Assembly: GCA_041666305.1 (NCBI GenBank)
Contig: JBAYHD010000002.1
Span: 684-64,683, forward strand
From: Minisyncoccota bacterium
GTDB lineage: Bacteria; Patescibacteriota; Minisyncoccia; Phycocordibacterales; Phycocordibacteraceae
DNA: 64,000 nucleotides
Direction of reading: 5' to 3'
Shown: positions 1 to 64,000 of the stretch, in pieces
Layout of the letters: the number at the start of each line of letters is the position of its first letter
How positions within the stretch are numbered: the stretch's first letter is position 1
Notes under the pieces: model-generated
Seen by the model: the letters and a program-made list of their open reading frames with translations, nothing else
Database searches by the model: none
What the model was told of the DNA's origin: nothing
Made by a program: the position numbers and the translations under genes

Positions 1-1
1 C

Positions 2-535
2 ATGCATTTCATTGCCGACCTGAAAGGGTACTGGGACCTGTTCCCTGCGCGTAGGAACGCAGTACGCATCGGGGTGGCAATTCTCGCACTTGTAACCATC
101 ATCGCCGGCTTCTTCATCGTCGGCACCCCTGCGCAAGCACGTCTCGCGCGCTTCGATACGCAGAAAGTGAACGACCTCCAGAATATTCAGTCGCAAGTCG
201 TGTATTTCTGGCAGGCGAAACAAAAACTGCCGACAGCAATCACTGACCTCAACAACTCTCTCAACTATGGTCCGGTACCAACGGATCCCCAGACGGGACA
301 ACCATATACGTATCAAACAACAGGGGCACTTTCATTCAAACTGTGTGCCGAGTTCAATGCAGAGACTCGCGCGAATGCGGCCCAAACGTCTGAAACTCGC
401 GTAGCGATGCCGGCGCCGGTCGGTCTCGGCGGGAAGATAGGAAGCGTGGACAACTGGCAGCACGGAGCTGGTCAGGTGTGTTTTGATCGGACCATCGACC
501 CAAGCTTCTATCCGCCGCTCAACAAGCAACCCTAA
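2..535 (+). CDS. hypothetical membrane-anchored protein, 5' end truncated by window edge
   Basis: ORF open from window edge; one hydrophobic helix (VAILALVTIIAGFFIV) then a soluble region with two Cys near the C-terminus; no recognisable family. Confidence 0.35.
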   Translation: MHFIADLKGYWDLFPARRNAVRIGVAILALVTIIAGFFIVGTPAQARLARFDTQKVNDLQNIQSQVVYFWQAKQKLPTAITDLNNSLNYGPVPTDPQTGQPYTYQTTGALSFKLCAEFNAETRANAAQTSETRVAMPAPVGLGGKIGSVDNWQHGAGQVCFDRTIDPSFYPPLNKQP

Positions 536-554
536 ATTCTGAATTCCAAGGACC

Positions 555-3401
555 TTGGGAAAGCATATGGCGTACGACCACAAACACATTGAGAAGAAAT
601 GGCAGGAGAAATGGAAAAAGGACGAACCATATCGCTCAACCGAAGATACCGATAAGAAAAAAGCGTATGTGCTTGATATGTTCCCATACCCGTCAGGGGA
701 GGGGCTTCATGTGGGCCATCCGCGCGGATACATCGCGACCGATATTTATTCTCGCATGAAGCGCATGCAGGGGTACTCGGTGCTCCACCCGATGGGATGG
801 GACGCATTCGGTTTGCCGGCGGAAAATTATGCGCTCAAAAATAAAGTGCATCCGCGCGTTGCCGTGGAGAAGAACATTTCGAATTTCAAACAACAGCTCG
901 CGCACATCGGATTTGATTATGACTGGTCGCGCGAGATAAACACGACCGATCCCGCGTACTACAAATGGACTCAGTGGATATTCCTCAAAATGCTCGAGCA
1001 TAAGCTCGCGTTCCAATCGAACGAGCCCATCAACTGGTGCCCCTCATGCAAGACCGGACTCGCGAATGAAGACCTCGACGGTCCTGTGTGCGAACGCTGC
1101 GGCACTACGGTTGAGAAGAAAAGCTTGCCGCAGTGGGTGCTCAAAATTACCGACTACGCCGATCGCATGCTCGCAGACCTTGATTCGCTCAACTGGCCGG
1201 AGCACATCAAAGAAGCCCAACGGAATTGGATAGGGCGTTCCGAAGGTGCGGAAATTAGCTTTCCGATAGTCGGGAGCGAGGAAACCGTAACCGTATTCAC
1301 GACGCGACCGGACACGCTCTATGGTGCGACGTATCTGGTGCTCGCGCCGGAGCATCGCTTTCTCACCGATAAAAATTATGGGTTTACGAAATCCTTAATT
1401 AATGCAGATGACGTGCGGGCGTACGTCGCGCAGGCGGCAACGAAGACAGAGATAGAACGCGGCGCAGAAGGAAAAGAGAAGACCGGCGTGAAGCTCGAGG
1501 GCGTCAGGGCGCTCAATCCCGCGACGAAAGAAGAAATTCCTATCTACGTTGCCGACTACGTACTCGGTGGGTACGGTACAGGCGCCATCATGGCAGTCCC
1601 CGCGCACGACGAACGCGACTACGAATTTGCAAAGAAATTTAATATTCCGGTCCGGAACGTTGTTGAGCCGGTGCTTGTACAAACGACTGGTTCCGCTGCA
1701 TTCCGGGAGAACGAGCCTGTCCAAGACAGCAACGGCATCATTGCCATCGTGAAGCACTGGGGCGACGAGAAGTATATGGGCTTATATTGGTCGAAGGCAG
1801 AATGGGGCACACTTCTTACCGGCGGCATTGATGAAGGCATGGCGCCTGAAGAAACCGCCTTGAAAGAGATCCGCGAAGAAACCGGCTATACCGACGCGCG
1901 CATCGTTGAATCGTTCGGCACTATTCATAGCAAGTATTACCACGCACCGAAAGAACTCAATCGGTTCGGGCATGCACCGACATTTTATATCGAGCTCAAA
2001 AGCGATGCTCGCGAGGAAGTTTCTCCGGAAGAACTCGCCAAACACGAACTCCATTGGCTCACGAAAGAAGAATTGAAGTCATTTTTGACGGCAACATCAC
2101 ATTTGCAGGCGCTCGCGTTTTTGGATTCGCATGTCTATACCGGCTCCGGATTGCTTGCGAATTCGGGAGATTTTTCAGGCAAGGATAGCGAGCAGGCAAA
2201 ATGGGATATTACGCAAGCCGTGGGAGGGAAGCGCGTGACGCGCTACAAACTCCGCGATTGGGTTTTCTCACGCCAGCGCTATTGGGGCGAGCCGATACCG
2301 GTCATTCATTGTCCGAAAGACGGCGTGGTGCCAGTTCCGTATGAAGATTTGCCGGTCGTATTGCCGGAGGTGGAGTCGTATGAGCCGACCGGCACCGGCG
2401 AATCGCCCCTGGCCACCATCGAATCGTGGGTCAACACGAAGTGTCCGAAATGCGGCGAGCCGGCGAAGCGCGAGACGAACACGATGCCGCAATGGGCGGG
2501 CTCGTCGTGGTATTACCTGCGCTTCATGGACCCGCATGACGCAACCCAGCTTGTGTCCACGAAAAATGAAAAGTATTGGGCGCCGGTCGACGTGTACGTG
2601 GGCGGCGATCACGCCGTGCGCCATCTCATCTATGCGCGCTTCTGGCACAAGTTCCTCTATGATATCGGCGTAGTGAGCACGCAAGAACCGTTCGCGCGGC
2701 TGGAGTTCCTCGGTTTCATCCTTGCAGAAGACGGTCGCAAAATGAGCAAGCGCTACGGCAATGTCATCAATCCGGACGACGTCATCGCGGAATACGGCGC
2801 TGATGCGTTCCGTATCTATGAAATGTTCATGGGGCCATTCGAGAACACAACGAACTGGAGCACTGCTTCCATTGCCGGTACATCGCGTTTCGTGGAGCGA
2901 TTGTGGAATCTGCATGAGACGGTCACGGATGCGCCGGTTCCGGAGCTCGAGCCGCTCCTGCATCGCACCATTCAGAAAATAGGCGCGGACATCGAGTCGT
3001 TCAAATTCAATACCGCCGTGAGCCAAGCGATGATATTCCTGAACAAGATCGAAGAAGTCGGGAACATAGGAAAAGAGCAGTGGCGTTCTTTCATTTGCAT
3101 CCTTGCGCCACTGGCACCCCACTCCACAGAGGAATTGTGGGAGCTCTCCGGAGAAACTTCCTCCATCCACCTCGCTCCGTGGCCTTCATTTGACGAAAAG
3201 ATTATTGCCGCGAGCCATAGCGAGATCGTCGTGCAGGTGAACGGCAAGCGCCGCGGCTCTATTACGCTCCCTGCGGATGCCGTCGAAGAAGCCGCACTGG
3301 CGGCTGCAAAGGCTCTGCCGACCATCATGGCTATGCTCGACGGGAACGAGCCGAAACGGGTGATTTACGTGCCAGGCAGGATCATAAATCTTGTGGTATA
3401 G
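555..3401 (+). CDS. leuS: leucyl-tRNA synthetase carrying an internal Nudix-hydrolase-like insertion
   Basis: HIGH motif (HVGH), KMSKR motif, CP1 editing signatures (TTRPDT, YGTGAIMAVPAHDERD), YKLRDWVFSRQRYWGEPIP; about 130 extra residues (aa ~385-520) with Nudix fold and box GGIDEGMAPEETALKEIREETGY. Confidence 0.9.
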   Translation: MGKHMAYDHKHIEKKWQEKWKKDEPYRSTEDTDKKKAYVLDMFPYPSGEGLHVGHPRGYIATDIYSRMKRMQGYSVLHPMGWDAFGLPAENYALKNKVHPRVAVEKNISNFKQQLAHIGFDYDWSREINTTDPAYYKWTQWIFLKMLEHKLAFQSNEPINWCPSCKTGLANEDLDGPVCERCGTTVEKKSLPQWVLKITDYADRMLADLDSLNWPEHIKEAQRNWIGRSEGAEISFPIVGSEETVTVFTTRPDTLYGATYLVLAPEHRFLTDKNYGFTKSLINADDVRAYVAQAATKTEIERGAEGKEKTGVKLEGVRALNPATKEEIPIYVADYVLGGYGTGAIMAVPAHDERDYEFAKKFNIPVRNVVEPVLVQTTGSAAFRENEPVQDSNGIIAIVKHWGDEKYMGLYWSKAEWGTLLTGGIDEGMAPEETALKEIREETGYTDARIVESFGTIHSKYYHAPKELNRFGHAPTFYIELKSDAREEVSPEELAKHELHWLTKEELKSFLTATSHLQALAFLDSHVYTGSGLLANSGDFSGKDSEQAKWDITQAVGGKRVTRYKLRDWVFSRQRYWGEPIPVIHCPKDGVVPVPYEDLPVVLPEVESYEPTGTGESPLATIESWVNTKCPKCGEPAKRETNTMPQWAGSSWYYLRFMDPHDATQLVSTKNEKYWAPVDVYVGGDHAVRHLIYARFWHKFLYDIGVVSTQEPFARLEFLGFILAEDGRKMSKRYGNVINPDDVIAEYGADAFRIYEMFMGPFENTTNWSTASIAGTSRFVERLWNLHETVTDAPVPELEPLLHRTIQKIGADIESFKFNTAVSQAMIFLNKIEEVGNIGKEQWRSFICILAPLAPHSTEELWELSGETSSIHLAPWPSFDEKIIAASHSEIVVQVNGKRRGSITLPADAVEEAALAAAKALPTIMAMLDGNEPKRVIYVPGRIINLVV

Positions 3402-3421
3402 TCCCACATATCAGGTAGGGG

Positions 3422-3450
3422 TTGACTTATTATAAGGCGTTTGCTATAAA
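3422..3450 (+). promoter_or_regulatory. sigma70-type promoter (TTGACT -17 bp- TATAAA) for the downstream gene
   Basis: -35 TTGACT at 3422-3427, 17-bp spacer, -10 TATAAA at 3445-3450, ATG at 3460. Confidence 0.5.
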
Positions 3451-3459
3451 TTAGAACAC

Positions 3460-4539
3460 ATGAAAAAGGCAAGTCCGACCAGCAAGCACGGAAAGGCGAA
3501 AAACTCGCCGTCCGCTTCGTTTTCCTTTGACAGCGCATCGCTTGCGAAACGTCTTCTTGTCGCGGCTCCGGAGCGCGCACGAGAGGTCCTTATCCGCCGG
3601 TTCGGGCTCGGCACTGCTACAGAGCGCGAGACGCTCGAAGCCATCGGCGACCGTTCCAGCATCACCCGCGAGCGCGTACGCCAGATCGAGGCCGCCGGCC
3701 TTGATGCCGTACGTGCAAGCAAAGCTTTTAAGGAGGCGACTTCCGCGTTTGAAGAGATCGCAAAATACATACACTCGCTCGGCGCAATCGTGCCCGAAGA
3801 AGCGCTTCTTTCCGCGCTCGGCAAGGACGAAAAGAGCCGCAACCGCTTTCGTTTCTTCCTCATGGTCAATTCGGCATTTTTCCGCGAGCGCGAGACGAAC
3901 GATTTTCTCGCGCGCTGGCATGTGGATAGCGTAACGGCAAAGCATATTCATACTGCGCTCACACGCCTCTACTCCTCGCTTTCCGATAATGAAGTGGTCA
4001 AGGAAGGGGCTCTTCTGGACCGTTTCCTCGATGAATTGAAGGAAGTCAACGATGCCTATAAGAACGAAGAGGTGCTGAAGCGTTGGCTTTCTTTGTCGAA
4101 GCATATCGGCAGCAATCCGCTTGCCGAATGGGGCCGCACGACCGCACCGGCCATCCGCATCAAGGGCGTGCGCGATTACGCATACCTCGCAGTGAAGCGC
4201 CATGGTGAACCGATGCATTTCTCTGATGTCGCGAAGACCATCGGCACGCTTTTTTCAAAAAAGGCGCACATTGCGACCACGCACAACGAGCTCATCAAAG
4301 ACCCTCGTTTCGTCCTGGTCGGCCGCGGGCTCTACGCGCTTACCGAATGGGGGTACAAGCCGGGCGTCGTGCGCGATGTCATTCGCGAAACGCTTGAGGA
4401 ACAAGGTCCAATGAAAAAGGAGGAGATCATCAAGCATGTGAAGAAGGCTCGTTTCGTGAAAGACAACACCATTCTTGTGAACCTCAACGACTCGCGTTAT
4501 TTCAAGCGCATGAAAGACGGTCGTTACGCGGCAGTGTAG
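3460..4539 (+). CDS. DNA-binding protein with sigma-70 region-4-like HTH and C-terminal winged-helix (HARE-HTH-like) domain
   Basis: ITRERVRQIEAAGL resembles sigma70 region 4; C-terminal RGLYALTEWGY motif typical of HARE-type winged helix; family assignment tentative. Confidence 0.45.
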   Translation: MKKASPTSKHGKAKNSPSASFSFDSASLAKRLLVAAPERAREVLIRRFGLGTATERETLEAIGDRSSITRERVRQIEAAGLDAVRASKAFKEATSAFEEIAKYIHSLGAIVPEEALLSALGKDEKSRNRFRFFLMVNSAFFRERETNDFLARWHVDSVTAKHIHTALTRLYSSLSDNEVVKEGALLDRFLDELKEVNDAYKNEEVLKRWLSLSKHIGSNPLAEWGRTTAPAIRIKGVRDYAYLAVKRHGEPMHFSDVAKTIGTLFSKKAHIATTHNELIKDPRFVLVGRGLYALTEWGYKPGVVRDVIRETLEEQGPMKKEEIIKHVKKARFVKDNTILVNLNDSRYFKRMKDGRYAAV

Positions 4540-4557
4540 ATAAAGACAATACACAGA

Positions 4558-4592
4558 CCGGCGTTCCTCTAAAAACGGGGCGCCGGTTTTTG
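4558..4592 (+). terminator. rho-independent terminator
   Basis: ccggcg...cgccgg stem followed by TTTTTG. Confidence 0.6.
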
Positions 4593-4651
4593 TTGGTATA
4601 CTGTGAACAATGTTACCGTTCCTCGATACCGTCGTTGAGTGGAAGGAGAGT

Positions 4652-5998
4652 ATGACCGACAGGGTCGGCCTCAAGTTGGAGCCGTGGCCGCTTTTCATCA
4701 TTGGCGTGGTACTGCTTGCTATGGCATTTGTTTTTATGCCGGGCGTGGTCGGGCTCGCTTTCTCCATCGCGCTTTTTCTCGCACCCGTATGGCTGCCGTT
4801 CTTGCTCATGGGCGGAGCGCTCGCCATGTGGTACGTGCTCAAGCGTTCTGAATTCATCGCCGATCAGCCGTATATGCTTCTTGAGGTCAAGCCGCCGCGC
4901 AATCTCGTGAAGACCCCGCTTGCAATGGAAGCATTCCTTTCGTCCATACATTTTACCGGCGGCGAATCAACCTGGTGGGACCGCTTTACGGGCGGCATCC
5001 GGCCATTCTATTCTCTTGAAATAGCATCACTTGAAGGCCAGGTGCATTTTTTCATATGGACACGCTCCGCTTTCCGTCGGACCATTGAAGGGCAGATGTA
5101 TGCACAATATCCGGGCACGCAAGTGGTGGAGGCACCCGATTATTCTCGACTTATTTCCGCGACGACGGAGGAGTGGAGCATTTGGGGATGCGATTTCAAA
5201 CATACGGCGGCGGCGCCTCTTCCGATAAAAACCTACATTGAATACGGACTTGATAAAGTGCAGAAGGAACCGGAACAAGTGGATCCGCTCGCAAACCTCA
5301 TTGAATTCATGGGTTCGATAGGGAAGGGAGAATACATTTGGCTTCAATTCATCATTCGTGCGCATAAGGGCGAAAAATACGGAGCGTCACCGGGCACCAA
5401 TGTGAGCAACAAGCTCAATGCAGAAGGAAAGCCGTACACATGGAAAGATGAGGCGAAGGAGATGGTGGAAAGGATCCGCAAAGAAGCGCGAAGCGTGTAT
5501 ATTGATCCGTTCACGGGAAAAGAGATGCCAGGATTCCCCAATCCCACGAAGGGCGAATCGGAGAAAATGGCTGCCATTGAGCGCAATGTATCGAAGCTTG
5601 CTTTCGATGTCGGTTCGCGCGGTTTGTATTTGGCGAGACCGGAGAAATTCAACGGACCCATGATCGCGCACCTAATCGCTCTTTTCAAGCCGTTCACGTC
5701 CGAAGGATGGAACGGCATCAATTCATCAGCTTGGATGAAACGATTCGATTATCCCTGGGAGATCGGCGTAGAAAGGAGGAAAAACCTCTATCGACGCAAG
5801 CTGGTTGAGCAATACCGCCGCCGTCAATTTTTCTACGACCCTTTCTTCGAAGGGGGGTTGCGCATGAGTGACGCGATGGTGATGAGCACCGAAGAGCTCG
5901 CGACCGTGTTCCATATCCCGTCAAGTTCGGTTGGGACCCCGGGTCTCGCGCGCATCCAGTCGGCAACGGGAGAAGCGCCGCCGAACCTGCCTACCTAA
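4652..5998 (+). CDS. hypothetical membrane protein
   Basis: long ORF; GGAAGGAGAG RBS 5 nt before ATG 4652 (track start 4610 is an upstream in-frame Met); two N-terminal TM helices then soluble domain; no family recognised. Confidence 0.5.
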   Translation: MTDRVGLKLEPWPLFIIGVVLLAMAFVFMPGVVGLAFSIALFLAPVWLPFLLMGGALAMWYVLKRSEFIADQPYMLLEVKPPRNLVKTPLAMEAFLSSIHFTGGESTWWDRFTGGIRPFYSLEIASLEGQVHFFIWTRSAFRRTIEGQMYAQYPGTQVVEAPDYSRLISATTEEWSIWGCDFKHTAAAPLPIKTYIEYGLDKVQKEPEQVDPLANLIEFMGSIGKGEYIWLQFIIRAHKGEKYGASPGTNVSNKLNAEGKPYTWKDEAKEMVERIRKEARSVYIDPFTGKEMPGFPNPTKGESEKMAAIERNVSKLAFDVGSRGLYLARPEKFNGPMIAHLIALFKPFTSEGWNGINSSAWMKRFDYPWEIGVERRKNLYRRKLVEQYRRRQFFYDPFFEGGLRMSDAMVMSTEELATVFHIPSSSVGTPGLARIQSATGEAPPNLPT

Positions 5999-6004
5999 GC
6001 GCGC

Positions 6005-7006
6005 ATGGATTTCGAAAAATTTACACCGGCAGTTCCGCCTGCTCTACAAACCCATCTCGTGCGTTCGTGGCGATCGTGGGCCGTGGCATTCGTACTCGCG
6101 GTATTTCTGGTTGTCGGTTATCGCATTGCGTTCGCTCCGCCGAGCGATTTTCCTTCCGGCAGTATCGTAAGCATCGCGCGCGGAGCCTCTGTACCGGATA
6201 TCGCCGCACAGCTTGCTTCGGCGCACCTCATCAAGCATCCGGATCTGTTCCGGGCCATGCTGCGCGTGAGCGGAGGGAGTTTGCATGTGCAGGCGGGCGC
6301 GTATCTGTTCAATACCCCGGAAGATCTTTTCATGGTCGCGTATCGCCTTGTTGCCGGTGCATACGGTATTCCGCCCGTGCGCATCACGTTTCCGGAAGGC
6401 GAGACCGCGCGCGACTATGCCGTGCGCATAACGGAAGAATTGCCCGATATTTCCGCATCCGATTTTCTTTCAAAAGCGCAGCCGTATGAAGGGTATCTTT
6501 TCCCCGACACCTATCTCTTCTTGCAGTCCGCGGATGCCGACACCATCGTAAAGACGATGCGCGCGAATTTCGATGCGAAAACCGAGCCGCTCATGAATGA
6601 CGTGCGGACCTCGGGTCATTCGCTGTCGGATATTGTCATACTGGCATCGCTGGTTGAACGTGAGGCGCGTACTATTGCAAACAAGCGTATCGTGGCGGGC
6701 ATTCTCTGGAACCGCATCAAACTCGGCATGCCGCTTCAAGTGGACGCGGTATTCGGCTACATCTACGGCCGCGATACGTATTCGCCCTCCTATGCCGACC
6801 TGAAAGTTGATTCGCCCTACAACACCTATATTCACAAAGGGCTACCGCCGGGACCAATATGTAATCCCGGCATTGAAAGCCTTGATGCAGCCCTTCATCC
6901 GACAAAAACGGATTATCTCTATTATTTGACCGGAAATGACGGTCTGATGCACTACGCCACCACCTATGCCGGCCACCAAGCCAACCAGAGGAAGTATTTG
7001 CAGTAG
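6005..7006 (+). CDS. mltG: endolytic murein transglycosylase MltG (YceG family)
   Basis: N-terminal TM anchor; conserved YceG motifs (EGYLFPDTYLF, PLQVDA, YNTYIHKGLPPGPICNPG). Confidence 0.85.
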   Translation: MDFEKFTPAVPPALQTHLVRSWRSWAVAFVLAVFLVVGYRIAFAPPSDFPSGSIVSIARGASVPDIAAQLASAHLIKHPDLFRAMLRVSGGSLHVQAGAYLFNTPEDLFMVAYRLVAGAYGIPPVRITFPEGETARDYAVRITEELPDISASDFLSKAQPYEGYLFPDTYLFLQSADADTIVKTMRANFDAKTEPLMNDVRTSGHSLSDIVILASLVEREARTIANKRIVAGILWNRIKLGMPLQVDAVFGYIYGRDTYSPSYADLKVDSPYNTYIHKGLPPGPICNPGIESLDAALHPTKTDYLYYLTGNDGLMHYATTYAGHQANQRKYLQ

Positions 7007-7099
7007 ACAATCAAGCTAAATAAGCGTACTCTCCGGCTCGGAGCGATCGAGAGATCGCTTGTTCCATTCAACCAATCAACTCTCGAAAGGGGAGGAATC

Positions 7100-8695
7100 A
7101 TGCTCGACACGTTCAAGAAAGCTACACCCGAAGCACTGGCGGCTATTCGCGATGAAATGAAAGTCCGCTGCACCACAGAGGTCTTTCTGCTTTTTGCGCT
7201 CGGCAGTCAGTTCGACCACCTCATCTTCCAAGCGCTCGCGAAACTCGGCGTCTACGGTCTCGTCGCTGATCCGGCGAAAGTAACCGCCGCGGATGTCGAA
7301 TTGTTGAAACCCATCGGAATCATCCTGTCGGGTGGTCCGGCTTCCGTTCATTCGGAACCGCCGCCGTTCGACTCGAAGATTTTCGATCTCAGCATTCCGG
7401 TGTTAGGCATATGCCTCGGCTTCCAAATGTGGGCCAGGCACATCGGACTGACGGTACAGAGCGGTAGCCGGCAATTCGGCGTTCACACAGCAACGGTCAA
7501 TAATGTCAGTCCGCTCTTTGCGAACTGTTTGCACATTGAGCAGGTACTTCAAAGTCACGGTGATGAAATTTCCACCGACATAGACCGGTTCAAAACGCTT
7601 GCGGTGTGCGGCAACTCAGTCGCGGCAGGCCACGAGCGGAATCTGTGGGGTGTCCAGTTTCACCCCGAAGTGACCGAAACGAAATGTGGCCAAACAATCT
7701 TCGAGAATTTCTGCTTCCGGATTTGCAATGCCGAGGACCGCTTCCCCGCGCCGGATATCGCGAAACAGAAAATCGAGAAGTTGCGCAGCGAGATCGGCGA
7801 TAAGAAAGTCCTTCTCGCCCTCTCGGGTGGTTCGGATTCATCGACAGTTGCATATCTACTTAAGGCCGCAACGCGGGGCAAAGAACAGCTTCGTGGCGTC
7901 TACATCCGTGGCATCGATCGCCCGGATGACGAGGAGTTCGTTCATAAGTACTTCGGCGATCAGAACTGGATCGATCTCGTTATCGTCGATGCCACTGATC
8001 GCTTCCTTGCGGTGCTTGCAGGCAAGACGGGCATGCGAGAGAAGCGGCTCGCCATGCGCGAAGTCTACAAACCGGTGCTCGAAGAACAAGTTCGGGCATT
8101 TGGTGCGGAGTTCATCGCACAGGGTACGCTCTACACCGACATCTCGGAAAGTGGCGGAGGGCACGACAGCGGCGCACGGAAGGCAAACATCAAGATCCAT
8201 CACAATACGAATCTCGGATTCGCTTTTCCGGAACTGATGCCGCTTTCCGACTGTGTGAAGGATGGTGGCCGGGACATCGGCCGAGAGATCGGTGTACCGG
8301 AAGAACTGCTCGTCCGACATCCGTTCCCTGGACCAGGACTGGTCGTGAGGATCGAAGGCGAGATTACGCCGGAGAAACTCGCGATGGCGCGGCAACTCGA
8401 TGGCATCTACATCGAGGAACTGCGTCGAGCCGGGCTCTATGAAAAAGTTTGGCAAGCAGGGGTCGTGGTGACGAGATCCGAGCACACCTACACCGCCGGC
8501 GACGATGCAGGTACGGGTTCGGTGATCTGCTTTTGGGCGGTTTGGAGCGTCAATGGCTTTACTGCTCAAGCAGCTGATCTCCCGTTCGACTTTCGAAAGA
8601 ACTTGGCTCGACGTTTCGGAAACGAGGTACACGGCATTGGAGCCGTCGTGTATCGCGATTCGGATAAGCCACGTTCGACCATCGAGTGGGGTTGA
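7100..8695 (+). CDS. guaA: GMP synthase (glutamine-hydrolysing)
   Basis: class I glutamine amidotransferase motifs (GICLGFQ, VQFHPEV), PP-loop SGGSDSS, C-terminal FPGPGL; AGGAGG-like RBS aaaggggagg. Confidence 0.9.
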   Translation: MLDTFKKATPEALAAIRDEMKVRCTTEVFLLFALGSQFDHLIFQALAKLGVYGLVADPAKVTAADVELLKPIGIILSGGPASVHSEPPPFDSKIFDLSIPVLGICLGFQMWARHIGLTVQSGSRQFGVHTATVNNVSPLFANCLHIEQVLQSHGDEISTDIDRFKTLAVCGNSVAAGHERNLWGVQFHPEVTETKCGQTIFENFCFRICNAEDRFPAPDIAKQKIEKLRSEIGDKKVLLALSGGSDSSTVAYLLKAATRGKEQLRGVYIRGIDRPDDEEFVHKYFGDQNWIDLVIVDATDRFLAVLAGKTGMREKRLAMREVYKPVLEEQVRAFGAEFIAQGTLYTDISESGGGHDSGARKANIKIHHNTNLGFAFPELMPLSDCVKDGGRDIGREIGVPEELLVRHPFPGPGLVVRIEGEITPEKLAMARQLDGIYIEELRRAGLYEKVWQAGVVVTRSEHTYTAGDDAGTGSVICFWAVWSVNGFTAQAADLPFDFRKNLARRFGNEVHGIGAVVYRDSDKPRSTIEWG

Positions 8696-8716
8696 TTCAG
8701 TAGTGTGCGTCTCCTT

Positions 8717-8759
8717 AGGCCGTCGAAGTCGCGCAAGCGATCAGACGGCCTCTTCTTTT
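8717..8759 (+). terminator. rho-independent terminator after guaA
   Basis: aggccgtc...gacggcct stem then CTTCTTTT. Confidence 0.6.
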
Positions 8760-8796
8760 ATAGTCACGAATCATTAATCATGATTAGATACAGAAC

Positions 8797-9732
8797 ATGA
8801 ACGTACTGGGAAAGAGGATATTCGTGGGGCTGTCGGGGGGTGTGGATAGCGCCGTATCGGCCACATTACTGAAGCAGGCAGGAGCAGAAGTGACCGGCGT
8901 ATTCATCAAGGGCTGGTATCCGCCCGGAATGCCGTGCACGTGGGCGGCAGAGCGCCGTGACGCGATGCGCGTGGCCGCCCGTCTTCATATTCCGTTCCTT
9001 ACGCTCGACGCGAGCGCGGAATATAAAAAGCACGTCATCGATTATTTGCTTGCGGAGTATCGTGCAGGACGGACGCCGAATCCGGACGTGATGTGCAACA
9101 GGGAAGTGAAGTTCGGTGCCTTCTATCGCTTTGCAATGGAACACGGAGCAGATGCTATCGCCACGGGGCACTATCGCGCGGGAGGAAAAGACCAAAGCTA
9201 TTTTTTGTGGGCAGTGCCAAAAGAAATTCTGGAAGCGACAATTTTTCCGGTGGGGCATATGGAAAAAAACAAAGTGCGCGCACTAGCTTCGAAATTTAGT
9301 CTTCCGGTCTCAGAGAAGCGGGACAGTCAGGGTATCTGCTTTCTCGGTGCGGTTTCCGTCAAGGAGTTTTTGGAGCAGGAATTTGGGAATGATAATCCGG
9401 CACTTCTCTACACCATCGGCCAAAAAGTTTCCGGCGGGTATGTGATTGGGAAAGATGTCGAGAAGAAAGAAATCATTGTTTCAAAGACGCGCGCCCTTGG
9501 CGCACGGGAAGTCCGATTCACGGACGCAAACTGGTTCGGCGAACCTGCGCAGGCAGGCAAACCGATCGAAGAAGTGGAAGCGCAGTATCGATATCGCGGA
9601 GAGCGCTGCGCGGGTCGCGTAGAAGGTGATCGATTCGTTAGTTCCGAACTGCTTCCGGAACAGCCGGCGCCCGGTCAATCAATCGTCTTCTACCGCGGTA
9701 CTAATTTGGTTGGCGGCGGGATTATTTTGTAG
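8797..9732 (+). CDS. mnmA: tRNA-specific 2-thiouridylase MnmA
   Basis: PP-loop SGGVDSAV, NPDVMCN, C-terminal domain conserved. Confidence 0.85.
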   Translation: MNVLGKRIFVGLSGGVDSAVSATLLKQAGAEVTGVFIKGWYPPGMPCTWAAERRDAMRVAARLHIPFLTLDASAEYKKHVIDYLLAEYRAGRTPNPDVMCNREVKFGAFYRFAMEHGADAIATGHYRAGGKDQSYFLWAVPKEILEATIFPVGHMEKNKVRALASKFSLPVSEKRDSQGICFLGAVSVKEFLEQEFGNDNPALLYTIGQKVSGGYVIGKDVEKKEIIVSKTRALGAREVRFTDANWFGEPAQAGKPIEEVEAQYRYRGERCAGRVEGDRFVSSELLPEQPAPGQSIVFYRGTNLVGGGIIL

Positions 9733-9743
9733 GGGGCTGTGGC

Positions 9744-9873
9744 CCGGTAGAACAACATAGCATTGCTCATTGTGTCTAGCGTTAAATATACCTTTGACTT
9801 TCTATGTTTTTATCGGTCTCGAACCTTATTATTCGATTTGAGCGTAGACACGATGCTATGTTGTTCTAACCGG
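9744..9873. mobile_element. structured palindromic repeat element (MITE/Correia-like), copy 1 of 4
   Basis: TIRs CCGGTAGAACAACATAGCAT... / ...ATGCTATGTTGTTCTAACCGG; begins 12 nt after the mnmA stop; same family at 22006, 54208, 56994. Confidence 0.6.
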
Positions 9874-9891
9874 GTGGTATATTATTACCGC

Positions 9892-10302
9892 ATGAATCAC
9901 AAGCGTCTTTGGATCGCCGCAGCCATAATCGCGGTCGCCATTTTTATCGGCTTTGTCTTGTCGGTACCGCACACACGGGATGTCGGGGACAGTAAGTTTT
10001 CGCAAAATGCCGCACCGAGCGTGCCAAGTGTATCGCTTCGCGACTCATTCAAGAAAGGAGTGCACACTATCACCGGATCGGTTGAAGCCCCGAACGCCTG
10101 CGCAAGTGCGAGTGCCAAAGCATCACTCGCGGGTGAGGGGTCAGAGAGCGCCATCTTGGTCGCACTCACGCTCAAGGATGATGGTGGAGTATGCCTGCAG
10201 GTACCAACACGCGTGACATTCTCTGTGACGATTTCCGCGCCGGTCGATCTGGCGATAATCGCGACGGTTAATGGTGAATCGGCGACGACAACCGCCCCAT
10301 GA
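9892..10302 (+). CDS. hypothetical secreted/membrane-anchored protein
   Basis: track ORF 9763 starts inside the repeat element; first plausible start ATG 9892 (MNHKRLWIAAAIIAVAIF signal/TM); preceded by TGGTATATT extended -10. Confidence 0.4.
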   Translation: MNHKRLWIAAAIIAVAIFIGFVLSVPHTRDVGDSKFSQNAAPSVPSVSLRDSFKKGVHTITGSVEAPNACASASAKASLAGEGSESAILVALTLKDDGGVCLQVPTRVTFSVTISAPVDLAIIATVNGESATTTAP

Positions 10303-11168
10303 CGACTCTCCCGGTCATCATTAAAGCGGACGGGTCGAAGGAAGTATTCGATCCGACGCGTCTCGTCATATCGCTGCGTCGAGCGGGTGCCGGAGAACAC
10401 GCGGCCGAACGCATAACGAATGCGATCACTGAAACGGTTGTGCCAGGCGTTACCTCAAAAGAAATATATTCGCGCGCGTTCGCGCTCCTTCGCAAAGAGG
10501 CGCGTCCAGTGGCCGCACGCTACGCGCTTCGGCGCGCGCTTCTGGACCTCGGCCCTACGGGGCATCCGTTCGAAGATTTCATTTCGCATTTGTATCGTGC
10601 GGAGGGTTGGCAGGTTGAAACGCGCAAGATCATTAAAGGGAAGTGCGTATCGCACGAGGTCGATTTTTATGCATCTCATCCCGATCAGAAGGAATACATC
10701 GCCGCCGAGCTCAAATATCATAATGACCCCGGATATAAGACCGATCTCAAGAACGCGCTGTATGTGAAGAGCCGTTTTGATGATATTTTTGCATGCGACC
10801 CGAGCGTGCGCGGCTGTCCGATAAACCGCGGCATCTTGGTTACCAATACCAAATTCACTTCCGAAGCCATTGCGTATGCTGAATGCGCCGGTGTCGAGCT
10901 CCTTGGATGGAGCTATCCGTTGAACGATAGTTTGTACACGCGCATGAGCCGTTCAAAGATATATCCGATAACGACGGTCACGGGATTATCCCGCGCAGAA
11001 AAGACCATTCTTCTTGACCGGGGGATCATTGCTGTCGATGAGATATTGCAGGATAGGCGGGTGCTTGACCCGCTCCACCTTGACAGCGAACGGGTCGGCG
11101 AGCTTCTGGCGGAGATAGAAGGGTTGCTTGCGCTGCCTTCGGCCGCTCATGATATTGTTTCCGTATGA
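10299..11168 (+). CDS. ATP-cone domain fused to Mrr-like (PD-(D/E)xK) restriction endonuclease domain
   Basis: N-terminal VIIKADGSKEVFDPTRL...EIYSRAFALL fits ATP-cone; C-terminal EVDFYA...AAELKYH fits Mrr_cat D/ExK core. Confidence 0.6.
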   Translation: MTTLPVIIKADGSKEVFDPTRLVISLRRAGAGEHAAERITNAITETVVPGVTSKEIYSRAFALLRKEARPVAARYALRRALLDLGPTGHPFEDFISHLYRAEGWQVETRKIIKGKCVSHEVDFYASHPDQKEYIAAELKYHNDPGYKTDLKNALYVKSRFDDIFACDPSVRGCPINRGILVTNTKFTSEAIAYAECAGVELLGWSYPLNDSLYTRMSRSKIYPITTVTGLSRAEKTILLDRGIIAVDEILQDRRVLDPLHLDSERVGELLAEIEGLLALPSAAHDIVSV

Positions 11169-11259
11169 CCCGACACACTCAAATAGCCTTGCGAGACGAT
11201 GATGGAGCTCGTAACGCGCTCAAGCGAGGATTACCGGAAGGCCTTCGAGGCCGTTTAGT

Positions 11260-11742
11260 GTGACGGGTATGATGCGATTTTCAACAGAGTCTTTTGTCGC
11301 CGGAGTCATGCTGGGGGCGGTGTTGGTGGGGGCATGGTTTTTCGGCGGAGACATACGTTCACTGCCGTTCGCGTCTTCAGGATTTCTCGCGACGTCCACG
11401 GCATCCTCGTTCCAGGAGAGCGGAGCGGTATCCGTTGTTGATCAGCCGGCTGGTTCCAGCGTTGCGGTTGAATCCGTTACCGTGCCGCCGCCGGGCGTGT
11501 GGGTTGCGGTGCGCGAAGTGAACGGCGTCGATCTCGGCAACGTACTCGGTGCGGCGCGCGTGGTTGGTCCGCACAGCGACGTCATTGTTTCGCTTTTGCG
11601 CCCCACCGAGCCGAAGCGCTCCTACGCGATAGAACTCTACCGTGATGATAATAATGGGGCGTTTGATCCTTCGGCGAACAGCGTGTACGTTGATTTTGAA
11701 ACCGGTGCGCGCGTGGTCTCCTACTTCACGACTACTCAATGA
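11260..11742 (+). CDS. hypothetical secreted protein
   Basis: N-terminal hydrophobic helix; no family recognised. Confidence 0.4.
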   Translation: MTGMMRFSTESFVAGVMLGAVLVGAWFFGGDIRSLPFASSGFLATSTASSFQESGAVSVVDQPAGSSVAVESVTVPPPGVWVAVREVNGVDLGNVLGAARVVGPHSDVIVSLLRPTEPKRSYAIELYRDDNNGAFDPSANSVYVDFETGARVVSYFTTTQ

Positions 11743-12518
11743 GCAAGTATTACAAACCCGACCGTAATCCTGGTTGGAATTATGGCGGGAAGAATTGGCG
11801 TCTTTCACGATCGAAAATCGGTCTTTTTTTAGATTGCGCCCGGTGTTTTTATTTAGATAATAAATTAGGCACAGCTCGGCCGCCGGGGTACCCTTTCAAC
11901 CTGAATTCTGCGGTTGACGCTCTGTTAAAGAAAGAGTTTGATATCCATCGAGTCGGAAAGACAGCACATCCTCTCATGGAGACCTATGGTATTGATGCAA
12001 TACCATTTGAGCACGCAGATTTAGACGTCTGGCGTGAGAACTTTAAAGGAATCGAGATAACTCATGAACCGACCGGATTCAGAATTTCAGGAGCGATAGA
12101 TGATGTGTGGGTCAAGCCTGATGGCGAGCTTGTAATTGTTGATTATAAATCGACAAGCAAAGAGCAGAGGATAGAAGCCTTGGACGAGGAGTGGCATGAC
12201 GGCTATAAACGCCAAATGGAAACATACCAGTGGCTGTTCCGACAAAGCGGATTTAAAGTATCCAATACGGGCTATTTCGTATATGCCAATGCCGATAAAG
12301 ATAAGAAAGCATTTGATGGGGTTCTTACCTTTGAATTGACACTCATACCCTATGAAGGCAATGACTCTTGGGTGGAGTACACTCTCAGAGATATTAAAAC
12401 CTGTCTGGACAGCGACGCGATACCTGATGCGTATCCTGACTGCGACTATTGCCGGTATCGTACTGTCGCCGGAACGAAGCTGCTCGCTCTTCATAAAGAT
12501 ACCAAGGGGAAGGAATAG
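11739..12518 (+). CDS. Cas4/RecB-like PD-(D/E)xK nuclease with Fe-S cysteine cluster
   Basis: N-terminal CARCFYL Cys, IVDYKST (D-x-K) core, C-terminal CDYCRY cysteines; AT-rich relative to neighbours. Confidence 0.6.
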   Translation: MSKYYKPDRNPGWNYGGKNWRLSRSKIGLFLDCARCFYLDNKLGTARPPGYPFNLNSAVDALLKKEFDIHRVGKTAHPLMETYGIDAIPFEHADLDVWRENFKGIEITHEPTGFRISGAIDDVWVKPDGELVIVDYKSTSKEQRIEALDEEWHDGYKRQMETYQWLFRQSGFKVSNTGYFVYANADKDKKAFDGVLTFELTLIPYEGNDSWVEYTLRDIKTCLDSDAIPDAYPDCDYCRYRTVAGTKLLALHKDTKGKE

Positions 12519-12528
12519 AATACTGCGT

Positions 12529-12786
12529 ATGAAAAGCCTGTTTGCCGAACGTGTCCGAGATATAGTTCGCCAAATCCCGAAAGGGCAAACACTTTCATAT
12601 ATGAGAGTAGCCGCTATTGCTGGCAATCCTGGCGCCGCGCGAGCTGTGGGCACGGTGATGAAAAATAATTTTGACCCGCTGGTGCCGTGCCATCGCGTCG
12701 TCCGCGCTGACGGGAAGGTGGGCGATTATAATCGCGGCGGTGAACGAGCGAAGAAGCGCTTGTTAGAGAAAGAAGGCGCATTATGA
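12529..12786 (+). CDS. MGMT-family protein (methylated-DNA--protein-cysteine methyltransferase DNA-binding domain, PCHRV)
   Basis: PCHRVV active-site motif and YGxIA/NP signature; track ORF 12352 overlaps upstream gene, internal Met 12529 used. Confidence 0.6.
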   Translation: MKSLFAERVRDIVRQIPKGQTLSYMRVAAIAGNPGAARAVGTVMKNNFDPLVPCHRVVRADGKVGDYNRGGERAKKRLLEKEGAL

Positions 12787-13451
12787 ATGTAAAAATAGAT
12801 CCGTCATGGGCGAGGCACTTGAAGGGCGAATTTGAAAAGGCTTATTTTGAAGAGCTGACGAGATTCGTGAAGAATGAATACAAAAACGGCGCCGTGTACC
12901 CAGCGCCGAAGAATATTTTTCGTGCATTCGACCTGTGCCCGTTCGAAAAAGTGAAAGTGGTTATCCTCGGACAGGACCCGTACCACGGCGTTCGTCAGGC
13001 GAACGGCCTCGCGTTCGCCGTGGAGAGCACCGAGAAAATTCCACCGTCGCTTCAAAATATTTTTAAAGAAATTGAGAGCGATCTTCACGGGCCGCTTGTG
13101 CATGCAGACGGCGACCTCTCGCGCTGGGCGAAACAGGGCGTGTTGCTCCTCAATGCAACACTCACCGTGCGAGCCGGCATAGCCGGCTCGCACCAGGAGA
13201 AGGGGTGGGAGCAATTTACCGACGCTGTCATCAAAGCGCTTTCGGAGGAACACGAACATCTCGTTTTTATGCTCTGGGGCAATTATGCGAAGGCGAAGGG
13301 CGCACACATCGACCGCAGTAAGCACCTCGTGCTTGAAGCTCCGCATCCCTCGCCATTCTCCGCCGCCTCCGGCTTTTTCGGCTGTAAGCACTTCTCTAAA
13401 GCAAATGACTACCTCGTCGCTCACAACGAAACCCCGATAGACTGGTTGTGA
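12783..13451 (+). CDS. ung: uracil-DNA glycosylase (family 1)
   Basis: [19 protein letters not shown] motifs; full length 222 aa. Confidence 0.85.
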   Translation: MNVKIDPSWARHLKGEFEKAYFEELTRFVKNEYKNGAVYPAPKNIFRAFDLCPFEKVKVVILGQDPYHGVRQANGLAFAVESTEKIPPSLQNIFKEIESDLHGPLVHADGDLSRWAKQGVLLLNATLTVRAGIAGSHQEKGWEQFTDAVIKALSEEHEHLVFMLWGNYAKAKGAHIDRSKHLVLEAPHPSPFSAASGFFGCKHFSKANDYLVAHNETPIDWL

Positions 13452-13492
13452 ATATGCGATTGTAAAACGGCACGCTCCTGTATACTCACACT

Positions 13493-13996
13493 ATGAAGAA
13501 AATAGTTTGGTGGATTTTAGGAATTACCCTCCTATCATATGTCGCTATCCGTATAGCCCCTGAGCTTTTCGTTTTCTTTGGTCAATTACTTGTTTTGCTA
13601 CCACTTCTGCTACCCATTTATGGTGTGTACTGGTATATGAAAAGGCCAAGGAAACAAAATATGACTCAGATTTCAACAAATTCATTACCGAATCAGGAAA
13701 GAAGTCCTATAAACAAGACTCTAGAAGTCGTTGGTGTGGGCTTCATGTACTTCTTTTTTATCGGTATGGGTCTAATGAATATGGCCAATTGTCGAGGAAA
13801 TGAATGTGACACATTCACAACATCTTTTGCCTTGGGCTGTATATGGTTGATAATCAGTCTTCTTGGTTTCGTCTATACTGTGTACATGAACGGATCATCT
13901 ACCAACAAGTGGTTACTGGTATTTAAACCTTACATCGCACTTCCAATTTTCTTTGCCATAATCTTTATGGGTCAACCACTGATAAGTGGTTACTAA
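13493..13996 (+). CDS. hypothetical integral membrane protein (AT-rich insert)
   Basis: 4-5 predicted TM helices; strongly AT-rich vs flanks; lies between ung and a duplicated ung 3' fragment. Confidence 0.45.
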   Translation: MKKIVWWILGITLLSYVAIRIAPELFVFFGQLLVLLPLLLPIYGVYWYMKRPRKQNMTQISTNSLPNQERSPINKTLEVVGVGFMYFFFIGMGLMNMANCRGNECDTFTTSFALGCIWLIISLLGFVYTVYMNGSSTNKWLLVFKPYIALPIFFAIIFMGQPLISGY

Positions 13997-14029
13997 ATTG
14001 GATCGGAAAGTCAGACTTTCCGGAAATTC

Positions 14030-14374
14030 GACGGAGATTTAACACGATGGGCCGAGCAGGGCGTATTGCTCCTCAATGCCACGCTCACCGTGCGAGCCGG
14101 CATAGCCGGCTCGCACCAGGAGAAGGGGTGGGAACAATTCACCGATGCCGTTATCAAGGCACTCTCAGAAGAGCGCGAGCATCTCGTTTTCATGCTCTGG
14201 GGCAATTATGCGAAGGCGAAGGGCGCACACATCGACCGCAGTAAGCACCTCGTGCTTGAAGCTCCGCACCCCTCGCCATTCTCCGCCGCATCCGGCTTTT
14301 TCGGGTGCAAACATTTCAGCCGTGCGAACGAGTATCTTATTTCCCACAACGAAACCCCCATCGACTGGCTCTAG
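14030..14374 (+). pseudogene. orphan duplicate of the ung 3' half (about 115 codons, no proper start)
   Basis: aligns to ung 13107-13451 at roughly 90% nt identity with mostly synonymous differences (e.g. gacctctcgcgc vs gatttaacacga both DL(S/T)R); opens directly after the stop of the 13493 gene in the same frame. Confidence 0.7.
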
Positions 14375-14417
14375 CTACTTGGAGGCGAGGCCTCCAAGTA
14401 GGCCCCCAAGTAGCTAG
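14375..14417 (+). other. strong hairpin with alternative pairing
   Basis: ctacttggaggc-gag-gcctccaagtag perfect 12-bp stem; downstream ccaagtagctag can pair alternatively with ctagctacttgg (14371-14382). Confidence 0.5.
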
Positions 14418-14495
14418 ATTGATAAGTTCAAGAAGTAGGCGTAAAATCGCGGAGGTTCAAATCGTTGTTTCCATTAACGTTCTTGGGAGTCAGAC

Positions 14496-15248
14496 ATGCA
14501 AAAATTGAAGCAGGAAGCGGCGGCAAATCTTGCGGCGCTTGCACGGAATCCTTATCCGGGTCGCGTCATCATCATTGGTTTGGACCAAAAGGGCGAGAAC
14601 TTGGTTCAGGTCTATGCCATCATGGGTCGGAGCGAAAACAGCCGAAATCGCGTCTTCGGATACGAGGGCGGAAGAGTTTTCACCGAAGCCGCAAATCCGG
14701 CAAAAATGAAAGACCCGCGGCTGGTGATCTACAACGCCATGCGCGAGGTTTTGGTCCCAGGCATGGACAGCACCATGAACGTCGTCAGCAACGGCGATCA
14801 GACTGACAAAGTCGCCGATGGCTACAAGGAGGACAAGAGTTTCCAAGCGACGTTGAGCCAGTGCAAATATGAACCGGATGCTCCGAACTTCACTCCGCGC
14901 ATCACGGCGTCCAGCTACTGGCTCCGCAGCGGGAAGCCCGTCGGCCTCATGTCTTTGTTGCGTAAGTCGCCGTGGAGCGACGAATGCGATCGGCATTTGC
15001 ACGAAATCAACGGCTTCGGCCAGGGTTTCGGGCATTGTCTCACCACGTACCTGGGGGACGGCGATCCGTTGCCGGCATATCGCGGCGAGCCGCGTCTGAT
15101 GCCGCTTCTGGGCGACCTCGATTGGATCGCCGATATGTACTGGGAAATGCTGGACCCGGGCAACCGCGTGTCGCTCGCGGTGAAGTTCATTCCGCGGCTC
15201 GGTCTTTCAAGCACGGTCATCAGGAATCAGTATTCGAAAGTAGCCTGA
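14496..15248 (+). CDS. IMP cyclohydrolase-like protein (archaeal PurO family, tentative)
   Basis: N-terminal YPGRVIIIGLD...VYAIMGRSENSRNRVF resembles PurO; assignment from memory of family motifs only. Confidence 0.4.
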   Translation: MQKLKQEAAANLAALARNPYPGRVIIIGLDQKGENLVQVYAIMGRSENSRNRVFGYEGGRVFTEAANPAKMKDPRLVIYNAMREVLVPGMDSTMNVVSNGDQTDKVADGYKEDKSFQATLSQCKYEPDAPNFTPRITASSYWLRSGKPVGLMSLLRKSPWSDECDRHLHEINGFGQGFGHCLTTYLGDGDPLPAYRGEPRLMPLLGDLDWIADMYWEMLDPGNRVSLAVKFIPRLGLSSTVIRNQYSKVA

Positions 15249-15272
15249 TACGGCTGTGCGGCCGAAAAAATT

Positions 15273-15311
15273 GCGCCCGTCGGGACCAGTCCCGCGGGCG
15301 CGTTTATTTTT
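15273..15311. terminator. bidirectional rho-independent terminator between convergent genes
   Basis: AAAAAA-gcgcccg...cgggcgc-GTTTATTTTT; serves + gene 14496 and - gene 15304. Confidence 0.6.
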
Positions 15312-15675
15312 CCCAGTACGGTTTGAAATTCTCTATTTCTGAAATAAGCGCTTCGGCGGTTTCGCCCTTGTAACAAATGGCGCGGTCGTCGATGTATACA
15401 TGCGCGATGGGTTTCCCCGGATTATCTCCCTCTATGTCCGGTCGGTGATTTATATAATCGAACGGTACATTGAACTGTTCGCAGTACTTTTTCACGAATT
15501 CATCTCCGCGTGTCGTGTGGATGAGTATCTTGCATCCTTTTTCTTGGAGAAGTTTCATTGCCTGCACGACTTCGGGATTCGGCTCCTCGGTATTTTCTTT
15601 GGAAACAAATCCGTTATATGAGGCGATGACGCCGTCAAAATCAAACGCAATAACCGGAGCTTCGGACATAGTCAT
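15304..15675 (-). CDS. small HAD-superfamily hydrolase
   Basis: FDFDGVI DxD motif near N-terminus; start chosen at MTMSEAP (track ORF extends to 15693). Confidence 0.55.
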   Translation of the reverse strand: MTMSEAPVIAFDFDGVIASYNGFVSKENTEEPNPEVVQAMKLLQEKGCKILIHTTRGDEFVKKYCEQFNVPFDYINHRPDIEGDNPGKPIAHVYIDDRAICYKGETAEALISEIENFKPYWEK

Positions 15676-15803
15676 ACTAGTGTAACAAATCAATCACTAC
15701 CAAGCGAAGTTTATTTCAGGGCTTACTACCAAACGAGCCGAGCAGTGAATACATTCGATGTATTCATTCGAGGCAAGTGCAGGTAGAAAATCGTTCTTAC
15801 GTC

Positions 15804-17768
15804 TTACCAAATCTTTGCACGGTCCTTGGGAGCGCGATACAGCCTGTCGCCTTTTTTCACCCCGAATGCTTCGTAAAATTCGGGAAGATTTGAGGCCGGA
15901 CCGTTGATGCGATATTTCCCTGGAGAGTGGGGATCGGTGAGCACCGCCGTCTTTTCCGACTCCGGCCGGCGGTTCTCTCTTTCAAAAAGTCCGAAGCTCA
16001 GGAAGAAACGCTGTTCAGGTGTGAAGCCATCGATGTCTTTCCGGCCGGTTTTTTCGAGGCGATGCTTGTAGGCATCGTAGGCGATGGAGGCTCCGCCAAG
16101 GTCCGCAATATTTTCACCGAGTGTCAGTTGCCCGTTTACTTTGAGCCCATCGGCAACCGTATACCCGTTATATTCCTTAACGAGAACTTTCGCTTTCGCA
16201 TCGAAAAGCGTTTGGTCCTTTTTTGTCCACCAGGTTTTTCGATTTCCTTTGCCGTCAAACTTGGATCCTTGGTCGTCGAAACCGTGTGTTATCTCATGAC
16301 CGATGACCGAGCCGATCGAGCCGTAATTGACCGCATCATCGGCATTCGTATCAAAAAAAGGCGGTTGAAGGATAGCGGCAGGGAATACGACTTCATTCAG
16401 ACCGAAGTTGCAGTAGGCATTCACCGTTTGCGGGGTCATGAACCATTCGGTGCGGTCGACACGTTTTTTCAAACGACGCATTGCGCGAGCGTGCTCAAAG
16501 AGCGATGCGCGGACCGCATTGCCGAAATACTCGTCGGGTTTGATGACAAGTCCTTTGTAGCTCTTCCATGTATCGGGGTAGCCCAGTTTGCGTGTCATTT
16601 GATGGAGCTTCCGTACGGCCTTCTTCTTCGTCGTGTCGCTCATCCAGTCCAAGTTTTTGATGCGCGCCTCATATGCTTCGAAAAGATCGGCGACGACTAC
16701 TTTTATTTTATGCTTCGCCTCGGGGCCGAAATATTCTTTTACATAGAGTTTGCCAAGCACTTCGCCGAGGTTGCCATTGACCGCGCTGAGTGCTCGGCGC
16801 CACGCGGGCTTCATCACCTTCACGCCGGAAAGCGCCGTGCCGTAAAAAGCAAAGTTCTGCTTTTCAAATTTTGAAGAGAGATAGCTTGCTGATCCGCCGA
16901 CGAGATGCCACGAAAGATACGTCTTCCAATCTCCGATGGATACACTCGAAAGCATCGAATTCATTGACTTCAAAAACTTCGGTTGCATAACGATTACTTC
17001 ATGGATTTTCTTTGCACCGACAATGTTGAAATACGCATCCCAATCAACATTCGGTGCAAGCTTGTGAAGCGCCGAAACACGCATTTTGTGGTACGTCTTA
17101 TCGACGTCGCGCAAATCCTCTTTGGTCATGGAAATCTTCGCAATAGCCGTTTCAATGCGCATGATCGTCTCTCTATCCTTTTTCGCTTCCGTCCCGGACT
17201 TATTCATGAGCGCGGAAATCGCCTCGAGATGCTTTTGATACGCCGTGCGCACGCGCACCGACTCCGCATCATCTTTCAGATAGTAATCGCGGTCGGGCAT
17301 TCCGAGTCCGCTTTGGCCGATGTAGATGATGTATTTCTCGCTATTTTTCATATCCTGGTCGATCATGAGTCCCCACGGTCCTCCTCCGCCGATTTTTTCG
17401 AGGTGAGCAATAGTGGAGACGAGCGAACGAACGTCTTTGATGTTCGCGATACGGTCCAGCCACGGTCGGAGCGGCTTCATCCCGAGCGCAGTACGCTTTT
17501 TCATATCCAAACCGGAGCGGTAGAAATCCCGAACCATTTGCTCGGGACTGCCCGCGGCACAGCGCTTCAGATTTTGCACTTTTGTGACGAGCGCGCGGAG
17601 TTTTTTCTCCGTGTCATAGCGAAGCATCAGAAATGAGCCCCAACGCGACTCGTGCGGCGGTATCGGATTTTTCTTCAACCACCCGCCGTTCACGTAGTGG
17701 TAAAAATCGTCTTGCGGGCGCACCTTCGTGTCCATATCTCGCGTATCAAATCCCCATCCGTTTTTCAT
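15804..17768 (-). CDS. pepO: M13 family zinc metallopeptidase (PepO/neprilysin-like)
   Basis: HEITHGFD zinc motif, GENIADLGG, NAYY; track ORF runs to 18080 overlapping alaS, so internal Met MKNGWGFDTRD (17768) taken. Confidence 0.8.
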   Translation of the reverse strand: MKNGWGFDTRDMDTKVRPQDDFYHYVNGGWLKKNPIPPHESRWGSFLMLRYDTEKKLRALVTKVQNLKRCAAGSPEQMVRDFYRSGLDMKKRTALGMKPLRPWLDRIANIKDVRSLVSTIAHLEKIGGGGPWGLMIDQDMKNSEKYIIYIGQSGLGMPDRDYYLKDDAESVRVRTAYQKHLEAISALMNKSGTEAKKDRETIMRIETAIAKISMTKEDLRDVDKTYHKMRVSALHKLAPNVDWDAYFNIVGAKKIHEVIVMQPKFLKSMNSMLSSVSIGDWKTYLSWHLVGGSASYLSSKFEKQNFAFYGTALSGVKVMKPAWRRALSAVNGNLGEVLGKLYVKEYFGPEAKHKIKVVVADLFEAYEARIKNLDWMSDTTKKKAVRKLHQMTRKLGYPDTWKSYKGLVIKPDEYFGNAVRASLFEHARAMRRLKKRVDRTEWFMTPQTVNAYCNFGLNEVVFPAAILQPPFFDTNADDAVNYGSIGSVIGHEITHGFDDQGSKFDGKGNRKTWWTKKDQTLFDAKAKVLVKEYNGYTVADGLKVNGQLTLGENIADLGGASIAYDAYKHRLEKTGRKDIDGFTPEQRFFLSFGLFERENRRPESEKTAVLTDPHSPGKYRINGPASNLPEFYEAFGVKKGDRLYRAPKDRAKIW

Positions 17769-17814
17769 GCCCGCATAGTATATGAATCCGTTGCCTCGTG
17801 CTATCTTTTCCCAT

Positions 17815-19677
17815 ATGACCGTCGGAGATGTACGCAAGCGATATCTCGATTTTTTCGCGAAGCGGAACCACGCAATAATACCGGGCGCCGCTATCGTGCC
17901 GGAGAACGATCCGACCACGCTTTTTACCAGTAGCGGGATGCAGCCACTCGTGCCGTATCTTCTAGGGCAAGCACATCCTGAGGGCACGCGGCTGGCCGAC
18001 TCCCAGCCGTCATTCCGCGCAGAAGACATAGAAGAAGTGGGCGACAACCGCCACACGACCTTTTTTGAAATGCTGGGCAATTGGTCTTTGGGTGACTATT
18101 TCAAACAAGAACAGCTCCCATGGTTCTTTGAATTCCTTACTTCTGCGGAAGAAGGTCTCGGGCTCGACGCTGACAAATTGTACGTGACGGTTTTCGGGGG
18201 CGACCGAGAAAGCAAAATGGAAGCAGATACGGAATCGGTAGACCTGTGGAAAAAACTATTCAGTGAAAAAGGAATTGAAGCGAAATTTGTAGAGCTCGAT
18301 ACGGAAGAAAATGGCGGTGAATTCGGCATGCAGGGCGGGCGCATTTTCTCCTATGGCGCGCGGAAAAATTGGTGGAGCAGGGCAGGGGTTCCGACGAAAA
18401 TGCCGCCCGGTGAGATAGGCGGACCGGATTCGGAAGTTTTTTATGATTTCGGTACGCCGCACGACACAAAATTCGGAGTGTACTGTCATCCGAATTGCGA
18501 TTGCGGACGGTTCGTAGAAATAGGCAATTCGGTTTTTATGCAGTTCATAAAAAATGCCGACGGTACGTTCAGCGAATTGCCGAAACAAAATGTAGATTTT
18601 GGCGGCGGATTGGAACGCCTGAACGCCGCGACGCACGAGAATCCGGATATCTTCTCCATTGATGTATTCGATGCCGCCCGCGACATAATCGAAAAACGCT
18701 CCGGAAAGAAATATAGCGATGACGGCGCCACACGCTCGTTCCGCATCATTCTCGACCACATGCGCGCGGCGTCATTTTTCATTGCATCCGGCATTAAGCC
18801 TGCTAATACCGAGCAGGGGTACATTTTGCGGCGCCTCATCCGTCGTTCCATCCGAGAAGCGGATAAGCTTGGCATCAAAGAAGCGGTGCTCGCGGAAGTT
18901 GCGGAAGATTACGGCGCCGCGTATGCGGACGCATATCCGTTCGTGCAAGACGCAGGGCGCACTATCCGCGAAGAATTGGAGAAAGAGGAGGTGCAATTTC
19001 GCAAGACGCTCGCGCATGGTTTGCGTGAACTTGAGAAAATGGGGAACAATATTGATGCGTTCATGCTGTACACGACCTACGGATTCCCGGTGGAACTCAC
19101 CGCGGAGATAGCGAAAGAACGCGGTATAAAAATAGATCTTGCGAGCGTGCGCGAACAAATGGAGAAACACCAGGCGCTTTCGCGCGAAGGCGCTGCGCAG
19201 AAATTTGCGGGTGGCCTCGCGGACCAAGCCGAACAGACTGTGCGGTATCACACGGCGCACCATCTGCTCCTCAAAGCACTCCAAACAGTGCTCGGGCCCG
19301 AGGTGCATCAGCGCGGGAGCAACATCACCAGCGAGCGCCTGCGCATAGACTTTTCATACGGACAGAAAATGACGCCGGAACAGAAAACGGAAGTGGAAAA
19401 GATAGTGAATGAAAAGATCGCCGAGGCGCTGCCGGTCATCCGTACCGATATGAAAAAGGAGGAGGCGGAAAAACTCGGTGCCGAACACGAATTCGGCGCA
19501 ACCTATCCCGATATCGTGTCGGTGTATTCGGTCGGCCCCCTCGATCATGCATTTTCCATAGAGTTCTGCGGCGGCCCGCACGTGAGCAATACCAGCGAAC
19601 TGAAAGGCACATTTAAAATTTTGAAAGAAGAAGCGTCGTCCGCCGGCGTTCGCCGCATCAAAGCGGTGCTAGAATAA
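17815..19677 (+). CDS. alaS: alanyl-tRNA synthetase, short form (catalytic + editing domains, no C-Ala domain)
   Basis: RHTTFFEMLGNWSLGDYFK catalytic motif; editing-domain HxxxH (TAHHLLLKAL) and CGGPHV; 621-631 aa; start 17815 (MTVGDVRKRYLDFF) preferred over 17782. Confidence 0.85.
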   Translation: MTVGDVRKRYLDFFAKRNHAIIPGAAIVPENDPTTLFTSSGMQPLVPYLLGQAHPEGTRLADSQPSFRAEDIEEVGDNRHTTFFEMLGNWSLGDYFKQEQLPWFFEFLTSAEEGLGLDADKLYVTVFGGDRESKMEADTESVDLWKKLFSEKGIEAKFVELDTEENGGEFGMQGGRIFSYGARKNWWSRAGVPTKMPPGEIGGPDSEVFYDFGTPHDTKFGVYCHPNCDCGRFVEIGNSVFMQFIKNADGTFSELPKQNVDFGGGLERLNAATHENPDIFSIDVFDAARDIIEKRSGKKYSDDGATRSFRIILDHMRAASFFIASGIKPANTEQGYILRRLIRRSIREADKLGIKEAVLAEVAEDYGAAYADAYPFVQDAGRTIREELEKEEVQFRKTLAHGLRELEKMGNNIDAFMLYTTYGFPVELTAEIAKERGIKIDLASVREQMEKHQALSREGAAQKFAGGLADQAEQTVRYHTAHHLLLKALQTVLGPEVHQRGSNITSERLRIDFSYGQKMTPEQKTEVEKIVNEKIAEALPVIRTDMKKEEAEKLGAEHEFGATYPDIVSVYSVGPLDHAFSIEFCGGPHVSNTSELKGTFKILKEEASSAGVRRIKAVLE

Positions 19678-19681
19678 TTGA

Positions 19682-20722
19682 ATGAGTTTTTTCAACGGTC
19701 TCTTCGGTAGGAAAAAATCGGAATCGGTCGTGTTTATCGACATCGGCACCGGCTCGGTTGCCGGCGCGTATGCGCAATTTACGCAGGGTGATCAACCCGT
19801 GATGCATTACACGCGCCGTCTTCCCATCGAAATACGAACGAGCGAACCGCATGAAGATGCGATGTTGCGCGCACTCGGCATACTCGGAGAGGTGCTTATC
19901 CGCGAAGGGGCACCGGTCCTCATGCGCAACACGGGCAGCGGGAGCGTCGATACGGTGCTCGTGTCGGTTGATGCGCCGTGGCAAAAGACATCCGTGCGCA
20001 CGGAATACTTCGAACAGAAAGAACCGTTCATCTTCAACAAAAGCATGGTGAATACGGCACTTGAAAAAACTAGCACAGCTCCGCCAGGGCAGCTTCTCGC
20101 GGATGAAAGCATCATCGGCACCATCCTGAACGGCTACGAAACGAAAGACCCGTACGGGAAAGAGACGCGCCGCGCCTCGATAATCGTATTGACATCGCTT
20201 ATCGACGAGAAAGTCGCGCAAGGCATCCAAAAAATTCTCCGCGGTCTCTATCACACAAAAAATATCCTCACTATCGCCGGCAGCAGTCTTCGCTACCAGG
20301 CGATGCGCATCGCATTCCCGCATGAGCGCGACGCGCTCATCCTGGACGCCACCGGTCCGCTTACGTCCATCGCGCTTGTGCGCAGAGACTTGCTCGTCGA
20401 CGTCGTTGAAATTCCCGTGCATAGAGCCGGGACCGCCGTGTGGCTGAAAACGCTTACGGATGAATTGGCCGAACTCGCACAGCGGTTTCCGCTTCCGCGT
20501 ACCATTTTCCTACTCGCGCGTGAGCCAAACGTCATTTCATTGCGTGAGACGCTAGATGAAGCGGAACTCGGCAAACTATGGCTCTCCGACAACCCGCCGA
20601 AGATAGTCTCGGTGCTCTCAAGCCATCTTGTCGGCCTGGTACGATCGGCCACGACCGCATCTCCGGACATATCGCTTCTTCTGATGGCGCTGTATTTTGA
20701 GCGGCGTTCCGCCGAAGATTAA
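19682..20722 (+). CDS. actin-fold ATPase-like protein (PilM/FtsA-like, tentative)
   Basis: N-terminal VVFIDIGTGSV phosphate-1-like motif; size ~346 aa; weak. Confidence 0.3.
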   Translation: MSFFNGLFGRKKSESVVFIDIGTGSVAGAYAQFTQGDQPVMHYTRRLPIEIRTSEPHEDAMLRALGILGEVLIREGAPVLMRNTGSGSVDTVLVSVDAPWQKTSVRTEYFEQKEPFIFNKSMVNTALEKTSTAPPGQLLADESIIGTILNGYETKDPYGKETRRASIIVLTSLIDEKVAQGIQKILRGLYHTKNILTIAGSSLRYQAMRIAFPHERDALILDATGPLTSIALVRRDLLVDVVEIPVHRAGTAVWLKTLTDELAELAQRFPLPRTIFLLAREPNVISLRETLDEAELGKLWLSDNPPKIVSVLSSHLVGLVRSATTASPDISLLLMALYFERRSAED

Positions 20723-20780
20723 ACGAGGTAGTGGACAAAGAGTAGGTAGACGTTTTTTGCGAAGTGGTATACTGGGGCAC

Positions 20781-21995
20781 ATGCGCAAACTTGATGATAT
20801 TATTCCGCCGTCCCGTCGGAGAGAAACGGACTCCCTTAACAGTTCAGCCGGCCGCCCAACCCTCGATCTTGCCAATAGACCATTTAAATTTCCCACTAAA
20901 ACGCTCGTTGCGGTCGTCGTCGTTGTCGTGGCTTCCATCGGCGCACTCTTTTATTTCTCCAGCGCCAAAGTTGAGGTGACGCCAAATATGGTTTCCGCTG
21001 CCGTGCAGAGTTCGTTCACCGCAAACCAGAGCACCGGAGCATTGCCGTACGAGATCATCACGGCGCAAAAGATCGCTTCACAAAGCGTCAAAAGCAGCGG
21101 CACGAAAGTCGTGAGCTCTACCGCTTCCGGAACTATCACCGTGTACAACACGCAGACGAAGGCGCAGAAGCTCATTACAAATACGCGTTTCGCTACGCTC
21201 GCGGGACTCATCTTCCGCATCCGAACCGCCATCACCGTTCCTGCTGGCACTGCTGCAAAGCCCGGTAGTGTCACGGTAGCCGTCACTGCGGATAAAGCGG
21301 GAGATTCCTACAATGTGGGTCCCACTTCCTTCACGATTCCTGGCTTCGCGGGTACGCCGCAAGCAAGCCAGGTATACGGGAAATCGAATGAAGCGATGTC
21401 CGGCGGAGCCTCCGGCAACATGCCGGTCGTAGATGCGACGGCGGAAGCACAAGCGCGCACCGCGCTCATGAGCGCACTCGCACCGGACCTCGCCTCAAGC
21501 ATTGAAGCGCAGATACCGTCCGGGTATGTGCTCGTGCCGGGAGCCGCCACAACTACCTATCAGGAACTCACGCCCGCGCCGTCGGGGACGACCGGCATGG
21601 TCGACGTGAAGGTGCAGGGGACCATCACCGCGATCGTATTCCCGAATGTCGCACTCGCCAAAGCGATTGCGACATCGGTCAGCGGCCTCGGCTATCAGGG
21701 CGAGCCGGTCACGCTCGCCTCCACGAAAACCATACAGCTCACGGCGCCGTCGGGGCTTCCGGCTCCGGACGCCGCCTCGTTCACTTTTACGCTCTCCGGC
21801 ACAGCGTCGCTTATCTACAACGTGGATCCGACGCGCATCGCCGCGGCGGTCTCCGGGAAGACCCGTTCGGCGGCCGAAGTGGCGCTCACCAACTATCCGG
21901 AGGTCAAGCGCGCCATCATCATTCTGCGGCCGTTTTGGCGCCAAACCTTCCCCCAGGACCCCTCGAGCATTTCGGTCGTGGTGGCGAAACCGTAG
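20781..21995 (+). CDS. hypothetical membrane-anchored Ser/Thr/Ala-rich extracytoplasmic protein
   Basis: start at ATG 20781 (MRKLDD) 8 nt after TGGTATACT extended -10; single TM (LVAVVVVVVASIGALFYF); track ORF 20697 start is upstream in-frame Met. Confidence 0.4.
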   Translation: MRKLDDIIPPSRRRETDSLNSSAGRPTLDLANRPFKFPTKTLVAVVVVVVASIGALFYFSSAKVEVTPNMVSAAVQSSFTANQSTGALPYEIITAQKIASQSVKSSGTKVVSSTASGTITVYNTQTKAQKLITNTRFATLAGLIFRIRTAITVPAGTAAKPGSVTVAVTADKAGDSYNVGPTSFTIPGFAGTPQASQVYGKSNEAMSGGASGNMPVVDATAEAQARTALMSALAPDLASSIEAQIPSGYVLVPGAATTTYQELTPAPSGTTGMVDVKVQGTITAIVFPNVALAKAIATSVSGLGYQGEPVTLASTKTIQLTAPSGLPAPDAASFTFTLSGTASLIYNVDPTRIAAAVSGKTRSAAEVALTNYPEVKRAIIILRPFWRQTFPQDPSSISVVVAKP

Positions 21996-22005
21996 CCCAG
22001 TTGAC

Positions 22006-22135
22006 CCGGTAGAACAACATGGCATCGTGTCTTTTGCTCCCAACAATGCAATGTCAACAAAGGCTTGTTGCTCCGGAAATTTTGATGGATAAATGGACCA
22101 TGACACAAGGAGCAATGCCATGTTGTTCTCACCGG
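22006..22135. mobile_element. structured palindromic repeat element, copy 2 of 4
   Basis: TIRs CCGGTAGAACAACATGGCAT / ATGCCATGTTGTTCTCACCGG; flanked by perfect direct repeat GTTGAC (22000-22005 and 22136-22141). Confidence 0.65.
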
Positions 22136-22197
22136 GTTGACGGCTTTTCGGATACCTGCTAGATTGATGTGGTAACTGCACTGGTAATGAATAGCAA

Positions 22198-22437
22198 ATG
22201 AGCGACGCCGACGATACAAAAGCAACGGTGACTGGAACCGTTGAAGAGGTATTGCCGAATTCGCTTTTCCGCGTTCGTCTTCCGGCAGTTCTAGAAGGAG
22301 AAGAAGGCGAGCTCAAGCTCGCCTACCTTGCAGGGAAAATGCGTTTGCACCGTATCCGCGTTCTGATGGGCGATCAGGTGGAAATGGTGATGGATCCCTA
22401 CGGGGGCCGTGCGAGGATAGTTCGCCGATTAACCTAA
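22198..22437 (+). CDS. infA: translation initiation factor IF-1
   Basis: S1-like OB fold motifs (GTVEEVLPNSLFRV, GKMRLHRIRVLMGDQVEM); small internal insertion. Confidence 0.85.
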   Translation: MSDADDTKATVTGTVEEVLPNSLFRVRLPAVLEGEEGELKLAYLAGKMRLHRIRVLMGDQVEMVMDPYGGRARIVRRLT

Positions 22438-22455
22438 CGTAAAGAGATTTTAAAA

Positions 22456-22572
22456 ATGAAGGTCCGTGCTTCTATCAAAGTCCAACAGCCAGGTGATCAG
22501 CTCGTCCGTCGCGGCGGGCGCTTGTATCGTATCAACAAGAAGAATCCGCGCCGCAAGGCTCGCCAAGGTTAA
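22456..22572 (+). CDS. rpmJ: 50S ribosomal protein L36 (cysteine-free variant)
   Basis: MKVRASIKV...[21 protein letters not shown], 38 aa, canonical position between infA and rpsM; below ORF-track size cutoff. Confidence 0.7.
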
Positions 22573-22591
22573 TTAATTTTTTCGTACAATT

Positions 22592-22972
22592 ATGCGTATC
22601 GCCGGTGTCACACTTCCCGATAAAAAACAGCTTGCATATTCATTGCCGCTTATTTTTGGCATCGGCCCCACGCGCGCACGCGACATTTTGAAGCAAGTCG
22701 GCATTCCGGCAAACAAGAAGGGCAGCGAGCTCACTGCGGATGAAGAGCAGAAGATCCGTTTGCTCGCGGAAGGATTCACCATCGAAGGCGAACTGCGCCG
22801 CGAGATCGGGCAGAACATCAAGCGCTTGAAGGACATCAAGTCCAAGCGCGGCGATCGCCATGCGCGCGGTATGCCGGTGCGGAATCAGCGCACGAAGACC
22901 AATTCGCGCACGCGCCGCGGTAACGTCCGTAAGACGATGACCTCCGGTCGCCGTAAGCTTGAAAGGACATAA
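22592..22972 (+). CDS. rpsM: 30S ribosomal protein S13
   Basis: MRIAGVTLP...GIGPTRA signature. Confidence 0.9.
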   Translation: MRIAGVTLPDKKQLAYSLPLIFGIGPTRARDILKQVGIPANKKGSELTADEEQKIRLLAEGFTIEGELRREIGQNIKRLKDIKSKRGDRHARGMPVRNQRTKTNSRTRRGNVRKTMTSGRRKLERT

Positions 22973-22974
22973 TT

Positions 22975-23409
22975 ATGGGTAAAAAACGCATCATCAAGAA
23001 GAGCGGCAAAGGCATGGACGCTGGGCGCAAAGAACGCGCCATGTCCAAGGTCACGAAGCGCCACCTCGAGAAGGCCATCCTTCACATTGACGCCACGTTC
23101 AACAACACCAAGGCGATTCTCACGGACGAGAAGGGTAATGCCGTGGTGTCTTCGAGCGCCGGCGCACTCGGTTTCTCCGGCGCCAGGAAGTCGACCCCGT
23201 ACGCGGCGGCGAAAGTCGGCGAGTTCCTCGGCGAGAAGGGCCTCATGATCGGCATCAAGGAGGCGACCGTCATCATTCGTGGTGTCGGCGCCGGCCGCGA
23301 GTCGGTGCTCCGCTCGTTCTCGGGCAAGGGCATCCAGATCAAGTCCATCAAGGACGTGACGCCGGTCCCGCACAACGGTCCGCGCCCGCCTAAGCCTCGT
23401 CGCATATAA
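22975..23409 (+). CDS. rpsK: 30S ribosomal protein S11
   Basis: HIDATFNNT...IRGVGAGRESVLRS signature. Confidence 0.9.
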   Translation: MGKKRIIKKSGKGMDAGRKERAMSKVTKRHLEKAILHIDATFNNTKAILTDEKGNAVVSSSAGALGFSGARKSTPYAAAKVGEFLGEKGLMIGIKEATVIIRGVGAGRESVLRSFSGKGIQIKSIKDVTPVPHNGPRPPKPRRI

Positions 23410-23412
23410 ATT

Positions 23413-24024
23413 ATGAAAACCGGACCACGATACAAAATAGCGAAGCGCCTCGGCGCGACCGTCTTTGAGAAAGCGCAGACCCAAAAGTTTGCGATTTCCG
23501 CCGAGCGCTCTGCGAAGAACAAGCGCCGCGGGCGCGGTCGCCAGAGCGAGTACTCCAAGCAAATGCTTGAGAAGCAAAAGGTGCGCGTGACCTACGGCCT
23601 TCCTGAGCGCCAGTTCCGCAGCTATGTGAACAAGGCGCTTGAGGCACACAACATGGCTCCGGTGGAGCGCCTGCACGAGCTCCTTGAGCTCCGTTTGGAC
23701 AACGTCATCTGGCGCCTCGGCCTCGCATCCACGCGCCGCGGCGCACGCCAGATGGTGGCGCACGGCCATGTGATGGTGGACGGCAAGAAGAGCCGCGTGC
23801 CGTCGCAAATGCTTTCCGTCGGAAGCAAAATCGCCGTGCGCGAGGGGTCCAAGGAGCACGGCGTGCTCGTGGGCTTCGCGGAGAAATTCGCGGAGCGTCC
23901 GCTTCCGTCCTGGCTCGTCTGGGACGCGAAGAAGATGGAGGGCTCCGTGAAGGAACGGCCGACGGCCGCTTCAGCGGATCCGGCGGGCGATCTGGTCGCC
24001 GTGCTTTCGTTCTACACGCGATAA
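23413..24024 (+). CDS. rpsD: 30S ribosomal protein S4
   Basis: N-terminal RYKIAKRLG and S4 domain. Confidence 0.9.
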   Translation: MKTGPRYKIAKRLGATVFEKAQTQKFAISAERSAKNKRRGRGRQSEYSKQMLEKQKVRVTYGLPERQFRSYVNKALEAHNMAPVERLHELLELRLDNVIWRLGLASTRRGARQMVAHGHVMVDGKKSRVPSQMLSVGSKIAVREGSKEHGVLVGFAEKFAERPLPSWLVWDAKKMEGSVKERPTAASADPAGDLVAVLSFYTR

Positions 24025-24194
24025 TTGTGCGCTTTATAAACAACTAATATATGGAAAACGAAGCGAAAAAGTTTCAGATGCAAGGCGCGGGATTGCGCGC
24101 GACGGAGGCGTACCTAAGTGGTACGACGACGGCGCACGCTGGGACCCGCAACGCAGCAGCTGGAGTTTTTAGCTCGTTTAACAACGATTGAGTT

Positions 24195-25142
24195 ATGGAA
24201 TACCATATTACACTTCCCAGCAAACCTCGCATCGTTTCTGAAGAAGGACTGCAGGGTGTTTATGAAATAGATTCGCTGTACCCGGGCTACGGCCACACGC
24301 TCGGCAATTCTCTGCGCCGTATCATTCTTTCCTCGCTCCCCGGCGCGGCCGTCACGCAGGTGAAGATAGAAGGCGTTCCGCACGAGTTCGCCACCATTGA
24401 TGGAATGCGCGAGACCGTTATGGAACTTCTCTTGAACCTCAAGCGCGTGCACTTCGTCCTTCACGGCGATGAACCGCAAACCATTTCGCTCACCGCGAAA
24501 GGCACGAAGGAAATTACCGCCGCTGATTTCAAGCTCCCGAGCCAGGTTGAGATCATGAATCCGGAACAGCACATCTGCGATCTTTCCGGAAAGGGAACAC
24601 TCGAACTCGAAGCCACTATTGAACGCGGACTCGGCTACGTCTCCCGCGAAGTGCTCACGAAAGACAAAGTAGACATCGGCACCATCGCGCTTGATGCCAC
24701 CTTCACGCCTATCCGCCGTGTGAACTATGAAGTGGAGAACATGCGCGTCGGCGATCGCACCGATTTCAACCGCCTGCGCATCCTCATCGAGACCAACGGC
24801 ACCATCGCTCCGCGCGCCGCACTTGAGTCGAGCATTGAAACGATGATCCATCAGCTGAAGGCCATCATCGGCTTCCAGGAGAGCGCACCGGCCGCGTCCT
24901 CTGGCGCATCCGCCGAGAAGGAGGAAAGCGGCACGACCAGCGCGTCAAAGATAAAGATCGCTGACCTCGCTCTCACTCCGCGCGTCACGGCTTCCATTGA
25001 AGGCGCCGGCATCAAGAGCGCTGCGGGTCTCGCACGCAAGACGGCATCAGCCCTCAAAGAATTGGACGGCATCGGCGAAAAGGCGATTGAGGAAATTTCC
25101 GAAGCGCTTGCCGGTCACGGCCTCACGCTGAAGGCGGAATAA
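24195..25142 (+). CDS. rpoA: DNA-directed RNA polymerase alpha subunit
   Basis: N-terminal domain motifs (GHTLGNSLRRIILSS), C-terminal domain present. Confidence 0.9.
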   Translation: MEYHITLPSKPRIVSEEGLQGVYEIDSLYPGYGHTLGNSLRRIILSSLPGAAVTQVKIEGVPHEFATIDGMRETVMELLLNLKRVHFVLHGDEPQTISLTAKGTKEITAADFKLPSQVEIMNPEQHICDLSGKGTLELEATIERGLGYVSREVLTKDKVDIGTIALDATFTPIRRVNYEVENMRVGDRTDFNRLRILIETNGTIAPRAALESSIETMIHQLKAIIGFQESAPAASSGASAEKEESGTTSASKIKIADLALTPRVTASIEGAGIKSAAGLARKTASALKELDGIGEKAIEEISEALAGHGLTLKAE

Positions 25143-25147
25143 CTACC

Positions 25148-25501
25148 ATGGCATTTACTAAAAAAGCACAGACCTTCCATCGCGAGACCGGCCAGCGCTC
25201 GGCGCTCATCCGTTCGCTCGCGCGTTCCCTCGTGCTTGAAGAGCGTATTTCCACCACGGAAGCAAAAGCGAAAGCACTTCGTCCGTACATTGAGCGACTC
25301 GTCACTTACGCAAAGACGGGCACGCTCGCCAGCCGCCGGCTTGCCATTTCCCGTATCCACGACAAGGAGGCGGTGAAGAAGCTTTTCGGCACCATCGGTC
25401 CGCGCTATGCAGACCGAAAGGGCGGCTACACGCGCATCGTGAAGCGCACGAAGCGTGGCTTCAACGATGCGCGCAAGCTTGCGTACATCATGTTCGTCTA
25501 G
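25148..25501 (+). CDS. rplQ: 50S ribosomal protein L17
   Basis: conserved L17 sequence; follows rpoA. Confidence 0.9.
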   Translation: MAFTKKAQTFHRETGQRSALIRSLARSLVLEERISTTEAKAKALRPYIERLVTYAKTGTLASRRLAISRIHDKEAVKKLFGTIGPRYADRKGGYTRIVKRTKRGFNDARKLAYIMFV

Positions 25502-25505
25502 CTTG

Positions 25506-25586
25506 CCCCGTTAGAGACTATCCTGTACAACAATATGACCACTGCAATGACCACAAACATTTCCGAAAACACCGTCTCTAATGGGG
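25506..25586 (+). promoter_or_regulatory. long-range hairpin in rplM-rpsI leader (candidate r-protein autoregulatory structure)
   Basis: CCCCGTTAGAGAC (25506-25518) pairs with GTCTCTAATGGGG (25574-25586), one G-U. Confidence 0.3.
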
Positions 25587-25602
25587 TATTCACCAATTAA
25601 AT

Positions 25603-25977
25603 ATGGCAACTTCCAACATTAAACCGGCACCGAGCACCTACACCATCGACGCGACCGACCGCACCCTTGGCCGTGTGTGCTCCGAGGCGGCTTCGGCACT
25701 GCTCGGCAAGAAGTCCGTGCACTTCGCCAAGAATCAGACGATTCCGGTTAAGGTCACCGTGAAGAATGCGGGCAAGATGCACCTTCCCAAGCGCCGTGTG
25801 GAAGGGAAGGTCTACACCCGCTACACCGGTCACCCGGGAGGCCTCTACTTCACCACGATGCAAGAGATGATAACGAAGAAGGGCATTGGCGAGGTCGTCA
25901 AAAAGACCGTGGACGGTATGATACCGCGCAACAAACTCCGTGCACCGCGTATGAAGAATCTCATCGTCACCGAATAA
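25603..25977 (+). CDS. rplM: 50S ribosomal protein L13
   Basis: conserved L13 sequence. Confidence 0.9.
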   Translation: MATSNIKPAPSTYTIDATDRTLGRVCSEAASALLGKKSVHFAKNQTIPVKVTVKNAGKMHLPKRRVEGKVYTRYTGHPGGLYFTTMQEMITKKGIGEVVKKTVDGMIPRNKLRAPRMKNLIVTE

Positions 25978-25981
25978 TTTT

Positions 25982-26380
25982 ATGGCATCAAAAACTTTCA
26001 TCACTGCAGTCGGGCGCCGCAAGACCGCTATCGCAAGCGTGCGTATGGTAAAGGCTCCGAAATCGAGTCTCATGGTCAACGGTATGACCCCGAAGGAATA
26101 TTTCAAGACTGATCTCCGCGCACTTGTCGCCGTTGAGGCACTCGCCAAGGCAGAGAGCGCTGAGAATTACGAAGTCCACGCGCACGTGGAGGGCGGCGGC
26201 ATCGCCGGTCAGGCAGACGCCGTGCGTCATGCCATCTCCCGCGCCATCACCAAGGCAGAGCCGAAGACTCGCGCGGTCCTCAAGACGGCAGGCTTCATGA
26301 AGCGCGACCCTCGCGCCAAAGAGCGCAAGAAGCCAGGCCTCAAAAAAGCGAGAAAGGCTCCTCAGTGGTCCAAACGATAA
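25982..26380 (+). CDS. rpsI: 30S ribosomal protein S9
   Basis: GRRKTAIA...KAPQWSKR. Confidence 0.9.
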   Translation: MASKTFITAVGRRKTAIASVRMVKAPKSSLMVNGMTPKEYFKTDLRALVAVEALAKAESAENYEVHAHVEGGGIAGQADAVRHAISRAITKAEPKTRAVLKTAGFMKRDPRAKERKKPGLKKARKAPQWSKR

Positions 26381-26388
26381 GTTCTCAA

Positions 26389-26429
26389 AACCGGCTCTCG
26401 TAATCGAGAGCCGGTTCGCTTTCATTTTT
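26389..26429 (+). terminator. rho-independent terminator after rpsI
   Basis: aaccggctctcg-taat-cgagagccggtt then CGCTTTCATTTTT. Confidence 0.7.
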
Positions 26430-26610
26430 CTCAGTTGTCCACATACATTCTTACAAAAACAATTGACAAAGAAAAAATCTGGTATACTAAAAATACCTCG
26501 CAAGAGGAGGCAAGGGAATGGTGAGTAGTTGATTATTCAATAACGAAAAGCGAAGAGCTCTAGTCGTGGGTAATCGTCTAAACACGATTTCCTGCGAGTA
26601 GGGCTCTTTT

Positions 26611-26696
26611 TGGTGACGTGGCAGAGCGGTCTATTGCACTCTTCTTAGGAGAGAGCGGTCTGTGTAGGGCCCGCGGGTTCGAATCCCGCCGTCACC
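26611..26696 (+). tRNA. tRNA-Leu (anticodon TAG), long variable arm
   Basis: acceptor GGTGACG/CGTCACC, anticodon loop cuUAGga, T-arm GGTTCGAATCC; CCA not encoded; TGGTATACT extended -10 about 125 nt upstream. Confidence 0.8.
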
Positions 26697-26739
26697 GCTA
26701 GTTATACACAGGGCTTGATTTACGCATCTTGCCGGTGGT

Positions 26740-26790
26740 ACTATATATAGGCCCTACACAGGCCTGACCTCGCGTCAGAGTTCGTATCCC
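26740..26790 (+). other. tRNA 3'-end-like fragment (T-arm plus CCCGCC) without foldable 5' half
   Basis: GAGTTCGTATCCCGCC resembles GGGTTCGAATCCCGCC of the adjacent tRNA-Leu; contains reverse complement of the tRNA variable-arm segment; shares 11-mer ACCTCGCGTCA with the island repeats. Confidence 0.25.
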
Positions 26791-26885
26791 GCCCTGAGGT
26801 TCTTTTCGAGATTTAGAAGCCTCGAAAGTCGAATCAAGTCTTCTAATTCCGGATTTCTTTATTCGGAATGGGATATGAAACGAGA

Positions 26886-26915
26886 AGCCCGCGCAAGCGG
26901 GTTTTCTCGTTTTTA
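26886..26915 (+). terminator. rho-independent terminator
   Basis: gcccgcgcaagcgggttttctcgttttt. Confidence 0.5.
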
Positions 26916-26944
26916 AGAGCAAGAAACGGGGACACCCACCATTA

Positions 26945-26990
26945 ATTTCCAAACAAAAACCTCGCGTCATGCCCCGGGCGACAGGGATCC
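26945..26990 (+). repeat. island direct repeat (a): AATTTCCAAACAAAAACCTCGCGTCATGCCCCGGGCGACAGGGATCC
   Basis: five same-orientation copies at 26945, 27538, 27681, 29505, 30172. Confidence 0.65.
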
Positions 26991-27000
26991 TGATGGGGAG

Positions 27001-27519
27001 TTATTCCAGATTGTTCAAATAGCACCTAATGTCGGCACTCGACTTCAAGACAATTACTTTATCTTTGTGCTCATTAATAAATAGCATCAGTTTCGGTTTG
27101 GTTCTAAATTGGCGACGAATAATCTCGAGGAAGAAGGCAATCTCGTGTCGGATATTAAGCTCCGGATGTCTCTCCGACGGATTGAATATGCGCTGAGCGT
27201 GATTAAACAATCTGCGCCAAAGCGGAATGTCGAGAAAAATAATGACGTCGGCCCTTTTTGCGATTTCTGGTTGCACAGAACGCGTGTATAAACCGTCGGA
27301 GACCCACGAGTCTGCAGCAATCGCAGTTGCCGTCTTTTGCCTAACGAAGGTTCGCACTCGGTCGCGCTCTTCAATGGGGGCACCATCCTTCATCTGATTT
27401 CCGCCCGCCTCGAACCAGAATCGGTCGAGGTGGATGTGTGGTATAGATAATTTTTCACTAATCGCTCGCGCGAGAGTAGATTTCCCGCTCGCGGGTAACC
27501 CAACAATGCTTATACGCAT
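27001..27519 (-). CDS. P-loop NTPase / nucleotide kinase-like protein (FlaR/adenylate-kinase-like)
   Basis: Walker A GLPASGKST close to N-terminus (start taken at MRISIVG); bracketed by direct repeats (a) and (b); only minus-strand gene in island. Confidence 0.55.
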   Translation of the reverse strand: MRISIVGLPASGKSTLARAISEKLSIPHIHLDRFWFEAGGNQMKDGAPIEERDRVRTFVRQKTATAIAADSWVSDGLYTRSVQPEIAKRADVIIFLDIPLWRRLFNHAQRIFNPSERHPELNIRHEIAFFLEIIRRQFRTKPKLMLFINEHKDKVIVLKSSADIRCYLNNLE

Positions 27520-27537
27520 TGCGTAAGAATACATTAA

Positions 27538-27580
27538 ATAATTCCCAAACAAAAACCTCGCGTCATGCCCCGGCGACCTT
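27538..27580 (+). repeat. island direct repeat (b)
   Basis: ATTCCCAAACAAAAACCTCGCGTCATGCCCCGGCGACC. Confidence 0.65.
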
Positions 27581-27601
27581 CCGTCTCAGTGAAGGTAGTA
27601 T

Positions 27602-27637
27602 GTTCGTTAACTCTAACGGTCGTATCAATTAACGAAC
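27602..27637. repeat. conserved hairpin GTTCGTTAA-N18-TTAACGAAC with AACGGTCGT loop core (copy A)
   Basis: perfect 9-bp stem; near-identical second copy at 35800-35835. Confidence 0.55.
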
Positions 27638-27680
27638 AGCAGATTGCCTACGCTGCGCAAGGTTCGACCTTTCTCAAAAT

Positions 27681-27726
27681 AATTTCCAAACAAAAACCTC
27701 GCGTCATGTCCCCGGCGACAGGGGTC
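27681..27726 (+). repeat. island direct repeat (c)
   Basis: AATTTCCAAACAAAAACCTCGCGTCATGTCCCCGGCGACAGGGG. Confidence 0.65.
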
Positions 27727-27824
27727 TAGAGCAGGAGTATTTGACTGAATGACTTAAGAGCATATGATTCCAGTCAGACACACAAGTAGTTCCCACCAAT
27801 GCTTGCAGACAGAAGGAGTTCGTC

Positions 27825-28313
27825 ATGAACAGTTCTATTAGTCCAAAAAAGCTTCGTCATGCCATAAATCAGTATTTCGATCAGACCCCGGCCACTGAGG
27901 TCGTGCGACGTGCAGAAGAACTGAAGCCGCAGGAGATGAAGTCTAGGGAAATGGTACTGTTTGGACCTCCCGGCCTCGTCGCCAAGGTATACAAAACGTT
28001 CAAGATCGACTGCGACGGAAACGTGATTTTCGACGGCATCCGCATTGCCGGATTGAGCATCAAGCTTCCGAAGGGAAGGATCAATGATATACACTGCCGT
28101 TTGCGCCTGCACCACCCGGAGACGGGAGACTTGTTCGAGACGACTGGCTACGTTTCAGACGCGTTCGTGTACGAGGTGTTGCAGTGTTGGGATGGCAAAG
28201 ATACCGTGACCATCGCCGGCAAGAAGATGGTGCATCAACCAGTTCGTGGCAATTCTGTGCCCCAGCAGTATTACTTGCTGGTTGAGGTCATAGAGGATAC
28301 ATCGCCGTTCTAA
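27825..28313 (+). CDS. hypothetical protein
   Basis: ORF with protein-like composition; no family recognised. Confidence 0.4.
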   Translation: MNSSISPKKLRHAINQYFDQTPATEVVRRAEELKPQEMKSREMVLFGPPGLVAKVYKTFKIDCDGNVIFDGIRIAGLSIKLPKGRINDIHCRLRLHHPETGDLFETTGYVSDAFVYEVLQCWDGKDTVTIAGKKMVHQPVRGNSVPQQYYLLVEVIEDTSPF

Positions 28314-28450
28314 AGCCGTTCGCAGAAGTCCGTTCTGCGAACGGCTTTTGCTTTTTGAGGTTCAACCTTGCTAAAAAACAGTCGATTCTCGAACTGTGAT
28401 ATATTCGGCTCTAGAAAGTCCCGCAACCAATAGAAAAGGAGGTAGTTAGT

Positions 28451-28849
28451 ATGGCAACGAGAGAAGCGGCATCTGGCCGCATCCAGATACTCAAGACACC
28501 AGCTTGGGACGCTCCACTTGAGGCCCGCGGAGCGTTTGTGATGAAAGCAGCGCTTCCGTGTTATCCGTATGTCGGGTATCCGTCCGGCGTAGTGAGGGAC
28601 GTCGTGACTCGCAGGGAAATGGAGATCAAGAAAATAGGCGTCATCGTGCCGCAGGACAAAGCATTACAGGTCCTCTGGCAGAATAATCCGGTGGCGGCCA
28701 CATGGTGGATAGACCGCGGCTTCCCGAAACGCAGAGGATGCTTTTTCTTCACTGAAGGCGAGTTCACCATCGTCAGCGGCGTCCCCGATGATCCGGTATG
28801 GGTTTTTGAGAACATACGGGTTGGGCACTGGCGCCAAATGCTCCCCTGA
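28451..28849 (+). CDS. hypothetical protein
   Basis: ORF preceded by aaaggaggtag RBS; no family recognised. Confidence 0.45.
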   Translation: MATREAASGRIQILKTPAWDAPLEARGAFVMKAALPCYPYVGYPSGVVRDVVTRREMEIKKIGVIVPQDKALQVLWQNNPVAATWWIDRGFPKRRGCFFFTEGEFTIVSGVPDDPVWVFENIRVGHWRQMLP

Positions 28850-29023
28850 AAGCGACGTGCGACGAGACGGAAAGGGTCTTCCTTTCCGTCTTTTTTGTTT
28901 TTAGCCCTCTCCACGTCTGATGCAGAAACAGTTGACAATAATATATTCTTGTGCTATATATGGAGGCAAGACTGGCGACTCAGGCTTGTCGCGTTCATTC
29001 AATCAATCAAGGGAGAAAAAATT

Positions 29024-29455
29024 ATGGTAAATCCTGACGCATTCTTCAGGAATTCTTTCGCTCAATTCAGAATTACGCTCCGCAATCTGCTCGGGAGGCA
29101 TGGGGTCTTAACCAATCCCGGCTCGAACGATGATGAAATAGTAGCTGGCTTCGAGGAGCTTCTTGCGCGGCGGCAAACCGAATTGGACGAAGGCAATCTG
29201 ATCTTCATCACCGAGGCACTGATGATGTTCCATATGCGGATTGCCTACAACACACCTTCGTTTGCAGTAAATTTTGTTTGCGCAAAAGCAACAGACGAAA
29301 TGACACAAGAAGCTCTTCGCAAACTCTTGCGTGTGAGTCTTCAAGACCCAAGATTCCGAGAGCGATTCAACGAGCATTTCTCGAAACACCCAATGCAAGA
29401 ATTCCGTGAGGAAGGATGGAAATGGTTATGTGAGATCTTAGCTTGGGAAACGTGA
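29024..29455 (+). CDS. hypothetical protein
   Basis: start at MVNPDAFF after gggagaaaaaatt RBS-like stretch (track ORF begins 28895); followed by terminator. Confidence 0.35.
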   Translation: MVNPDAFFRNSFAQFRITLRNLLGRHGVLTNPGSNDDEIVAGFEELLARRQTELDEGNLIFITEALMMFHMRIAYNTPSFAVNFVCAKATDEMTQEALRKLLRVSLQDPRFRERFNEHFSKHPMQEFREEGWKWLCEILAWET

Positions 29456-29500
29456 GTTCCGCCCTCAACGAAAACCGTTGGAGGGCGGTTTTCATTTTTA
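29455..29500 (+). terminator. rho-independent terminator
   Basis: ccgccctcaacgaaaaccgttggagggcgg then TTTTCATTTTT. Confidence 0.65.
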
Positions 29501-29504
29501 GGCT

Positions 29505-29546
29505 CAACACAAAAAACTCGCGTCATTCCCCCGGCGACAGGGATCC
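29505..29546 (+). repeat. island direct repeat (d)
   Basis: CAACACAAAAAACTCGCGTCATTCCCCCGGCGACAGGGATCC immediately after terminator. Confidence 0.6.
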
Positions 29547-29654
29547 TCAGTCGAGTAGAGGGGCTTGACTTACATACTGTTTCGTAGTATCGTACGCACA
29601 GAGGTTTCTTCTCTACCTTAAAGAGACGCCCTTTTCCAGAATGAAGGAGAGATC

Positions 29655-30116
29655 ATGCATCAGTATGTCACCTGCACTAAATGCAACGGGTCCGGCAGAG
29701 TAAGGAGAACCAGATGGTTCGGGACGAAAGACTGTCCCTCCTGCGACGGCATAGGGAAAGTTCCCAAAGCCGTTACCAAGGCAACGTCGGTAAGAAGGAC
29801 CGAAGAACGGGCCGTAACCCACTCCGCTCCGGCAAATGACGACGGCGATATCATCGCGGGCGTGGCGCTCATGGTTGCGGCTTTAGACCGCGGGAATACC
29901 ATCGCGGTTGCGCAGCCCGAAGAAGCTTTCAAAGGTGGCGGCGGCGAAATGGGCGGTGGCGGAGCTAGCGACTCATGGGATAAACCCGAGGAGCGCGCGG
30001 CAGAACCGGAGCCTGTTGCGGAAGTCGTTACGACGTTCGAATCAAGCGAACCCGCGTCAGAATCGGCCGCTTCAGATTCTTCAAGTTCATCGGACTCGGG
30101 ATCAAGCGACACGTGA
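29655..30116 (+). CDS. zinc-ribbon protein (CxxC x2, DnaJ-finger-like CxxCxGxG) with acidic Ser-rich disordered tail
   Basis: CTKCNGSGRV...CPSCDGIGKV; aaggagagatc RBS; C-terminal SDSSSSSDSGSSDT. Confidence 0.45.
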   Translation: MHQYVTCTKCNGSGRVRRTRWFGTKDCPSCDGIGKVPKAVTKATSVRRTEERAVTHSAPANDDGDIIAGVALMVAALDRGNTIAVAQPEEAFKGGGGEMGGGGASDSWDKPEERAAEPEPVAEVVTTFESSEPASESAASDSSSSSDSGSSDT

Positions 30117-30120
30117 ACGG

Positions 30121-30172
30121 CCGCCTCAGCAGTAACGGGAAAACCGTGCTTGCTGAGGCGGTTTTCTTTTTG
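30121..30172 (+). terminator. rho-independent terminator
   Basis: ccgcctcagc...gctgaggcgg then TTTTCTTTTT. Confidence 0.65.
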
Positions 30173-30215
30173 TCCCAATTTCCAAACAAAAACCTCACTT
30201 CATGCTCTGGCGATA
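30172..30215 (+). repeat. island direct repeat (e), most diverged
   Basis: AATTTCCAAACAAAAACCTCACTTCATGCTCTGGCGATATTCC. Confidence 0.5.
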
Positions 30216-30365
30216 TTCCTCAACCCATCTCTGTTGAAATTAGACTTCAACAAGGGGTGGGAATGATTATCCACAGGCCTCCCAGGACACTTGACAAATC
30301 ATGTTCGCTATGCTAGCCTGTACACAGGTCAAACCAGCTTTCCAACCATCTCTGCGGAGGTAGCG

Positions 30366-30494
30366 ATGAAATTGCTTAAGCAAGTGTGGGAAAAGCTCAT
30401 GAAATGGATCGACGGTGACGAAGTCCCAAACAGCACCATGACGCCGCAACAGGTCGCAGATCTGTGCGAGTCGGGTTTCGAAACATGGGATTAA
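30366..30494 (+). CDS. small hypothetical protein (43 aa)
   Basis: MKLLKQVWEKLMKWIDGDEV...; ggaggtagcg RBS before ATG 30366. Confidence 0.25.
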   Translation: MKLLKQVWEKLMKWIDGDEVPNSTMTPQQVADLCESGFETWD

Positions 30495-30562
30495 CGGACC
30501 GGAGTCCACGAAGACGGCACAGGATGCTCACAAGATCCCGTGCCGTTTTTATATAATGATGT

Positions 30563-30591
30563 TTGACCTGACGTAGGGACAGGCATATAGT
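30563..30591 (+). promoter_or_regulatory. sigma70-type promoter TTGACC -17- TATAGT
   Basis: -35 30563-30568, -10 30586-30591, gene start 30629. Confidence 0.45.
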
Positions 30592-30628
30592 CCGTGCGGG
30601 TAGGTCTTCAATTTTTGGGAGCACGGAA

Positions 30629-30886
30629 ATGAAAGACAATGCGTGGCACCAGCATCCGAAAAATCCGGAAGAAATGATGTACGGAGGTCTCCTCGAAGAC
30701 AAGGATGAGCTCGAAGAGGGAGACGCATCACCCAATCCAATTACGAAGAAATGGGAGAAGATACCTCCGGTCCACATTGGAGCTCGTCTTCCTCAAGGCC
30801 ACAAGACGATGTTTGTTCGTCCTGCCGAGGTGATTCCTACGTTCGTAACACCGGACGTGCTGGATTCCTCCGAAGGCTGGATATAG
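30629..30886 (+). CDS. hypothetical protein
   Basis: ORF after promoter and gggagcacggaaATG. Confidence 0.35.
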   Translation: MKDNAWHQHPKNPEEMMYGGLLEDKDELEEGDASPNPITKKWEKIPPVHIGARLPQGHKTMFVRPAEVIPTFVTPDVLDSSEGWI

Positions 30887-30897
30887 TGAGGTGACCC

Positions 30898-31251
30898 ATG
30901 GCGTATGTATCAGGAAAAATATTCAGAGACGACATCGTGGCGCTCGAGGCGGAATATCTCGAAGCCATGATAGAAAAAACAGTACGGTCGGGAATACGGC
31001 TCACCAGGAAGAAATGGATTTGGATAGAACTGGTGCCTCAAGCGCTTGAAAATAGAGCTGTACCCATCATCCGGCAGATGTTGGCGAGTATCAATCCGGA
31101 AATGTTTTGGAATGTCCGGAAAATGGACGAGCGAGTCATTTGGATGATCTACTGGCGCCTCCGAACTGAGCCGCTGAATATTCACATGTACCTTCTCGAA
31201 CTTCTTGTTGAACTCGACAAGAACCCGCCCTTTGCCGATATTTTTGCCTAA
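30898..31251 (+). CDS. hypothetical protein
   Basis: ORF; no family recognised. Confidence 0.4.
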   Translation: MAYVSGKIFRDDIVALEAEYLEAMIEKTVRSGIRLTRKKWIWIELVPQALENRAVPIIRQMLASINPEMFWNVRKMDERVIWMIYWRLRTEPLNIHMYLLELLVELDKNPPFADIFA

Positions 31252-31316
31252 ACGCCGCCCGAAGGGCGGCGGTTGTTTTGCTCCATTCTCCATGCTGTAT
31301 AATCAACCGCATACCT

Positions 31317-31793
31317 ATGGAAGGAATAAAAAACAACGCACCGGAAAGTCCTGAAGATAAGGGAGAGCAATTGAGCGGGAAGGAAAAGTTTGAGCAAATT
31401 TTGGCGCTCTTCGGCACCGACACCGCTCGCGAAAACTTTGTAGAGACATGCCGGCTGTACATAGAGGCTCGCCAGAGAGCTGTTCGTGAGTCATACGCTC
31501 CCGAACCCACCGTTCGTCATAGAGCTGTCATGTCGAGCCCGAAGCAGGCCGTCATCCATAATAAGATCATGGACACCATGACGCGCCTCGCGAATCAGGC
31601 AGAAAATGTTTCCCCGCTCCAACGCAAGATTTTAATAGAAATGCATGACCGCGACATCACTGCCGAGATCATTCGAGAATACGTCAATGCAGTCCATAGG
31701 GTAAAGAAAGTTGATGAGGATGAAGAAAACGGGGAACGGAAGAAAGGAATGTCCGACACCGCCTACTACCACTCGCTCGGGAAAGAGCACTAA
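31317..31793 (+). CDS. hypothetical protein
   Basis: start at MEGIKNN (track 31278); no family recognised. Confidence 0.4.
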   Translation: MEGIKNNAPESPEDKGEQLSGKEKFEQILALFGTDTARENFVETCRLYIEARQRAVRESYAPEPTVRHRAVMSSPKQAVIHNKIMDTMTRLANQAENVSPLQRKILIEMHDRDITAEIIREYVNAVHRVKKVDEDEENGERKKGMSDTAYYHSLGKEH

Positions 31794-31851
31794 TCAACTA
31801 TAAAAATAGGCGCCTCAGGACAGGCGCCTATTAAATGATGAGGGTTCCTTT

Positions 31852-32556
31852 TTAGTTATTCTTTGGAACCTTGAGAGAACCTTCGGTTTGAAAATACATC
31901 AAGTCGAATTGCTTGAGTGCCGGGCCCAGCTTCTTGACTTCAGTAATACTTGGGAAGCGCATGGCCTCGTTTCGGAATCTCTCTATGGCGAGTTTCCGGC
32001 GAAGTGCAAACCTCGGTACCGCCGAACGAAGCACCATAACCGCACGTATGAACGACGTTGCCATCAGTGCGTATGCTTGGCTGAACCAGTCATTCTTGCC
32101 TTCTGCTGATTTGGCAAGTTCCCGATACAAGCTTATGCCGATGTCCGCAATCTGGTGCGCCCCGCGCATCTGATGACGATAGTGACTTGCTTCCGGAAAG
32201 AACGCCACGTATTGCAGACTTATGTCGGCGACATCCGGAACAAGACCCGGTTCGACATTAGCCGCTCCGACAAGACGGCCGTAAAAGTCAAAAGCTGCCA
32301 ATTGTTCAAACAGCATCGATCGACCCATGAAGCGATACAACATCGCCGCGAGATAGTCCCGCACCATATCGTCGATAGGTATCTTCGTTTGAGCGCACGC
32401 CTCGGATACCAGCAGGTACCATTGGTACGCCGCCGATTCCGCACGTACGAACCCTAATTTGTTCAAGGCGGAATATTTCGCATCCGCTTTTACATCCTCC
32501 GGTTTTGCCGTGATAACCATTTTCACGTCCATGGCAACTCTCCTCAGGTTAAACAT
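31852..32556 (-). CDS. hypothetical protein
   Basis: minus-strand ORF divergent from grpE; no family recognised. Confidence 0.4.
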   Translation of the reverse strand: MFNLRRVAMDVKMVITAKPEDVKADAKYSALNKLGFVRAESAAYQWYLLVSEACAQTKIPIDDMVRDYLAAMLYRFMGRSMLFEQLAAFDFYGRLVGAANVEPGLVPDVADISLQYVAFFPEASHYRHQMRGAHQIADIGISLYRELAKSAEGKNDWFSQAYALMATSFIRAVMVLRSAVPRFALRRKLAIERFRNEAMRFPSITEVKKLGPALKQFDLMYFQTEGSLKVPKNN

Positions 32557-32645
32557 CCGGGAGCATCATACGCTAGACGCGGTAGTATGGGAAACCAACA
32601 AACAAGGTAGGGACTTTTTTGACTATGCATCGAATTTCGGGCATA

Positions 32646-32724
32646 CCCCATATGACAACTTTTATATTGATAACGAAATAATTTTTGCTAGCACGGTTGA
32701 TAAAAGTTGTCATACGGGGCATAG
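32646..32724 (+). promoter_or_regulatory. 18-bp inverted repeat (candidate operator) overlapping a TTGATA...CATAGT promoter upstream of grpE
   Basis: CCCCATATGACAACTTTT (32646-32663) vs AAAAGTTGTCATACGGGG (32702-32719), 17/18 complementary, 38-bp spacer; -35 TTGATA 32696-32701, -10 CATAGT 32719-32724. Confidence 0.4.
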
Positions 32725-32731
32725 TGGAGAG

Positions 32732-33283
32732 ATGAAGGAATGGCATGGAGATGATATCGAACCTGAAAATATAATCATCGAGCCCGAAACGGGTGACGAG
32801 ACGGGAGAAGTACGGCCCGAAGAGAAAATCGCAAAGATGCGCGAAGAACTTTCCGCGTGCCGGAAGGACAAACAGGAATACATGGACGGCTGGCAGAGAG
32901 CCAAAGCGGACTACGTGAACGCCCTGAAGCGCTTTGAAACCGACGTCAAGGCATCGGAGTTTAGAGGTAAGGTGAAGGCCGTAGAGACGCTTCTGCCGGC
33001 CTTCGACGCTCTCGAGCGCTCCAAGGAGCACGGGGAATTGCCCGAGGGATTCATGGCCATTGCGAAGCAGCTAGAGGGAGCATTCGCCGCACTTGGACTG
33101 GAGGAGACGGGGAAGGTCGGCGAGAAATTTGACCCCGCGTATCATGAGGCATTGGGCCAGGACAAGGTTGAAACGGCGGACGAAGATGGTATAATTACCG
33201 CCATACTAGAGAAAGGTTGGAGAGTGGGCGACATCATTATTCGACCGGCGAAAGTGCGTGTTGGGCATTTCGCTAGCAATTAG
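32732..33283 (+). CDS. grpE: nucleotide exchange factor GrpE
   Basis: C-terminal GrpE motifs (LLPAFDALERS, KFDPAYHEA, RPAKVRV); GGAGAG RBS before ATG 32732; track ORF 32459 N-terminus overlaps opposite gene. Confidence 0.8.
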   Translation: MKEWHGDDIEPENIIIEPETGDETGEVRPEEKIAKMREELSACRKDKQEYMDGWQRAKADYVNALKRFETDVKASEFRGKVKAVETLLPAFDALERSKEHGELPEGFMAIAKQLEGAFAALGLEETGKVGEKFDPAYHEALGQDKVETADEDGIITAILEKGWRVGDIIIRPAKVRVGHFASN

Positions 33284-33290
33284 GCATTAG

Positions 33291-33356
33291 GCTCTAGGCG
33301 CTAGCATTGCATACAGAGTTTATTTTTATTAGTATCAACTAAAGCCTAGCGCCTAA
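33291..33356. repeat. TAGGCGCTAG / CTAAAGCCTAGCGCCTA composite repeat (also at 58236-58290, inverted)
   Basis: TAGGCGCTAG 33295-33304 and CTAAAGCCTAGCGCCTAA 33339-33356; AGGCTCTAGG shared with murG-upstream copy. Confidence 0.4.
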
Positions 33357-33371
33357 CTTCCTATCATCCTT

Positions 33372-35282
33372 ATGTCTAAAATACTTGGCATTGATTTGGG
33401 CACTACCTATTCCGCGATGGCAATCGTGGAAGGCGGCGAGCCGCGTGTGCTGGAAAACGCCGAGGGTTCGCGCACAACGCCGTCCATCGTGGCGGTCGGC
33501 AAGAGCGGCGAACGAATTGTGGGTACGCTTGCGAAGCGCCAGTCGGTGACCAATCCCTTGAACACCATTTTCCAGATCAAACGATTCATAGGCCACTCAT
33601 ATGACGAGCCGGCGGTGCAGAAAGACAAGGCGTCCGTGCCATTTGAAATGCGCAAGGCGGAGAACGGCGGCATCGAAGTGAAAATGACGGAGAAGTGGTA
33701 CCGTCCGGAGGAAATTTCCGCGATGATACTCGGCAAACTCAAAGCCGATGCGGAAGCAAAACTCGGCGAGAAGATAACCGAAGCGGTCATCACCGTGCCG
33801 GCATACTTCAACGACGACCAGCGCAGCGCGACAAAAGCTGCAGGTGAAATTGCCGGTCTCACGGTCAAGCGCATCATCAACGAACCGACGGCGGCCGCGC
33901 TCGCGTATGGATTTAATAAAAAGAAAGATGAGAAAATAGCGGTCTTCGACTTCGGCGGCGGCACGTTTGATATCTCCGTGCTTGAAGTGGGCGGGGACGT
34001 CATCGAAGTGAAGAGCACCGACGGCGACGCACACTTGGGCGGCAAGGATATTGACCAGACAATCATCAATTGGCTCGCGGAAGAATTCCGAAAGGAGAGC
34101 GGGATCGATGTGCTCAAAGACGCACTTGCGCGACAGCGGCTGGACGAAGCCGCCGAGAAAGCGAAGATAGAACTCTCCAGCGCGATGGAGACGGAAATAA
34201 ACATCCCATTCCTCACGTCGGACGCTTCCGGCCCGCGCCACCTGCTCATCAAGATGACCCGCGCCAAGCTTGAAGACATCGCGGGAGAATTCATCCAACG
34301 CGCGATGGATATCACCAAGCGCGCGATGGAAGCATCGCCCTTCAAGATTCCCGACATCAACGAAGTCATCCTTGTGGGCGGTCAGACACGCATGCCGGCG
34401 ATACAAGCGGCCGTGGAGAAATTCTTCGGCAAGAAGCCGAATATGACCGTGAATCCGGATGAAGTCGTTGCCATTGGCGCGGCTATCCAGGCGGGCATTC
34501 TGCAGGGCGACGTGAAGGACATTCTGCTTGTGGACGTGATTCCGCTCTCGCTCTCCATCGAGACGATGGGCGGCGTCGCGACTAAACTCGTGGAGCGCAA
34601 TACGGCAATTCCTACGAGCCGTTCGCAAACTTTCTCCACTGCTGCCGATAATCAGCCATCGGTAGAAATTCACGTGACCCAGGGCGAGCGCGCGATGAGC
34701 GCCGACAACAAATCGCTCGGCAAATTTATGCTCGACGGCATTCCACCGGCTCCCCGCGGTATGCCGCAAGTGGAAGTGAAGTTCGACATTGATGCATCCG
34801 GCATCCTCACGGTCACCGCCAAAGAAAAGACCACCGGCAAGGAGCAGTCCATAAAGATCTCCGGCTCCACCGGACTTTCGCAAGCGGACATCGACAAAAT
34901 GAAAGCCGACGCCGAAGCACACACGGCGGACGATGAGAAGCGCAAAGAACTCGTGGAAGCGCGCAATATCGCTGACCAAGCAGTGTATGCGGCGGAGAAA
35001 GCGGTCAAAGATAACGGCGAAAAAGCCGGCGCGGAAGTGGTGAAGGACGTGCAAGACAAGATAGAAGCGTTGAAAGTCGCGCGCAATAGCGAAGACGCTG
35101 GCACTATCAAGAGTGCAACCGAAGCGCTTTCATCCGCACTTATGAAGATCGGCGAGGCGATGATGAAAAATAGTGAGCAGCAAGCAGGAGCAGGAGGCGG
35201 TAATCCGCCGCCGTCAGACGGCGGCGGCCAGGGTCCCGAGACTCCTCCCGCCACCGACGCCGAGTTCAAAGAGAAGCCGTAA
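33372..35282 (+). CDS. dnaK: molecular chaperone DnaK (Hsp70)
   Basis: [16 protein letters not shown], full-length Hsp70. Confidence 0.95.
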
Positions 35283-35397
35283 TAATTATTCAGATAGTAA
35301 GCAAACAAGCCCCCGCAATGCGGGGGCTTGACTTTATACATAGTTATGTGTAAGATTCATCCAGGAAGTTGAACCCCCTTACACGAAAGGAGATACC

Positions 35398-35733
35398 ATG
35401 TCATATCTGCACGCTCTACCAATTTTGTTGGCCTTGGGAGGATTCACTCTCTTGGCCATTGCGCTAAAAAGAGGAAGAGGCATTCTTTGGCCAATCTTCC
35501 TAGTCGGTCTCGTCGTAGGCGGCGAATTCTTGGTGCTTCATGGGAGTGTTGATCGCCTTCAAGGGATAATCGGAGCTGGCAGTCTTTTGGTTTTCCTGCT
35601 CGCCGGCTTGTTCCTATGTTTCGCCTTCCTGTTTTCAGAGGTGATTCAGTCGAAAGAAGCTGGAGGGGTGGCATCACCTTCATCAAGGATTACCGTTTCG
35701 ACGGCGATAATGGGATATATCGCCAGTCTGTGA
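35398..35733 (+). CDS. small hypothetical membrane protein
   Basis: three hydrophobic helices; aaggagatacc RBS. Confidence 0.4.
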   Translation: MSYLHALPILLALGGFTLLAIALKRGRGILWPIFLVGLVVGGEFLVLHGSVDRLQGIIGAGSLLVFLLAGLFLCFAFLFSEVIQSKEAGGVASPSSRITVSTAIMGYIASL

Positions 35734-35750
35734 AGAAAGACATCAATCGC

Positions 35751-35789
35751 GGCGCAGGGATGTAGCATCTCCTGCGCCGTTTTGTTTTG
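35751..35789 (+). terminator. rho-independent terminator
   Basis: ggcgcagg...cctgcgcc then GTTTTGTTTTG. Confidence 0.65.
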
Positions 35790-35799
35790 TCTCGTGCAT

Positions 35800-35835
35800 G
35801 TTCGTTAAGTCCAACGGTCGTGTGACTTAACGAAC
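35800..35835. repeat. conserved hairpin GTTCGTTAAGTC-N12-GACTTAACGAAC with AACGGTCGT loop core (copy B)
   Basis: perfect 12-bp stem; same family as 27602-27637. Confidence 0.55.
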
Positions 35836-35856
35836 ATTATTCATCGTATAACCCAC

Positions 35857-35894
35857 TGTCTCAATTTTTGTCCTATAGGACAAAAATTGAGACA
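35857..35894. promoter_or_regulatory. perfect 17-bp-stem palindrome TGTCTCAATTTTTGTCC-TATA-GGACAAAAATTGAGACA upstream of dnaJ
   Basis: perfect dyad read directly; about 100 nt upstream of the dnaJ promoter. Confidence 0.55.
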
Positions 35895-35994
35895 TCGGCC
35901 TCAGGTGCTATTTCTTTTTGCATACAAAATACAAGAGGTGTATAACCCCGTAGTAGATTTTCGCAATGCGCCGGAGGCGCGGGACGCAGGCCTT

Positions 35995-36021
35995 TTGCGA
36001 AAATTCACTACAGGGTATAAT
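35995..36021 (+). promoter_or_regulatory. dnaJ promoter TTGCGA -15- TATAAT, near-leaderless
   Basis: -10 TATAAT 36016-36021 only 8 nt before ATG 36030; no SD. Confidence 0.4.
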
Positions 36022-36029
36022 CAACACAA

Positions 36030-37139
36030 ATGGCAACAACAAAGGATTATTACAGCGTGCTGGGCGTCGATAAGAAGGCGAGCAAGGACGACATCAAGAA
36101 GGCGTTCCGTAAGCTCGCGCACAAATATCACCCCGACAAGGGCGGCACTGATGAGGCGAAATTCAAGGAGATAACCGAGGCGTACTCGGTGCTCTCCGAT
36201 GACCGTAAGCGCCGTGAATATGATACCTACGGGCAAGCATTTGCGGGCGGGCAACCTGGTTCGGCGCCCCAAGGGGGCCCCTTCGGGGGATTCGACTTCT
36301 CTCAATTCCAACAAGGCTTCCCCCAAGGGGGCCCCTTCGGGGGGCAGGGTGGCGTTGATTTTGATTTTGGTGATATTTTCGGCGACATCTTCGGCGGTCG
36401 CGGGCAACAGCGCACACCGCGCGGCCGCGATATTTCCATCGATTTGGAAGTCTCCTTTAAAGAGGCGGCTCTCGGCACAAGCCGAAGCGTACTCATCGGA
36501 AAGGTCTCCACCTGCTCGCTTTGCCACGGCACGGGAGCGAAGCCGGGCACTGAATTGGAATCCTGCACAACCTGTAACGGAAGCGGCAAAATTCACGAGA
36601 CGCGCAATTCCATACTCGGCCAGTTCAGCTCGGTGCGCGCCTGCACCATTTGTGAAGGCACCGGCAAGGTGCCGAAGGAAAAATGCACGGAGTGCAAAGG
36701 TCACGGCGTTCGCCGCAAGGAGGAAGAACTGAAAATAAATATCCCCGCCGGCGTGGATAACGGTGAAATGATTCGCATGCCGCAAAAGGGCGAGGCAATC
36801 AAAGCTGGCATCGCGGGCGATCTGTACGTGAAGATACACGTGAAGCCGCATGCGATCTTTCGTCGCGACGGAGCGAATTTGATCATGACCCTGCCGGTAA
36901 AATTGACCGATGCACTGCTCGGCACCACTGTTTCAATAGAAAGTTTGGAAGGCAAAACGCTTGAAGTAAAAATCCCGCCGATGAAGCGCGCCGAGGAACT
37001 TCTGCGCGTGGCAGGGAAGGGCATTCCGGCCGAAGGCGGCCGCGGCGACCTCATCATCCGCCTCGAGGCCGCACTTCCGCACAAGCTCTCGAGCAAAGCG
37101 AAGAAGGCTGTTGAAGACTTGAAGAACGAAGGGCTCTAA
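36030..37139 (+). CDS. dnaJ: molecular chaperone DnaJ
   Basis: J domain HPD (KYHPDKG), G/F region, four CxxCxGxG zinc-finger repeats, C-terminal domain. Confidence 0.9.
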
Positions 37140-37192
37140 AATTTTAATGGTACAATAGAACTTTAGAGGCTCTTCTCAAATGGAGGTATATC

Positions 37193-37696
37193 GTGCTTAT
37201 ACGTCGATTGCTGTTTGTGTATGGAGGTTTACTGGTAGTCCTCGCCATACGTGTCGCGAAACGAAGGTGTGTTCGTATAGGTGAATTCCTTAAGTCGCTG
37301 GGAAGAAAATTTGTCTCGCTCGGCGAAGAGGAAACGATGCGGTGGAGTACCGAACTACTTCTTCAGTGTTATATGGTGGATGCGGAATTCCACATCGATG
37401 GCGTTATCTATCGAGGACCGGTGTATGCCGTGTACCGTGGCTTCGTCGGTGGCAACACTCTTGTCTTTCGGTGCAACTGGATTGCCACCTGTCGAGATCG
37501 TTCCGCCCAACTCTGGGACTACGCTGGTGGCGGTGCATTTCGCATCGAAGAATACAGCGCGCCTGCCAAGCTCCCGAACGGTGACTACCATTTCGGTTTT
37601 CAAGGAGGATACGGAGTGCTATTCCTTGGACGGCCGCGGTCCAGACTGTCATTCATTGGGCACGTGGACACTCCTCGAGAGTTCGCCTACTTCTAG
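37193..37696 (+). CDS. hypothetical protein
   Basis: protein-like composition, own terminator downstream; preferred over overlapping frame 37281. Confidence 0.4.
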   Translation: MLIRRLLFVYGGLLVVLAIRVAKRRCVRIGEFLKSLGRKFVSLGEEETMRWSTELLLQCYMVDAEFHIDGVIYRGPVYAVYRGFVGGNTLVFRCNWIATCRDRSAQLWDYAGGGAFRIEEYSAPAKLPNGDYHFGFQGGYGVLFLGRPRSRLSFIGHVDTPREFAYF

Positions 37697-37714
37697 GGTA
37701 GTGCAACGGTCCGG

Positions 37715-37747
37715 CTGGGTAGCTTCGGTTACCCAGTTTTTATTTTT
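37715..37747 (+). terminator. rho-independent terminator
   Basis: ctgggtagcttcggttacccag then TTTTTATTTTT. Confidence 0.65.
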
Positions 37748-37778
37748 ATGGGTGGATGGGTGGTATATACTATTCGGC

Positions 37779-38300
37779 ATGGACGCTACTCAAGGACTTG
37801 CGCAGGTGAACACTCTCGCGACGCAGTATGCGTTCACGGTGTGGAACGGTGCGAGCGACTTTCTTATTATCCTCATCCTTTTCGGCGCACTCTTTCTCTT
37901 CTCGTGGTATTACAACTACGGTCAGCTGGTCGCGCTCCAACTCGCGTTCTACGCCGCTTATGCGCTCTACGTCGTTTTTCCGTACACCTCATCCCTACCT
38001 TCGGCGCCGGCTACGACCTCGCTATGGGCACATGTCGGTCTTTACGCCGCATTCTCGCTCGTCCTCTATATCATTTTGCGGCGCGTGATCGTCTCTGACT
38101 TTTTGTATATTAGCCTTATAGGTGTCGTCGCACTCTCTTTCTTCGCGGCGGCTTTCCTCCTTGCGCTCGCGTATCACACCTTCGGCGTTACTGAGGTGTA
38201 TCGCTTCACCCCCGCGGTGGACCTCCTCTTCGCTGCGAAGAGCTATTTCTGGTGGTGGTTCGTCGCGCCTGCCATCGGACTCTTCTTCCTCGCAAGGTGA
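37779..38300 (+). CDS. hypothetical integral membrane protein
   Basis: multiple TM helices from MDATQGL; TGGTATATA extended -10 10 nt upstream (leaderless); upstream part of track ORF 37281 looks non-coding. Confidence 0.4.
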   Translation: MDATQGLAQVNTLATQYAFTVWNGASDFLIILILFGALFLFSWYYNYGQLVALQLAFYAAYALYVVFPYTSSLPSAPATTSLWAHVGLYAAFSLVLYIILRRVIVSDFLYISLIGVVALSFFAAAFLLALAYHTFGVTEVYRFTPAVDLLFAAKSYFWWWFVAPAIGLFFLAR

Positions 38301-38347
38301 CTCCTCGTCGCGAGGTGTCTCCTTGCTGCATGTGATATAGTTTTCGC

Positions 38348-39601
38348 ATGACTTTTTCTGACGAACTAAAGGCGCGCGGGCTAATCGAGCATTTTTCCGC
38401 TCCGGTAGACAAGATCCTTTCCTCGCAAAGGACCGTATACCTCGGCATTGACCCAACCTCCGACTCCATTCAAGTGGGGAATCTTGCGGTCGTGCTCCTC
38501 ATGAAGCGATTTGGGGATGCGGGTAGTTCGCTCGTGTTCCTCGTGGGCGGCGGGACCGGCATGATAGGCGACCCGAAAGAGAAGGGCGAACGCGTGATGC
38601 TCGATGAGAAGACCGTGGCATCAAACACGCGCGCGATAAAAACGCAGTTGAAGAAAATCCTCGGCAACACATCCTTCAGAATGGTAGATAACGCGGACTG
38701 GCTCATGAGCGTGAAGCTGGTGCCGTTTTTGCGCGACATCGGCAAGCACTTCACGGTGAACGACCTCATCAAGCGCGACATCATAAAAAAGCGCCTCGAC
38801 ACGCCGGACGAAAGCATTTCGTACACCGAATTCACGTACGCACTTTTGCAAGGGTATGATTTTATGACGCTCAATGAGAAATACGGTGTGGACCTGCAAG
38901 TCGGCGGCTCCGACCAATGGACGAACATCCTTTCGGGTGTGGATCTCATCAAAAAAAGGATGGGTAAGCAAGTGTATGCGCTCGGCATGCCGCTCGTCAC
39001 CGATGCTACCGGAAAGAAATTCGGCAAGAGCGAGGGCAATGCGGTCTGGCTCGACCCGAAGAAGACGTCGCCGTTCCAGTTCTATCAATTTTGGATAAAT
39101 CTTCCCGACGCAGGCATCGAGAAATATTTAAAGGTCTACACCTTCCTTCCGGTCAACGAAATAGACGCGCTTATGGAACTGCATCGCCGGAATCCCGCGG
39201 AACGCCAGGCGCAGGAAACGCTTGCACGGCTCGTGACCGAGATAGTGCACGGACCGGCCGCGACCGCGCAAGCGGCGGCCGCGAGCGATGCTCTTTTCGG
39301 CGACACGCCGTTCCATGAACTTTCACGCGATGCGCTCGCGGTGGCGCTTGCCGAAGCGCCGTCGGTTATCCTCTCGCGGAAAGACGTTGCGGACGGTTCG
39401 CCGCTTGCCGAGGCGCTCGTGGCCGGTGGCATGGCAACTTCTAAGAGCGACGCACGGCGCCTCATCGAAGGGAAGGGCATCGCGCTTTCGGGCCAGACCA
39501 TCACGGATCCGGATTTGAAAGTCTACCCGGGTGATCTTTCGCATAACTATGCGCTCGTGCGCAAGGGCAGACAGGGTGTTCTCATTCTTGCACTAAAGTA
39601 A
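38348..39601 (+). CDS. tyrS: tyrosyl-tRNA synthetase with atypical HIGH motif (QVGN)
   Basis: class I fold, KFGKS (KMSKS), C-terminal S4 domain; HIGH position reads PTSDSIQVGNL. Confidence 0.85.
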   Translation: MTFSDELKARGLIEHFSAPVDKILSSQRTVYLGIDPTSDSIQVGNLAVVLLMKRFGDAGSSLVFLVGGGTGMIGDPKEKGERVMLDEKTVASNTRAIKTQLKKILGNTSFRMVDNADWLMSVKLVPFLRDIGKHFTVNDLIKRDIIKKRLDTPDESISYTEFTYALLQGYDFMTLNEKYGVDLQVGGSDQWTNILSGVDLIKKRMGKQVYALGMPLVTDATGKKFGKSEGNAVWLDPKKTSPFQFYQFWINLPDAGIEKYLKVYTFLPVNEIDALMELHRRNPAERQAQETLARLVTEIVHGPAATAQAAAASDALFGDTPFHELSRDALAVALAEAPSVILSRKDVADGSPLAEALVAGGMATSKSDARRLIEGKGIALSGQTITDPDLKVYPGDLSHNYALVRKGRQGVLILALK

Positions 39602-39637
39602 ACATTTTTGTGTATAAGTCCTATTGACTTATAGCGC

Positions 39638-40285
39638 TTGAGCGCGAAGATATTAGTGATGGCGCGATCTGCGGCTTTGTCCGTATCTCAACAACATGAA
39701 GCGGGGAAATTATATGCATCTGGTTTGAGCGCACGCCAGGTCGCTGAACATTTTAAGATTTCGTTAGACGCTACATATTACGCCCTGCGCCATCAAGATA
39801 TCCCTCGCAGAACTATCCAAGAATCAAACCGAATCCTTTTTGCGAGTAAGCCGCTTTCGTATAATGTAAAGACTAAACTCAACCAAGATGAGGAACTACT
39901 CAAAACAGCTGCAATCATGTTGTACTGGGCAGAGGGCTACAAAATCGGGAAAGGAACCGTAGATTTTGCAAATTCGGATCCACAGATGGCCTTAATCTTT
40001 AAACGTTTTTTATCCAAAATCTGCCGAGTGGATGCAAGCAGAATACGCGGACATTTGTATTGCTATGAAGGCCAGAATGTTAGCGAGCTTACTCGCTATT
40101 GGAGCCGCTTACTTTCCATACCTGAGAAGCAGTTCATAAAACCTTATATAAAGAAAGCCGTGAGTCCAGGACCTCGTGGCCCGCGCATGGTTCACGGACT
40201 TGTTCATATAGTGTATTGTGATACAAAGTTGTTGAGGCAGATACTCGTATGGATTGATGAGTATCAGCAAGACTTGACAAAGTAA
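39638..40285 (+). CDS. HTH-domain protein, possibly LAGLIDADG-like homing-endonuclease-related (tentative)
   Basis: N-terminal HTH (GLSARQVAEHFKIS); central IMLYWAEGYKIGKG resembles a degenerate LAGLIDADG helix; AT-rich; ends 1 nt before tRNA-Tyr. Confidence 0.3.
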   Translation: MSAKILVMARSAALSVSQQHEAGKLYASGLSARQVAEHFKISLDATYYALRHQDIPRRTIQESNRILFASKPLSYNVKTKLNQDEELLKTAAIMLYWAEGYKIGKGTVDFANSDPQMALIFKRFLSKICRVDASRIRGHLYCYEGQNVSELTRYWSRLLSIPEKQFIKPYIKKAVSPGPRGPRMVHGLVHIVYCDTKLLRQILVWIDEYQQDLTK

Positions 40286-40372
40286 GCATCGGTGGCGGAG
40301 TGGTCAATCGCAACAGACTGTAAATCTGTCGGGCATAGCCCTACGAAGGTTCGAATCCTTCCCGGTGCACCA
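40286..40372 (+). tRNA. tRNA-Tyr (anticodon GTA), long variable arm, CCA encoded
   Basis: acceptor GCATCGG/CCGGTGC, anticodon loop cuGUAaa, T-arm GGTTCGAATCC, 3' ACCA. Confidence 0.8.
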
Positions 40373-40457
40373 TAGTTTCGATAAACGTACTCGCGGTCCT
40401 TCCCGGCGCACCAAACAAGGGACTGGACATATGTGCTCGTTGTATAATTAGGGTCAT

Positions 40458-41210
40458 ATGAAAAAAACCACACTGGCTCTTTTGCTCATCATCATTCTTT
40501 TGGGTGCATCATCGCCCGCCTACGCTTCATCAGGTTTCTTCCAGCCGGATTCAAGGCTTTACTTTCTCCAGTCAACACTTGAATCGGTCAAATTGTTCTT
40601 CACGTTCTCTAAAGAAGCAAAGACCGACTACCTTCTGCAATTAACCGACAGGCGAGTAAACGAGATGGCATCGTCTACTGAATCGACCGGTCTATCGTCT
40701 TCTATGGCTAGCCGTTATGAAGCGCATTTCCAAGAATTGGGGAGGTTAGCAAACGAGGCCGAAGATAAAGAACAAGTTGTTGAAAAAATAAAAGAAGCGA
40801 GCCTTCGTCAACAGGACACCTTATCAGCCGTGTATGTCGCAGCACCCGACTCGGCGAAAGATGCGATCTTGAGCGCTCAAGAAAATTCTTCCAAAAATGT
40901 CGCGGCAGTTATTGAGGCCGTAGAGGGAGCTGATAAGGCGCAAGAATATACACAGAAAGTGGAGCAGATACAGCAGGTTGAAAAAGCACAAAGATTAGAG
41001 CAGGCCCCGATGGAGGGAGCTCCTAATGCCGATCCAGGCGAATTTACACCCAATGAATTAAGGTCGGGAAATGAATTAAGATCAGGACAGGAGCTTAACC
41101 AATTGAATCCGACGAATTCCGGCTCAGTCAATGAAAATGGCGGTGGCGGTGGGCAGACACAGCAAGCACAACAAGTACAGCAAACACAAACTACACCCGT
41201 GAATCAATGA
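40458..41210 (+). CDS. hypothetical secreted protein (signal peptide, Q-rich C-terminus)
   Basis: MKKTTLALLLIIILLGASSPAYA signal peptide. Confidence 0.45.
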   Translation: MKKTTLALLLIIILLGASSPAYASSGFFQPDSRLYFLQSTLESVKLFFTFSKEAKTDYLLQLTDRRVNEMASSTESTGLSSSMASRYEAHFQELGRLANEAEDKEQVVEKIKEASLRQQDTLSAVYVAAPDSAKDAILSAQENSSKNVAAVIEAVEGADKAQEYTQKVEQIQQVEKAQRLEQAPMEGAPNADPGEFTPNELRSGNELRSGQELNQLNPTNSGSVNENGGGGGQTQQAQQVQQTQTTPVNQ

Positions 41211-42121
41211 GCAGGAAAATCCTTATCGTAACAATAGCAACGGCAACAATTTTAATTGGAGGCATTATTATTGTCGTTAATAAACCTCCTGTGGAAATTA
41301 CCCAGTCCTCGTGGCAAAGCGGGGGAGCGGCGATACGCGGCACATTTGCGGACGCTGACGCCGTGAATCTCGGCGATGGCAGATATAGAATGTATTATGG
41401 CGCGGAGCCCGAAATCGCCGGATTTGAAGGGCAGGTATATTCTGCTGTTTCCAGCGATGGAATGAATTGGACGCAAGAAAATGGGACGAGAATGACATGG
41501 GCAATATTTCCTTCGGTTATAAAATTAACCGATGGACGATATAGGATGTATTTCCAAAATGATAATGCGATAAAAAGTGCAATTTCTAGCGATGGACTTT
41601 TGTGGACACGTGAGCCGGGGATACGAGTTGATCGAGCAAATAACGCAGGACTCTCTCTCACTAATGTGGGGGCTCCAACCGTGATGAAGATCGGCAACGA
41701 ATATGTCATGGTGTATTGGGGCGCAATAAACGAAAAATATCCTGCGAAGGTGCCGAACAACGATACACATCTTCTCCTCTGGGCGGTTTCGAAAGACGGA
41801 TTGAATTTTGAGAAAAAAGGAATCGCTCTAGACAGTCGCAACTCCGTTTTTAATGGGTTACTAGACGGTGCAGAATTCGTCGCATGGGACGATGGTTCAA
41901 TACGCCTCTATTTTTGGTCATACCGAGGCATATATCATACGGTCTTTACCAATGGGGTATTCTCAGAGGACGCCGTATTTGACTACACCAACGCTTCGGA
42001 TCCCAATAACCTGTTCCCGCTCAGTCCACCAAGCGACCCGACGTTGATGAAAATAAACAATGAATGGTTTATGTATTACGGACAACATGGGAAGGGTGTG
42101 TATTACGCAATTTTGAAATAA
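41207..42121 (+). CDS. secreted Asp-box (BNR-like) repeat beta-propeller protein, possible glycosidase/sialidase-like
   Basis: repeated S-x-DG-x-x-W motifs (SSDGMNWT, SSDGLLWT, SKDGLNFE); N-terminal TM/signal. Confidence 0.4.
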   Translation: MSRKILIVTIATATILIGGIIIVVNKPPVEITQSSWQSGGAAIRGTFADADAVNLGDGRYRMYYGAEPEIAGFEGQVYSAVSSDGMNWTQENGTRMTWAIFPSVIKLTDGRYRMYFQNDNAIKSAISSDGLLWTREPGIRVDRANNAGLSLTNVGAPTVMKIGNEYVMVYWGAINEKYPAKVPNNDTHLLLWAVSKDGLNFEKKGIALDSRNSVFNGLLDGAEFVAWDDGSIRLYFWSYRGIYHTVFTNGVFSEDAVFDYTNASDPNNLFPLSPPSDPTLMKINNEWFMYYGQHGKGVYYAILK

Positions 42122-42145
42122 TTCTAAAATCATTGTCCTAAGAAC

Positions 42146-43198
42146 ATGAACAGAAAAATCATTATCTCGATACTCGCGATACTTTTGATCTTTTTGGGAA
42201 TAGAATTTTTGCCCGGTTTTAATTTTACGGGTAGCGACACATCAGAACAAACAAAGAAGAAGCCTGCTCAAACAGGGACGACATCACCGTCAACAACATC
42301 CGTACCTATTCAGCAGTCAAAAAATAGTGCCAAAGAAACCGCGCCTTCGATGGCTGCGCCTGTTTCGCAAGACAGCGCAAGCTATCTAGTAACATCCGCT
42401 TCTTTGCTCGGCCTTGATACTGCAGTTGAATCGCCTCACTTTACTATCTATTGTCACAAAGCTGATGAGGAAAAAGCGAAAGAATTAGTAACGGTCAGCG
42501 AGAAAGATTATCCCGCACTCGCCCGATTGTTCCCCACAACGCCTCGGACAGACGTTCTCATCACGTACGACGTAAATGAATATGTGAACGTCTTTACCGC
42601 CGCACCTCCGTGGGGCGCCGAGGCATACAAGGACCCCAATTCCGGCGCCGGTGCATTTTGCCCGGGCTGTACGAAGAGTTTGGGAGACAATACCGAATAT
42701 GTGTATATGTTGCGACCGGGGAACGTGTCCTTTGCTCACGAGCTTGCCCATCGTTACTATTGGGCAAGTTATCCGAATCTACGAATGTATACCGATATAT
42801 CATGGCTCAATGAAGGCCAAGCAGTGTATGCCCAGACCGAAGTTGCGCCCGGACCGGGAGGTTTGTCATCCAATCTGGCACGGATCAATGACAATCCTCT
42901 GCCGAATACTTTTGTGGCGCTGAAGCAATTGCTGGAGAAAGGGGACAACGCATCCACCGAAAGATTTTACGATCTTGTTGGGCTCTTGGCGTATTATTTA
43001 GACGGAAAAGTCAGCGGCGGTCTTTATAGCTTCATAGCGAACCTGAACAGCACCGGGGATGTGGACAAAACGTGCCAAAATAAATTAGGGTTAAATTGCG
43101 ACCAAGTATTTGCCGCATGGAAAGGCGTTGTCATAAAAACATCGGCTTCTGACTCCTCAGAATTTCTAACGAAGTATAAAAAGCTCGTTGCATCCTAA
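42146..43198 (+). CDS. secreted putative zinc metallopeptidase (HExxH)
   Basis: signal/TM then FAHELAHRYYW HExxH with downstream NEGQ; Thr/Ser-rich linker. Confidence 0.4.
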   Translation: MNRKIIISILAILLIFLGIEFLPGFNFTGSDTSEQTKKKPAQTGTTSPSTTSVPIQQSKNSAKETAPSMAAPVSQDSASYLVTSASLLGLDTAVESPHFTIYCHKADEEKAKELVTVSEKDYPALARLFPTTPRTDVLITYDVNEYVNVFTAAPPWGAEAYKDPNSGAGAFCPGCTKSLGDNTEYVYMLRPGNVSFAHELAHRYYWASYPNLRMYTDISWLNEGQAVYAQTEVAPGPGGLSSNLARINDNPLPNTFVALKQLLEKGDNASTERFYDLVGLLAYYLDGKVSGGLYSFIANLNSTGDVDKTCQNKLGLNCDQVFAAWKGVVIKTSASDSSEFLTKYKKLVAS

Positions 43199-43215
43199 AG
43201 TAGTATACTAATCTT

Positions 43216-43485
43216 ATGGACGAATTCCTGAAGATGGATATTTTCTTTTTTGTGGCGACCGTTGCGGTCGTTGTGCTCGCATTCTTTACGGCATACGTCC
43301 TGTGGCGGTTACAGCGAGTGCTGAAAAATATCGAGCATATTTCAGAGCAAGTCGCGCTCGAGAGCGACATTGTCCGGCAAGATATTGCGGAGATGCGGAG
43401 CGACATCCGGCACGGCAAAAGCCGTCTGAAATCGCTGTTCGGCTTCCTAGGAAAGCTTGGGAAACGAGCGACGAAAAAATCTTAA
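43216..43485 (+). CDS. small hypothetical membrane protein
   Basis: one TM helix then charged coiled region. Confidence 0.3.
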   Translation: MDEFLKMDIFFFVATVAVVVLAFFTAYVLWRLQRVLKNIEHISEQVALESDIVRQDIAEMRSDIRHGKSRLKSLFGFLGKLGKRATKKS

Positions 43486-43505
43486 TCACTTATTGATACC
43501 TATTT

Positions 43506-43955
43506 ATGGCAAAAGCAAAAAAGACGAACAAAGGGAAAATCGCGGCAGAAATTGGAGTAGGATTGGCTGCCGCCGGCGCCGCCGCGGCTGCGGGCTATTA
43601 TTTTTATGCCAGTAAGTCGGCAAAGAAACATCGCAAGATCGCTGCGAAGTGGGCGAATGACCTGAAGAAGAAAGTGGTGCAGGAAGCGAAACGGCTCGAC
43701 AAAGTCGATCCGAAGAAAGTCGAGAAAGTCATCGATAGCGTTGTCGGCACCTATCGCGGGCTTCGCTCGGTCAATAAGGTGGATATCAAACGTGCGGCGA
43801 CGGAGCTGAAATCAAACTGGAAGCTGGTTGCGCAGGAAGCGCAGAAAACCGCACGCAAGGGTGCATCGCATGCAAAAGTGGTAGGGAAGCGCGTACTCGC
43901 CCGAAGTAAAAAGACAGTGAAGAAGATCGTGAAGAAAGCTCGGAAAAGCCGTTAG
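43506..43955 (+). CDS. hypothetical Lys-rich membrane-anchored protein
   Basis: N-terminal hydrophobic GVGLAAAGAAAAAGYYFY then K-rich coiled region. Confidence 0.4.
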   Translation: MAKAKKTNKGKIAAEIGVGLAAAGAAAAAGYYFYASKSAKKHRKIAAKWANDLKKKVVQEAKRLDKVDPKKVEKVIDSVVGTYRGLRSVNKVDIKRAATELKSNWKLVAQEAQKTARKGASHAKVVGKRVLARSKKTVKKIVKKARKSR

Positions 43956-43984
43956 ACTCATTTTCCGCGTGCTATCGTGCTTCT

Positions 43985-45049
43985 ATGGATTTCCTGTATC
44001 GTCATGCCCTAAAGCCGATCCTTTTCAAATTTCATCCGGACTTGATGCATGACGTGTTCGTTACCACCGGCGAATTCTTTGGGCGCTTTGCATTGACCCG
44101 GAAACTTTTCGCGCTCATGTACGGCTATCACGGTCCGGACATCAGCAAAACAGTAGATGGTATGATATATCATACCCCCGTGCTACTTTCTGCCGGCTTC
44201 GACTCGGACGGACGGCTCACGCAGATATTGCCGTCGCTCTCCTTCGGCGGCGAAGAAATAGGCTCAACGACCGCCCATCCCTGCGAGGGCAATCCGCGCC
44301 CGCGGATGACGCGGCTCATTCGCAACAAGAGCATCATAGTTTTCAAAGGTCTCCGCAATCGTGGTGTGGATGCGCTCATTACACGGTTGAAGCATACGCC
44401 GCGCGTTCCCGGCTTCGTTATCGGTATTTCGATCGCGCGCACCAACGAACAAGCTGCCGCTACTGATGTGGAAGCGGGAATACATGACTACGTCGAGACG
44501 TTTAGAAAATTGAATGCGACTGGCACCGGCGACTACTACACCATCAATATTTCCTGCCCGAATTCTTTTACCGGCGAGACCTTCATCGAGCCGGCGCTTC
44601 TTGCGCGCCTTCTGCCGCGCTTGCGGGAGATACCGTGCGAGAAGCCTGTGTACCTTAAGATGCCCATCAATATTCCATGGGAGCAATTTGAGCAACTGCT
44701 CGATATCGCCGACAAAAACGGCATACAAGGCGTTATCATCGGGAACTTAAATAAAGACTACAGCCACCTGAAACATCCGGAAGATGCGCCAAAGGAATTT
44801 CGCGGCGGTCTGTCTGGACATCCGACTTTCAAGCTTTCCAATGAACTCATCAAGAAAACACGCGAAAAATACAGTACGCGATTCACTATCATCGGCACCG
44901 GTGGCATTTTCACCCCCGACGACGCGATGGCAAAATTCGCCGCGGGTGCCGACCTCGTCCAGCTTGTTTCCGGCATGATCTTCGAAGGTCCGGGGCTCAT
45001 AAAAAAAATATGCGAAAAATATGCGGCCGGTTTGACTCATCTCGGCTAA
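43985..45049 (+). CDS. pyrD: dihydroorotate dehydrogenase family protein (class 2-like)
   Basis: GFDSDG, GSTTAHPCEGNPRPR, C-terminal GTGGIFT flavin/substrate motifs. Confidence 0.7.
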   Translation: MDFLYRHALKPILFKFHPDLMHDVFVTTGEFFGRFALTRKLFALMYGYHGPDISKTVDGMIYHTPVLLSAGFDSDGRLTQILPSLSFGGEEIGSTTAHPCEGNPRPRMTRLIRNKSIIVFKGLRNRGVDALITRLKHTPRVPGFVIGISIARTNEQAAATDVEAGIHDYVETFRKLNATGTGDYYTINISCPNSFTGETFIEPALLARLLPRLREIPCEKPVYLKMPINIPWEQFEQLLDIADKNGIQGVIIGNLNKDYSHLKHPEDAPKEFRGGLSGHPTFKLSNELIKKTREKYSTRFTIIGTGGIFTPDDAMAKFAAGADLVQLVSGMIFEGPGLIKKICEKYAAGLTHLG

Positions 45050-45059
45050 TCAACTAGAT

Positions 45060-45815
45060 TTGACCTCGGACCGACTCATCATGAGTCGGAAATTCTTTAA
45101 CGTTTTAGACGAGGGAGGAAGAATGATCGAAATCCAACGTGCGATCGAAAAGATCGAGGAAGATGGCGTGGCCGGGTTCTGGTACGCCAAGGAAGTACTG
45201 GGCGACAAGGCAGCCTTTTTCGTCCTTGTAGAATGTCTCCGTCGCAAGAAGATCGCTGAGAACGGAGGACGAACCTCAGAAACTAGACCTTTGGTGAACG
45301 GCCTGCTTCACGACCAACTGAAAGCTGTGTATTCCGTTTTCTCACAGAATCCAGCGCTGTTCTACTCAAAGCGGTGGTACTGTTTCGATAACTTCTCCGC
45401 GTTCACGGTCTATTGGCGCGGACTCTTTTGTCCGACCGCCGAGCATGCGTACCAGGCAGGGAAGTATATCGACAGCAGCGGCTTCATTCTGGAAACGGGC
45501 AGTCCGCAGCCGATCGCGGACATCATTCGCTGTGCGCCTTCGCCTCATGAGGCGAAGAAGTTGGCGAGATCTGATCGATTCAAACCGTACGTCCGCAAGG
45601 ATTGGGACGAATCGGTAAAGCTCGCGGTGATGGAAGAAGTGTTGCGCGCGAAGCTCGCGCAACACGAGTATGTTCGCAGCGAACTCGTTGCGAGCCGGAG
45701 TATGTTGCTCGTGGAAGATTCAAATAAGGATTCGTTCTGGGGACGCGGCGAATTCTGGACTGGAGAAAATCACCGGGGACGTATCTGGATGAAGCTCCGC
45801 GACGAATTACCCTGA
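45060..45815 (+). CDS. NADAR (YbiA-like, DUF1768) domain protein with ~100-aa N-terminal extension
   Basis: FCPTAEHAYQAGKY and DSFWGRGEFWTGENHRGRIWMKLR NADAR motifs. Confidence 0.55.
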   Translation: MTSDRLIMSRKFFNVLDEGGRMIEIQRAIEKIEEDGVAGFWYAKEVLGDKAAFFVLVECLRRKKIAENGGRTSETRPLVNGLLHDQLKAVYSVFSQNPALFYSKRWYCFDNFSAFTVYWRGLFCPTAEHAYQAGKYIDSSGFILETGSPQPIADIIRCAPSPHEAKKLARSDRFKPYVRKDWDESVKLAVMEEVLRAKLAQHEYVRSELVASRSMLLVEDSNKDSFWGRGEFWTGENHRGRIWMKLRDELP

Positions 45816-45831
45816 TATCGCGCCTTCGTGA

Positions 45832-45878
45832 TGCCTCGCATTCGGCCATTTTGGCGGATGCGAGGCGTTTATTTTTTA
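45832..45878 (+). terminator. rho-independent terminator
   Basis: gcctcgcattcggcc...ggcggatgcgaggcg then TTTATTTTTT. Confidence 0.6.
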
Positions 45879-45893
45879 TGGTATCGTAGGCAC

Positions 45894-46853
45894 ATGAGCG
45901 ACTCACGACCCGTTCTCGTTTCCGGCATCAAACCGACCGGCGACCTGCACATCGGCAATTATTTCGGCGCGATGCGCCAATTCGTTGACCTCACGAAGGC
46001 GGGGAAGTATCGTCCCTTTATTTTCGTCGCCGACTACCACGCACTCAATTCCATCCAAGACGCCGAAGAGATGCACCGACGTACGCGCGAGATAGTGATG
46101 GCGTACATCGCTATCGGGCTCGATCCGAAAGACGTCACTTTTTTCAAACAGTCGGATGTTCCGGCCCACACGGAGCTCTGTTGGATTTTTGACACCATCA
46201 CTACGATGCCGTACCTCATGCGCGCGCACGCATACAAGGACGCCGTCGCGAAAGATGCTGAGATAAACGTCGGGACATTCAATTACCCGATGCTGATGGC
46301 GGCCGACATACTTCTTTACGATGCCGCCATCGTACCGGTCGGTGCCGACCAAAAACAACACATTGAGTACGCGCGCGACACAGCCGAGAAATTCAATCGC
46401 GTTTTTAAAGAGGACGTATTCAAACTTCCGGAGCCGTACATCATGCCGAACGTTGCGGTTGTGCCCGGTACCGATGGTCAAAAGATGAGCAAGAGCTACC
46501 GGAACGTGATTCCTCTTTTTGCATCGCACGACGAACTCTCAAAAGCCGTTATGAGTATCGTCACCGACTCTTCCGGCGAACGTCCAGAAAATGTGTTTGC
46601 CATTCACACACTCGTAAAAGATGCCGGCGAGCTCGGACTTCTATATGAAGAGCATCGCGGCAACTACAAAATGCTGAAGGAGACTCTTATCGATGATCTT
46701 GAACGCTATTTTGCGCCGATGCGAGCGAAGTATGAAGAACTCAAACAAGACTCCGGCATCGTGGACGATGTACTCGCGAAAGGGAAGCTCGAAGCCCGCG
46801 CGATCAGCGAGTCGAAGATGGAAGAGGTGCGCCGCGCTATCGGCGTCGCCTAA
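45894..46853 (+). CDS. trpS: tryptophanyl-tRNA synthetase
   Basis: GDLHIGNYFGA (TIGN-type), KMSKS, 319 aa from MSDSRPV; TGGTATCGT 6 nt upstream (leaderless). Confidence 0.85.
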   Translation: MSDSRPVLVSGIKPTGDLHIGNYFGAMRQFVDLTKAGKYRPFIFVADYHALNSIQDAEEMHRRTREIVMAYIAIGLDPKDVTFFKQSDVPAHTELCWIFDTITTMPYLMRAHAYKDAVAKDAEINVGTFNYPMLMAADILLYDAAIVPVGADQKQHIEYARDTAEKFNRVFKEDVFKLPEPYIMPNVAVVPGTDGQKMSKSYRNVIPLFASHDELSKAVMSIVTDSSGERPENVFAIHTLVKDAGELGLLYEEHRGNYKMLKETLIDDLERYFAPMRAKYEELKQDSGIVDDVLAKGKLEARAISESKMEEVRRAIGVA

Positions 46854-47024
46854 AAAGGACGATTTTACGGCCTAAAATGAGAACATCATTTGGTCGTTTG
46901 ATACATATTGACAATATATAGGGTGTATGTTTAGATGGGCGCCAGAGCCATATTTATGGCAAACCTCGCCGCGAGGCCTGAGCGGAGAAGTAAATTGAAA
47001 TACCTATAACCAAGATAAGGAGAA

Positions 47025-47582
47025 GTGTATATGTTAGCTACTAGCACGTTAGGGTGGATCCTCTTCGGGTCCATGGTATTTCTCATCGCGAGCGCCCTGT
47101 TAGGGGGTCATCACGATATGGATACCAGCGGTCACGACATGGGTGGTGGAGACGTAGATGGGAGTACCCATCACGGCGTCACAACCTCTGAGCTATTCAA
47201 CCTCCGCAATCTTGCGCTACTCGCTGTCGGCTTCAGTGCCTTCAGCATCATCGCGAGAAATGTTGGCGTTGGAGAACTCGAAACGAACCTCGCTGGCGTC
47301 GCTGGCGCGGTCGTCATGTTCTTCGTCGGTGTTTACTTCTTCCGGATGATCCGGAAACAGGAAGGAAACTCCATCACGAGCAGTACCGATCTCGTCGGCA
47401 AAACTGCAGTTGTTACCGTCGGCATCCCGTCAAACGGATACGGCGAAATAGCGCTACAGAATACCTTGGGCGCAGCAACTAGCCTGACCGCGAAAACGGT
47501 AGGCGTTGCGATCGCACAAGGGTCGGAAGTACGTATTACCGCAGTATCGGGCAACACCGCAACAGTCAACCTGGCCGCTTAG
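47025..47582 (+). CDS. NfeD-like membrane protein with C-terminal OB-fold
   Basis: N-terminal TM helices, C-terminal VGKTAVVTVGI...GSEVRITAVSGNTATV OB-fold; AAGGAG RBS; upstream of flotillin. Confidence 0.6.
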   Translation: MYMLATSTLGWILFGSMVFLIASALLGGHHDMDTSGHDMGGGDVDGSTHHGVTTSELFNLRNLALLAVGFSAFSIIARNVGVGELETNLAGVAGAVVMFFVGVYFFRMIRKQEGNSITSSTDLVGKTAVVTVGIPSNGYGEIALQNTLGAATSLTAKTVGVAIAQGSEVRITAVSGNTATVNLAA

Positions 47583-47605
47583 GCCTCAACCACGGGAGAA
47601 AAGAA

Positions 47606-49360
47606 ATGGAATTGTCAATGCTACTTGGTACGGGCGGGGTCATACTCGCCCTCATCGCTGCCTTCTTCGTGTTGGTAGCGATTGTTTCGAGGTACTACAA
47701 GAAGGTACCGCCAAACTCCGTTGCCGTCATCACCGGCCGTACCCACAAGGTGAAGGTGCGCGATGCCAGTGGTGCCGAACAGACGATCGAGCGCGGCTTC
47801 CGCTACGTCTCGGGCGGGGGATTCCTCCTCGTCCCGATCGTCGAGGAAATGGAGGAAATGTCGCTCACGGTCATCCCTACCGAAGTTTCGGTGAATGATG
47901 TACCGGATAAGAACGGCGCATTGGTTAGCGTGGATGGCATTGCCAATATCAAGGTGATGTCGACCGATAATCTGTTGCCGCTCGCGATCGAACGTTTCCT
48001 CGGCAAGACCCCCGAGCAAATCAAGGCGACGTGCTATATGACGCTCGAGGGCAACCTCCGCGGTGTTATCGGCACGCTGGCCATTGAAGAGCTTCTGCGG
48101 GATCGCGAAAAGTTCCAATCGTCCGTGATGGGCGAAGCCGGCATCGACCTCAACAAGATGGGTATCGGCGTCGACACATTCAAGATCAAGTCCATCACCG
48201 ATACCAGGAACTACATCAACTCGCTCGGCAAGAAACAAACGGCCGACATCGTTCGCGATGCAACCATCGGCGAGGCCAATGCGAAACGTGATTCCGACAA
48301 GCAGTCGGCAGAAGCGCGACAAATTGGCGAAACAGCTCAGGCGCAAGCCACGAAAAATATCTCGGACGCCAACCGCGACCGCGATATGGCAATCGCCGAC
48401 AACGAAGCGCAGATCAAAGCCAGACAGGCCCAGATCCCCATCGCGGCAGAAATCGCAGCAGCAAATCGTACCAAAGAGCTCAATACAGCCACCGTCGATG
48501 CCGAAAAGGCAAAGGTCACGGCTGGAATTGCGCTCCAGGAAGAAGAACGTAAGCGAAACGAAGCGCAACTGAACGCGACAACGATCGTCACTGCCGAGAA
48601 GAACAGAGAAGCGCTCGTCATCGCAGCCGATGCGAAAGCAAAAGCGGCAGAACGTGACGGTGAAGCGGAACGTATCCTGAAAGAAAAACAAGGTCTGGCT
48701 CAACAGGCCAAGGATACGGGCGATGCGGCCGGTCGCAAGGCCATCGCATCGGCGGTTCAAGCCGAAATGGAAGCCAATGCTGCCGGTGAGAAAGCAACCC
48801 TGCTGGCGAAAGCCGCCGGTAAGGAAGCTGACTTGCTTGCGGCTGCAGCTGGTACCAAGGCCGAGAAGCTCGCTATCGCCGAAGGTCTGCGTCAGTACTT
48901 GCTGGCCGAAGCCGAAGGCGCGCTCAAGAAAGCTGAAGCGTTCAAGGCGCTCGACGAAGGCGGACGATTCCTGATGATTCTGAATGCCTTGCCGCCGATT
49001 ATCGAAGCGCTTGGTGTTGCCGCTGAAAAAGCGTTGACGCCGGCAGCGGAAGCGATCGGTGACGGTCTCGCGAACGTCAAGGAACTGCGGATCATCGACA
49101 TGGGTGGCTCAAGTGCTGGCACAGCGGGCGGCAAAAACGTCCTCGGCCAGTTCGTGAATCTTCCCGTTGAGACGATCTACGGTCTCGTCAACAAGCTCAA
49201 GGCCTCCGGCATGATGCCGTTGGTCGAAGGGCTTGCGAAGAAGTACGGTTTTGACCTCAATCAGTTGATGGCAAGTTTGCCGGCCAATGTACCGGCCGTG
49301 GCAAGCGCGCCTGATGCCGCAGCACCTGCGGCCAGCGCGTCTGCCGAGACCAAAGACTGA
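47606..49360 (+). CDS. flotillin-like SPFH/band-7 protein with long Ala/Glu/Lys-rich coiled coil
   Basis: N-terminal TM, SPFH domain, extended EA-repeat coiled coil; GGAGAAAAG RBS. Confidence 0.8.
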   Translation: MELSMLLGTGGVILALIAAFFVLVAIVSRYYKKVPPNSVAVITGRTHKVKVRDASGAEQTIERGFRYVSGGGFLLVPIVEEMEEMSLTVIPTEVSVNDVPDKNGALVSVDGIANIKVMSTDNLLPLAIERFLGKTPEQIKATCYMTLEGNLRGVIGTLAIEELLRDREKFQSSVMGEAGIDLNKMGIGVDTFKIKSITDTRNYINSLGKKQTADIVRDATIGEANAKRDSDKQSAEARQIGETAQAQATKNISDANRDRDMAIADNEAQIKARQAQIPIAAEIAAANRTKELNTATVDAEKAKVTAGIALQEEERKRNEAQLNATTIVTAEKNREALVIAADAKAKAAERDGEAERILKEKQGLAQQAKDTGDAAGRKAIASAVQAEMEANAAGEKATLLAKAAGKEADLLAAAAGTKAEKLAIAEGLRQYLLAEAEGALKKAEAFKALDEGGRFLMILNALPPIIEALGVAAEKALTPAAEAIGDGLANVKELRIIDMGGSSAGTAGGKNVLGQFVNLPVETIYGLVNKLKASGMMPLVEGLAKKYGFDLNQLMASLPANVPAVASAPDAAAPAASASAETKD

Positions 49361-49395
49361 CGTAACAAGACGTCCTTTCACTGCTCATTCATGAG

Positions 49396-49429
49396 CCTCG
49401 CCGCGCTAACCCCGCGGCGAGTTTTTTTA
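49396..49429 (+). terminator. rho-independent terminator
   Basis: cctcgccgcg-ctaacc-ccgcggcgag then TTTTTTTA. Confidence 0.7.
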
Positions 49430-49543
49430 TTGGCGCCCGTCTGGAGATTGTATTATTTATAAGGACCGTATTCTAATTAATAGCTTGGAAACAGGCTGTT
49501 AAATGGGCTGGGTGTTCCCAAGTTATTGAACCATTACGAGAGC

Positions 49544-49572
49544 TTGACTTTCTTATATATATGGTGTATGCT
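49544..49572 (+). promoter_or_regulatory. sigma70-type promoter TTGACT -17- TATGCT
   Basis: -35 49544-49549, -10 49567-49572; gene start 49633. Confidence 0.5.
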
Positions 49573-49632
49573 GGAGAGAGGTGAAAGTTCGCCTATTTAT
49601 AGGCTTTTCCAACTGAAATCAAGGAGAGATTC

Positions 49633-50070
49633 ATGTTTTCGAAACAAGGAATATTCGCAGCCGTATTCGCCAATTTCAACTCCAGACTCGACCAAAGAGA
49701 AATGAGGATGGTCGAAACGTCGAACGGATTTGACGTGCAAACCGCAGTTGAGTACCGTGCCGACAATGTGTGGAGGCGTGGCGTCATCGCAGCAATCGGC
49801 GAAAACGCAAAACGGAGAATGGATGATTCCATCATCACAGCGTTTTTGGTGGCAGACAAGGACAACGATATCGTCCTGAAAACCATCGACGAGCTCCGCC
49901 ATGTTCCGGAAAGTGGCCTCCCTCCACTCTGGGTGGAAGCCTTGCGCAAGGGCTGGAAAATTCTGCCTTGCTCATGCGAGTGCGGTGGCAAATACGTCTG
50001 GCAAAAACCACGACCGAGTGGCGTTCATGAAAACTTCGGTTGTGTGTGCCATAACGATCCGCAGCCGTAA
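49633..50070 (+). CDS. hypothetical Cys-rich small protein
   Basis: aaggagagattc RBS; C-terminal CSCECGG...CVCHND. Confidence 0.4.
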   Translation: MFSKQGIFAAVFANFNSRLDQREMRMVETSNGFDVQTAVEYRADNVWRRGVIAAIGENAKRRMDDSIITAFLVADKDNDIVLKTIDELRHVPESGLPPLWVEALRKGWKILPCSCECGGKYVWQKPRPSGVHENFGCVCHNDPQP

Positions 50071-50163
50071 GCTGATCAAGCCGCCCGCCGGAAGAAATTC
50101 TTTCCGCCGGGCGGTTTTTGTTTGCTCACTTTATTGGATAAATGTGCTATTTTATACATTAAT

Positions 50164-51552
50164 ATGGAGCGCACACTTATCGGGGAGCTGGGGAAACACG
50201 TGGGCGAAACGGTCTCGATTTCGGGCTGGGTGGACGTGCGCCGTGACCAGGGGAAAATGGTCTTTTTTGATTTCCGCGACCGTTCCGGAATCGTGCAGGG
50301 CGTCGTTCTTCCCGGAAGCCCCGCGATGGAAGCCGCAAAAGATATCCGCAACGAATACGTGGTTCGTGTGGAAGGCATCATCAATAAGCGTCCGGAAAAA
50401 AATGCTCAAGCTGATCGTCTAAACGGCGACATTGAACTTGAAGTGAAGGGCATTGAAATTTTGAATCCTTCGGACGCAATGCCTTTTGATATTTCAAATG
50501 ACACCAGTGGCATTGATGAGAGCGTCCGTGCCGAATACCGCTATTTGGATCTGCGTTCTAAACGGATGCAGAAGAATATGAAGATTAGGAGCGAATTCAT
50601 TCGTCGCTGTCGCGAATATCTTTTCGCCCACGATTTTACCGAGATAGAGACGCCGCTTCTCACTGAATCTACTCCTGAGGGCTCGCGTGATTTCGTGGTA
50701 CCTTCGCGGCTTAATCCGGGAAAGTTCTATGCGCTTCCGCAGTCACCCCAACAGTACAAACAGCTTCTCATGACCGCCGGATTTGAGCGCTATTTTCAAA
50801 TAGCACGTGCGGTGCGCGACGAAGACTTGCGTGCCGATCGCGGTTTCGAACACACCCAAGTCGATATCGAGATGTCATTCGTGACGATGGAAGACGTGAT
50901 GGCGGCAGTGGAAGATATGGTGACCACCGTTGTAGAAGCGATGGGCCATACCATCAAACAAAAGCCGTTCCCGCGCATTTCGTACAAAGACGCGATGGAA
51001 AAGTATGGCGCCGACAAATTTGATATGCGCACCGACGACGATAAGCTCAAGGGCGTACTCGCGTACGCATGGGTCGTGAATTTCCCGTTCTTTGAAAAAA
51101 CGGATGAGGGCGGATGGACCTTCACCCACAATCCGTTCTCGATGCCCATCCCCGAACATCTCGACTGGCTTCTAAAAGGCGAACATATTCCCGACATTCT
51201 TACGACGCAATACGACCTCGTCTGCAACGGCTTTGAATCCGGCGGCGGCTCAATCCGCGCGCATAAGCCGGAGATACTTGAGGCGGTCTACAAAGTGATG
51301 GGCTTTAGTAACGAAGATTTGCAGGAGCGCATCGGACACATGCTCCGCGCATTCAAATTGGGCACACCGCCGCACGGTGGCATTGCGCTCGGCGTGGAAC
51401 GCAACATTATGAATCTCACCGGCGAAACGATGCTGCGCGAAGTGCAGGCATTCCCGATGACCCGCGGCGGCCAGACGGCAGTAATGAACGCACCGAAACC
51501 ATTGACCGATAAACAGCTCAAAGAACTCGGACTCAAGATCGACAAAAAATAA
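50164..51552 (+). CDS. aspS: aspartyl-tRNA synthetase, compact type without GAD insertion
   Basis: class II motifs (FYALPQSPQQYKQLLM, GGSIRAH, GTPPHGGIALGVERN); start ATG 50164 (MERTLIGELGKH). Confidence 0.85.
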   Translation: MERTLIGELGKHVGETVSISGWVDVRRDQGKMVFFDFRDRSGIVQGVVLPGSPAMEAAKDIRNEYVVRVEGIINKRPEKNAQADRLNGDIELEVKGIEILNPSDAMPFDISNDTSGIDESVRAEYRYLDLRSKRMQKNMKIRSEFIRRCREYLFAHDFTEIETPLLTESTPEGSRDFVVPSRLNPGKFYALPQSPQQYKQLLMTAGFERYFQIARAVRDEDLRADRGFEHTQVDIEMSFVTMEDVMAAVEDMVTTVVEAMGHTIKQKPFPRISYKDAMEKYGADKFDMRTDDDKLKGVLAYAWVVNFPFFEKTDEGGWTFTHNPFSMPIPEHLDWLLKGEHIPDILTTQYDLVCNGFESGGGSIRAHKPEILEAVYKVMGFSNEDLQERIGHMLRAFKLGTPPHGGIALGVERNIMNLTGETMLREVQAFPMTRGGQTAVMNAPKPLTDKQLKELGLKIDKK

Positions 51553-51555
51553 CCA

Positions 51556-52992
51556 ATGAACATACTCCTTAAAAAAGGAACCGGAGCGAGCGTCCCGAAA
51601 GGGTACGTGCGCATACGGATAACGGAAGAGTCAAAAGGCACGAAGCGTCTCGTGAAAGAGCAGGGGATAGAAACGCTTGAGCTTGGCGCGGGGAAATATG
51701 CAGAAATGAACATGCGCAGGTTCATAGTGCTTTGTCGTTCCCTGGTGCAGTCGGCAAAAAAGAACAAGCTCAAAAAAATCGCAATTCAATTCGATGATAC
51801 GGTGCAACTGTTCAAGAAACTCAAGGGCGTACCGCCAGAAGAACTCATACAACTTGCGGCCGAAAATTTCGAGATGGCGAATTTCGAATTCAATATATTC
51901 AAAACGAAACCAAAAGAAGGCTGGCACGCAGTGGAAGAAATACTTTTATACGGACGTTCATCTGCAGCGCTTGAAAAAGCATTGCGAAAGGGGCAGGAGA
52001 TCGGAAAAGCGGTGAACGCCTGCCGCACGCTCGCAAACACTCCCGGCGGCGACATGACCCCGGCTTTACTCGCAAAATCCGCGAAGAGCGCGATGAAAGG
52101 CCTGCCGGTCAAAGTAACCACCCTCGGCACGAGAGAAATGAAAAAACTCGGTATGGGAGCCCTGCTCGGCGTTGCGAAAGGCTCCACCGAAGCGCCGACG
52201 TTCACCATTTTAGAGTACAAAGGAGGGAAAGGTGCTCCCATTGTGCTTGCGGGAAAGGGCATCACGTTCGATAGTGGAGGGCTCAATTTGAAGCCTTCAA
52301 GCGGAATGTATGAGATGCATATGGATATGTCGGGCGCTGCCGCAGTCATTCATGCGGTAGCACTCGCTGCACGACTGAAACTGAAACGACACGTTATCGG
52401 CCTTATTCCGGCGGCGGAGAATATGCCGGGTAACAATGCCGTCCGCCCGGGCGATGTGTTGAAGTCGCTTTCGGGGAAAACAATTGAAATACTCGACACT
52501 GATGCGGAAGGCAGGCTCATCCTCGCGGACGCGCTCACGTATGCAAAACGATTCAAACCTGCGGTGGTGATCGATGCGGCGACCTTGACCGGAGCAGCGA
52601 TGTCGGCACTCGGACTTCATGCGAGTGCGCTCCTCACGCGCGATGACGCCCTTGCAGAACAGATCTCGCGCGCCGGCGAAGCATCGGGTGATTATGTGTG
52701 GCGATTGCCGCTCTGGGACGAATACGAAGACCGTGTTAAAGGAGAATTCGCCGATATCAAGAATGTCCCCGGCGGTTCCACGAGCCGATACGGCGGTGCG
52801 ATCGACGGCGGGATGTTCCTCTGGCAATTCGCAAAGGAACTTGATTGCCCGTGGGCGCATCTGGATATTGCTCCTCGCATGACTTCCGCGCCGAATGACG
52901 AACTTGCAAAAGGCGCCGCGGGAACGCCGGTGCGACTCCTGATACACTTTATAGAACATGCCCCGTATGATTACTCAACAACAAAGCGATAA
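51556..52992 (+). CDS. pepA: leucyl aminopeptidase (M17)
   Basis: NTPGGDMTP, DTDAEGRL, GAAM motifs. Confidence 0.85.
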   Translation: MNILLKKGTGASVPKGYVRIRITEESKGTKRLVKEQGIETLELGAGKYAEMNMRRFIVLCRSLVQSAKKNKLKKIAIQFDDTVQLFKKLKGVPPEELIQLAAENFEMANFEFNIFKTKPKEGWHAVEEILLYGRSSAALEKALRKGQEIGKAVNACRTLANTPGGDMTPALLAKSAKSAMKGLPVKVTTLGTREMKKLGMGALLGVAKGSTEAPTFTILEYKGGKGAPIVLAGKGITFDSGGLNLKPSSGMYEMHMDMSGAAAVIHAVALAARLKLKRHVIGLIPAAENMPGNNAVRPGDVLKSLSGKTIEILDTDAEGRLILADALTYAKRFKPAVVIDAATLTGAAMSALGLHASALLTRDDALAEQISRAGEASGDYVWRLPLWDEYEDRVKGEFADIKNVPGGSTSRYGGAIDGGMFLWQFAKELDCPWAHLDIAPRMTSAPNDELAKGAAGTPVRLLIHFIEHAPYDYSTTKR

Positions 52993-53048
52993 TATGAGAT
53001 TGTACAGATTACTAGCAACCGCAGTTGAGGCGAATAATCATACGGGGT

Positions 53049-53771
53049 ATGCCGTTCTCCATTAAGACCGACGCATACGAAGGACCGTTCGAGGTTCTGC
53101 TCGACCTCATTGAAGCGCGCAAACTCCTGGTCAACGACCTCACGCTCGCGAATATCACCGAGGATTACATCCAGCACGTGCGTGCGCAGGAAGCATTTCC
53201 GGTCGAAGAAACCGCGAATTTCATACAGATAGCCGCAACGCTTCTTCTCATCAAATCCAAATCGCTCATCCCCGATCTCGCGCTGACCGAGGACGAGAAT
53301 GCGGACGTGGAAGATTTGAAGCGCCGGCTCGCGGCGTACGAAAAAGTGCGCGAAGCGGCGCGCGAACTCTCGCGCATATACGGACGGACGGTAATGGCGG
53401 AAGAAGGTCAGAGGATGCCTGAAGTCGTCTTTGCGCCGTCTAAAGATCTCTCGGTAAAAGCACTCGCCGATGCGCTCGCGCGCGTGCTTGCCGCGCGCGA
53501 GGAGGTGGAAGAACTTCCAGAAGCGCGCGTGAAGCCGCTCGTGACCATTGAAGAAATGATGGATCGACTCGCGAAGCGCGTACAAAGCGCGATGACGCTT
53601 TCCTTCAAAGATTTTGCCGGCGGCCAAAAAGAAAAGATCGAGGTTATTGTCTCTTTCCTGGCTCTTCTAGAACTGGTGAAGCAAGGCGCAGTTGCTGCCG
53701 AACAACGCGATACCTACGGCGACATTCGCATCAGCCACACCGCCTCCACTGTCGTTCCGCGCTATGGATAA
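53049..53771 (+). CDS. scpA: segregation and condensation protein A
   Basis: YEGPFEVLLDLIEARKL N-terminal kleisin motif; start ATG 53049. Confidence 0.8.
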   Translation: MPFSIKTDAYEGPFEVLLDLIEARKLLVNDLTLANITEDYIQHVRAQEAFPVEETANFIQIAATLLLIKSKSLIPDLALTEDENADVEDLKRRLAAYEKVREAARELSRIYGRTVMAEEGQRMPEVVFAPSKDLSVKALADALARVLAAREEVEELPEARVKPLVTIEEMMDRLAKRVQSAMTLSFKDFAGGQKEKIEVIVSFLALLELVKQGAVAAEQRDTYGDIRISHTASTVVPRYG

Positions 53772-53772
53772 T

Positions 53773-54174
53773 ATGGATTATGCGACTGAAAAAAGGCCGA
53801 AGCGCGATTGGTGGCAGAAGGGAAGGGCGTTCGATCTTTGGTCCATCCCTCATTTTCTTTTCGGGATTCTAACGGCGCTCCTGCCGTCGCTCGTCGGCAT
53901 ATCACTCTTGACCGCACTCACGATTACGCTCGTGTGTGCGATGGCGTGGGAGATATATGAGAAATTCGTGTATATCAGGGAAACGGTCCAAAACAGCCTT
54001 CTTGATATTCTGTTACCCGTCGTCGCATTTACGATAACCTCAGAACTGATTCTTTTCTATCCTCCTCATCCCGATGACCTTCTGGTCTTGGCGACCGCCG
54101 TTTTCGTCCTGTATTTATTTACCAACATTTCCGGCTGGCGTGCATATCGTCGCCGCAACCGTGCTTTCAGGTAA
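53773..54174 (+). CDS. hypothetical integral membrane protein
   Basis: four TM helices; start ATG 53764 or 53773 at the scpA stop. Confidence 0.4.
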   Translation: MDYATEKRPKRDWWQKGRAFDLWSIPHFLFGILTALLPSLVGISLLTALTITLVCAMAWEIYEKFVYIRETVQNSLLDILLPVVAFTITSELILFYPPHPDDLLVLATAVFVLYLFTNISGWRAYRRRNRAFR

Positions 54175-54207
54175 CACTCTAATTACATCCCCAGAAGAAG
54201 CCGTTGC

Positions 54208-54340
54208 CCGGTAGGACAACTTGGCATCAGGTTTTTGCTTCGTACAACATTCAATCACGTTTCCATTGGTAAGAAGCCATAAACAAGATCCCTTGCCAAA
54301 ACAAACTATCCCCAGAAGCAATGCCAAGTAGTCCTCACCG
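54208..54340. mobile_element. structured palindromic repeat element, copy 3 of 4 (with compensatory arm changes)
   Basis: TIRs CCGGTAGGACAACTTGGCAT / ATGCCAAGTAGTCCTCACCGG; flanking CGTTGC at 54202-54207 and 54342-54347. Confidence 0.65.
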
Positions 54341-54380
54341 GGCGTTGCCGTAGAGGTGCGGCACGACTATACTGAGACCA

Positions 54381-54953
54381 ATGCTCACGCCTCCCGCCGC
54401 AGCCCACGCCCTCCTCTTTGCTTCCGGAGAACCGCTTGAAAAAAAGCAGTTGGCGAAGCTATTAGAAATTAAAGAATCGGAAATCGCTTTGGTCCTAAAA
54501 GCGCTCACGGACTCGCTCCAAAATAGCGGCGTCGTAGTCGTGGAGACTGATACTGAAGTAGAGCTTCGCACGGCTCCCGAGGCGTCTATCATCGTGAAGA
54601 AACTCCGCGAGAGCGAGCTCGCACGCGACCTCGGGAAAGCAAGTTTGGAAACGCTTGCGGTCATCGCGTACGGTACCGGCCCCAACGGGGCCCCCTTCGG
54701 GGGCACGACGCGCGGAGAGATAGATTGGGTGCGCGGCGTCAATTCTTCAACGTCGTTGCGGACTCTTCTCATGCGCGGACTTATTGAGGGGAAGGAGGAT
54801 GAACGCGACAAACGCCGTATCCGCTACAGCCTCACTACCGAAGCGTTCGCGCATCTGGGCATAAAAAATGCATCGGAGCTCCCGCGAGCAAGGGAGCTCA
54901 GTGCCGCGGCGGGAAATATCATCAAAGAAGAATCCGCGGCAGAAGCTGCATAA
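54381..54953 (+). CDS. scpB: segregation and condensation protein B
   Basis: LLFASGEPL, winged-helix repeats; contains ~8-aa GPNGAPFGG insertion relative to typical ScpB (memory of family). Confidence 0.8.
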   Translation: MLTPPAAAHALLFASGEPLEKKQLAKLLEIKESEIALVLKALTDSLQNSGVVVVETDTEVELRTAPEASIIVKKLRESELARDLGKASLETLAVIAYGTGPNGAPFGGTTRGEIDWVRGVNSSTSLRTLLMRGLIEGKEDERDKRRIRYSLTTEAFAHLGIKNASELPRARELSAAAGNIIKEESAAEAA

Positions 54954-54956
54954 TTC

Positions 54957-55901
54957 ATGGACTCATCCGACCTTCAAAAACTTGCCGAACACACGCGCTC
55001 TATGCGCGAGGCCGGCGTTGCTCTCCTTTTGGCCTCAGGATTCCTTGCCCTTTTTCTCTTCACGCCGCTCGGTCCGAAAGAGGCCGGACCTGCGCCAGTC
55101 GCAGCGGCACCAGTCATTCCGGATGCGTTCGCGAAGGTATCGGTAGATGCGAAAGCGGCGGTTGTGTACGACGTAACGACCAAGCAAATCCTGTATGCGA
55201 AAAATGCCGACGCGCAGCTTCCGCTCGCGTCTCTCACAAAGCTTCTGACCGTGTACGCGGCGCTTTCCGAACTTTCGCCAACGACGCCGATCACCATTCC
55301 CGCTGATGCTACCCGTCTCGACGGCCCGCACGTCTTCAATGCCGGACAAACATTTGCACTGAACGACCTCGCACGGCTCACACTGACCGCATCGCTGAAT
55401 GATGGTGCCACCGCAATCGCCGAAGCCGTGGCGAGCCGCCAAAATCTCTCGCAAGGCGACATGCTCGCCGGAGCCGCCGCTTCGCTTGGCCTTTCCCAAA
55501 CGTATGCGGTGAACGGCAGCGGCTTGGACGTGAACACCGTGATCTCCGGCGGATATGGTTCGGCGCGCGATCTCGCCGTACTCGCCGGTGCGCTTGTTGC
55601 ACAAGCTCCCGACATTGCGCTTTCAACAACGGAAAGTTCCGCACAAGCGGTTTCGGAAGGCGGGACGGTATTCAAGGTTTTGAATACGGATCCGATGGTC
55701 GGCGTCATCTCGCGATTGTTGCTTTCAAAAACCGGCTATACCGATCTCGCCGGCGGTAATCTCGCACTTGTCTTTGATGCGGGCATGGGGCATCCCGTTG
55801 CGGTCGTCGTGCTCGGTTCGTCCCAAAAGGCCCGCTTTACCGACGGCATGGCGCTCGTAGCGGCGACACTCGCGCACTTCGCCGGCGTGGCGTCCCTTTG
55901 A
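54957..55901 (+). CDS. D-alanyl-D-alanine carboxypeptidase (serine-type, PBP5/6-like)
   Basis: SxxK motif ASLTKLLT, SxN (SLNDGA), signal/TM N-terminus. Confidence 0.75.
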   Translation: MDSSDLQKLAEHTRSMREAGVALLLASGFLALFLFTPLGPKEAGPAPVAAAPVIPDAFAKVSVDAKAAVVYDVTTKQILYAKNADAQLPLASLTKLLTVYAALSELSPTTPITIPADATRLDGPHVFNAGQTFALNDLARLTLTASLNDGATAIAEAVASRQNLSQGDMLAGAAASLGLSQTYAVNGSGLDVNTVISGGYGSARDLAVLAGALVAQAPDIALSTTESSAQAVSEGGTVFKVLNTDPMVGVISRLLLSKTGYTDLAGGNLALVFDAGMGHPVAVVVLGSSQKARFTDGMALVAATLAHFAGVASL

Positions 55902-55907
55902 GCAATC

Positions 55908-56987
55908 ATGATCACTTCGAACATCATCAAGGTATTCATTCCCGCGACGGCATCGTTCGCCGTGGGAATTCTGTTAGCGCCGCTCCTCACGCATTATTTG
56001 TACAAATATCGAGTGTGGAAAAAAGTGGCGAGCAAGACGGCGCTCGACGGTACGCCGGCGGTCGAATTTGAGAAGCTTCGCACAAGCGTGCACACCGGTA
56101 CCGAGACCTCCACACCGAGGATGGGCGGTATTCTCATATGGACGAGCGTCACAATCGTCACGCTCGGTGTCTGGCTTCTTGCCCGTCTCATTCCCATCCC
56201 GCTCACTGAAAAACTCGATTTCCTCAGCCGCAGCCAAACGTGGATACCGCTTTTTTCTCTGCTTGCGGGAGCACTCATGGGCCTCGTGAACGATATTCTG
56301 GACATTCACCCCTCGGGTGAACGCGGCGTGCGACTACGCACCCGATTACTTTTTGTCACCGTTGTTTCAGCGTTCATCGGTTGGTGGTTCTATGCAAAAC
56401 TCGGCGTTGATGCCATCGGCATCCCCGGCGACGGCACATTCACGCTCGGTGCGCTTATCATCCCTCTTTTTGTCATCATCACGCTCGGATTGTATGCCGG
56501 CGGCGTCATCGACGGTATTGATGGACTCGCCGGCGGGGTTTTCAGTACTGCCTTCATGGCATACGCCGGCATTGCGTATTTTCAGAATCAAATTAACTTG
56601 GCGGCCTTTTCCGCCACGCTCACGGGCGCAATTCTCGCCTTCCTTTGGTTCAACATCCCTCCCGCGCGATTCTGGATGACCGAGACCGGAACTATGGGTC
56701 TCACTATGACGCTCGCGGTCATCGCGTTTTTGACCGACACGCCGGGGAACGGCTATGGCCTCAGCGCACTGCCCATCATTGCGTTCCCGCTCGTCATCAC
56801 CGTCCTTTCAAATATCATTCAAGTGACTTCCAAAAAACTGCGCGGCGGAAAAAAAGTATTTCGCATAGCGCCCCTGCACCACCACTTTGAGGCTATCGGC
56901 TGGCCGTCCTATAAAGTGACGATGCGCTATTGGATCATTTCCATCGTGTGCGCTATCGTCGGCATGACCGTCGCGCTTCTCAAGTAA
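55908..56987 (+). CDS. mraY: phospho-N-acetylmuramoyl-pentapeptide transferase
   Basis: VIDGIDGLAGG, APLHHHFE motifs, 10 TM helices. Confidence 0.9.
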   Translation: MITSNIIKVFIPATASFAVGILLAPLLTHYLYKYRVWKKVASKTALDGTPAVEFEKLRTSVHTGTETSTPRMGGILIWTSVTIVTLGVWLLARLIPIPLTEKLDFLSRSQTWIPLFSLLAGALMGLVNDILDIHPSGERGVRLRTRLLFVTVVSAFIGWWFYAKLGVDAIGIPGDGTFTLGALIIPLFVIITLGLYAGGVIDGIDGLAGGVFSTAFMAYAGIAYFQNQINLAAFSATLTGAILAFLWFNIPPARFWMTETGTMGLTMTLAVIAFLTDTPGNGYGLSALPIIAFPLVITVLSNIIQVTSKKLRGGKKVFRIAPLHHHFEAIGWPSYKVTMRYWIISIVCAIVGMTVALLK

Positions 56988-56993
56988 CCATGC

Positions 56994-57127
56994 CCGGTAG
57001 GACAACATGGCATCGTGTCGTCTTTGCTCCAGTCGTGAGCAGGGCAACAAGCGTTCGTTGCCATTCGTACGTTTTAAACATTATGGAGATGCTGACACAT
57101 GGAGTAATGCCATGTTGTCCTCACCGG
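56994..57127. mobile_element. structured palindromic repeat element, copy 4 of 4
   Basis: TIRs CCGGTAGGACAACATGGCAT / ATGCCATGTTGTCCTCACCGG; begins 6 nt after the mraY stop and ends 2 nt before the ftsW ATG. Confidence 0.65.
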
Positions 57128-57129
57128 GT

Positions 57130-58230
57130 ATGAGAAAGTTCGTCTCCGGCGATCGCATGTTCTTTATGCTCGTCCTGGCCATTGTGCTTTTGGGGCTTGC
57201 GATTTTTTCCTCCGCGGCGCTTGGACTTCTCGCACGCGAGAGCAGTTCGGTATCAAAAGACATCATGCTCCAGGCCGGACTCGGTTTTGGTCTCGGATTC
57301 CTAGCCCTTCTCATTGCACGCGCCATTCCGCTTGTGCACATTAAGCGCTTCGCACCGTATATTTACGGAGCCTCCATCCTATTTACCGCGCTTGTGTTCG
57401 TGCCCGGCATCGGACTGCATGCAAATGGCGCTACCCGCTGGATAAGCCTCGGATTCACCACGGTCCAGCCGTCTGAATTTCTGAAGATCGGTTTTGTCAT
57501 TGCGCTTGCCTGGTGGCTCACTCCGCGTGCGCGGCAACTTTCCAGTTACAAAAGCGGGCTGTTCCCCTTTATCATTATGCTCGCTATTCCCACGGCGCTC
57601 TTGCTCGCTCAGCCGAATACGTCCACGACGCTCCTCATCATCGTTACCGGCGCAGTCATGTATTTTGCCGCGGGAGCGCCGTGGCGCGACTTCGGCATTC
57701 TCGCACTGACCGCGATCATCGGGCTTGTCATTATCGCCATGATCCGGCCGTACGTGCTTGAACGCGTAAAAACATTCATCGATCCATCCGCCAATTCGCT
57801 TTCGAGCGGCTATCAAATACAGCAATCGCTCATCGCCATCGGTTCGGGCGGTTTGCTCGGCAGGGGATTCGGTCAAAGCGTAGAGAAATTCAATTATCTG
57901 CCGGAACCTGACGGTGATTCCGTGTTCGCCGTGTTTGCGGAAGAAACCGGATTTCTCGGCGCCATTTTTCTACTGGCGCTTTTTGTCGCGCTCGCGGCAC
58001 GCGGTATCGTGATAGCGGGGGATTCGCGCGATCTTTTCGGCGGTCTCATTGCGCTCGGATTTTCATTCATCATCATTTTCCAAGCGTTCGTCAATATGTG
58101 CGCGATGCTCGGCATCATCCCGCTCACCGGCTTGCCGCTGCCATTCGTTTCTCACGGCGGCACGGCGCTCATGGCTGCCCTTATTATGTGCGGCCTCATT
58201 CTCAATGTCGCGGCTCATCGTAAAAACTAG
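57130..58230 (+). CDS. ftsW: SEDS family peptidoglycan glycosyltransferase FtsW/RodA
   Basis: 10 TM, conserved SEDS motifs; start ATG 57130 (MRKFVSG); track ORF 57007 starts inside the repeat element. Confidence 0.85.
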   Translation: MRKFVSGDRMFFMLVLAIVLLGLAIFSSAALGLLARESSSVSKDIMLQAGLGFGLGFLALLIARAIPLVHIKRFAPYIYGASILFTALVFVPGIGLHANGATRWISLGFTTVQPSEFLKIGFVIALAWWLTPRARQLSSYKSGLFPFIIMLAIPTALLLAQPNTSTTLLIIVTGAVMYFAAGAPWRDFGILALTAIIGLVIIAMIRPYVLERVKTFIDPSANSLSSGYQIQQSLIAIGSGGLLGRGFGQSVEKFNYLPEPDGDSVFAVFAEETGFLGAIFLLALFVALAARGIVIAGDSRDLFGGLIALGFSFIIIFQAFVNMCAMLGIIPLTGLPLPFVSHGGTALMAALIMCGLILNVAAHRKN

Positions 58231-58235
58231 CAGGA

Positions 58236-58290
58236 TAGGCGCTAGGCTTTAGGTTTTAGAGAATGCGCTAGCGCCCAGTGCCTAGAGCCT
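58236..58290. repeat. TAGGCGCTAGGCTTTAG...CCTAGAGCCT composite repeat (inverted copy of 33291-33356 locus)
   Basis: TAGGCGCTAGGCTTTAG 58236-58252 is the exact reverse complement of 33340-33356; CCTAGAGCCT 58281-58290 is the rc of AGGCTCTAGG. Confidence 0.45.
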
Positions 58291-58305
58291 GCTACACTAG
58301 TTCAT

Positions 58306-59445
58306 ATGACCATCGCGTTCACAGGAGGAGGCACCGGCGGGCACTTCTATCCCATCATTGCCATCAGCGAGGCGCTCGGCGATCTCGTACGCGAGAAGCA
58401 TCTTATTGAGCCGAAGCTGTATTATCTTGCGCCGAATTCCTTTGATGAAAAGGCGCTCTTTGAGAACGGCATTGCCTACATCCGCATACCGGCAGGGAAG
58501 ATGCGTCGCTATTTTTCGCTGATGAATATCACTGATTCATTTGTCACTTTTTTCGGAACGATATCGGCACTCGTCACGCTCTACCGCCTTTATCCGGACG
58601 TCGTGGTCTCTAAAGGCGGGTACGGCAGCGTGCCGACCGTGCTTGCGGCTCGCATCCTGCGCATCCCCATCATCATTCACGAATCGGATGCAAAACCGGG
58701 CCGCGCAAATCTGCTTGCCGCCAAATTCGCAACGAAGATAGCCATCTCTTTTGAAAGCGCGGCGGCATTTTTCCCGGAGAACGTTCGTGCCAAAATAGCC
58801 CGCACCGGCATTCCAATACGCAAGGCGCTCATGCGCATTGAGCCCGAAGGTGCGCGGCAGTATCTCGGACTCGAAAAAGATACCCCGACGATCCTTATTC
58901 TCGGCGGTTCTCAAGGCGCGGTGAAAATAAACGAGGTTATTTTGTCGTCCCTTCCGGACCTCGTTTCAAGCGCCAATATCATACATCAAACCGGTCAGGC
59001 GAATATCAAGGACGTCGAGTCGATTTCGCAAGTCATTCTTGCGAAATCCAAGAACGCGGACCGATACCATCCGGTCAATTACCTCACCGAAATTTCGCTC
59101 CAGCGGGCCGCCGGCGTCGCAGACCTCATCATCTCGCGCGCTGGCGCGAACAGTATCGCTGAAATAGGCCTCTGGAAAAAACCGGCCATTCTCGTTCCTA
59201 TTCCGGAATCCATCAGTCATGATCAGCGCACGAACGCCTACAGTTACGCGCGCACCGGAGCCGCCATCGTACTCGAAGAAGGAAATCTGACGCCCCATGT
59301 ACTCGTGTCGGAGGTTCGACGCATTCTCGATGATAAGGCGCTTGCAAAACGCATGGGCACATCTGCCGCAGGATTCACCGATCCGGATGCCGCGCGCATT
59401 CTTGCGAACGAAATATTGCAGATATCGCTCGCGCACGAATCATGA
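58306..59445 (+). CDS. murG: UDP-GlcNAc--MurNAc-pentapeptide-undecaprenol GlcNAc transferase
   Basis: GGGTGGHFYP N-terminal G-loop, GT28 C-terminal domain. Confidence 0.85.
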   Translation: MTIAFTGGGTGGHFYPIIAISEALGDLVREKHLIEPKLYYLAPNSFDEKALFENGIAYIRIPAGKMRRYFSLMNITDSFVTFFGTISALVTLYRLYPDVVVSKGGYGSVPTVLAARILRIPIIIHESDAKPGRANLLAAKFATKIAISFESAAAFFPENVRAKIARTGIPIRKALMRIEPEGARQYLGLEKDTPTILILGGSQGAVKINEVILSSLPDLVSSANIIHQTGQANIKDVESISQVILAKSKNADRYHPVNYLTEISLQRAAGVADLIISRAGANSIAEIGLWKKPAILVPIPESISHDQRTNAYSYARTGAAIVLEEGNLTPHVLVSEVRRILDDKALAKRMGTSAAGFTDPDAARILANEILQISLAHES

Positions 59446-60806
59446 GCACCGTCGTTACTCGTTTCGCTCCTTCGCCAACCGGATACTTACACGCCGGCAA
59501 TTACCGCACTGCCGTATTCGCATATCTTTTCGCGAAGCACGAAGGAGGGAAATTCATTGTGCGGATAGAGGACACTGATGTTGCGCGCTCCAAGCCTGAA
59601 TACGTAGCGAACATTCCCGAAATCCTCAAGTGGCTCCGATTACCGGCTGATGAATCATATCGACAAAGTGAGCATCGGCCACGACATCGAGAATTGCTTG
59701 AAAAACTTATCGCTGAAGATACGGCATATGTCTCAAAAGAAACGCCGCAAGCCCCGGGTGATAGGGAAGAGGTCATTCGTTTTAGGAACCCTGGTGGGAC
59801 CGTTACGTTCACTGATATCATTCGCGGCGATATAACGACCGATGTTACCGACCTCGGCGACTTCATCATTGCTCGTTCTCTCGATGAGCCAGTATTTCAC
59901 TTCGCAGTGGTTGTGGATGATGCTGATGAAGGTGTTACGCATGTCATTCGTGGCGGCGACCATATCTCGAACACTGCGCGCCAAATGCTTATTCAGCGTG
60001 CGCTGGGTCTCCCTCTGCCGCTCTATGCACATCTGCCGCTCATCATGGATAGCACTCACAAGAAGCTTTCAAAGCGTGCGGGTGCAAAATCGTTAGCTGA
60101 CTATCGCGATATGGGAATCTTGCCAGAGGCGCTTCTTAACTATCTCGCGTTCCTTGGCTGGAATCCCGGCGATAATCGCGAGTACATGACGCGAGAAGAA
60201 TTGGTTGGAGCGTTTGATCTCTCGCGTGTTCAGAAAGGAAGCGCCATCTTTGATGAAGTGAAATTGTTGTCGGTGAATCAGCACTGGATGCGCGCCCTTC
60301 CTGACGAAAAATTCCTCGCCCATGTGTGGGACTTACGAAGTCCCACATCTGATGTGGGACTTCGTAAGTCCCACAATTCCGAAATAATCACGAAAATCGT
60401 GCCGCTTCTGAAAGAACGCGCGCAGACGTTCGAAGAGGTGCGCGAGATGCTTGCCCGCGAGCTTTCCTTCTTTTTTTCAGACCCAAAAATTGACCTACAG
60501 CAGCTTGTCTTGAAGGAGCCTGCAGACCGTCCGGGAATGACCAAAATGGCTCTAGAAAGCCTGTTTGAGGCCATAAACAGCCTTCCGAAGGGCGTTTCTA
60601 GCGAGGCGGTAAAAGAGGCCCTTATGCCGCTTGCCGATGCCGAGGAGGCAAAAGGGAAGGGAGGCCGTGGAGCCGTGTTATGGCCATTGCGCTACGCCCT
60701 TTCTGGAGAAGAGCGGTCGCCAGACCCATTCACTATCATAAGCATACTTGGAACGAAAGATTCCATTTCTCGACTTCAGGCCGCTCTTGGTATACTTAAA
60801 GGATGA
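59442..60806 (+). CDS. gltX: glutamyl-tRNA synthetase carrying an in-frame 51-bp double palindrome
   Basis: PSPTGYLHAGN, KLSKR motifs; palindromic segment 60325-60375 encodes WDLRSPTSDVGLRKSH. Confidence 0.9.
   Translation: MSTVVTRFAPSPTGYLHAGNYRTAVFAYLFAKHEGGKFIVRIEDTDVARSKPEYVANIPEILKWLRLPADESYRQSEHRPRHRELLEKLIAEDTAYVSKETPQAPGDREEVIRFRNPGGTVTFTDIIRGDITTDVTDLGDFIIARSLDEPVFHFAVVVDDADEGVTHVIRGGDHISNTARQMLIQRALGLPLPLYAHLPLIMDSTHKKLSKRAGAKSLADYRDMGILPEALLNYLAFLGWNPGDNREYMTREELVGAFDLSRVQKGSAIFDEVKLLSVNQHWMRALPDEKFLAHVWDLRSPTSDVGLRKSHNSEIITKIVPLLKERAQTFEEVREMLARELSFFFSDPKIDLQQLVLKEPADRPGMTKMALESLFEAINSLPKGVSSEAVKEALMPLADAEEAKGKGGRGAVLWPLRYALSGEERSPDPFTIISILGTKDSISRLQAALGILKG
60325..60375. repeat. 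in-frame double palindrome: two 23-bp perfect palindromes TGTGGGACTT(ACG/CGT)AAGTCCCACA separated by 5 nt
   Basis: each unit 9-bp stem + 3-nt centre; whole 51-bp segment nearly self-complementary so both strands encode similar peptides (track ORF 60278 minus). Confidence 0.6.
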
Positions 60807-62059
60807 ACCGAGCGTGGATACTCGTTTTTTTGTTTATAGGCATCGGGTTTTTTTCATCTGCGCCTGCCGTCCATGCGCAATCGGCCGCGGACCTGCAAGC
60901 GCAAATTGATGCTAATAATAAACAACTTGAGACGCTTAAGGCGGATATTGCAAAGTTCCAGCAACAACTTGATACAATTAGTACACAGAAAAATACGCTT
61001 CAATCGACCGTCAGTTCGCTCACAATCTCGCAACAACAACTCGCGGCACAGATCAAGGCAACGCAGAATAAGATCGCTTCAGCGAACCTTAAGATCAAAG
61101 AACTCACTAATTCTATCGGTGACAAGGAGGCGCTGATCGCTACAAACCAAGATGCGATAGCTAAAGCGCTCCGCGTCATCGCTGAAGACGAAAGAACGCC
61201 GCTTATTGCCACCCTCATTTCCGCGAATACATTCGGCGAGGCGTGGCTGAAAGTCGATCAGGCGCTACTTTTTAATCGGGCGCTTGCAGAGGATATTAAT
61301 GACCTGCGCACCGTGCGCACTGAACTTGCAAGTAGCCGCGATGAGGTGATGGTCGCAAAAACAAAAATTGTTTCGCTCCAGGATGAACTCTCGTTACAGA
61401 AAAAATCTATTGATCTCCAGAAAACGGCACAACAAAAACTTCTAGCTGACACAAAGAATCAGGAAAGCATCTACCAGAAAATGATGGCCAATAAAAAAGC
61501 CGATGAGGCCGCTTTCGAAGCGGCGTTGTTTGAGCTTGAGTCGCAACTTCAGTATGTTCTCGACCCGAGTCATATTCCTCCTGCTGGTAAAGGGGTGCTC
61601 CGATGGCCGCTGAGCAACGTGTTCATCACACAACAATTCGGTAAGACCTCGTCTTCCCAACGACTGTACGTTTCTGGAACACACAATGGTGTAGATTTTC
61701 GCGCGTCCATTGGTACCCCGGTTCGAGCGGCACTTTCGGGAACGGTGATCGCAATTAACTATGGATCGGTACCGAATTGTCAGTATGGAAAGTGGGTACT
61801 CATTAGACATCAGAACGGTCTCGCGACACTCTACGCGCACCTTTCCGATATCAGTGTGCCGAAAGGAGCATCGGTCTCTACGGGACAAGTCATTGGATTC
61901 TCCGGCAGTACCGGCTACGCAACAGGCCCCCATCTTCATCTTGGTGTCTATATCGCTGAAGCAATTTCGTTCAAACAATTCACTTGTTGGAATAAATCAG
62001 TCGTAAACATACCGGTTGCACCACCGAATGCATATCTCAATCCTCTTTCGTATCTCTAG
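60803..62059 (+). CDS. M23 (LytM) family peptidase with N-terminal coiled coil (EnvC-like)
   Basis: signal peptide, long Q/L coiled coil, C-terminal GVDFRASIGTPV...HLHLGVY M23 motifs. Confidence 0.8.
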   Translation: MNRAWILVFLFIGIGFFSSAPAVHAQSAADLQAQIDANNKQLETLKADIAKFQQQLDTISTQKNTLQSTVSSLTISQQQLAAQIKATQNKIASANLKIKELTNSIGDKEALIATNQDAIAKALRVIAEDERTPLIATLISANTFGEAWLKVDQALLFNRALAEDINDLRTVRTELASSRDEVMVAKTKIVSLQDELSLQKKSIDLQKTAQQKLLADTKNQESIYQKMMANKKADEAAFEAALFELESQLQYVLDPSHIPPAGKGVLRWPLSNVFITQQFGKTSSSQRLYVSGTHNGVDFRASIGTPVRAALSGTVIAINYGSVPNCQYGKWVLIRHQNGLATLYAHLSDISVPKGASVSTGQVIGFSGSTGYATGPHLHLGVYIAEAISFKQFTCWNKSVVNIPVAPPNAYLNPLSYL

Positions 62060-62663
62060 AGCGCCAAAGGAGTAAGCTGGCGTACGTGCGGTGCGGGGAC
62101 CATTTTTGCGCAATGGACAAAAGGGAAGACCGTGAAGCGTTTTTTGGCAGATCGTAGATGGCTTCCATTGCGCGGACAAGACCGAGGTCGCCCGGGGAGA
62201 ACACATCGCCGCGACCGAGCGCGAACATCATAAACATTTCTACCGTCCACGGGCCAATGCCCCATATCCGCATGAGCTGTTCTGCGGCTTCCGCTTCGGG
62301 AATTTTCTTGAGCGAAAGCAGATCAAGCGAATTATGTGCAACTGCTTTAGCGATTTCTTTAAGGGTTTTTATTTTCGCACCCGATAATCCCGCGACCCCT
62401 AGAGCCGCGGGCCGCACTTTCAGGACCGCTTTTACCGTAAGCGTACCGCCGCAAGCCACCTTTACGCGTGCAAAAATAGCATCGGCCGCCGCGAGTCCGA
62501 GCTGCTGCGAAATAATAGTTGACACCAGTGATTCAAATAATTGTGCGCGCGTTCGTTTTGCGCAGAGTTGCAATGGCAGGGAAGTGTGGTGTCGTACTGT
62601 ACGGGCATAGAGATGCGGGTCCACGCGCTTCAAATGCTTCAATGCGGCAGCCTTTCTCGTCAT
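62037..62663 (-). CDS. HhH-GPD superfamily DNA glycosylase (AlkA-like 3-methyladenine glycosylase)
   Basis: helix-hairpin-helix GIGPWTVEM and GD loop SPGDLGLVRA; convergent 23-nt overlap with M23 gene. Confidence 0.7.
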   Translation of the reverse strand: MTRKAAALKHLKRVDPHLYARTVRHHTSLPLQLCAKRTRAQLFESLVSTIISQQLGLAAADAIFARVKVACGGTLTVKAVLKVRPAALGVAGLSGAKIKTLKEIAKAVAHNSLDLLSLKKIPEAEAAEQLMRIWGIGPWTVEMFMMFALGRGDVFSPGDLGLVRAMEAIYDLPKNASRSSLLSIAQKWSPHRTYASLLLWRSRDTKED

Positions 62664-62715
62664 GACGAGATACTAGCACCGGTCTATTGCCGTTGTATAA
62701 TGCCTGTATCCATAT

Positions 62716-62904
62716 ATGTCCATCGTATCTCTCGTCAAGCTCGTCATCTGGGTACTGATACTGCTTCTTGCATTGTCATTTTTTGGCATCTCCATCCAAG
62801 CCATCGTGAGTTCCCCGACCGGTCAGGCGAACTTTAATTACATCTTCTCCATTCTTCAGCAATTGTGGCAATGGGCTACTTTTTGGATCCGTCCGTCAGC
62901 ATAA
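62716..62904 (+). CDS. small hypothetical membrane protein
   Basis: 62 aa, one TM helix; weak. Confidence 0.2.
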   Translation: MSIVSLVKLVIWVLILLLALSFFGISIQAIVSSPTGQANFNYIFSILQQLWQWATFWIRPSA

Positions 62905-63371
62905 GTTATATAAGTGCTCAAAAGGAGATTGTGCGGGATGTTCAATGCGCAAAATACGATTGTGCAAACGCCCGTATACTCGGGCATTCGCACAATCGCT
63001 GGGATCTTTTGCGCACTTGCTGAGCGGCTTTGCCGCCTACGCAAGTGCGCAAAAGATATATTGTGCGCACTCTATACAGAGCATCCCCCATCGCTTCCCT
63101 GCAGCTAAAGAAACAAAAAACACATCAATGTATTATTACGATGCGTTCCCTGCTTCCATCGCCGACAATTATTATTTTTTTAGCGCGATGATGATGACCT
63201 GGCACAGACTAATAAGCGTACTCATAAAACCGGTCCAAAATGCGTAGATCTGGAGCTTGCCCATAAAATTCTGTTTTCGACTCATAGAGGAAAGCGTACC
63301 ACGCTTCCCTTTCGTCTTAAACAAGGAGGTGTTCAAAAGTTGTCTCTGGCTATAATCAAGTCCCATAAGAA

Positions 63372-63974
63372 TCAGCAGGAAACATTTGCGACAATGTAGT
63401 CGTACGCTTCATCAACCGAATCAACGAGCGTGTAAAGCTGCATATCCGACTCGTCAATGGCCGCATGCTTCATATAAACCGTTTTTTCGATGAAACCAAG
63501 GAGCGGTTCCCAGTAGTCCTTTCCATAAAGCACAATAGGAACCTTGCGGATTTTTTTTGTTTGCACCAACGTCACGATCTCGAAAAATTCGTCAAGCGTA
63601 CCGAAACCGCCCGGGAAATACACGTATACTTCGGATGCGTATGTCAGCATCACTTTTCGCACGAAAAAATGATCGAAGCCGAACTTCTCGGTCAAATAGG
63701 GATTGTAGGTTTGCAAGTCCGGCAAATTGATATTGAGTCCGACTGAAGAACCGCCGGCTTCAAACGCCCCTTTATTTGCGGCCTGCATGATGCCGGTGCT
63801 ACCGCCCGTCACGACGGCAAAACCCTTCTTAGACAACCGGGAAGCCAATTCTTCTGCGTGTTTGTACGAATCGTCCCCAAGCGTGGCTCGCGCGCTACCA
63901 AAAAAGGATGCCGCAAGGCCATAGCGACGAATGATGTCGAAGCCTTCAATAAATTCCGACATGATCTTGAACAC
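63372..63974 (-). CDS. LOG family protein (cytokinin riboside 5'-monophosphate phosphoribohydrolase-like, YvdD)
   Basis: PGGFGTLDEFFE and GGSTGIMQA LOG motifs. Confidence 0.75.
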   Translation of the reverse strand: MFKIMSEFIEGFDIIRRYGLAASFFGSARATLGDDSYKHAEELASRLSKKGFAVVTGGSTGIMQAANKGAFEAGGSSVGLNINLPDLQTYNPYLTEKFGFDHFFVRKVMLTYASEVYVYFPGGFGTLDEFFEIVTLVQTKKIRKVPIVLYGKDYWEPLLGFIEKTVYMKHAAIDESDMQLYTLVDSVDEAYDYIVANVSC

Positions 63975-64000
63975 GCGCCATGACTCGATCTTTTTCGGCT

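What the first reader, a model, noticed from the sequence alone, without database searches (positions are those of the whole stretch)
54208..54340. Compensatory (covarying) substitutions in both arms of repeat copy 3 preserve the long stem
Copies 1, 2 and 4 have 5' arm ...CAACATGGCAT and 3' arm ATGCCATGTTG. Copy 3 instead has 5' ...CAACTTGGCAT and 3' ATGCCAAGTAG, so A->T in one arm is matched by T->A in the other. Similarly copy 1 has CATAGCAT/ATGCTATG where the others have CATGGCAT/ATGCCATG. Matched changes on both arms mean the duplex, not the primary sequence, is conserved. Two processes could give this: selection on an RNA or cruciform structure, or hairpin-templated repair during transposition. 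Either is biologically informative.
Basis: seen in the sequence. Interest (0 to 1): 0.7.

Follow-up and report, generated by a model that had tools for sequence, protein, structure and literature searches.

The report
Mobile hairpin repeats with covarying arms
The matched base changes are real: the repeat is a small mobile hairpin element, common in Patescibacteria (candidate phyla radiation) bacteria and usually inserted exactly at a gene's start codon, whose two arms stay complementary while their sequence changes.

Summary
The window holds four 132-136 nt copies of an intergenic repeat. Each has 21-bp arms (CCCGGTAGRACAACWTRGCAT / ATGCYAWGTWGTYCT-N-ACCGGG) with a one-base bulge. Three arm positions are compensated among the four copies. 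Copy 3 also carries one uncompensated A·A mismatch.

Pattern scans found 12 more copies in Patescibacteria genomes and over 120 in metagenomes. Across 98 distinct arm pairs, the unconstrained inner helix is 97-100% paired with up to six pair types per position (0/500 shuffles reach this).

The element is a MITE-like insertion. It is flanked by 3-5 bp target duplications, and six syntenic relatives have clean empty sites for copies 3 and 4. Tandem and nested insertions also occur. In the unbiased genome sample, 12 of 12 copies sit exactly at the downstream gene's ATG, which is duplicated (YATG).

Orthologous copies keep 41-43 of 43 arm bases while synonymous sites are saturated. This points to selection on the hairpin where it sits. 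The conserved bulge and mismatches argue against arm-to-arm templated repair.

No Rfam family matches, and no paper found describes it. RNA-level versus DNA-level selection, and the transposase, remain unresolved.

The parts
9743..9874 (+). Copy 1 (132 nt), between mnmA (8797-9732) and a 136-aa ORF (9892-10302). Arms are 9743-9763 and 9853-9874; the bulge is A9868. It carries the compensated A-U pair (CATAGCAT/ATGCTATG).
9740..9742 (+). Left copy of the TGG direct repeat flanking copy 1. The right copy is at 9875-9877 and overlaps the TG of TGGTATATT, which I read as an extended -10; the promoter scan found no promoter-like site in 9500-10100.
   Evidence: read from the sequence; (scan found none)
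22005..22136 (+). Copy 2 (132 nt), between a 432-aa ORF (20697-21995) and infA (22198-22437). Arms are 22005-22025 and 22115-22136; the bulge is C22130.
22137..22165 (+). Promoter-like site TTGACG-17-TAGATT beginning at the first base after copy 2. The TTGA duplication (22001-22004 and 22137-22140) overlaps its -35 hexamer.
54207..54342 (+). Copy 3 (136 nt; the finding), between a small membrane ORF (53764-54174) and scpB (54381-54953). Arms are 54207-54227 and 54321-54342. The compensated U-A pair is 54221:54327, the uncompensated A·A is 54218·54330, and the bulge is C54336.
54202..54206 (+). Left copy of the 5-bp target duplication CGTTG; the right copy is at 54343-54347. Syntenic relatives L142, L143 and L140 have a single CGTTG and no element.
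54345..54373 (+). Promoter-like site TTGCCG-17-TATACT starting 3 nt after copy 3. Its -10 hexamer ends 7 nt before the scpB ATG, a leaderless-type arrangement.
   Evidence: conserved in relatives
56993..57128 (+). Copy 4 (136 nt), inserted between the mraY stop (TAA, 56985-56987) and the ftsW start. Arms are 56993-57013 and 57107-57128; the bulge is C57122. The stem is perfect.
56990..56992 (+). Left ATG of the duplicated start codon. The right copy is TATG at 57129-57132, whose ATG (57130) is the ftsW start. Six syntenic relatives have TAA-N2-3-(T)ATG or overlapping ATGA with no element.
   Evidence: N-terminus MRKFVSGDR aligns with MKF(A/V)SGDR of relatives

Best explanation
The repeat is a member of a large, apparently undescribed family of non-autonomous, MITE-like hairpin elements in Patescibacteria (Paceibacteria/Kaiserbacteria-type genomes).

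**Anatomy.** An 8-bp outer helix was fixed by my search patterns (CCCGGTAG / CTA(N)CCGGG). Related forms have CCCCG or CCTCG ends. Next comes a small bulge or internal loop. Then comes a ~12-bp inner helix whose sequence differs between subfamilies but stays complementary. The interior is 80-110 nt, poorly conserved, and contains further small helices.

**Shown.**
- It inserts with a 3-5 bp target duplication.
- The CCCGGTAG-type elements are found overwhelmingly at YATG, where the ATG is the start codon of the downstream gene. The gene therefore keeps an intact start codon one base after the foot of the hairpin.

**Inferred: why matched arm changes arise.**
- The long stem is under purifying selection where it sits. 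Single-arm mutations are removed or later compensated.
- Variants that arose in source copies are spread by transposition, as with copy 3's U-A pair.

**Inferred: most likely reason for the selection.** A 130-nt insertion between expression signals and an SD-less start codon is tolerable only if it folds on itself in the transcript. That would juxtapose the flanks and keep the element from pairing with the start region.

**Inferred: mobilisation.** A structure-specific requirement for mobilisation may add to this. The mobilising enzyme is unknown; a DDE-type transposase acting in trans would fit the duplications.
For: **Repeat and stem.** There are four copies, with z-scores of -4.8 to -7.7.

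**Family size.**
- 12 true copies were found in Patescibacteria MAGs.

**Covariation.**
- Alignment A2 is 93.6% paired versus 79.3% in shuffles (0/500). Slid registers give 30-42%.
- Alignment A3 has 19 pairs changed on both sides versus 6.9 in shuffles (0/500).

**Mobility.**
- Flanking duplications are TGG, TTGA, CGTTG and (Y)ATG.
- Copy 4's site is empty in 6 of 6 syntenic relatives.
- Copy 3's site is empty, with a single CGTTG, in 3 relatives.
- L065 has tandem elements sharing TATG. L051 has a nested element with a CGGG duplication.
- The same subfamily lies upstream of unrelated genes.
- Related elements have TCAA, TGAA, AAAA and TATAA duplications.

**Start-codon adjacency.** In the sample not constrained on flanks, 12 of 12 copies are at a start codon, each followed by a real ORF.

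**Constraint in place.** Orthologous copies keep 41-43 of 43 arm bases. The interior is 72% identical and codon position 3 is 47-55% identical. L077 has a compensated GTATC/GATAC change in an inner helix.

**Orientation.** All 16 bulged copies are co-oriented with the downstream gene.

**No SD.** 122 of 136 left flanks have no SD-like motif within 20 nt, and the 3' arm contains none.
Against: - No autonomous element or transposase with these ends was found in about 1.1 Mb of held sequence.
- RNA-level selection is not demonstrated. In the inner helix, G·U (about 11) versus A·C (about 5-6) is not significant.
- Copies 2 and 3 lie just upstream of promoter-like -35 boxes. They may not be part of the downstream mRNA at all.
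- In the unbulged subfamilies about 20% of elements have the arm asymmetry reversed relative to the gene.
- The metagenome sample was collected with a pattern that forced the ATG flanks and the outer helix. Only the 12 genome hits plus 4 window copies are unbiased on those points.
- The orthology of L005/L096/L077 rests on one gene family.
Confidence: 0.7

Rival explanations
1. The arms are ordinary terminal inverted repeats that covary only because both ends must bind the same transposase, which co-evolves with them in each lineage. No hairpin is needed.
For: - Arms are similar within a genome and differ between genomes (window copies; L029, L120 and L121 pairs).
- Target duplications imply a transposase.
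Against: - Dozens of distinct inner-arm sequences would need as many binding specificities.
- Internal helices that are not terminal also covary (b: GCUCC/GGAGC, 94.7% paired).
- Orthologous, presumably immobile, copies keep their arms while the interior and synonymous sites diverge.
Confidence: 0.12
2. Complementarity is restored mechanically. One arm templates the other in a fold-back intermediate, or mismatches in an extruded hairpin are repaired, so no selection on structure is needed.
For: - The inner helix is almost free of mismatches.
- The element is mobile.
Against: - Asymmetries between arms persist across copies and genomes. These are the one-base bulge, always on the 3' arm of the bulged subfamily, the tandem G·U/A·C mismatch, and the A·A mismatch shared by copy 3, L005 and L096.
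- Half-compensated states exist (L016 A·C, L017 G·U).
Confidence: 0.05
3. It is a REP/REPIN-type element mobilised by a RAYT or IS200-like Y1 transposase that recognises GTAG plus a hairpin in single-stranded DNA.
For: - There is a GTAG next to the stem, a long hairpin, and compensatory changes as reported for REPINs (PMC3116915).
- A Y1_Tnp gene occurs in a syntenic relative (L142 4637-5344; Pfam E=1.4e-7), with homologues in L136 and L126.
Against: - The elements make 3-5 bp target duplications. As far as I know, IS200/IS605 and REPIN mobility does not (my own knowledge).
- The Y1 gene in L142 is flanked by a different hairpin (GTGCATACC-TGG-TATGCAC).
- No Y1 gene is present in the window.
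Confidence: 0.05
4. It is a vertically inherited cis-regulatory RNA leader, or an invertible promoter, not a mobile element.
For: - It lies immediately 5' of start codons.
- Orthologous copies are conserved.
- Interiors carry -10-like TATAAT/CATTAT motifs.
- Arm type and interior orientation are partly uncoupled.
Against: - Target duplications, empty sites, and nested and tandem copies show insertion.
- The downstream genes are unrelated.
- No Rfam hit was found.
- No locus was seen in both orientations among duplicate samples (L065/L067/L093, L131/L136).
Confidence: 0.05

Closest known systems
Correia / NEMIS elements of Neisseria (MITEs)
   Same: - Size is about 100-155 bp with long terminal inverted repeats and a target duplication.
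- They are dispersed next to genes and co-transcribed.
- They fold into long hairpins that can be RNase III substrates and can affect neighbouring gene expression (PMC2649163, PMC10969869).
   Different: - Correia elements duplicate TA and have 26-bp repeats of fixed sequence with an IHF site (my own knowledge).
- Here the duplication is 3-5 bp, mostly YATG at a start codon.
- The inner arm sequence varies freely between subfamilies.
- The host phylum is Patescibacteria.
- There is no sequence similarity.
[quoted passage not shown]
   Same: - Both form a long hairpin made of two inverted conserved ends with a less conserved spacer of constrained length.
- Compensatory changes on the two sides are common (PMC3116915).
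- A GTAG-type motif lies at the stem foot (my own knowledge for REPs).
   Different: - REPINs are not reported to make target duplications and are tied to a RAYT gene.
- These elements make clean 3-5 bp duplications, and no linked Y1 gene was found.
ERIC / other enterobacterial intergenic hairpin repeats
   Same: They are ~127-bp imperfect palindromes in transcribed intergenic regions, with orientation-dependent effects on mRNA (PMC10969869).
   Different: The sequence, the TA target and the host range all differ. ERIC elements show no start-codon adjacency.
Integron attC sites
   Same: Both have conserved short outer boxes, a variable but complementary inner stem, extra-helical bases that mark one strand, and a variable loop of 60-140 nt.
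   Different: - There are no RYYYAAC/GTTRRRY boxes.
- They are not in cassette arrays and no integrase is nearby.
- They sit upstream of housekeeping genes and are flanked by direct duplications.

Membership tests
MITE (miniature inverted-repeat transposable element) | Short (about 50-500 bp), with no transposase gene | tested here: met
   - Window copies are 132-136 nt and the family ranges from 116 to 148 nt.
- Element length shows no frame bias, and ORFs from the left ATG mostly stop early.
MITE (miniature inverted-repeat transposable element) | Terminal inverted repeats | tested here: met
   The arms are 21 bp, reach the element ends, and are 93-100% complementary.
MITE (miniature inverted-repeat transposable element) | Target-site duplication, with empty sites in relatives | tested here: met
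   - Duplications are TGG, TTGA, CGTTG and (Y)ATG.
- Empty orthologous sites were found for copies 3 and 4.
- More distant empty sites exist (L136, L079).
MITE (miniature inverted-repeat transposable element) | Multiple dispersed copies per genome | tested here: met
   There are 4 copies in 64 kb, and 2-3 strict matches in each of four MAGs.
MITE (miniature inverted-repeat transposable element) | An autonomous IS with the same ends that supplies the transposase | tested here: not met
   No longer element with matching ends was found in about 1.1 Mb held. This is a small sample, so absence is weak evidence.
REP/REPIN | Mobility without target duplication, linked to a RAYT (Y1) gene flanked by the same repeats | tested here: not met
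   - Clean duplications are present.
- The one Y1 gene seen nearby is flanked by an unrelated hairpin.
Correia/NEMIS | TA duplication and a conserved 26-bp repeat sequence | tested here: not met
   The duplications are 3-5 bp and not TA, and the ends are CCCGGTAG. The Correia consensus is recalled from memory and was not aligned here.
Any Rfam 15 RNA family | Covariance-model match at or near the gathering score | tested here: not met
   - Only tRNAs were found in the window and in 8 loci.
- The permissive scan of copy 4 gave one chance-level hit, E=1.
Integron attC | R''/R' core boxes, cassette array and a nearby integrase | tested here: not met
   The boxes are absent from the sequence. Copies are scattered among housekeeping operons.

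The most novel reading that the evidence does not exclude
The hairpins are more than tolerated insertions. Their geometry is a stop codon or transcript 5' end a few bases before the stem foot, and an SD-less AUG one base after it. That geometry could mean that Patescibacteria ribosomes initiate across a 130-nt hairpin by a shunt- or hop-like transfer, as in caulimovirus shunting or T4 gene 60. Alternatively, the conserved outer helix plus the single spacer base could be a processing site that releases leaderless mRNAs starting at AUG. The element family would then have spread because this initiation mode makes start codons safe landing sites.
Probability: 0.12. Interest if true: 0.85.

Novelty: new variant of a known kind. 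Interest (0 to 1): 0.6.

Why it matters
- It adds a large repeat family to a phylum whose mobile elements are barely described. The 2024 MITE review I checked mentions neither CPR bacteria nor start-codon insertions.
- It gives an unusually clean natural experiment on compensatory evolution: many subfamilies, all intermediate states, orthologous copies and empty sites.
- It raises a concrete question about translation start. Essential genes (ftsW, mreB, rnc, recO, topA, ftsX) keep working with a very stable hairpin ending one base before an AUG that has no Shine-Dalgarno sequence.
- The elements are also practical markers for strain-level comparison, and a likely source of gene-start miscalls. 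One gene caller started ftsW inside copy 4.

Tried and rejected
- **uORF coupling.** In copy 4 the left ATG opens a 47-codon frame that ends in TGA overlapping the ftsW ATG. Across 130 elements, however, 76 such frames stop in the 5' half, and element length shows no frame bias. Rejected as a general mechanism.
- **SD upstream of the left ATG, bridged by the hairpin.** 122 of 136 flanks have no SD-like motif.
- **In-element SD plus ATG (GGAG-N7-ATG in the 3' arm).** The ATG is replaced by AAG or GCG in about 40% of subfamily members.
- **Ancient orthology across subfamilies.** 16 pairs of elements precede homologous genes. By my rough estimate, about 13 are expected by chance.
- **RNA versus DNA from G·U versus A·C counts.** About 11 versus 5-6, which is inconclusive.
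- **Inverton.** No locus was seen in two orientations. GC-rich side versus arm type was only a crude proxy.
- **Y1 transposase link.** Not supported.
- **Autonomous partner.** None found.
- **Viral contigs.** 0 matches.
- **Literature.** Full-text search for both end motifs returned only unrelated papers among the 15 of 36 hits listed.
- **Internal promoter.** The consensus scan found none inside the window copies.

Full report
**1. What is at the coordinates**

The finding lies inside a 136-nt element at 54207-54342, between a small membrane ORF and scpB.
- An inverted-repeat search finds arms 54213-54227 and 54321-54335.
- Read in full, the arms are CCCGGTAGGACAACTTGGCAT and ATGCCAAGTAGTCCTCACCGGG. 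They pair over 21 positions with one bulged C (54336).

Three more copies lie at 9743-9874, 22005-22136 and 56993-57128.
- All four are on the + strand and intergenic between + strand genes: mnmA | ORF, ORF | infA, ORF | scpB, and mraY | ftsW.
- The arm patterns have no expected chance matches.
- Each copy folds far better than shuffles, with z from -4.8 to -7.7 on either strand.

**2. The reported substitutions**

Both reported pairs are real.
- Copy 3 has U-A where the others have A-U (54221:54327).
- Copy 1 has A-U where the others have G-C.

Two things were missed.
- There is a third compensated position: A-U in copies 1-2 and G-C in copies 3-4.
- Copy 3 also has an uncompensated change (GTTGT to GTAGT), which gives an A·A mismatch.

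**3. A larger sample**

*Genome scan.* The pattern fixed only part of each arm and no flanks. It returned 14 stretches.
- Two are chance hits with no stem, from a gammaproteobacterium and a cyanobacterium.
- Twelve are true copies in Patescibacteria MAGs labelled Kaiserbacteria, Adlerbacteria, Paceibacterota, Saccharibacteria and unclassified.

*Metagenome scan.* The pattern fixed the outer 8 bp and the ATG flanks but left the inner arms free.

*What the family looks like.* There are 136 distinct elements across these sets.
- The outer helix is CCCGGTAG/CTA(N)CCGGG.
- Next is a small bulge or internal loop.
- Then comes an inner helix whose sequence differs between subfamilies. Examples are GGACAACATGGCAT, GGACAATTTCGAAT, GTGAAATTTCGAC, GTGAAATGTGCCTT and GTGATCCCTCACCTT.

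**4. Covariation statistics**

*Arms only.* This alignment holds 98 distinct rows, with the bulge base removed. Eight elements with a shifted register, the off-register L027 and one chance hit (L041) were left out.
- 93.6% of cells pair, against 79.3% in shuffles (0/500).
- 319 cells are changed on both sides, against 104 in shuffles.
- Slid registers give 30-42% pairing.
- The eight inner-helix columns, which no search pattern constrained, are 97-100% paired with four to six pair types each.

*Full-length subfamily.* This alignment holds 19 sequences from the window's own subfamily.
- The long stem is 97% paired, with 7 pairs changed on both sides.
- A second helix (GCUCC/GGAGC) is 94.7% paired, with 4 of 5 pairs changed on both sides.
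- A third helix (CGUGUC/GACACG) is about 80% paired. It crosses the second helix, so the two are probably alternatives.
- At the copy-1 position all four states occur: G-C (16 sequences), G·U (L017), A·C (L016) and A-U (copy 1).

**5. It is an insertion**

*Direct repeats flank each window copy*.

| Copy | Flanking repeat |
|---|---|
| 1 | TGG |
| 2 | TTGA |
| 3 | CGTTG |
| 4 | ATG / (T)ATG |

*Empty sites in relatives.* I fetched six syntenic loci from relatives whose ScpB is 82-85% identical.
- All six lack copy 4. There mraY and ftsW are joined as TAA-N2-3-(T)ATG or as overlapping ATGA. The window has TAAcc-ATG-[136 nt]-T-ATG, with the FtsW N-terminus unchanged.
- Three of the six align across the copy-3 site and have a single CGTTG there. 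Copy 3 therefore made a 5-bp duplication.

*Further signs of mobility.*
- L065 has two elements in tandem sharing TATG.
- L051 has a small related element nested inside another, with a CGGG duplication.
- L124 and L116 have adjacent elements whose outer helices differ (CCTCGCAG/CTGCGGGG, and CCCCGTAG at the 5' end in L116). In L124 these changes are themselves compensated.
- Elements found without any flank constraint have TCAA, TGAA, AAAA and TATAA duplications.
- Members of one subfamily, arms and interior alike, precede unrelated genes. L013 precedes an exonuclease-like gene and L016 a deformylase-like gene. Copy 4 resembles both.

**6. Where it lands**

In the genome-scan sample, which did not constrain flanks, all 12 copies are flanked by (T/C)ATG on the right, 11 of them also by ATG on the left (L016 has CTG), and the right-hand ATG opens a real ORF.
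- The proteins I recognise from their N-termini as MreB, RNase III, RecR, RecO, FtsX and a penicillin-binding protein, among others.
- About half of all elements lie within 20 nt of the preceding gene's stop codon.
- The 3' arm contains no Shine-Dalgarno-like sequence.
- 122 of 136 left flanks have none either.

These genes therefore start one base after a very stable stem, without an SD.

In the window only copy 4 is of this kind.
- Copies 2 and 3 end at promoter-like sites: TTGACG-17-TAGATT from 22137 and TTGCCG-17-TATACT from 54345. Their duplications overlap the TTG of the -35 hexamer.
- The duplicated targets all contain ATG, TTG or GTG. I cannot tell target preference from survivorship.

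**7. Selection or repair**

*Constraint in place.* Three elements (L005, L096, L077) precede the same methyltransferase gene, whose products are 69-86% identical.

| Compared region | Identity between copies |
|---|---|
| Arms | 41-43 of 43 bases |
| Interior | 72% |
| Codon positions 1+2 | 88-91% |
| Codon position 3 | 47-55% |

- L077 carries a compensated change in an inner helix, GTGTC/GACAC to GTATC/GATAC.
- This is constraint acting where the element sits, not only on source copies.

*Evidence against templated repair.* Arm asymmetries are inherited faithfully.
- The bulge is on the 3' arm in all 16 copies of the bulged subfamily.
- The unbulged subfamilies keep a tandem G·U/A·C mismatch.
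- Copy 3's A·A mismatch recurs in L005 and L096.
- Repair that templates one arm from the other should remove all of these.

I therefore favour selection on the duplex. Copy 3's compensated pair is an inherited subfamily marker.

**8. RNA or DNA**

This is unresolved.
- *Points toward a transcript-level effect:* strict co-orientation of the bulged subfamily with the downstream gene (16 of 16), and slightly more G·U than A·C in the inner helix.
- *Points that weaken it:*
  - The G·U excess is not significant.
  - About 20% of unbulged elements have the arm asymmetry reversed.
  - Two window copies may lie outside the downstream transcript.

My working model is that a self-contained hairpin is the least disruptive form for an insertion at a start codon.
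- It would fold on itself and bring the flanks together.
- It would keep the element from pairing with the start region.
- This is inference, not a tested result.

**9. Comparison with known systems**

- No Rfam 15 family matches.
- Neither a text search for the end motifs nor a MITE review turned up this family.
- The nearest analogues are Correia/NEMIS and ERIC MITEs, which are co-transcribed hairpins and in some cases RNase III substrates (PMC2649163, PMC10969869).
- REPINs are also close, and compensatory changes across their hairpin were noted (PMC3116915).
- The family differs from all of these in several ways:
  - the 3-5 bp, mostly YATG, duplication;
  - the start-codon position;
  - the free variation of the inner arm;
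  - the host phylum.
- A Y1 transposase gene in one relative (L142) is flanked by an unrelated hairpin, and Y1 transposition would not explain the duplications (my own knowledge).

**10. Verdict**

- The object is a new variant of a known kind, a MITE-like hairpin repeat, with an unusual and unexplained affinity for start codons.

Noticed in passing
window 54672-54703; also 36258-36289 and 36312-36343: A short GC-rich palindromic repeat (GGCCCC..GGGGCCCCTTCGGGGG) lies inside coding sequence. In scpB it adds 8 in-frame residues (GPNGAPFG). Five of six close ScpB homologues lack them and one (P0005, GPDGAPFG) has them. This looks like a second, in-frame mini-insertion family.
   Followed up: partly
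window 26944-26986, 27540-27582, 27681-27723, 29500-29542, 30177-30219: Five copies of a ~43-59 nt direct repeat (AATTTCCAAACAAAAACCTCGCGTCATGCCCCGG...) occur within 3.3 kb. It may be a shared promoter or leader, or another repeat family.
   Followed up: no
window 27600-27638 and 35798-35836: Two copies of a 39-nt hairpin (ATGTTCGTTAA...TTAACGAACA), 87% identical.
   Followed up: no
window 13107-13406 and 14030-14329: A 300-nt direct repeat, 86% identical and 923 nt apart.
   Followed up: no
L142 4588-5376: An IS200-like Y1 transposase gene (235 aa; Pfam Y1_Tnp, E=1.4e-7) is flanked on both sides by the hairpin GTGCATACC-TGG-TATGCAC. It is inserted upstream of scpB in a syntenic relative. Homologues occur in L136 and L126.
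   Followed up: partly
window 54368-54383 (and L142, L143): The -10-like TATACT ends 7 nt before the scpB ATG and no SD is present. Together with SD-less junctions such as TAAccTATG, this suggests leaderless or SD-independent initiation is common in this organism.
   Followed up: partly
L051 1583-1730; L065 2637-2912: L051 holds a hairpin element nested inside another, with CCCCG/CGGGG ends and a CGGG duplication. L065 holds two elements in tandem separated only by the shared TATG.
   Followed up: partly
window 57007-58230 versus 57130-58230: Two public gene calls for ftsW differ. One starts at an ATG inside copy 4 (407 aa) and the other at the true start (366 aa), so the element causes gene-start miscalls.
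   Followed up: yes
window 9764-9852 (copy 1 interior): In copy 1 the two short inner boxes (GCTC and GTGTCTA, with their partners) are in the opposite order from the other subfamily members.
   Followed up: no

What the first reader, a model, noticed from the sequence alone, without database searches (positions are those of the whole stretch)
56985..57132. Repeat elements are wedged exactly between coding sequences and contribute promoter/start context
Copy 4 begins 6 nt after the mraY stop and its last TIR base is 2 nt before the ftsW ATG (…CTCACCGGGTATG), inside the conserved mraY-ftsW-murG cluster. At copy 2 the 3' flank GTTGACg forms a TTGACG -35 with a TAGATT -10 17 bp downstream, ahead of infA. 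At copy 1 the 3' flank runs straight into a TGGTATATT extended -10 and a leaderless ATG 9892. The elements therefore may act as 3' hairpins for the upstream gene and carry or create expression signals for the downstream one, as described for Neisseria Correia elements.
Basis: partly seen in the sequence, partly recalled or inferred. Interest (0 to 1): 0.6.

Follow-up and report, generated by a model that had tools for sequence, protein, structure and literature searches.

The report
Miniature transposon nested at start codons
The repeat between mraY and ftsW is one of four copies of a small non-coding transposon of Patescibacteria that inserts into (T/C)ATG or TTG motifs, so it lands on start codons and promoter boxes and re-creates them by duplicating its 4-bp target rather than bringing signals of its own.

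Summary
A 136-nt element (56993-57128) with 21-nt terminal inverted repeats fills the mraY-ftsW junction. Three more copies lie at 9743, 22005 and 54207.

The element is a MITE with a 4-bp target-site duplication (TSD). Relatives without the element already have mraY-TAA-C-TATG-ftsW, the infA promoter TTGACG-17-TAGATT and the scpB promoter.

Collection scans found 34 more copies in other Patescibacteria, about 21 independent sites in all. Fourteen sites have a (T/C)ATG duplication whose right-hand ATG is the start codon of the next gene (ftsW, mreB, rsmH, ftsX, fmt, ahpC and others). All fourteen have the bulged arm next to the gene. Other copies sit in -35 TTG boxes.

The terminal stem and two sub-terminal helices covary. 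No promoter, terminator or Rfam family matches.

Unresolved: how the downstream genes are still translated behind a hairpin that sequesters their AUG (-76 kcal/mol for copy 4 with flanks). My best guess is upstream-ATG translation or RNase III opening the stem.

The element also makes gene callers extend FtsW to 407 aa.

The parts
56993..57128 (+). Copy 4 of the MITE (136 nt), between mraY and ftsW
   Evidence: Perfect 15-nt arm core. The full 21/22-nt arms pair with one bulged C at 57122. R1 covariance model 104 bits.
56989..56992 (+). Left copy of the target-site duplication (CATG). Its ATG (56990) opens a 47-codon ORF through the element.
   Evidence: The empty site in L041-L044 reads TAACTATGAAG.
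57129..57132 (+). Right copy of the target-site duplication (TATG). Its ATG (57130) is the ftsW start codon.
56993..57013 (+). Left terminal inverted repeat (un-bulged arm), CCCGGTAGGACAACATGGCAT
57107..57128 (+). Right terminal inverted repeat with a 1-nt bulge (C57122), ATGCCATGTTGTCCTCACCGGG. It contains ATG 57107 and ATG 57112; the latter is in frame with ftsW.
57014..57030 (+). Left sub-terminal segments a (CGTGTC, 57014-57019) and b (GCTCC, 57026-57030)
   Evidence: Both covary with their partners a' and b'.
57094..57105 (+). Right sub-terminal segments a' (GACAC, 57094-57098) and b' (GGAGT, 57101-57105, Shine-Dalgarno-like)
56990..57133 (+). ORF from the duplicated ATG through the whole element. 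Its TGA overlaps the ftsW ATG (ATGA).
   Evidence: MPGRTTWHRV...PHRV*; also listed as part of ORF 56930-57133.
55908..56987 (+). mraY
   Evidence: Pfam Glycos_transf_4.
57130..58230 (+). ftsW (366 aa, true start). The 57007 start (407 aa) is an annotation artefact.
9743..9874 (+). Copy 1 (132 nt). Flanks TGG/TGG. The right flank is the extended -10 TGGTATATT (9875-9883), followed by the leaderless ATG 9892.
22005..22136 (+). Copy 2 (132 nt). TSD TTGA at 22001-22004 and 22137-22140; the right copy is part of the infA -35 TTGACG.
54207..54342 (+). Copy 3 (136 nt). Duplication (C)GTTG; the right copy is part of the scpB -35 TTGCCG (54345-54350). The -10 TATACT is at 54368-54373 and the leaderless ATG at 54381.

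Best explanation
The repeats are copies of a non-autonomous DNA transposon (a MITE) of Paceibacterota/Kaiserbacteria-like Patescibacteria. The elements are 131-142 nt long, with one 109-nt deletion variant. They have 21-nt terminal inverted repeats and one obligatory bulged base in the right arm.

Shown. The (unidentified) transposase makes a 4-bp staggered cut, preferentially in (T>C)ATG and less often in NTTG or TTGA. Each copy is therefore flanked by a duplicate of that tetranucleotide. In these streamlined genomes, non-coding (T/A)TG motifs are largely start codons, -35 boxes (TTGnnn) and extended -10 TG motifs. The duplication regenerates the motif on the gene-proximal side. That is why the element appears 'wedged exactly' and seems to contribute the ATG or the -35. 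The signals are pre-existing host sequence.

Inferred. Copies survive at start codons because the downstream gene keeps an intact ATG and can still be translated. The transcript still starts at the old promoter or reads through from the upstream gene. Ribosomes then start at the upstream duplicate of the ATG, either as a leaderless 5' AUG or by re-initiation after the upstream stop. They read MPGRTTWH... into the left arm and melt the 21-25-bp stem that otherwise sequesters the real AUG. Initiation or re-initiation at the real AUG follows. In copy 4 this ORF stops at a TGA overlapping the ftsW ATG. RNase III cleavage of the long stem is an alternative or additional way to free the AUG.

My confidence that it is a MITE whose TSD regenerates host signals is about 0.9. 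My confidence in the translation-relay step is about 0.35.
For: TIRs, dispersed copies and hairpin folds: (z-scores -4.9 to -8.1).

Exact 4-bp direct repeats at 38 copies in the window and in other Patescibacteria MAGs and metagenomes.

Empty orthologous sites holding a single copy of the tetranucleotide:
- ftsW in L041-L044 (...CTCAAATAACTATGAAGAAG) and L045
- the infA promoter CCCAGTTGACGG...TAGATT in L048-L054
- the scpB promoter in L045
- two further genes in L022 and L027
- MTase-gene empties read by gene callers as ...RAWYFIGM N-terminal extensions

Start-codon association. At all 14 independent (T/C)ATG sites a long ORF starts at the right-hand ATG. The genes are ftsW, mreB, rsmH, ftsX, fmt, ahpC, a methyltransferase, an exonuclease and others. 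Only about one third of non-coding TATG sites in the window are start codons (22 of 66). No conserved target positions lie outside the 4 bp.

No cargo signals. No promoter or terminator lies inside the copies, and the promoters lie in the flank.

Host context. The genome uses many leaderless genes, with a -10 box 6-8 nt before the ATG.

Relay step. The upstream-ATG ORF always spans the left arm, and in 6 of 15 representative start-codon copies (about half of the independent sites) it runs to within 9 nt of the gene's ATG or overlaps it. The two TSD copies pair and bury the AUG in the predicted fold.
Against: - No autonomous IS with these ends was found, so the transposase family is unknown.
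- Both collection scans required intact arms, so decayed copies are under-sampled.
- Open frames through the element are only marginally enriched (P about 0.04 in two frames), and stop triplets are not depleted on the sense strand relative to the antisense strand.
- In about half of the sites the upstream-ATG ORF stops 60-80 nt before the gene, so a simple stop-start relay is not general.
- The strict orientation at TATG sites could be mechanistic, because the target and the arms are both asymmetric. Only three sites have a palindromic CATG target.
- There are no transcript or ribosome data.
Confidence: 0.75

Rival explanations
1. Correia-like reading. The element itself carries outward-facing promoter or start signals, or creates them at its junctions, and thereby drives the downstream gene.
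For: A good sigma-70-type promoter starts right at the junction of copies 2 and 3. An extended -10 abuts copy 1. The right sub-terminal part carries a Shine-Dalgarno-like GGAG 7 nt before an ATG in the arm, and that ATG is in frame with the gene's ATG.
Against: - The same promoters and the same start codon are present in relatives without the element.
- The junction bases are the target-site duplication.
- No promoter-like site lies inside any copy.
- The internal ATG is absent from the CCAAGT subfamily, and the GGAG is absent from several copies.
- Both are base-paired in the fold.
Confidence: 0.07
2. Domesticated structured leader. After insertion the element is kept by host-level selection as a cis-acting RNA module at the 5' edge of essential genes, for example a hairpin gate or switch that couples the gene's translation to upstream translation or to an RNase. 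The fixed orientation would reflect that function.
For: - 14 of 14 start-codon copies share one orientation, whereas non-start copies occur in both.
- The terminal stem and two mutually crossing sub-terminal helices (CGTGTC/GACAC and GCTCC/GGAGC) show compensatory changes: 14 pairs with double changes against 7.6 in shuffles, and 93% of cells paired against 33-45% when the partner is slid.
- The bulge is never lost in 32 distinct copies, although its base varies.
- At the methyltransferase locus the arms are 98.7% identical. The sub-terminal parts are 81%, the interior 68%, the upstream flank 53% and third codon positions 52% identical.
- A 109-nt deletion variant keeps both arms.
Against: - Element-bearing and empty alleles are interspersed in the methyltransferase tree.
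- One element-bearing allele sits in a tract of about 600 nt at 95-100% identity between genomes that are otherwise about 72% identical. This points to spread by recombination rather than long vertical retention.
- Element and gene distances are not correlated.
- Arm conservation is also what selection for transposability gives, and detection required intact arms.
- Covariation among copies partly reflects subfamily descent.
Confidence: 0.25
3. RNA-processing or 3'-end hairpin. The co-transcribed 21-25-bp stem is an RNase III substrate and/or a 3' exonuclease barrier. It would separate the upstream and downstream cistrons, stabilise the upstream mRNA, and leave a short unstructured leader before the regenerated AUG. 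This is not exclusive of the main explanation.
For: The stem is long and nearly perfect, with free energies of -46 to -64 kcal/mol, and lies 5-32 nt after the upstream stop. The bulge sits at a fixed position. RNase III cleavage at the TIR stem is documented for Correia elements, and RNase E effects for ERIC (PMC10969869, read).
Against: No transcript data exist. No U-tract follows the stem, so it is not an intrinsic terminator. No RNase III motif was found in the DNA fetched here, which is uninformative because only a small part of each genome is held.
Confidence: 0.3
4. Start-site targeting. The transposase does not merely prefer a tetranucleotide. It is directed to transcription or translation start regions, for example melted promoter DNA at the start site of leaderless genes. 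That would explain why insertions are found only in -35, extended -10 and start-codon positions.
For: All 21 sites lie in a start codon or close to a gene start, several of them in a recognisable promoter box. Start codons here are mostly preceded by a pyrimidine, as transcription start sites are. Many targets are leaderless genes.
Against: Several targets are operon-internal stop-start junctions with no recognisable promoter: mraY-ftsW and the rsmH and exonuclease loci, with 4-7 nt between the stop and the element. One start codon lies inside the upstream ORF (def/fmt). Purifying selection in a genome that is about 90% coding can produce the same picture.
Confidence: 0.1

Closest known systems
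Correia repeat-enclosed elements (CREE/NEMIS) of Neisseria
   Same: Both are small (about 100-155 bp) non-autonomous elements with long TIRs. Both are found immediately upstream of genes, are co-transcribed as long stem-loops, and are candidate RNase III substrates (PMC10969869; PMC2229807).
   Different: Correia duplicates TA, has TA termini, and carries its own -35/-10 boxes and an IHF site. This element has CCCGG/CCGGG termini and a 4-bp (T/C)ATG or NTTG duplication. No promoter-like site was found in it. The promoters next to it exist without it. The phylum is also different.
ERIC and YPAL elements of enterobacteria and Yersinia
   Same: They are intergenic palindromic MITE-like repeats, co-transcribed with neighbouring genes. 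Orientation matters for mRNA fate, and filled and empty sites are seen between relatives.
   Different: Those lie mostly at 3' ends or anywhere in intergenic DNA and have TA-type targets. No start-codon nesting is reported for them. Here 14 of about 21 sites are exactly at start codons.
Rickettsia palindromic elements (RPE)
   Same: Palindromic mobile elements of about 100-150 bp that reduced genomes tolerate in very constrained positions, and that gene callers read as protein.
   Different: RPEs insert in frame inside ORFs and are translated as part of the protein. Here, element plus duplication is not consistently a multiple of 3 (lengths 131-142). The element sits before codon 1, and the in-frame 407-aa FtsW is an artefact.
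Hairpin-bridged or structure-coupled translation starts (phage T4 genes 38 and 25; translational coupling by ribosome unwinding, as in RNA phages). Cited from my own knowledge, not tested.
   Same: A stable hairpin lies next to a start codon. Its formation or melting by an upstream ribosome decides access to the AUG.
   Different: Those are fixed features of single genes. Here the hairpin would be delivered by a mobile element to many genes, and the mechanism is only inferred.

Membership tests
MITE (non-autonomous DDE-type transposon) | Terminal inverted repeats | tested here: met
   The 21/22-nt arms pair in 96% of cells across 32 distinct copies.
MITE (non-autonomous DDE-type transposon) | Target-site duplication of fixed length, present once in empty sites | tested here: met
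   4-bp direct repeats flank 36 of 38 copies exactly or with one mismatch; window copies 1 and 3 give 3- and 5-bp repeats. Single copies are seen at the empty ftsW, infA, scpB, ahpC and other loci.
MITE (non-autonomous DDE-type transposon) | Small size, no conserved coding capacity, several dispersed copies | tested here: met
   Elements are 109-142 nt. Reading frames differ between copies. There are 4 copies in 64 kb and 34 more in other genomes.
MITE (non-autonomous DDE-type transposon) | A cognate autonomous IS with the same ends | tested here: inconclusive
   No solitary arms or long elements were found in the roughly 350 kb fetched.
Correia / CREE / NEMIS | TA target duplication and 5'-TA-3' termini | tested here: not met
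   The termini are CCCGG...CCGGG and the duplication is 4 bp. The defining features are as tabulated in PMC2229807.
Correia / CREE / NEMIS | Promoter boxes carried by the element ends | tested here: not met
   No promoter-like site lies inside any copy. The adjacent promoters are present in relatives without the element.
Correia / CREE / NEMIS | RNase III cleavage of the transcribed TIR stem; IHF site | not testable with these tools
   Only the predicted stem is available.
REP / REPIN (RAYT-mobilised) | No target duplication; short GTAG-headed palindromes; linked RAYT gene | tested here: not met
   A true TSD co-varies on both flanks. GTAG does occur in the arm, and a weak Y1_Tnp gene exists in L045, but the duplications exclude the single-strand Y1 mechanism.
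Rickettsia palindromic elements | In-frame insertion inside ORFs, translated | tested here: not met
   Insertions lie before codon 1. Element length plus 4 is not consistently divisible by 3.
Intrinsic terminator | G+C-rich hairpin followed by a U-tract | tested here: not met
   No terminator-like site was found at any copy, and the right flanks are TATG, TTGA and similar.
Any Rfam RNA family | Match to a curated covariance model | tested here: not met
   Only two tRNAs were found in the window at gathering score. There were no hits at E<=1 on 56950-57170.

The most novel reading that the evidence does not exclude
The element is more than a tolerated parasite. It would be a mobile, structured 5' module specialised for start codons of leaderless or translationally coupled genes. 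Its stem (held by selection, with a fixed bulge and two alternative sub-terminal helices, one of them Shine-Dalgarno-like) would gate the regenerated AUG. The gene would then be translated only after an upstream ribosome or an RNase opens the stem. This would be a transposon-delivered translational coupling or processing device, spreading between Patescibacteria by transposition and recombination.
Probability: 0.2. Interest if true: 0.8.

Novelty: new variant of a known kind. Interest (0 to 1): 0.58.

Why it matters
1. It corrects a tempting misreading. Signals at the junctions of a transposon can be its target-site duplication, so 'the element creates a promoter or start' has to be checked against empty sites.

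2. I found no description of a bacterial MITE family whose insertions sit exactly on start codons of essential genes, in one orientation, in some of the most streamlined genomes known. A 2024 review of prokaryotic MITEs does not mention start codons or ribosome-binding sites, and a genome-wide MITE survey does not mention Patescibacteria. The family gives a natural experiment on how SD-less or leaderless initiation copes with a stable hairpin next to the AUG.

3. There is a practical consequence. Gene callers extend or mis-start the downstream proteins (FtsW is called as 407 aa instead of 366). The element also marks recombination tracts between lineages.

Tried and rejected
- In-frame N-terminal extension of FtsW from ATG 57007: rejected because homologues are mostly 365-366 aa.
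- Conserved element-encoded peptide: rejected because the frames differ between copies.
- Selection for open frames through the element: only marginal (P about 0.04), with no sense/antisense asymmetry of stop triplets.
- Known RNA family: none found.
- Promoter or terminator inside the element: none found.
- REPIN/RAYT or IS200-type mobilisation, and an attC-like recombination site: considered because of GTAG, the hairpin and the bulge, but rejected because the flanking repeats are true, site-specific duplications.
- Autonomous partner IS: not found in the fetched loci.
- Copies on viral contigs: two single-arm chance hits, with no element by the model.
- RNase III motif in the fetched DNA: none found, which is uninformative.
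- Single ancient insertion at the methyltransferase gene: not supported, given the patchy tree and the absence of a distance correlation. I therefore do not claim host-level selection from the arm conservation.
- Extra conserved target positions beyond 4 bp: none.
Full report
WHAT IS THERE

Positions 56993-57128 hold a 136-nt element. Its ends are CCCGGTAGGACAACATGGCAT and ATGCCATGTTGTCCT(C)ACCGGG, and they pair over 21 bp with one bulged base, C57122. The element starts 5 nt after the mraY stop codon (TAA, 56985-56987) and ends 1 nt before the ftsW ATG (57130). Pfam confirms MraY, FtsW, MurG, IF-1 and ScpB.

Three further copies lie at 9743-9874, 22005-22136 and 54207-54342. The arm core occurs 10 times with at most 3 mismatches, against 1.17 expected. 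A covariance model built later finds no additional copy in the window. The interiors differ strongly between copies. All four copies fold into long hairpins, with z-scores of -4.9 to -8.1.

THE ORGANISM AND THE TRUE ftsW START

FtsW homologues identify a Patescibacteria genome (Paceibacterota, Kaiserbacteria or Minisyncoccia type). Nearly all of the 120 homologues are 365-366 aa and begin MK(K)FVSGDR. ftsW therefore starts at 57130. The 407-aa ORF from ATG 57007, inside the left arm, is a gene-caller artefact. It is how the gene is recorded on the source contig.

THE KEY OBSERVATION: A 4-bp TARGET-SITE DUPLICATION

One scan of species-representative genomes and one scan of metagenome contigs, using the arm sequences, returned 34 more copies in other Patescibacteria. 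The single-arm hits in unrelated phyla have no partner arm and are chance matches.

When all 38 copies are oriented alike, each is flanked by a short direct repeat; in 36 of the 38 the 4 bp match exactly or with one mismatch. The repeat is:
- TATG in most copies
- CATG, CTTG or GTTG in others
- TTGA in window copy 2
- CAAA or CAAG in two copies that are reversed relative to the gene they abut

In window copy 1 the repeat is TGG. In copy 3 it is (C)GTTG, possibly 5 bp.

Empty orthologous sites contain the tetranucleotide once:
- In a relative whose FtsW is 94% identical, the junction reads ...CTCAAATAA-C-TATG-AAGAAG, a 2-nt mraY-ftsW spacer. In a more distant relative the two genes overlap as ATGA.
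- Seven contigs of relatives read CCCAGTTGACGGCTTTTCGGATACCTGCTAGATTG before infA. The TTGACG-17-TAGATT promoter is therefore there without the element.
- L045 has GGCGTTGCCG-17-TATACT-7-ATG before scpB without the element.
- Two further genes have empty sites in L022 and L027.

This is the signature of a cut-and-paste or replicative DDE-type transposon. With no conserved coding capacity, the element is a MITE.

The junction signals are target duplication plus flank. The element did not bring or create them:
- copy 4: the ftsW ATG
- copy 2: the -35 of the infA promoter
- copy 3: the -35 of the scpB promoter
- copy 1: the TG of the extended -10

No promoter-like or terminator-like site lies inside any copy. 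The 'exact wedging' is explained by the target preference and by the fact that the duplication regenerates the motif on the gene side.

WHAT IS UNUSUAL

The copies collapse to about 21 independent sites. At 14 of them the duplication is (T/C)ATG (11 TATG-type, 3 CATG-type). At every one of these a long ORF begins exactly at the right-hand ATG.

The genes at these sites include ftsW, mreB, rsmH (mraW), ftsX, fmt, a peroxiredoxin, a methyltransferase and an exonuclease. At the fmt site the start codon lies inside the 3' end of def.

In this window only 22 of 66 non-coding TATG sites are start codons. Eleven of eleven at start codons is therefore very unlikely under a random choice among non-coding TATG sites, roughly 6e-6. 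No target positions outside the 4 bp are conserved.

All 14 start-codon copies have the un-bulged arm upstream and the bulged arm next to the gene. The seven other sites include two reversed copies.

The contexts are of two kinds. Some are leaderless genes with a -10 box 6-8 nt before the ATG. Others are operon-internal stop-start junctions with 4-15 nt between the stop and the element. None has a Shine-Dalgarno sequence.

A second, shorter family with related termini (CCCCGTATGA...) behaves in the same way at the scpA start codon, 52961-53047.

STRUCTURE

On an alignment of 32 distinct copies, three helices show compensatory changes:
- the terminal stem
- the sub-terminal helix CGTGTC/GACAC
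- the sub-terminal helix GCTCC/GGAGC

In total, 93% of cells are paired, against 33-45% when the partner is slid. There are 14 pairs with changes on both sides, against 7.6 in shuffles. The two sub-terminal helices cross each other, so they are alternatives or a pseudoknot.

The bulge is present in every copy, with a variable base (A, C or G). With flanks included, the two TSD copies pair and bury the gene's AUG at the base of a 25-bp stem, at -76 kcal/mol for copy 4.

No Rfam family matches.

HOW THE DOWNSTREAM GENE COULD STILL BE EXPRESSED (INFERENCE)

The upstream duplicate of the ATG keeps its original context, either the -10 box and transcription start or the upstream stop codon. It opens an ORF, MPGRTTWH..., that always spans the left arm. 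A ribosome starting there would unwind the stem and free the real AUG.

In copy 4 this ORF has 47 codons and ends at a TGA overlapping the ftsW ATG. In 6 of 15 representative start-codon copies, about half of the independent sites, it reaches within 9 nt of the gene's ATG or overlaps it. In the rest it stops mid-element. The enrichment of open frames is marginal, at P about 0.04.

The right sub-terminal GGAG, followed 7 nt later by an in-frame ATG, is present in many copies but not all. RNase III cleavage of the stem, as documented for Correia elements (PMC10969869), is an equally plausible way to free the AUG. Neither mechanism can be tested here.

IS IT KEPT BY THE HOST?

At the methyltransferase locus the identities are:
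- arms 98.7%
- sub-terminal parts 81%
- interior 68%
- upstream flank 53%
- third codon positions 52%

That pattern looks like constraint, but there are four reasons for caution:
- Element-bearing and empty alleles are interspersed in the gene tree.
- Element and gene distances do not correlate.
- At the rsmH locus the element lies in a tract of about 600 nt at 95-100% identity between genomes that are otherwise about 72% identical, so it spread by recombination.
- My scans required intact arms.

Arm conservation may therefore reflect selection for transposability rather than host function. I leave domestication as a rival, at about 0.25.

COMPARISON WITH KNOWN ELEMENTS

The element works like the classic bacterial MITEs (Correia, ERIC/YPAL, RPE) in being a small, palindromic, co-transcribed repeat. 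It fails the defining Correia features, namely the TA target and termini and the promoter boxes on the element (PMC2229807). It is not a REPIN (true duplications), not an RPE (not in-frame inside ORFs), and not a terminator.

I found no description of MITEs nested on start codons or of this family. The 2024 review of prokaryotic MITEs has no mention of start codons or ribosome-binding sites. A genome-wide MITE survey has no mention of Patescibacteria.

VERDICT

This is a new MITE family with an unusual start-codon and promoter-box target. The signals at its edges are host signals regenerated by the target duplication. The mechanism that keeps the downstream essential genes expressed is the open and interesting question.

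Noticed in passing
window 52961-53047 and 32646-32719: A second, shorter MITE-like family (87 and 74 nt) has related termini, CCCCGTATGA...TCATACGGGG. The first copy has TSD CATG/TATG, and its right ATG (53049) is the scpA start; the pepA ORF runs into the element and stops there. The second copy has TSD CATA/CATA in a divergent intergenic region.
   Followed up: partly
window 26943-27001, 27539-27597, 27680-27738, 29499-29557, 30177-30219: Five copies of a 43-59-nt direct repeat (TAATTTCCAAACAAAAACCTCGCGTCATGCCCCGGCGACAGGG...) lie between genes of the ribosomal-protein region. Its nature was not determined.
   Followed up: no
window 60325-60375: A perfect 25+25-nt palindrome (1-nt centre) lies inside the glutamyl-tRNA synthetase ORF (59442-60806), encoding ...VWDLRSPTSDVGLRKSH.... 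It may be an in-frame palindromic insertion.
   Followed up: no
window 13107-13406 and 14030-14329: A 300-nt direct repeat (86% identity). Each copy contains the palindrome GTGCGAGCCGGCATAGCCGGCTCGCAC.
   Followed up: no
window-wide, e.g. 3460, 4610, 13493, 20781, 36030, 40458, 54381, 58306, 60803: Many genes look leaderless, with an extended -10 (TGnTAnnnT) 6-8 nt before the ATG. A minority have AAGGAG-type Shine-Dalgarno sequences. Start codons are preceded by C or T in 49 of 67 genes.
   Followed up: partly
window 57007-58230; L001 7100-8323: Public gene calls record FtsW as 407 aa, starting at an ATG inside the element's left arm. The true protein is 366 aa.
   Followed up: yes
L045 587-1294: A relative has a 235-aa gene with a weak Y1_Tnp (IS200/RAYT-type) Pfam hit just upstream of the scpB promoter, followed by a short palindrome (GTGTGCATACCTGGTATGCACAAC). 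This is where the window has copy 3.
   Followed up: no
L053 4317-4453: A diverged member of the family (35 bits with model R1; arms CCCGAACACTCAACTCGGCAT / ATGCCGAATTGAGTGTGCGGG) lies directly after the rpsD stop and before rpoA. The family is therefore broader than the arm pattern used for the scans.
   Followed up: partly
L028 2287-2419 vs L032 1435-1567: The element at the rsmH start codon is 100% identical in two genomes and sits in a tract of about 600 nt at 95-100% identity. The rest of the locus is about 72% identical, which points to a recombination tract carrying the element.
   Followed up: partly
L039 944-1078 vs L015 3861-5264: def and fmt are fused into one 468-aa ORF in L015. 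In L039 they are separate, and the element sits on the fmt start codon, which lies inside the def 3' end. As a result def ends at the TAG of the element's left arm.
   Followed up: partly

What the first reader, a model, noticed from the sequence alone, without database searches (positions are those of the whole stretch)
60325..60375. In-frame 51-bp double palindrome embedded in glutamyl-tRNA synthetase
Inside gltX, two 23-bp perfect palindromes TGTGGGACTTACGAAGTCCCACA and TGTGGGACTTCGTAAGTCCCACA are separated by TCTGA. The second is the first with its centre inverted. The 51-bp block is a multiple of three and encodes WDLRSPTSDVGLRKSH. Because the block is nearly self-complementary, the opposite strand encodes an almost identical peptide (ELWDLRSPTSDVGLRKSH in minus ORF 60278-60574). 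This looks like a small palindromic insertion tolerated in a linker of an essential gene, similar to in-frame REP/MITE or minimal homing-site insertions. It could also form a strong paired hairpin in the mRNA.
Basis: seen in the sequence. Interest (0 to 1): 0.65.

Follow-up and report, generated by a model that had tools for sequence, protein, structure and literature searches.

The report
In-frame REP palindrome doublet in gltX
The 51-base palindrome inside the glutamyl-tRNA synthetase gene is real: it is an inverted pair of copies of a tiny mobile hairpin repeat (a REP element, linked to a tyrosine transposase) that is scattered through the housekeeping genes of related ultra-small bacteria and sits here in a disordered surface loop of the enzyme.

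Summary
Window 60325-60375 is a perfect 51-nt palindrome made of two 23-nt perfect palindromes. It lies in frame in gltX of a Patescibacteria (Kaiserbacteria/Paceibacterota) MAG and is identical in independent assemblies.

It is not unique to gltX. The 21-nt core GTGGGACTT-ACG/CGT-AAGTCCCAC (25 nt with AT..AT) occurs at 78 distinct metagenomic sites.
- About half lie in frame inside housekeeping genes (uvrA, secA, valS, alaS, pheT, murD, mnmA and others).
- Eleven loci found only by the palindrome encode a RAYT-like Y1/HUH transposase with copies of it at or near the gene.

A syntenic relative carries the element in alaS and mnmA, where this window has empty sites. One clean filled/empty comparison in pheT shows a 27-nt (9-codon) insertion.

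At the same gltX site, other species carry none, single or double hairpins whose stems differ by compensatory changes. The encoded residues 296-311 coincide with a low-confidence loop (297-311) between the catalytic and anticodon-binding domains in the AlphaFold model.

Verdict: a REP doublet of a REP/RAYT system, inserted in frame. Intragenic REPs are already described, so this is a new member of a known kind. Transposition itself is inferred. Neither a RAYT nor further copies were seen in the 71 kb available of this genome.

The parts
59442..60806 (+). Host gene gltX (glutamate--tRNA ligase, 454 aa).
   Evidence: ORF. Pfam tRNA-synt_1c (residues 107-275) and Anticodon_2 (residues 311-449). 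100% identical to P0001, named 'glutamate--tRNA ligase family protein [Candidatus Paceibacterota bacterium]'.
60325..60375 (.). REP doublet (REPIN-like): a perfect 51-nt palindrome with 25-nt arms and centre T60350.
   Evidence: Fold -46.4 kcal/mol as RNA and -29.5 kcal/mol as DNA, z about -9. Identical in L168 and L169.
60326..60346 (.). REP unit 1, core GTGGGACTT-ACG-AAGTCCCAC. It is read in the phase that gives W-D-L-R-S-P-T.
   Evidence: The same 21-mer is found at 78 distinct metagenomic sites.
60347..60353 (.). Spacer ATCTGAT between the two units. The AT on each side belongs to the 25-nt REP consensus.
   Evidence: The same ATCTGAT/ATCAGAT spacer occurs in the gltX doublets of L002, L009, L026 and L049 and in the uvrA doublet of L118.
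60354..60374 (.). REP unit 2, core GTGGGACTT-CGT-AAGTCCCAC (inverted centre). It is read in the phase that gives V-G-L-R-K-S-H.
   Evidence: VGL[T/R]KSH is the commonest reading of intragenic copies, 28 of 36.
60324..60377 (+). The 18 codons V295-N312 (VWDLRSPTSDVGLRKSHN) that span the doublet; 54 nt equals two 27-nt units. Residues 296-311 are the REP-coded loop.
   Evidence: Codon layout. The 27-nt unit size comes from the filled/empty pheT comparison. The AlphaFold2 model has pLDDT<50 at residues 297-311, between helices 288-296 and 309-326.

Best explanation
The block is an inverted doublet of a REP-type mini-palindrome. The unit is AT-GTGGGACTT-ACG-AAGTCCCAC-AT, carrying a degenerate GTRG 'tag'. 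It belongs to a REP/RAYT system that is widespread in Patescibacteria.

Shown here:
- The unit is a dispersed repeat.
- Copies lie at or near the genes of a divergent Y1/HUH tyrosine transposase of the RAYT type: one just outside at least one end of the gene, and one inside it in 10 of the 14 loci.
- Copies are present or absent at orthologous sites between related genomes.
- Many copies lie in frame inside housekeeping genes.
- This copy occupies a variable, predicted-disordered inter-domain loop of GluRS.

Inferred from what is established for E. coli TnpA-REP and IS200/IS605 enzymes:
- The RAYT recognises the hairpin on single-stranded DNA and cuts and joins it, seeding new copies.
- Copies survive in these gene-dense genomes only where they are harmless.

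Three properties would make a copy harmless. The unit adds 27 nt (9 codons), so it does not shift the frame. It has no stop codon in 5 of 6 frames. It lands in a permissive surface loop.

The doublet is two units head to head, so DNA and mRNA can form either one 24-bp hairpin or two 10-bp hairpins. No gltX-specific function is required.
For: Dispersal:
- A metagenome scan with the centre left free gave 85 loci. About 80 of the ~100 matches have centre ACG or CGT, where chance would give about 3%.
- Position -1 is T in 75-77 of 77 copies and position -2 is A in 78-79%.
- Several contigs carry 2-3 copies.

Link to a transposase:
- tblastn with the L148 ORF finds homologues in 11 of the 85 loci retrieved only by the palindrome.
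- In L148, L126, L105, L132, L157, L160, L095, L135 and L123 a copy lies just outside at least one end of the gene. L132, L148 and L160 have copies at both ends and one in frame inside.
- The motifs GWCLMxNHYHLL (HUH) and YIHxNP (Tyr) are conserved.
- The only NCBIfam hit is NF047646, REP-associated tyrosine transposase.
- Pfam Y1_Tnp scores above its cut-off for two homologues.
- The best PDB match of the profile is 4ER8, E. coli TnpA-REP, with both motifs aligned.
- More than 7000 homologues exist; the named ones are from Kaiserbacteria, Paceibacterota, Parcubacteria or Minisyncoccota.
- Three further RAYT loci each carry their own variant palindrome in the arrangement 5' flank, internal, 3' flank.

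Mobility:
- Contig Ga0155055_115 is syntenic with this window, with 73-77% amino-acid identity in the best-matching genes. It has the element in alaS and mnmA, where the window has none.
- In pheT, three orthologues are filled and one is empty, differing by exactly 9 codons. A second pheT loop is filled in two genomes in different reading phases.

Tolerance:
- 36 of 78 sites are confidently intragenic, with phases 28:0:8.
- The hosts are housekeeping genes.
- The GltX model places the peptide in a pLDDT<50 loop.

The gltX site:
- Orthologues carry none, single or double hairpins.
- 87% of cells are paired, and 26 show changes on both sides against 8.5 +/- 2.5 in shuffles, 0 of 500 reaching the observed value.

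Precedent: in-frame intragenic GTAG/CGTC REPs, including dimers, GTGG variants of the tag, tRNA-synthetase and uvrA hosts, and insertion within target palindromes, are described in PMC3733652.
Against: - In the 64-kb window plus about 6.8 kb further downstream from L168 there is no second copy and no RAYT gene. Membership of an active REP population in this particular genome is therefore extrapolated from relatives.
- RAYT catalysis on this hairpin is untested. REP transposition has not been directly shown for any RAYT, to my knowledge.
- The RAYT assignments are weak by sequence: NCBIfam scores are well below the equivalog cut-off, two homologues fall just below the Pfam cut-off, and the PDB match has E = 0.029.
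- In the sampled loci single units dominate and doublets are rare. The doublet may not be the mobile unit, unlike in classical REPINs.
- The 27-nt unit size rests on one clean filled/empty comparison.
- Net length differences in gltX (+11 codons), alaS (+10) and the second pheT loop do not fit a simple insertion of 27 or 54 nt.
- Occupancy of the same gltX site across species, with compensatory stem changes, could also mean that the hairpin is selected there.
Confidence: 0.85

Rival explanations
1. The hairpin is a cis-acting mRNA or DNA structure selected in gltX itself. It might pause the ribosome at the boundary between the catalytic and anticodon-binding domains, or act as a regulatory or processing site. 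The repeat family would then be secondary.
For: - A very stable predicted RNA hairpin, -46.4 kcal/mol, z = -8.6.
- It sits exactly at the domain junction.
- Hairpins occupy the same gltX site in many species, with compensatory changes on both sides.
- In L009 each unit is imperfect but the doublet is a perfect palindrome.
Against: - The identical sequence lies in at least 36 other unrelated genes and about 28 probably intergenic sites, and next to RAYT genes.
- Many of the 120 close GltX orthologues have no hairpin at the site, so it is dispensable.
- Covariation of stems is also expected for REP variants that co-evolve with their transposases.
Confidence: 0.07
2. The palindrome arose locally by replication template switching (correction of a quasi-palindrome, or inverted duplication), without any mobile element.
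For: - The second unit is the exact reverse complement of the first, as an inverted duplication would give.
- Palindromes around dispersed copies extend outward more often than chance: 38 of 67 against an expected 25%.
- The same genome has another perfect 27-nt palindrome inside a conserved UNG motif.
Against: - Local origin cannot produce the same 21-mer at 78 unrelated sites in genomes of 42-60% GC.
- It cannot explain the linkage to RAYT genes.
- Template switching may still explain how a single unit became a doublet and why the arms stay perfect.
Confidence: 0.03
3. It is a DDE-type MITE or the footprint or recognition site of a homing endonuclease.
For: It is small, has inverted-repeat symmetry and shows presence/absence between orthologues.
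Against: - There is no direct target-site duplication; the flanking bases tend to be complementary to each other, not repeated.
- The unit is only 25-27 nt with a 3-nt loop.
- The only gene repeatedly linked to it is a Y1/HUH transposase.
- No endonuclease, intein or intron features are present in gltX.
Confidence: 0.03
4. It is an assembly or amplification artefact, such as a chimeric fold-back.
For: Perfect palindromes can be created by MDA chimeras or assembler errors (general knowledge, not tested here).
Against: - The sequence is identical in independent assemblies from different data sets.
- The reading frame is preserved.
- The same element occurs in many public assemblies.
Confidence: 0.01

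Closest known systems
GTAG-type REP elements with RAYT (REPtrons), including intragenic REPs (Di Nocera et al. 2013, PMC3733652; Nunvar 2010 and Ton-Hoang 2012 from memory)
   Same: - A short palindromic unit with a terminal GTRG tag. GTGG is a documented variant.
- Occurrence as singletons and closely spaced inverted dimers.
- Copies next to, and overlapping, a Y1/HUH transposase gene.
- In-frame copies in uvrA, tRNA-synthetase and other housekeeping genes.
- Insertion inside other palindromes.
   Different: - The host phylum is Patescibacteria. No paper in the searched library links RAYTs to it.
- The stem is perfect with a fixed 3-nt ACG/CGT loop.
- Roughly half of the sampled copies are intragenic rather than a small minority.
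- The RAYT gene itself carries a cognate unit in frame in 10 of the 14 RAYT loci examined on DNA. The peptide pattern suggests the same for most of 120 homologues.
REPINs (REP doublets forming hairpins; Bertels & Rainey 2011, PMC3116915, listed)
   Same: Two REP units in inverted orientation with a conserved short spacer, together forming one long hairpin. They are associated with RAYTs.
   Different: - Here the spacer is only 5-7 nt.
- Each unit is itself a perfect palindrome.
- In the sampled loci doublets are rare relative to singletons, so the doublet is probably not the main replicating unit.
Rickettsia palindromic elements (RPE; Ogata et al. 2000, from memory; cited in PMC3733652)
   Same: Palindromic repeats inserted in frame into ORFs of housekeeping genes in a small, gene-dense genome. 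The proteins apparently stay functional.
   Different: - RPE-1 is about 100-150 bp.
- RPE-4 and RPE-6 carry a CGTC tag and have no associated transposase (Table 1 of PMC3733652).
- Here the unit is 25-27 nt, GTRG-tagged and linked to a RAYT.
Double-hairpin elements of fungal mitochondria and coding palindromes of Nematomorpha mitochondria (PMC6649704, listed; DHEs from memory)
   Same: Short hairpin or double-hairpin repeats, or perfect inverted repeats, embedded in frame in protein-coding genes.
   Different: They are organellar, have no known transposase and belong to unrelated sequence families. This is a resemblance only and was not tested here.

Membership tests
REP element (GTAG type) | Short (20-40 bp) palindromic unit able to form a stem-loop | tested here: met
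   The unit is 21-25 nt with a 9-11 bp perfect stem and a 3-nt loop.
REP element (GTAG type) | Terminal GTAG tetranucleotide or a documented degenerate form | tested here: met
   GTGG...CCAC in this family. GTAG...CTAC in the gltX hairpins of L002, L009, L026, L029 and L011. GTRG and GTGG variants are documented in PMC3733652.
REP element (GTAG type) | Many dispersed copies within a genome | tested here: inconclusive
   Met across metagenomes: 78 distinct sites, and 10 exact copies on the Ga0155055 contigs (loci L083, L104, L114, L150, L152, L157), one of which is syntenic with this window. In this genome only the gltX doublet is seen in about 71 kb. The rest of the genome was not available.
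REP element (GTAG type) | Extragenic location | tested here: not met
   This copy and 36 of 78 sampled copies are inside ORFs. Intragenic REPs are nevertheless documented as a minority class, so this does not exclude membership.
REP element (GTAG type) | Association with a RAYT gene flanked by the same repeat (REPtron) | tested here: met
   11 loci with the same core and 3 loci with variant cores. Not seen in this window.
REPIN | Two REPs in inverted orientation forming one long hairpin | tested here: met
   25-nt arms, 100% complementary. The spacer is conserved in five species and in uvrA of L118.
REPIN | The doublet is the predominant, replicating form of the family | tested here: not met
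   Among about 120 copies in 585 kb of loci only a handful are doublets.
RAYT (Y1/HUH transposase) for the linked gene | HUH motif and catalytic tyrosine in the IS200-like fold | tested here: met
   Invariant H70/H72 and Y130 (numbering of the first sequence of A2). They align to the HUH and Tyr motifs of 4ER8. The fold itself was not modelled.
RAYT (Y1/HUH transposase) for the linked gene | Match to curated family models | tested here: inconclusive
   Pfam Y1_Tnp scores 38.1 and 32.5 bits (cut-off 23) for two homologues and 21 bits for two others. NCBIfam REP_Tyr_transpos scores 33-52 bits against a cut-off of 80. Many database homologues carry a precomputed PF01797 hit.
RAYT (Y1/HUH transposase) for the linked gene | Cleaves and joins its cognate REP on single-stranded DNA | not testable with these tools
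   Needs biochemistry.
Rickettsia palindromic elements | In-frame insertion in ORFs of conserved proteins | tested here: met
Rickettsia palindromic elements | RPE sequence families (about 100-150 bp for RPE-1, or CGTC-tagged for RPE-4 and RPE-6) | tested here: not met
   The unit is 25-27 nt with a GTRG tag. RPE features are taken from PMC3733652.
MITE (DDE transposon derivative) | Terminal inverted repeats with a direct target-site duplication | tested here: not met
   Flanks are not directly repeated. They are complementary beyond the unit in 38 of 67 copies.

The most novel reading that the evidence does not exclude
Patescibacteria may harbour a large, previously undescribed REP/RAYT clade adapted to gene-dense genomes. 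On this reading, three things hold:
- Its 27-nt unit is frame-neutral and stop-free, so it colonises surface loops of essential proteins (aminoacyl-tRNA synthetases, SecA, UvrA/C, MurD and others) and becomes a recurrent source of loop insertions.
- Each RAYT gene embeds its own cognate hairpin in frame, between the EFND and HUH motifs, besides the flanking copies. That suggests autoregulation or 'self-marking' of the transposase.
- The recurrent occupancy of the gltX inter-domain loop reflects targeted re-insertion into an existing hairpin rather than simple inheritance.
Probability: 0.45. Interest if true: 0.6.

Novelty: new member of a known kind. Interest (0 to 1): 0.45.

Why it matters
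- It explains an odd feature of an essential gene as ordinary mobile DNA, and warns annotators that such loop peptides in CPR proteins are repeat-encoded rather than functional motifs.
- It points to REP/RAYT systems in Patescibacteria, whose genomes are usually regarded as streamlined and repeat-poor.
- These hairpins give a natural map of insertion-tolerant loops in conserved proteins.
- They may be useful strain markers in metagenomes.
- The in-frame hairpin inside the transposase gene is a concrete, testable lead on how RAYTs are regulated.

Tried and rejected
- One search used a wrong pattern (4 N instead of 3) and found nothing. It was repeated correctly.
- Look-ups of the window's first and last ORFs, meant to extend the contig, failed, probably because the gene caller used different starts. 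Only P0001 worked, adding about 6.8 kb.
- The source genome is not among the GTDB representatives; the best match is 78%. Its contig was not hit in the metagenome scan. Genome-wide copy number and a RAYT could therefore not be checked.
- A single-sequence PDB search with the RAYT gave only noise. The profile search was needed.
- A neighbour-joining tree of 120 GltX proteins was too star-like to decide between one ancient insertion and repeated insertions at the gltX site.
- Two viral-contig hits have centre AGA and identical flanks to two of the metagenome hits (L113, L137). I treat them as unrelated to the family.
- Exact-sequence and topic searches of the literature found no description of this element or of RAYTs in Patescibacteria.
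- Rfam finds only two tRNAs in the window and nothing at gltX.
- The idea that the 'empty' orthologue peptide (H/R)G(D/N)F..PD is itself a decayed REP was considered. It was dropped because those sequences show no palindromy in DNA.
Full report
**1. The observation**

Two 23-nt perfect palindromes, TGTGGGACTTACGAAGTCCCACA and TGTGGGACTTCGTAAGTCCCACA, are separated by TCTGA. Because the second is the reverse complement of the first, the whole 51 nt is one perfect palindrome, with 25-nt arms and centre T60350.

The block lies in frame in a 454-aa ORF, 59442-60806. That ORF has the class I Glu/Gln tRNA-synthetase catalytic domain and the anticodon-binding domain. It is 100% identical to a protein annotated as glutamate--tRNA ligase of a Candidatus Paceibacterota MAG.

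The matching peptide on the minus strand is an automatic consequence of palindromy.

Shuffles never give such a match: 0 of 100 against 2 observed, allowing up to 3 mismatches. The predicted fold is extreme: -46.4 kcal/mol as RNA (z = -8.6) and -29.5 kcal/mol as DNA (z = -9.2).

Two independent public assemblies carry the identical 51-mer in an identical gene, so it is not an assembly artefact. There is no other copy in the window or in the ~6.8 kb that L168 adds downstream.

**2. It is an indel relative to orthologues, at a hot spot**

I aligned 120 GltX orthologues of 72-83% identity. The stretch between NQHWMR.L..--F and LLKER is hypervariable in length. Many orthologues have a short form such as F-I-A-R-G-N-F-S-G-Y-D-A-E-K-L-R-K. 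Others carry 4 to about 11 extra residues.

DNA from 80 representative genomes shows that the extra residues are encoded by perfect palindromes that differ between species.
- Doublets of 43-45 nt: L002 GGACGTACCACGTCC-TACATCTGATGTA-GGACGTGGTACGTCC, and L009, L026 and L049.
- Single hairpins: L029 ATGTAGGACGTACGACGTCCTACAT, L011, L007, L004, L023, L061, L010 and L033.
- All doublets share the spacer A-TC(T/A)GA-T and the same reading phase: (W/L)D...PTSDVG...S(H/Y).

Eighteen hairpins were put in register. They were selected by the GGAC...GTCC core, so that core is invariant by construction. On these, 87% of cells pair. There are 26 cells with changes on both sides, against 8.5 +/- 2.5 in shuffles (0 of 500 reach the observed value). 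Two stem positions show three or four different Watson-Crick pairs.

**3. The same hairpin is a dispersed repeat**

A scan of public metagenome contigs used GTGGGACTTNNNAAGTCCCAC, with the three central bases left free. It returned 85 loci.
- About 80 of the ~100 matches have centre ACG or CGT, or the one-step variants CGG, CCG and GCG. Chance would give ACG or CGT in about 3% of hits.
- In the 77 non-redundant copies with enough flanking sequence, position -1 is T in 75-77 and position -2 is A in 78-79%, with the mirror image on the other side.
- The unit is therefore the 25-mer ATGTGGGACTTACGAAGTCCCACAT. A sub-family ATT...AAT occurs in contigs of 42-45% GC.
- Flanks and host genes are unrelated between sites. 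Several contigs hold two or three copies.
- One contig (L118 and L124) has the centre CGG/CCG in all three of its copies.
- The palindrome continues into the variable flanks more often than chance: 38 of 67 against 25% expected, by up to 7 extra pairs. PMC3733652 describes the same for REPs that sit inside 'target palindromes'.

**4. Where the copies sit**

Of 78 distinct sites, 36 lie inside open frames of at least 150 codons with at least 30 codons on each side. About 28 are probably intergenic.

The hosts are housekeeping genes: uvrA, uvrC, secA, valS, alaS, pheT, murD, tgt, tsaD, mnmA, mutY, dprA, a phosphoglucomutase and others.

The reading phase is strongly non-random. Twenty-eight copies read (N/D/H/Y)-VGL(T/R)KSH-(I/M), eight read MWD(L/F)(R/V)SPT and none use the third phase. 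The unit has no stop codon in five of its six frames.

In gltX the first unit is in the MWD...SPT phase and the second in the VGL.KSH phase.

**5. Presence/absence at orthologous sites**

Contig Ga0155055_115 (loci L104 and L150) is syntenic with this window, at 73-77% amino-acid identity in the best-matching genes.
- It has the element in alaS (…EKM-SSDVGLTKSHMS-GEEAF…), where the window reads …EKMGNNIDAF….
- It has the element in mnmA as well, where the window again lacks it.

In pheT, three genomes read E-(V/I)-x-N/H-VGL(R/T)KSH-(I/M/S)-D and a fourth reads E-A-T-D. The difference is exactly nine codons, that is, 27 nt. A second pheT loop is filled in two genomes in different phases and is empty in a third. 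That points to independent insertions into the same permissive loop.

These comparisons show gain or loss of the unit. Only the first pheT site gives a clean size.

**6. The linked gene**

One 2.6-kb contig (L148) has three copies of the palindrome around and inside an ORF. That ORF carries the motifs GWCLMGNHYHLLL and YIHLNP. tblastn with it finds homologues in 11 of the 85 loci that were retrieved only by the palindrome.
- In nine of them a unit lies just outside the start and/or the stop of the gene. L148, L132 and L160 have units at both ends.
- Another unit lies in frame inside the gene in L148, L126, L105, L132, L157, L160 and L095.
- In L098 and L138 the nearest unit lies about 700 nt from the gene.

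The family assignments are consistent but weak.
- The only NCBIfam hit is NF047646, 'REP-associated tyrosine transposase', with E from 5e-8 to 5e-14 but below the equivalog cut-off.
- Pfam Y1_Tnp scores above its cut-off for two homologues and just below for two.
- A profile of eight sequences finds E. coli TnpA-REP (4ER8) as the best solved structure, at a weak E = 0.029, with the HUH and Tyr motifs aligned.

The profile retrieves more than 7000 database proteins. Where a source names them, the organism is Kaiserbacteria, Paceibacterota, Parcubacteria, 'Patescibacteria group' or Minisyncoccota.

In nearly all of the best 120, the segment between EFND and HGWCLM holds a variable peptide of the kinds the hairpins encode: MWDLRSPT, MNDFVSRS, MFELRTRT, YRDLRNPD, DVGLTKSH, NVGPRRSH, DVGFTKPN.

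I checked three of these on DNA. Each gene has its own perfect palindrome three times, at the 5' flank, internally and at the 3' flank:
- ATATCGGGATTT-CGT-AAATCCCGATAT
- ATGAACGACTT-CGT-AAGTCGTTCAT
- ATGTTCGAGTT-CGT/ACG-AACTCGAACAT

So the stem varies with the transposase, while the ACG/CGT loop and the TT/AA apical pairs stay fixed.

**7. Where the peptide lies in GluRS**

An AlphaFold2 model built on 41 sequences (mean pLDDT 77.5) has three segments with pLDDT below 50. One of them is 297-311, between helices 288-296 and 309-326. The REP-coded residues are 296-311, and Pfam places the start of the anticodon-binding domain at 311.

**8. Interpretation**

The block is a REP doublet of a REP/RAYT system.

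Shown:
- the repeat family;
- its linkage to a RAYT-like gene;
- presence/absence at orthologous sites;
- in-frame residence in many conserved genes;
- the loop position in GluRS.

Inferred:
- the RAYT mobilises the hairpin on single-stranded DNA, by analogy with E. coli TnpA-REP and IS200/IS605 transposases (my knowledge of that literature, not tested here);
- selection keeps only copies that are frame-neutral, stop-free and located in permissive loops.

Unresolved:
- Whether the gltX site was hit once and the hairpin then changed by compensatory substitutions, or was re-occupied by each lineage's current REP variant. The GltX tree is too flat to tell.
- Whether this genome still has a RAYT and other copies.

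Local template switching may explain how a single unit became an inverted doublet and why the arms are perfect. It cannot explain the dispersed family.

**9. Comparison with what is known**

Di Nocera et al. 2013 (PMC3733652) describe the following:
- GTAG- and CGTC-tagged REPs, with degenerate tags including GTGG;
- closely spaced inverted dimers;
- REPs within target palindromes;
- REPtrons;
- REPs located in frame inside uvrA, uvrB, dnaE, tRNA-synthetase and other genes, more than half of them as dimers.

Rickettsia RPEs are the classic case of in-frame palindromic repeats.

The finding is therefore a new member of a known kind. The following appear not to be described in the searched library:
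- the Patescibacterial host range;
- the high share of intragenic copies;
- the in-frame cognate hairpin inside the RAYT gene.

**10. Verdict**

The mechanism is assigned with good confidence at the level of element class. Interest is moderate.

Noticed in passing
L148 1766-2458; L132 6513-7145; L160 344-946; L170 10001-10654; L171 9370-10020; L172 8038-8700: The Patescibacterial RAYT-like genes carry their own cognate palindrome in frame inside the coding sequence, between the EFND and HGWCLMxNHYH motifs, in addition to copies abutting start and stop. The stem differs between RAYT lineages while the ACG/CGT loop stays fixed. Peptide patterns suggest the same for most of 120 database homologues.
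   Followed up: partly
window 13167-13193 and 14090-14116: The perfect 27-nt palindrome GTGCGAGCCGGCATAGCCGGCTCGCAC occurs twice. It encodes VRAGIAGSH in what I recognise from memory (not tested with a family search) as a conserved motif of uracil-DNA glycosylase. The second copy lies in a 102-aa near-identical duplicate of the C-terminal part of the first gene (12783-13451 and 14066-14374). A perfect palindrome over such a motif is unexpected.
   Followed up: partly
window 14375-14401 (and 14370-14418): The intergenic perfect palindrome CTACTTGGAGGCGAGGCCTCCAAGTAG (CTAC...GTAG ends) lies directly after the stop of the UNG fragment. Its core resembles the doublet GGAGGCGAAGCCTCC-CTT-GGAGGCTTCGCCTCC inside gltX of L063 (1976-2008) and the gltX-site hairpin of L010. 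It may belong to a second REP family.
   Followed up: partly
window 32643-32722 and 52957-53051 (weaker at 35945-36016): Two 80-95-nt elements are bounded by inverted repeats CAT(A/G)CCCCGTATGA...TCATACGGGG(T/C)ATG and look MITE-like. No copy was found in the other loci fetched.
   Followed up: partly
window 35798-36016: An intergenic cluster of palindromes includes a perfect 38-nt one (TGTCTCAATTTTTGTCCTATAGGACAAAAATTGAGACA, 35857-35894). It lies between ORFs 35398-35733 and 36030-37139. Its function is unknown.
   Followed up: no
L170 6868-7539 and 10001-10654; L172 8038-8700: In two different genomes the RAYT gene sits beside the same neighbours (gap, rpiB, rpe, transketolase genes), which suggests vertical inheritance at a fixed locus. 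L170 has a second Y1_Tnp gene 2.5 kb away.
   Followed up: no
L063 32-58 and 736-762: A more distant RAYT homologue lies directly upstream of gltX in another Patescibacterium. It is bracketed by a 27-nt direct repeat, AATTTACAGATGTCAGACATCCGTCAA, that contains a small palindrome.
   Followed up: no
L150 1091-1140: Next to the mnmA copy, the right half of the unit is partly repeated in direct orientation (ACGAAGTCCCACATG then CCGAAGTCCCGCATG). L119, L135 and L158 show similar partial duplications. These hint at slippage around the hairpins.
   Followed up: no
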